Assembly (NCBI GenBank): GCA_023245115.1
Contig: JAHFKX010000041.1
Location: 1 to 7,630, forward strand
Direction of reading: 5' to 3'
DNA length: 7,630 bases
Source: Candidatus Woesearchaeota archaeon
GTDB lineage: Archaea; Nanobdellota; Nanobdellia; UBA10117
Shown here: positions 1-7,630 of the stretch, piece after piece
Layout: each line of letters opens with the position of its first letter
How positions within the stretch are numbered: the first letter of the stretch is position 1
Translations under genes and position numbers: made by a program
Notes under the pieces: generated by a model
The model's input: only the letters and a program-made list of their open reading frames with translations
Told to the model about the DNA's origin: nothing
The model's database searches: none

Positions 1-698
1 ATTTGCCCTACAGATTCAAGGGCCTCTTTGTGTTGCTGATGTTTGTGCAGCTCGGGTAATAAATCGGCCACTGCGATGTAAATGAAACTTCCGGCTGCGA
101 ACGGAATTAGAAAATGCGTAAAATTGCTAATATGCTGTGAAGCAAAAAATGCGATTATTGCACCGGCGAAAGCAGTAAGCGCGGTTAAGAAGTTATATAA
201 AAGTGCTTTTGATTTTGCGAACCCGCTATAAACTAAAACGCCAAAATCGCCGAATTCTTGTGGGATTTCGTGCGCGACAACTGCTATTGTTGTTACGAGA
301 CCCAGCGGTGTTGAAACCAAAAAACTTGCTGCTATTATCATGCCGTCAATAAAATTATGTACGCCATCGCCAAGCAAATTCAGATAACCAACTGCATGAA
401 TATGCACATTTTTGCTTTTTCCATGGGTATGGTGATGATGCCAATGGAAGTATGATTCTATGACAAAAAAAACTATGATGCCGAGCAGCGTTATTGTATA
501 AATATTATCCGATGGCGCTTTTGCAGCCTCAGGAAGCAAGTCAAGAAATGCTGCGCCAAGCATGCCGCCAGCAGCGAAACTTACCAAATAGCTCAACAAA
601 TTCTCAACTTTTTTTCCGAAATACAGTGTTAAGACGCCAACAAATGAAATCAAGCTGACTATAAATACGGATAATAATATGTATGCTAACGTAGCCAT
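1..698 (-). CDS. ZIP (ZupT-like) family divalent metal transporter, C-terminus beyond window edge
   Basis: Absent from the ORF track because it runs off the edge. My translation from ATG (698-696) stays open to position 1: MATLAYILLSVFIVSLISFVGVL...LLPEAAK...HWHHHHTHGKSKNVHIH...GLVTTIAVVAHEIPQEFGDFGVLVYSG...FAAGSFIYIAVADLLPELH. It has several hydrophobic helices, a His-rich loop and the HEIPQExGDF motif typical of ZIP transporters. Confidence 0.85.
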   Translation of the reverse strand, partial: MATLAYILLSVFIVSLISFVGVLTLYFGKKVENLLSYLVSFAAGGMLGAAFLDLLPEAAKAPSDNIYTITLLGIIVFFVIESYFHWHHHHTHGKSKNVHIHAVGYLNLLGDGVHNFIDGMIIAASFLVSTPLGLVTTIAVVAHEIPQEFGDFGVLVYSGFAKSKALLYNFLTALTAFAGAIIAFFASQHISNFTHFLIPFAAGSFIYIAVADLLPELHKHQQHKEALESVGQ

Positions 699-719
699 AA
701 TATTACGACACTAATTAGA

Positions 720-727
720 TTTAAAAA
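720..727. promoter_or_regulatory. Single TATA-like box (TTTAAAAA / TTTTTAAA) centred in the 50-nt divergent intergenic region
   Basis: The box centre (723.5) lies 25.5 nt from the ZIP ATG (698, minus) and 25.5 nt from the in-frame ATG at 749 (plus). This matches the spacing seen at other genes in the window. Confidence 0.45.
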
Positions 728-748
728 GATTTGTTGCTATGTTCTATC

Positions 749-1375
749 ATGATAAATAATATTAAACGGAGTTATTTTTTGAAAATATTTAGGGCGGCGG
801 ATAAAAAGTACGGCCGGCTTGAGAAACGATTGGCTGCTGATGGATGGCCTGCCGCGTGGCAAACTCTTATTGCTACGATAATGTCAGCGCAATCCAGGGA
901 TGAAACTACAATTCCAATTGCAGAAAATTTGTTTACAAAATATCCCGATATAGAAAAATTGGCTGTGGCAAACTACAAAGATGTTTTAGAAATTTTTAAG
1001 AGCCTGAATTACAATAAAACAAAAGCAAAGCATGTAATTGGAGCAGCAAAATATATTTTAGAAAATTTTGGCGGAGTTGTGCCGGAAAAAATTGAAAAGC
1101 TTACCGAAATTCCCGGTGTTGGCAGAAAGACCGCAAATATTGTTCGGGTTGAAGTGCATGGCAGGCATGCCATACCAGTCGATACTCACGTTCATAGGAT
1201 TTCAAATGTTTTAGGGTTTGTTAATACAAAAACGCCAGAGCAAACTGAGCAGGAACTAATGAAGCTAGTTCCAAAAAAGTTGTGGGGTAAGGTCAACCGC
1301 ATTTTCGTATTGTGGGGTAAGGATGTGGCTGGAAAAGATAAAAAGAAGTTGCTTAGGCAGATTGGCCTTGCTTAG
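749..1375 (+). CDS. nth: Endonuclease III-like HhH-GPD DNA glycosylase/AP lyase lacking the C-terminal 4Fe-4S cysteine motif
   Basis: Colinear with E. coli Nth: SAQSRDE, a helix-hairpin-helix EIPGVGRKTANIV with the catalytic Lys, and VDTHVHRI with the catalytic Asp. The ORF track starts at TTG 731. I prefer the in-frame ATG at 749 because of the TATA spacing. The C-terminus (NRIFVLWGKDVAGKDKKKLLRQIGLA) contains no Cys. Confidence 0.85.
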   Translation: MINNIKRSYFLKIFRAADKKYGRLEKRLAADGWPAAWQTLIATIMSAQSRDETTIPIAENLFTKYPDIEKLAVANYKDVLEIFKSLNYNKTKAKHVIGAAKYILENFGGVVPEKIEKLTEIPGVGRKTANIVRVEVHGRHAIPVDTHVHRISNVLGFVNTKTPEQTEQELMKLVPKKLWGKVNRIFVLWGKDVAGKDKKKLLRQIGLA

Positions 1376-1411
1376 TATACCTTGTGCTACGAGTTATAAC
1401 ATTCAGAAAGA

Positions 1412-1424
1412 TTTTTAATTTAAT
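1412..1424 (+). promoter_or_regulatory. TATA-like box upstream of the rubredoxin-domain gene
   Basis: TTTTTAATTTAAT is centred about 23 nt upstream of ATG 1441. Confidence 0.35.
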
Positions 1425-1440
1425 CTATTCGGTTTAATGT

Positions 1441-1740
1441 ATGGTTAAGAGGAAAGTTATGCGGGTAAAGAAAGAGCCTATTATCATTGGGGCGCCAGAT
1501 ATCTACAACTATCAGTGCGCTAGGTGTGGGTTTACATACGATCCGAGGGTTGGCCTGCCAGATAAGAGTGTAAAAGCCGGCACACCATTTGATGAGTTAA
1601 AACAGGGCTGGAAATGCCCCGGTTGCAGCGGCCCAAAAGAAAAATTCAGAAAAATTGCTGAGCCGCTCGAGGAAGCAATTAATATTCTGGGAAAATATTA
1701 TGAGGGCGCACCTAAGAGGCTTTTTGAGCATGAGGATTGA
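1441..1740 (+). CDS. Rubredoxin-domain protein with basic N-terminal and about 30-aa C-terminal extensions
   Basis: YQCARCGFTYDP...AGTPFDELKQGWKCPGCSGPKEKF matches the rubredoxin pattern CxxCG[FY]xYD...GTxFxxLPxxWxCPxCxxxKxxF, with two CxxC knuckles. An alternative start is ATG 1459, preceded by AGAGGAAA. Confidence 0.75.
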   Translation: MVKRKVMRVKKEPIIIGAPDIYNYQCARCGFTYDPRVGLPDKSVKAGTPFDELKQGWKCPGCSGPKEKFRKIAEPLEEAINILGKYYEGAPKRLFEHED

Positions 1741-1999
1741 GAAAAAAGTCTGGCCGCAGTACTTTGAGAAAATTTTGTCAGGTGAGAAGACATTTGAACT
1801 CAGGCTTGCGGATTTTGAGTGTAGGCCCGGCGATATACTAGTTCTGAAAGAGTGGGACCCTGGGATGAAGGCATTTACCGGCCGCGAGATAGAAAAAGAG
1901 GCCACGTTTGTCTTTAAGACAAAAGATAGTAAATTTTGGACAAAAGAAGAAATTGAAAAGCATGGGTATCAGGTAATATCTTTTAGGAATATTAAGTAA
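1730..1999 (+). CDS. ASCH / DUF3850-like (PUA-fold) small protein
   Basis: MRIEKKVWPQYFEKILSGEKTFELRLADFECRPGDILVLKEW resembles the N-terminal signature of DUF3850/ASCH proteins as I recall it. I chose the internal ATG at 1730 (residue 26 of the track ORF). It overlaps the rubredoxin stop by 11 nt (ATGAGGATTGA), which suggests translational coupling. Confidence 0.6.
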   Translation: MRIEKKVWPQYFEKILSGEKTFELRLADFECRPGDILVLKEWDPGMKAFTGREIEKEATFVFKTKDSKFWTKEEIEKHGYQVISFRNIK

Positions 2000-2017
2000 C
2001 ATACAGCATACAAAACA

Positions 2018-2028
2018 TTTTTAATAAA
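2018..2028 (+). promoter_or_regulatory. TATA-like box upstream of ogg
   Basis: TTTTTAATAAA is centred about 24 nt upstream of ATG 2047. Confidence 0.4.
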
Positions 2029-2046
2029 CCCATAGTAACTTTTACT

Positions 2047-2688
2047 ATGTTAGATGGGCTTCAGCTGATTTATGCATCAAAACGTGATGATATCAAAAAA
2101 AGGTTGCAGGATTTTCATCAGTTATGGCTTGAGTCAGATGATAGAAAGATTTTTTCTGAGCTTGCGTTCTGCCTTTGCACGCCGCAGTCCAAGGCCACGG
2201 CGGCAGATATCGCGATTCGCAGGGCAACAGAAGCAGGCCATTTGTACGGCGGTAAGGCTGAAGAGATTGCAGGCCATCTTACCCGTTCAGGTGTCAGGTT
2301 TGGGAACAACAAGGCCCGTTACATTGTCGAAGCAAGAGATTATTTTACGCAGGGCGGAATGCTGAAAATCAAGAGTAAACTCAACTTTGACGATTTGGTT
2401 GGCATGCGGAACTGGCTCGCCGACAATGTCATCGGCATTGGCATGAAAGAGGCTTCGCATTTTTTGAGAAACATCAGTTTCGGAAAAGACTTGGCAATCC
2501 TTGACAGGCACATCCTGAAAAATCTGAAAAAATATGGCGTGATTGCCGAAATTCCTAAAGTTTTAAGCAAGCAAACTTATCTCGACATAGAAGAAAAAGT
2601 CCGCAGGTTTTCCAAGCAAGTTAGAATACCAATGGCAGAACTGGATTTATTGTTTTGGTCAGAAGAAGCGGGGCAGATTTTCAAGTAA
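2047..2688 (+). CDS. ogg: 8-oxoguanine DNA glycosylase/AP lyase, archaeal Ogg2 type
   Basis: Strong colinearity with my recollection of M. jannaschii Ogg: ELAFCLCTPQSKA, GIGMKEASHFLRNISFGKDLAILDRHILKNL (HhH plus catalytic Lys/Asp region), IPKVLSKQTYLDIE, ELDLLFW and a C-terminal G.IFK. Confidence 0.9.
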   Translation: MLDGLQLIYASKRDDIKKRLQDFHQLWLESDDRKIFSELAFCLCTPQSKATAADIAIRRATEAGHLYGGKAEEIAGHLTRSGVRFGNNKARYIVEARDYFTQGGMLKIKSKLNFDDLVGMRNWLADNVIGIGMKEASHFLRNISFGKDLAILDRHILKNLKKYGVIAEIPKVLSKQTYLDIEEKVRRFSKQVRIPMAELDLLFWSEEAGQIFK

Positions 2689-3087
2689 TTATCTCTGCTG
2701 CATTTCGTGATACTCTTTTCCTCTTTCCGAAACGCGGCTGGCATATAATAGGGCCAACTGCGCATAAGTCTGGTTCTCTCCTGTTGTTAGTCTTTCTTTT
2801 GGCGGGACGAATTGTATGCCGTTATAAATAGCTAATTTTTCTTCGTTTTCGTTTGTTCGCAATGCTTCAAAACATAACTCTAAGCCACTCTTATCCATTA
2901 TTTTGCCAACGCCACTGCCGATCGTTTTAACTATTGTTGGTTTTCCTGCGCAGTATTCGTACATAGAAGTTACAAGAAATCCACATTTAATCCCGCCCAT
3001 GTCGCGTGTCGCAAGCTCCAGAATTGCAGACAGCGCATCGGCCAGAACGGGCGGAAATTGAGCCGTTGGTAACTGTGATTTTTCCAT
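2689..3087 (-). CDS. Hypothetical protein (132 aa)
   Basis: I trimmed the track ORF (2689-3198) to the internal ATG at 3087 (MEKSQLPTAQFPP...). The longer form overlaps the SpoU gene by 62 nt, and a TATA-like box (3111-3118) sits about 27 nt upstream of 3087. I recognise no family. Its stop abuts the ogg stop (TAATTA). Confidence 0.5.
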   Translation of the reverse strand: MEKSQLPTAQFPPVLADALSAILELATRDMGGIKCGFLVTSMYEYCAGKPTIVKTIGSGVGKIMDKSGLELCFEALRTNENEEKLAIYNGIQFVPPKERLTTGENQTYAQLALLYASRVSERGKEYHEMQQR

Positions 3088-3136
3088 ATCTTTTTGAGAA
3101 TGGCAACCCTTATTAAACTTTCGCTGAGGTGGATTT

Positions 3137-3700
3137 TTAAATAAGTTTTCTCTGCCTAGTTGCTTCGTATAAAATAATTCCGCAGGCCACAGATACATTC
3201 ATGCAGCGGACGAAACCCTGCATCGGAATTCTTACGTTAAAGTCTGCGCCCTCAAATGCTTCTTTACTTACGCCCCTGTGTTCGTGGCCCATAACTATTG
3301 CAGTTGGTTTTGTGAAATCTGCGCCCATAATATTTATTGATTTTGGTCCGTCATAAGTTGTGCAAATTTTATATTTTTTTTGGCGTAGGATTTCGTAGCA
3401 GTCTGTTATAGTATCCATCTGTTTTATTTCTACCCATTTTTCTGCGCCAGTGGAGCTAATAGAAACCCGTTGTTTTAGGTGCGGTATTGTTTGGCCAATG
3501 TAAAAAATTCTACCAACGCCAAATGAATCACATGTTCGTACTATTGCGCCAATGTTGTTTGGATTGAACAAACTTTCCAGTACAACAACTAAATCCTGTC
3601 TATTTCTTAATATGTCTGCCACTTTTGCCTGCCTTTTGTTTTGCGGCACATCTCTAGGAGGCATAGGCAAGTCTGACAGTTTGTGTGGTTCGGTTTCCAT
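3137..3700 (-). CDS. SpoU/TrmH-family RNA 2'-O-ribose methyltransferase (SPOUT)
   Basis: The three SpoU motifs are present: NPNNIGAIVRTCDSFGV, IVMGHEHRGVS and IPMQGFVRCMNVSVACGIILYE. A TATA-like box (3721-3728, TTTTAAAT on the minus strand) lies about 25 nt upstream of the ATG at 3700. Confidence 0.85.
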   Translation of the reverse strand: METEPHKLSDLPMPPRDVPQNKRQAKVADILRNRQDLVVVLESLFNPNNIGAIVRTCDSFGVGRIFYIGQTIPHLKQRVSISSTGAEKWVEIKQMDTITDCYEILRQKKYKICTTYDGPKSINIMGADFTKPTAIVMGHEHRGVSKEAFEGADFNVRIPMQGFVRCMNVSVACGIILYEATRQRKLI

Positions 3701-3774
3701 ATCAAATTCAATATGGAATGATTTAAAAGCTTTTCAAGTGGGCCCTCCAGGATTCGAACCTGGGACCTCCACCT

Positions 3775-3876
3775 TTCTCTTACCAAAACCGTTTGTATTT
3801 TGTGGCATCTTTAGATGCCACTGTTTCTTTGGCGGTTTCGTAGAGCACCTTTCTTTTCAAAAGAAAGGGGCTGTAC
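3775..3876 (-). other. tRNA intron 3 (102 nt, canonical position 37/38)
   Basis: Flanked by the 5-bp anticodon stem UCACC/GGUGG. The bulges are CA|G (3878-3876) and AA|A (3776-3774). The central helix is C-G, U-A, U.G plus an A.A mismatch. The intron-side helix is UAC/GUA. Splicing restores the loop CUUACAA. Confidence 0.65.
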
Positions 3877-3892
3877 TGTAAGGGTGACGTCA

Positions 3893-3935
3893 TTTCGTGC
3901 AAACACGAAACTGGCCGAAGCCTGCTTCGAGTCTG
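3893..3935 (-). other. tRNA intron 2 (about 43 nt, at D-loop 20/21 or 21/22); boundaries tentative
   Basis: This segment must be removed to join the micro-exon CGGUA (3940-3936, which supplies G18G19) to UGAC-G (3892-3888, the D-stem 3' strand plus G26). The BHB is only relaxed: an intron helix CAGAC/GUUUG of 5 bp, but a central helix with 2/4 pairs. An alternative boundary pair (3889-3930) would use AGAC (3934-3931) as the D-stem instead. Confidence 0.35.
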
Positions 3936-3940
3936 TACCG

Positions 3941-4039
3941 TTGTCTGCACTGTGTCATTTTGCGTGATCAAAGATCACGCCGCCTTTCTTCTTTAGGGAC
4001 ACGGTCTTTTCTTCTTTCGCGAAAGAAGAAAAGGGTGCG
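3941..4039 (-). other. tRNA intron 1 (99 nt, between positions 15/16 in the D-loop)
   Basis: Textbook bulge-helix-bulge motif. Exon GUCU (4045-4042) pairs 4/4 with intron AGAC (3946-3943). The 3-nt bulges are AG|C (4041-4039) and AA|C (3942-3940). The intron helix GCAC (4038-4035) / GUGC (3950-3947) pairs 4/4. Confidence 0.65.
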
Positions 4040-4064
4040 CTAGACCAAGGGCCCACGTATAAAA

Positions 4065-4616
4065 TTATAGATTTGGTTTTAAAAGTCTATTGTAGTCTAG
4101 TAACTTTTCAAAAATTTCTGCTTGTTCAATTGCATCATCTAATGCATTGTGCGTATGCTTTCTGCCGGATAAAAATCTTTTGTCAAAATTCTTTTTTGTT
4201 GTTTCGCCCCATATTTTTCCAAATTGGCCCATGTAGTATGCTTTTATGTCCAGCCCGCTGATACCAAATGGGTTAATTCCTAAAAATCTGCGGAAGTAAT
4301 AATTTACAAACTGCCAGTCAAATGTCGCGTTGAATGCGACGAAAACCGGCCTGCCATCTTTTGCTGTGTTTCTAATCCAAACATCAAAGTCACGCATGCC
4401 AGCTAGTGGCTCTGCGCCTGTTTTTTTCAGCAGTTCAAAATCCAGCTTGCAAACTTCTAGTGCCGTTTTTTCGTAGCTGTCACTTATTGGCTGAAATTCT
4501 TTATAAAAAGTTTCTGGCGTATTGCCAACCACGCAGGCCCCAACAGAAAGCATGCTGAATTCGCTAGGTATTGGTCCAGACGACTCAACATCAACTGAAA
4601 AATAAATTTCTTCCAT
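4065..4616 (-). CDS. DEDDh-type 3'-5' exonuclease (DnaQ/RNase T-like)
   Basis: Exo I is FSVDVESSG (DxE), Exo II is VAFNATFDWQFV and Exo III is HNALDDAIEQA (Hx4D). Its ATG overlaps the upstream gene's stop by 1 nt (TAATG). Confidence 0.8.
   Translation of the reverse strand: MEEIYFSVDVESSGPIPSEFSMLSVGACVVGNTPETFYKEFQPISDSYEKTALEVCKLDFELLKKTGAEPLAGMRDFDVWIRNTAKDGRPVFVAFNATFDWQFVNYYFRRFLGINPFGISGLDIKAYYMGQFGKIWGETTKKNFDKRFLSGRKHTHNALDDAIEQAEIFEKLLDYNRLLKPNL
4077..4084 (-). promoter_or_regulatory. TATA-like box for the tRNA gene, embedded in the 3' end of the exonuclease CDS
   Basis: TTTTAAAA is centred about 26 nt upstream of tRNA position 1 (4054). Confidence 0.4.
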
Positions 4617-4954
4617 TAGCCGAATATACTGCCCATGCCTTCCATGGCCGCATTTTCAAGTTCATCAATTTTTTTCTGAATTTCTGCGGCGTCCTTGCCT
4701 TTCATTAGTTTTGCGCCAGCCTCAGTGAGCTTTTTTTCGTTTGCCTTGAAAAACGAGTCTTCGGCTTTAATATGAATATATGTGGCCGGCTTTGTCAATC
4801 CCAATGTCGTGGCATCCCGCATGATGTAGCCCTGTGCTTTGAACGGATTTTGCACCCACTGGCCTGTCGTTGGGTCTTTTGCATCCTGCGCGTCAAGAAT
4901 GTTCTTCACTTTTGCTATGTCCTTTGACTCAGCCTCATAAATACGTATTCCCAT
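4616..4954 (-). CDS. Small uncharacterized protein (112 aa) with a ribosomal-stalk-like C-terminal tail
   Basis: A TATA-like box (4975-4982) lies about 25 nt upstream of the ATG at 4954, and the gene is translationally coupled to the exonuclease gene. The C-terminus ...IDELENAAMEGMGSIFG resembles the archaeal P1/L12 stalk tail (...EEALAGLSALFG). The N-terminal part does not look like the P1 dimerisation domain. Confidence 0.6.
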   Translation of the reverse strand: MGIRIYEAESKDIAKVKNILDAQDAKDPTTGQWVQNPFKAQGYIMRDATTLGLTKPATYIHIKAEDSFFKANEKKLTEAGAKLMKGKDAAEIQKKIDELENAAMEGMGSIFG

Positions 4955-4997
4955 AAATTATGTGCCTTTTTTGTGTTTTTAAGCCTTCGCGCAGCTA

Positions 4998-5810
4998 TTA
5001 TGTGGTGTTGTTTTCAGGACTTGTGCTGCGTGTTTGCTTGATGTTTATGCCAACTTTTTTCAGCTTATAGTCCGCACCAGTTAATGTGATTTGCAGATTG
5101 CCGATGACTTCTGAGGAACCTTTTTGGATTTCATAAATGTTATTTCCTATATCAAATGTCGCAGCCTTATTTTCTTCATCTATTGTGAGCAGCTGAACGC
5201 GTTTTGGGAATGCCGTAATAGTATCATATGGTTTTAAGATAAAGTTTTCTGGAGTATTTGAACAGCCGTACGAGGTGCAGGCAACATCACAGTGTGTGAC
5301 AACGCGTTCTGTGCATCCGTCATTGTTTGTGTCTTTACATAGTACATGATCGTTGCTCTCGCATACTGGATAGTCTACGACGTTGCACTCGTTTTCGCAT
5401 TTTGCAAAATCGGAGAATGATGTAATGAACCATGTTTTTCCTTTTTGGAATTCAATTGTGATTAATTCTGTTTTATTGTCTTTGCTTATGTTGTAGATTG
5501 CGTATGCATTATTAGAATCTTTCTTGAAAACATCTACTAAATCTATTTTTGCATCCGCAAACTTTTCAGAAAGCCGTTTCGTGAAGCTGGAATTTGAGCC
5601 TGACTTGACTGTATCTGGCGAGAGCTCTGCAAAAACTTTGTCAAAGTGTTTCGCATCTATAGAAGTTTCTACATCTTTTGCCAGAACGAATGCGCCGGTT
5701 GGCGTGCCAGTGCCATGCGAAGCAAAATAAGCCAGTGCAATCAGCATTATAACAAAGGCTGTAAAGATGGATATTTTCCTAGGACTGAGTCTAGTAATCA
5801 CTTCCCCCAT
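4998..5810 (-). CDS. Membrane-anchored or secreted Cys-rich hypothetical protein (270 aa)
   Basis: It has an N-terminal hydrophobic helix (ISIFTAFVIMLIALAYFA). Eight Cys fall within about 50 aa (CENECNVVDYPVCESNDHVLCKDTNNDGCTERVVTHCDVACTSYGC). A TATA-like box (5832-5839) lies about 25 nt upstream of the ATG at 5810. Confidence 0.65.
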   Translation of the reverse strand: MGEVITRLSPRKISIFTAFVIMLIALAYFASHGTGTPTGAFVLAKDVETSIDAKHFDKVFAELSPDTVKSGSNSSFTKRLSEKFADAKIDLVDVFKKDSNNAYAIYNISKDNKTELITIEFQKGKTWFITSFSDFAKCENECNVVDYPVCESNDHVLCKDTNNDGCTERVVTHCDVACTSYGCSNTPENFILKPYDTITAFPKRVQLLTIDEENKAATFDIGNNIYEIQKGSSEVIGNLQITLTGADYKLKKVGINIKQTRSTSPENNTT

Positions 5811-5900
5811 GAATTCAGCCGTATTTGGGAATTTTTAAAGATTATTGAAATCCAGCGCACAGATGTAAATGACACTTTATCTTAGCGTAATATGGAAAGG

Positions 5901-5908
5901 TTTATAAA
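5901..5908 (+). promoter_or_regulatory. TATA-like box for the 5932-7344 three-gene cassette
   Basis: TTTATAAA is centred about 27 nt upstream of ATG 5932. Confidence 0.4.
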
Positions 5909-5931
5909 GCCCGCTCTAGTAAAAGCTGCGT

Positions 5932-6327
5932 ATGGTACATTCGGATGAGATAAATGGTTATGTTCTAGAAACACCAACCGAGCTGCGTTTAATACGACAG
6001 TCACGGACGGGGTGGGTAATTGCAAAGCGCGTATCACTTGAAAGACCTGTTGCATCGCCACAGGATATTTTGCATCGTTTGTCTGTCGGCAAGGCGTTAA
6101 TCGACATGGTTCCCGCGGAAGAAATTGGTGAGCTAAAAGAAAAAATAGATATTCCAATTACAAAGGAAACAAAAGCTTGGGCGTACCGTGGGCCAAACCC
6201 AAACGCACGCGTAGCCGAAGATGTTTTGACTGGCCTGCTTCGTGCGCGTTCAGTCGTTTGGTTTAATGGCGAGTCAGGCCAGTATGAATACAGGGCGCTG
6301 GGCCTGGCAATCAAATGGGGCGAGTAA
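5932..6327 (+). CDS. Hypothetical protein (131 aa), first gene of the cassette
   Basis: The ORF has a correctly spaced TATA box and is followed by tightly packed same-strand genes. The antisense ORFs are Ser/Arg-rich and lack such signals. I recognise no family. Confidence 0.55.
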   Translation: MVHSDEINGYVLETPTELRLIRQSRTGWVIAKRVSLERPVASPQDILHRLSVGKALIDMVPAEEIGELKEKIDIPITKETKAWAYRGPNPNARVAEDVLTGLLRARSVVWFNGESGQYEYRALGLAIKWGE

Positions 6328-6332
6328 ACATA

Positions 6333-6842
6333 ATGGAAAAAGAACTAGGTTTATTGAATGACATTATTTCGCGCGCCGGAAGAGAGAATGACAAGGCAAG
6401 AACAGCGAGTTACAACATCCTAAAAACTAATTTGAAATTTGCCGGCTTTGAATTACTTAGCGAATTTGCTGTTATTTACAGCACTAATCCACCTATGCGG
6501 TGGCCTAAGGTTTTGCGCCAAGGCCACTATTGTGCTATTCAAAAAGATGGTAATTATTATGTTGTCCGTGTAGATGAACTTTGGGACGGAGGATATGGCA
6601 TCGCAACGCCCCGCGAATTTAAGTCTTTCGGGGACGTTGTTGTGGTTGGCAAAATTCCAAGTGCAGATGGCCTGGCCGATAAGCATTTAGTTGATGACGA
6701 TGCCCTTTCGTTGGAATCCAAGCTAGAGCGAATCGACAATGCAGAAGAGTTACAGCGCGCTATGTTGCCAGCATTCAGGGCTTCAGAGCAGGGAATAAAA
6801 GCAGTTGAGCAAAGCAGGCTTGCCGCACTAGGTATGGCATAA
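6333..6842 (+). CDS. Hypothetical protein (169 aa), paralog of the next gene
   Basis: I prefer ATG 6333, which lies 5 nt after the upstream stop, over ATG 6315, which overlaps the upstream gene by 13 nt. It shares motifs with the 6844-7344 product: ILKTNLKFAGFE vs LLETNLGVAGFD, NPPMRW vs KPPYDYW, and YYVVRVDELW vs IYVIYVPTAW. Confidence 0.6.
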   Translation: MEKELGLLNDIISRAGRENDKARTASYNILKTNLKFAGFELLSEFAVIYSTNPPMRWPKVLRQGHYCAIQKDGNYYVVRVDELWDGGYGIATPREFKSFGDVVVVGKIPSADGLADKHLVDDDALSLESKLERIDNAEELQRAMLPAFRASEQGIKAVEQSRLAALGMA

Positions 6843-6843
6843 A

Positions 6844-7344
6844 ATGTTTGACGAACGAATAAAAAAATCAACTGAGGAGCATTTGGCAGAAAGAAAAATT
6901 GAAGCTGGCATATTAGACAGAAATTTACAGAAATCTGGATTTAAGTTACTGGAAACTAATCTTGGGGTTGCTGGTTTTGACAGTCGCCTTATAGGTAAAG
7001 AACTTCGCGTATTTCATAAACCGCCTTACGACTATTGGTATGATGTAGTTCAGTGGCAGGGCGATGGCGATAAAAGTATTTATGTCATTTATGTTCCAAC
7101 AGCTTGGAAAAAAGTAAATGGCGCATATTATGGACGACCATGGCAGCGGTCAGAATTTGAGTCTTTGGCCGGATTTATGGCTCCGGAGATATTAGGTGCC
7201 ACATCGACCTTCGGATATGCTGGCAGGATATCTGCCCTAAATGATGCAGTAATTCGGGCTGGCCAGGAAACAGCGGCTTTCCGCAATGACACTCTAACAA
7301 AAAGGTTTCGCGATATGAGGACCAAGGCGCTTGCAGCCCGATAG
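6844..7344 (+). CDS. Hypothetical protein (166 aa), paralog of the previous gene
   Basis: It starts 1 nt after the upstream stop (TAAAATG). The paralogy motifs are listed for the previous feature. Confidence 0.6.
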   Translation: MFDERIKKSTEEHLAERKIEAGILDRNLQKSGFKLLETNLGVAGFDSRLIGKELRVFHKPPYDYWYDVVQWQGDGDKSIYVIYVPTAWKKVNGAYYGRPWQRSEFESLAGFMAPEILGATSTFGYAGRISALNDAVIRAGQETAAFRNDTLTKRFRDMRTKALAAR

Positions 7345-7417
7345 ATTTAAAAACCCAAGGCATCCACAAATAACCGTTATAAGTTCTACAAATAAACAAA
7401 GTGTCTAGGTGAAATAA

Positions 7418-7630
7418 ATGTCTGAACAGGTAAAGCAGAAAAAAGGAACAACAACTGTTGGATTAGTTTGCAAGGATGGCGTAGTGCTGGCCGCGGACAA
7501 GCGGGCCTCGATGGGCTGGCTGATTGCGAATAAAGATGTAGAAAAAATATTCCCGGTATCTGGCTTCATCGCCCTGACACTGGCAGGCTCGGTTTCTGAT
7601 GCCCTGAATATATCAAAGCTCCTGAAAGCG
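7418..7630 (+). CDS. psmB: Proteasome subunit beta, N-terminal 71 codons (continues beyond window)
   Basis: Absent from the ORF track because it is open at the edge. Translation: MSEQVKQKKG|TTTVGLVCKDGVVLAADKRASMGWLIANKDVEKIFPVSGFIALTLAGSVSDA. This is a short propeptide followed by the catalytic Thr and the GxxxKDGVVLAAD pattern of archaeal beta subunits. GGTGA lies 7 nt upstream of the ATG (SD-like), so unlike its neighbours this gene seems to have a leader. Confidence 0.9.
   Translation, partial: MSEQVKQKKGTTTVGLVCKDGVVLAADKRASMGWLIANKDVEKIFPVSGFIALTLAGSVSDALNISKLLKA

Follow-up and report, generated by a model that had tools for sequence, protein, structure and literature searches.

Archaeal tRNA genes with multiple introns are already known, with a known maximum of three introns, and the locus described here is a further example of them. 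In the Thermoproteales, the tRNA-Pro(UGG) gene of Pyrobaculum islandicum has introns at positions 25/26, 37/38 and 56/57 (Sugahara 2007/2008, as quoted in PMC4090602 and PMC4033280). The tRNA-Val(UAC) gene that we describe from the window, by which is meant the whole 7,630-nt stretch of DNA that was analysed, resembles the three-intron tRNAs of this order in having what appear to be one canonical and two non-canonical introns, all three of the endonuclease type, with bulge-helix-bulge (BHB) or relaxed HBh' motifs. It is also like them in that the introns are so close that one would have to go before the next motif can form (PMC8450103) and in that introns of the same gene are similar in sequence, which may be compared with intron transposition (PMC4033280). 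It differs from them in that its host, a DPANN archaeon with about 42% G+C, is a mesophile from groundwater and not a hyperthermophilic crenarchaeote, in that the positions 15/16 and 20-21/22 leave an exon of 4-5 nt, and in that two introns have a length of about 100 nt and carry a structured module of ~75 nt.

The pre-tRNA-Glu(UUC) of Methanopyrus kandleri has a relaxed HBh' intron in the D loop at 20b/21 and a canonical intron (PMC5829648). It shares with the present gene a relaxed D-loop intron at essentially the position of intron 2 alongside an intron at 37/38, whereas it has two introns and no micro-exon and was tested biochemically. Among the DPANN archaea, ARMAN-1/2 have multiple-intron tRNAs together with an epsilon2 endonuclease (PMC3239211, PMC4033280), Pace- and Woesearchaeota have alpha4 endonucleases with an L3 loop, and in DPANN endonucleases this insert is associated with more disrupted tRNA genes (PMC5829648). 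The disrupted tRNAs of this superphylum, to which our host also belongs, are likewise non-canonical and multiple in their introns, but here the set of occupied positions, out of four, varies among the orthologues and gives a finer picture of intron turnover than those papers do. The original prediction held such a gene to be unusual for its host, and the case is less so than supposed because the host is a DPANN archaeon and disrupted and multiple-intron tRNAs had already been reported for DPANN (PMC5829648, PMC4033280). There is also a eukaryotic nuclear tRNA gene with three BHB-type introns in the same three arms as are used across the present gene family, but it is served by a different endonuclease complex and its introns are evolutionarily unrelated. 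When the literature was searched, neither this gene family nor the Mamarchaeota-like lineage was found described.

Exons and spliced product

The tRNA-Val(UAC) gene runs from 4054 to 3739 on the minus strand and consists of four colinear exons of 15, 5, 16 and 36 nt. Exon 1 (4054-4040, minus strand; 15 nt, tRNA positions 1-15) is GGGCCCUUGGUCUAG and provides the acceptor 5' strand GGGCCCU, U8 and G9, the D-stem 5' strand GUCU, and A14 and G15. It is followed by the micro-exon CGGUA (3940-3936, minus strand), which holds C16, G18, G19, U20 and A21 and which would be the 4-nt CGGU (3937-3940, minus strand) if intron 2 sits at 20/21. Exon 3 (3892-3877, minus strand; 16 nt, positions 22-37) is UGACGUCACCCUUACA, made up of the D-stem 3' strand UGAC, G26, the anticodon-stem strand UCACC and the loop CUUACA with the anticodon UAC. 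Exon 4 (3774-3739, minus strand; 36 nt, positions 38-73) contains A38, GGUGG, the variable loop AGGUC, the T arm CCAGG-UUCGAAU-CCUGG, the acceptor 3' strand AGGGCCC and the discriminator A73, and no CCA is encoded at its end. The ORF at 3552-3881 on the plus strand, which reads the T arm as GFEPGTS, is spurious, as had been noted before.

When exon and intron lengths were recomputed on the minus strand, the introns came to 99 + 43 + 102 = 244 of 316 nt or 77% of the gene, in agreement with the original prediction. Joined together, the exons give a 72-mer which ARAGORN calls as tRNA-Val(tac), so that the spliced sequence scores as a tRNA as anticipated. In the unspliced locus ARAGORN found no gene and Rfam gave no match at E<=1, and it is because 77% of it is intron that the locus is invisible to both. 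A putative archaeal promoter, the TATA-like box TTTTAAAA, lies at 4077..4084 on the minus strand, which is -30 to -23 from tRNA nucleotide 1, and a T-rich TTTT(T)AA(A) box is found at an equal upstream distance in all four loci that have upstream sequence (the window, L007, L009 and L010). Since the four exons follow one another in order within 316 nt of a single strand, behind this one TATA-like box, a split or permuted tRNA gene was ruled out. Self-splicing group I or group II introns, the ribozyme core of which takes at least ~200 nt, were also rejected, the introns being 43-102 nt with no Rfam match.

With introns allowed, ARAGORN gives tRNA-Leu(aag) i(27,246), that is, a gene with one large intron of 246 nt, and picking exons by hand from 265 nt leaves some freedom, so that one may ask whether the middle exons are chance tRNA-like pieces between genuine 5' and 3' fragments. 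However, when the 265 nt that separate exon 1 from exon 4 were shuffled 20,000 times, 11 of the shuffled sequences (0.055%) had an exon-3-like element and a strict intron 1 BHB in the correct order, and the exon blocks CGGUA and UGACGUCNCCCUUACA are kept in the four other loci described below. Chance assembly is excluded on these two grounds, and the model with a single intron relies on intron sequence that is not conserved; we consider either version to have practically no probability.

Orthologous loci and the occupancy of intron positions

Five loci were compared, namely, the window, L006, L007, L009 and L010, one of the orthologues being from a groundwater DPANN MAG with the bin name "Mamarchaeota". 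L007 belongs to the MAG JACQKZ01 and L010 to the MAG GCA_053535855.1. The orthologues share a syntenic order of a 270-aa gene, a 112-aa gene, (an exonuclease gene), the tRNA gene and Ogg, and between L007 and the window the neighbouring proteins show 68-83% identity. The 112-aa neighbour has one database relative only. The exonuclease gene is a poor marker because it is widely exchanged, and its homologues at L011, L012 and L019-L021 were set aside as not syntenic and with no tRNA nearby. No relatives were found when genome contigs were scanned with the neighbouring SpoU protein, and the SpoU homologues L004 and L005 (44-47% identity) are archaeal and not syntenic. L008, which matched in the pattern scan, is an ordinary tRNA-Val of Methanomicrobiaceae that was found by chance.

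All five loci have intron 1, at lengths of 24-100 nt. In L007 all three introns are found and they are 25, 44 and 30 nt long. Intron 2 is 43-44 nt in L007, L009 and L006 and is absent from L010, where the micro-exon runs straight into exon 3 as UGGUAUGACG. Intron 3 is 30 nt in L007, 100 nt in L010 and 102 nt in the window, and it is absent from L009 and L006, which have the uninterrupted CCCUUACAAGGCGG and which carry an extra intron of 12–13 nt with a strict BHB at 59/60. In every case the junctions in the orthologues are at the predicted positions, all the full-length spliced products are 72 nt, and ARAGORN also calls the spliced products of L007, L009 and L010 as tRNA-Val(tac). The micro-exon is invariant across the five loci apart from C or U at position 16. 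Introns 2 and 3 are thus each dispensable at their exact junctions, the former in L010 and the latter in L009 and L006. For intron 1, which is in all five loci, there is no intron-less allele, and its junctions rest on its BHB and on the requirement that the D loop be normal. As read from these alignments, close relatives have gained or lost introns at four positions, 15/16, 20-21/22, 37/38 and 59/60, and such rapid turnover between relatives is new.

When the spliced sequences of the five loci were aligned, pairing of the cloverleaf was complete (100%), 6 pairs having changed on both sides and 0 having been broken, counts that represent about four lineages, and when the pairing partners were slid by 1-3 columns as a control only 27-50% was paired. 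Exon 1, which is kept in L007, L009 and L010, has compensatory changes at pairs 6-67 and 7-66, the anticodon-stem pair 29-41 is A-U in the window and G-C in all the orthologues, and three pairs of the T stem change on both sides among the orthologues. Our reading of the alignment is that positions 15 and 48 also co-vary, being G15/C48 or U15/A48. This bears on the question whether the locus could be a tRNA pseudogene in decay, which has gathered insertions and from which splicing no longer makes a working tRNA. That the unspliced locus is missed by ARAGORN and Rfam, that 77% of it is not tRNA sequence and that intron 2 lacks a clean splicing motif would all be expected of such a pseudogene. 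However, the exons are kept in five loci, all stems are paired by way of the six compensatory double changes together with the co-varying 15/48, a conserved TATA-like box stands at a fixed distance, and the insertions end exactly at BHB bulges; decay is therefore very improbable. We put at about 90% the probability that the locus is a functional tRNA-Val(UAC) gene with three endonuclease-type introns, belonging to a DPANN archaeon closely related to the Mamarchaeota-binned MAG. The central claim of the original prediction, a tRNA-Val(UAC) gene with three introns and a micro-exon holding G18 and G19, is upheld by the ARAGORN call, the absence of introns in orthologues and the paired cloverleaf.

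Splicing motifs and their probable order of use

The strict BHB scan looked for a 4-bp helix between two 3-nt bulges, with the cut after the second nucleotide of the bulge. Intron 1 (4039-3941, minus strand; 99 nt at 15/16) had been described as following G15 with a textbook BHB in which an AGAC mimic is followed by a 4-bp intron helix, and the scan recovers exactly this. Its central helix H is formed by the exonic GUCU with the intronic AGAC (3943-3946) in 4/4 pairs and is flanked by the bulges AG|C and AA|C; the 4-bp inner helix h' is GCAC (4035-4038) with GUGC (3947-3950), and the outer exon helix h is absent. All five loci have this strict motif with an h' of 4-5 bp, which co-varies as GCAC/GUGC, ACUA/UAGU, GCAG/CUGC, GCGA/UUGC and AUUAU/AUAGU. 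Covariation at the BHB helices had been proposed as a check, and for h' of intron 1 it is seen, in loci that also keep the exon blocks. Intron 3 (3876-3775, minus strand; 102 nt at the canonical 37/38) had been assigned a BHB-like motif and does have a relaxed hBHBh', in which the 5-bp anticodon stem serves as h (5/5), CUUA/AGAG as H (3/4 pairs) and UAC/GUA as h', with CA|G and AA|A as bulges. This relaxed motif is found in the window, L010 and L007, the loci varying in h' from 3 to 7 bp.

Intron 2 (3935-3893, minus strand) is 43 nt and forms a long irregular hairpin. It may sit at 20/21 instead of 21/22 because of an A|A ambiguity, the product being the same. The original prediction gave motifs for introns 1 and 3 only, and intron 2 has no textbook BHB: the strict scan found none for it in the four loci where it is present, and no conserved half-motif was found at the 21/22 5' site in spliced or unspliced contexts. 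Another BHB-like pairing, with a 5' site after nt 111 and a 3' site after nt 159, would cut out the micro-exon itself; it was rejected, being present in the window and L009 only. What intron 2 does have is a candidate weak BHB with an h' of CAGAC (3931-3935) and GUUUG (3900-3904), which is 5 bp in 4/4 loci with three pairs changing on both sides, and the spacing from the D stem to this h' is exactly 7 nt on each strand in 4/4 loci, equal to the 4+3 geometry of a BHB. With the junction at 20/21 and intron 1 removed, just 2-3 of the 4 pairs of the central helix H are standard. Intron 2 would fit a weak motif at 20/21 that could form only once intron 1 is gone. The long hairpin is capped by C(UUCG)G and is strongly conserved and co-varying, and hairpin B, UUUCGUG/CACGAAA, which also co-varies, is an alternative and mutually exclusive conformer of intron 2.

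These features lead to the question whether introns 1 and 3 are spliced normally while the 43 nt of intron 2 are kept as an expansion of the D arm or removed by a route other than a BHB. The absence of a strict BHB in the four loci, a central helix of 2-3/4 pairs and a conserved, co-varying, C(UUCG)G-capped hairpin, which is more structure than an intron needs, would speak for this. On the other hand, the D arm of L010 is normal and uninterrupted, from which it follows that the tRNA works without the insert, the D-loop/T-loop core could not stay intact with 43 nt between 20/21 and 22, the spacing of 7+7 nt agrees with BHB geometry in 4/4 loci, and cleavage of relaxed D-loop introns at 20b/21 is documented for M. 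kandleri (PMC5829648). A separate fate for intron 2 is thus improbable, and we favour its removal by the splicing endonuclease like the other two.

A probable course of events begins with transcription from just downstream of the TATA-like box. In the resulting precursor of about 316 nt the archaeal splicing endonuclease would cut within the 3-nt bulges of the BHBs and an RNA ligase would join the four exons, one of them being the 4-5-nt piece with G18 and G19. The window itself contains neither an EndA gene nor one for an RtcB-type ligase. Intron 1 borrows the D-stem 5' strand GUCU as its BHB central helix by pairing it with the intronic AGAC, whereas the best motif of intron 2 would use the real D stem as its outer helix. 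Because the central strand of the intron 2 motif spans the junction of exon 1 and the micro-exon, intron 2 would become recognisable only after the excision of intron 1 and the ligation of the exons, and the removal of intron 3 would be independent of both. CCA would be added after splicing because none is encoded. The original prediction had also expected an endonuclease of relaxed specificity, and the motifs are consistent with this, intron 1 having no outer helix, intron 3 having 3/4 and intron 2 having 2-3/4 central pairs.

Intron modules and the meaning of the locus

Introns 1 and 3 contain modules of ~75 nt with matching architecture. These are paralogous, and each combines a pyrimidine/purine hairpin with a second purine tract and with a GC hairpin. 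The first 53 nt of intron 3 (3824..3876, minus strand) consist of the pyrimidine/purine hairpin CCUUUCUUUU/AAAAGAAAGG and the next tract, and between the window and L010 52/53 of these nucleotides are identical (98%), as against 66-81% for the flanking genes and 69% for exon 4. In the close relative L007 the modules are missing from both introns. An alternative pairing of the module's pyrimidine strand spans the 3' splice site, and splicing might thereby become conditional. No further copies were found among the collected loci and none in viral contigs. Since the modules are paralogous, are lost in L007, include 53 nt that are 98% identical where the genes are about 75% identical, and allow the alternative pairing, they may be more than passive spacers. 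They might be a functional or mobile RNA element, such as a stable (circular) small RNA derived from the intron or a spreading cassette, but this is a tentative suggestion to which we give a low probability. The tRNA-Trp intron of Haloferax volcanii is about 105 nt and carries a box C/D guide RNA. It is, like intron 3, a structured intron of ~100 nt at 37/38 that is conserved beyond what splicing needs; unlike it, introns 1 and 3 have no C or D box that we could see and no Rfam match, and a reading of introns 1-3 showed no C/C' (RUGAUGA) or D/D' (CUGA) boxes with no match in Rfam at E<=1. The paralogous modules of introns 1 and 3 and the 98% conservation of the 53-nt segment are, like the intron turnover, new.

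DPANN genomes often appear short of some tRNAs. Kaneta et al. 2018 (PMC5829648) put incomplete tRNA sets down to "unidentified disrupted tRNA genes", and in a 2026 preprint on 208 complete Nanobdellota genomes (10.64898/2026.05.13.725050) tRNA-Val was undetected in 15/54 Pacearchaeales, which is left unexplained there. The present locus is a concrete and comparatively validated case of a tRNA-Val gene that is hidden from ARAGORN and Rfam. It does not explain the case of the Pacearchaeales directly because it comes from a different DPANN lineage, but it shows what to seek in them. The five orthologues form a natural series in which introns are gained and lost and the ~75-nt modules come and go, and this series is useful for studying how tRNA introns spread in archaea and how relaxed the splicing endonuclease of DPANN is.

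Layout and detection of the intron-interrupted tRNA-Val(UAC) gene

The 316 nt on the minus strand from 4054 to 3739 divide exactly into the four exons and three introns of the original prediction. All on the minus strand, these are exon 1, GGGCCCUUGGUCUAG (4054-4040), intron 1 of 99 nt (4039-3941), the micro-exon CGGUA (3940-3936), intron 2 of 43 nt (3935-3893), exon 3, UGACGUCACCCUUACA (3892-3877), intron 3 of 102 nt (3876-3775) and exon 4 of 36 nt (3774-3739), whose 3' end is AGGGCCCA; introns make up 244 of the 316 nt (77%). ARAGORN detected no tRNA in the window and Rfam gave no match there at E<=1. When the exons were joined, the resulting 72-mer scored as a tRNA, as had been predicted, and ARAGORN called it tRNA-Val(tac) with a normal cloverleaf. 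The predicted spurious ORF, which translates the T arm as GFEPGTS, is indeed present at 3552-3881 (+) and is spurious. Gene callers and ORF lists lay protein "genes" of 109-137 aa over the tRNA locus, in the window at 3552-3881 (+) and likewise in the sequences L013-L016 at about 2025-2438 (+); these had no match in Pfam and are artefacts that arise because the tRNA gene goes unrecognised.

The 265 nt between exons 1 and 4 were shuffled 20,000 times, and an exon-3-like element (required to have the 3' strand of a D stem, five nucleotides complementary to GGUGG, U33 and R37) occurred in 3.5% of the shuffles, a strict intron-1 bulge-helix-bulge (BHB) followed by GG in 3.4%, and both in the correct order in 0.055%. 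Chance assembly of the exons is in any case irrelevant given the orthologous loci.

Orthologous loci and intron turnover

The window, a 7.6-kb metagenome contig (ENA ERZ27297570), was compared with four other loci. L007 and L009 were retrieved by a pattern made from the micro-exon and exon 3; L007 is from the GTDB genome 'Nanobdellati archaeon NC_groundwater_1190_Ag_S-0.1um_44_133', binned as Mamarchaeota by He et al. 2021, and L009 is from a JGI metagenome. L006, which adjoins a SpoU methylase with 61% identity and is without the first 5 nt, and L010, from NCBI GCA_053535855.1, were retrieved via homologues of neighbouring genes. The loci share their gene order (270-aa protein, 112-aa protein, in some cases the exonuclease, tRNA, Ogg), and three neighbour proteins of L007 have 83%, 68% and 76% identity to their counterparts in the window. 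These loci are orthologous and belong to a DPANN lineage.

The introns at 15/16, 20-21/22 and 37/38 are 99, 43 and 102 nt long in the window and 25, 44 and 30 nt in L007, both of which have none at 59/60. L010 has introns of 100 nt at 15/16 and 100 nt at 37/38, none at 59/60, and reads GACAA|UGGUAUGACGUCGCC, uninterrupted, at the intron-2 site. In L009 the introns at 15/16 and 20-21/22 are 99 and 43 nt, the intron-3 site reads CCCUUACAAGGCGG, uninterrupted, and there is a 13-nt intron at 59/60; L006 has introns of 24, 43 and 12 nt at 15/16, 20-21/22 and 59/60 and none at 37/38. The exon blocks expected in related genomes are retained, and introns 2 and 3 are each missing in some orthologue, precisely where the window sequence had placed the junction.

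Joining the exons of each of the four full-length loci gives 72 nt, which ARAGORN calls tRNA-Val(tac). In the spliced alignment the cloverleaf is 100% paired with no pair broken, compared to 27-50% pairing in controls with partners slid by 1-3 columns. Both partners have changed in six pairs, namely 6-67 and 7-66 of the acceptor stem, 29-41 of the anticodon stem and three in the T stem. Position 15, the last nucleotide of exon 1, co-varies with 48 (G15/C48 vs U15/A48). A TTTT(T)AA(A) box lies at -30..-23 in all four loci with upstream sequence, and CCA is encoded by none of the tRNA genes compared. The locus is a gene under selection rather than a pseudogene, as judged by the orthologue junctions, the compensatory pairs, the 15/48 covariation and the upstream box. 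The original observation holds, its interpretation is supported, and we put at about 0.9 the probability that the locus is a real tRNA-Val(UAC) gene whose three introns are spliced out.

Splicing motifs, intron modules and predicted processing

Every intron was scored against the canonical BHB geometry, in which each strand has an outer helix, a 4-bp central helix (H), a 3-nt bulge with the cleavage site after nucleotide 2, and an intron helix (h'). The BHB proposed for intron 1 proved correct: for H, GUCU, the D-stem 5' strand, pairs with intronic AGAC (GGAC in L010 and L006) in 4/4 positions at every one of the five loci, the two bulges read A-N15|N and AA|C, the latter being AA|U in L010, and h', 4-5 bp long, shows covariation (GCAC/GUGC, ACUA/UAGU, GCAG/CUGC, GCGA/UUGC, AUUAU/AUAGU); the outer exon helix is absent. 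The motif of intron 3 is a relaxed hBHBh': its outer helix is the 5-bp anticodon stem, H has CUUA opposite AGAG (UUAG in L007) with 3/4 pairs, h' is 3-7 bp, and the bulges read CA|G and AA|A. A strict BHB is present at the 59/60 intron of L009 and L006; its H pairs UUCA with UGAA or UGGA, and its outer helix is the T stem.

For intron 2 a strict scan finds no BHB, and a conserved half-motif sought at a 5' site at 21/22 was not found. Since the micro-exon and intron 2 both end in A, a 20/21 junction yields an identical product, and with this junction and intron 1 removed, 4/4 loci have a common layout. Its outer helix is the D stem (GUC/GAC), its central positions A14-N15-C16-G18 lie opposite CACG, CACA, CGCG or CGGG with 2-3 standard pairs of 4, its 3-nt bulges are GU|A and AA|A, and its 5-bp intron helix pairs C1-C5 with G32-G36, with three pairs altered on both sides. 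Hairpin B of intron 2 co-varies too and is mutually exclusive with this BHB-like layout, the 3' site AA|U lying between two helices. The intron-2 boundaries are fixed to within 1 nt because L010 is without intron 2, and the position has a precedent in M. kandleri tRNA-Glu, which carries a relaxed HBh' intron at 20b/21 (PMC5829648). Intron 2 is nevertheless the weak point, and the way in which it is recognised is a model.

In the window, L010 and L009, introns 1 and 3 are built alike: each has a pyrimidine/purine hairpin, another purine tract (CCNAAGAA..) and a hairpin rich in GC. When intron 1 was aligned with intron 3, scores were 3-5.7 SD above those of mononucleotide shuffles, and so the two look paralogous, as in the transposition of introns that PMC4033280 describes for Thermoproteales. 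The equivalent introns of the close relative L007, 25 and 30 nt, are without this module, and no further copies were found in the compared loci or in viral contigs. The start of intron 3 agrees at 52 of 53 nt between window 3824-3876 (minus) and L010 2198-2250, compared to 66-81% DNA identity in the flanking genes and 69% in exon 4; the next hairpin (3791-3823) is 42% identical with its stem kept. A 10-bp alternative pairing of the intron-3 pyrimidine strand with AAGAGAA|AGG would span the 3' splice site. No C/D boxes were seen on reading the introns, and they had no Rfam match.

We infer that a TATA-like promoter would give a single precursor, which the splicing endonuclease would cut at six sites and whose four exons a ligase would join. 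Intron 1 would have to be excised before intron 2, because its H takes up GUCU, the motif of intron 2 requires the D stem proper, and the central strand of that motif spans the junction of exon 1 and the micro-exon; intron 3 would be independent. Dependent introns of archaeal tRNAs are described in the tRNAscan-SE 2.0 paper (PMC8450103). A splicing endonuclease of relaxed specificity is implied, which agrees with the L3-loop-bearing endonucleases and abundant disrupted tRNA genes of DPANN (PMC5829648).

Neighbouring genes and relation to known tRNA genes

Downstream, 39 nt from the tRNA, begins a SpoU/TrmH-family methyltransferase gene (3137-3700, minus); homologues of its product are called tRNA (guanosine-2'-O)-methyltransferase by JGI, and close relatives of the protein are very rare in databases. 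Immediately upstream is an Rv2179c-like 3'-5' exonuclease (4065-4616, minus), whose homologues of 60-65% identity are assigned by their sources to Thaumarchaeota, Woesearchaeota, Bathyarchaeota, Chloroflexi and Armatimonadetes, which suggests frequent transfer between domains. A small DNA-repair/redox neighbourhood at 731-2688 holds an Nth-like HhH-GPD glycosylase, rubredoxin, DUF3850 and an archaeal-type Ogg glycosylase, the last three also conserved in L010. Another disrupted tRNA gene of the lineage may lie at L009 5047-5139 (+), where Rfam gives a below-threshold tRNA match (25.4 bits vs a gathering score of 29). Its anticodon loop is UUGAAAA (GAA, which probably makes it Phe), its variable region carries an insertion of some 28 nt ending in GAAAG, its D arm is shortened, and its acceptor stem has two mismatches.

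In archaea, up to three introns in one tRNA gene are well documented, chiefly for Thermoproteales (PMC4033280, PMC8450103). PMC4033280 also lists tRNAs with multiple introns in ARMAN-1/2, N. equitans and M. kandleri, and disrupted tRNA genes and incomplete tRNA sets are known from DPANN genomes (PMC5829648); the locus therefore belongs to a known kind. Its particulars are the Mamarchaeota-like lineage, the 4-5-nt exon, the two introns of about 100 nt, the intron turnover at four positions among close relatives and the conserved intron module. A 2026 preprint (10.64898/2026.05.13.725050) reports that tRNA-Val is absent, without explanation, from 15 of 54 complete Pacearchaeales genomes, and this locus, though from another lineage, illustrates one route to such apparent absence.
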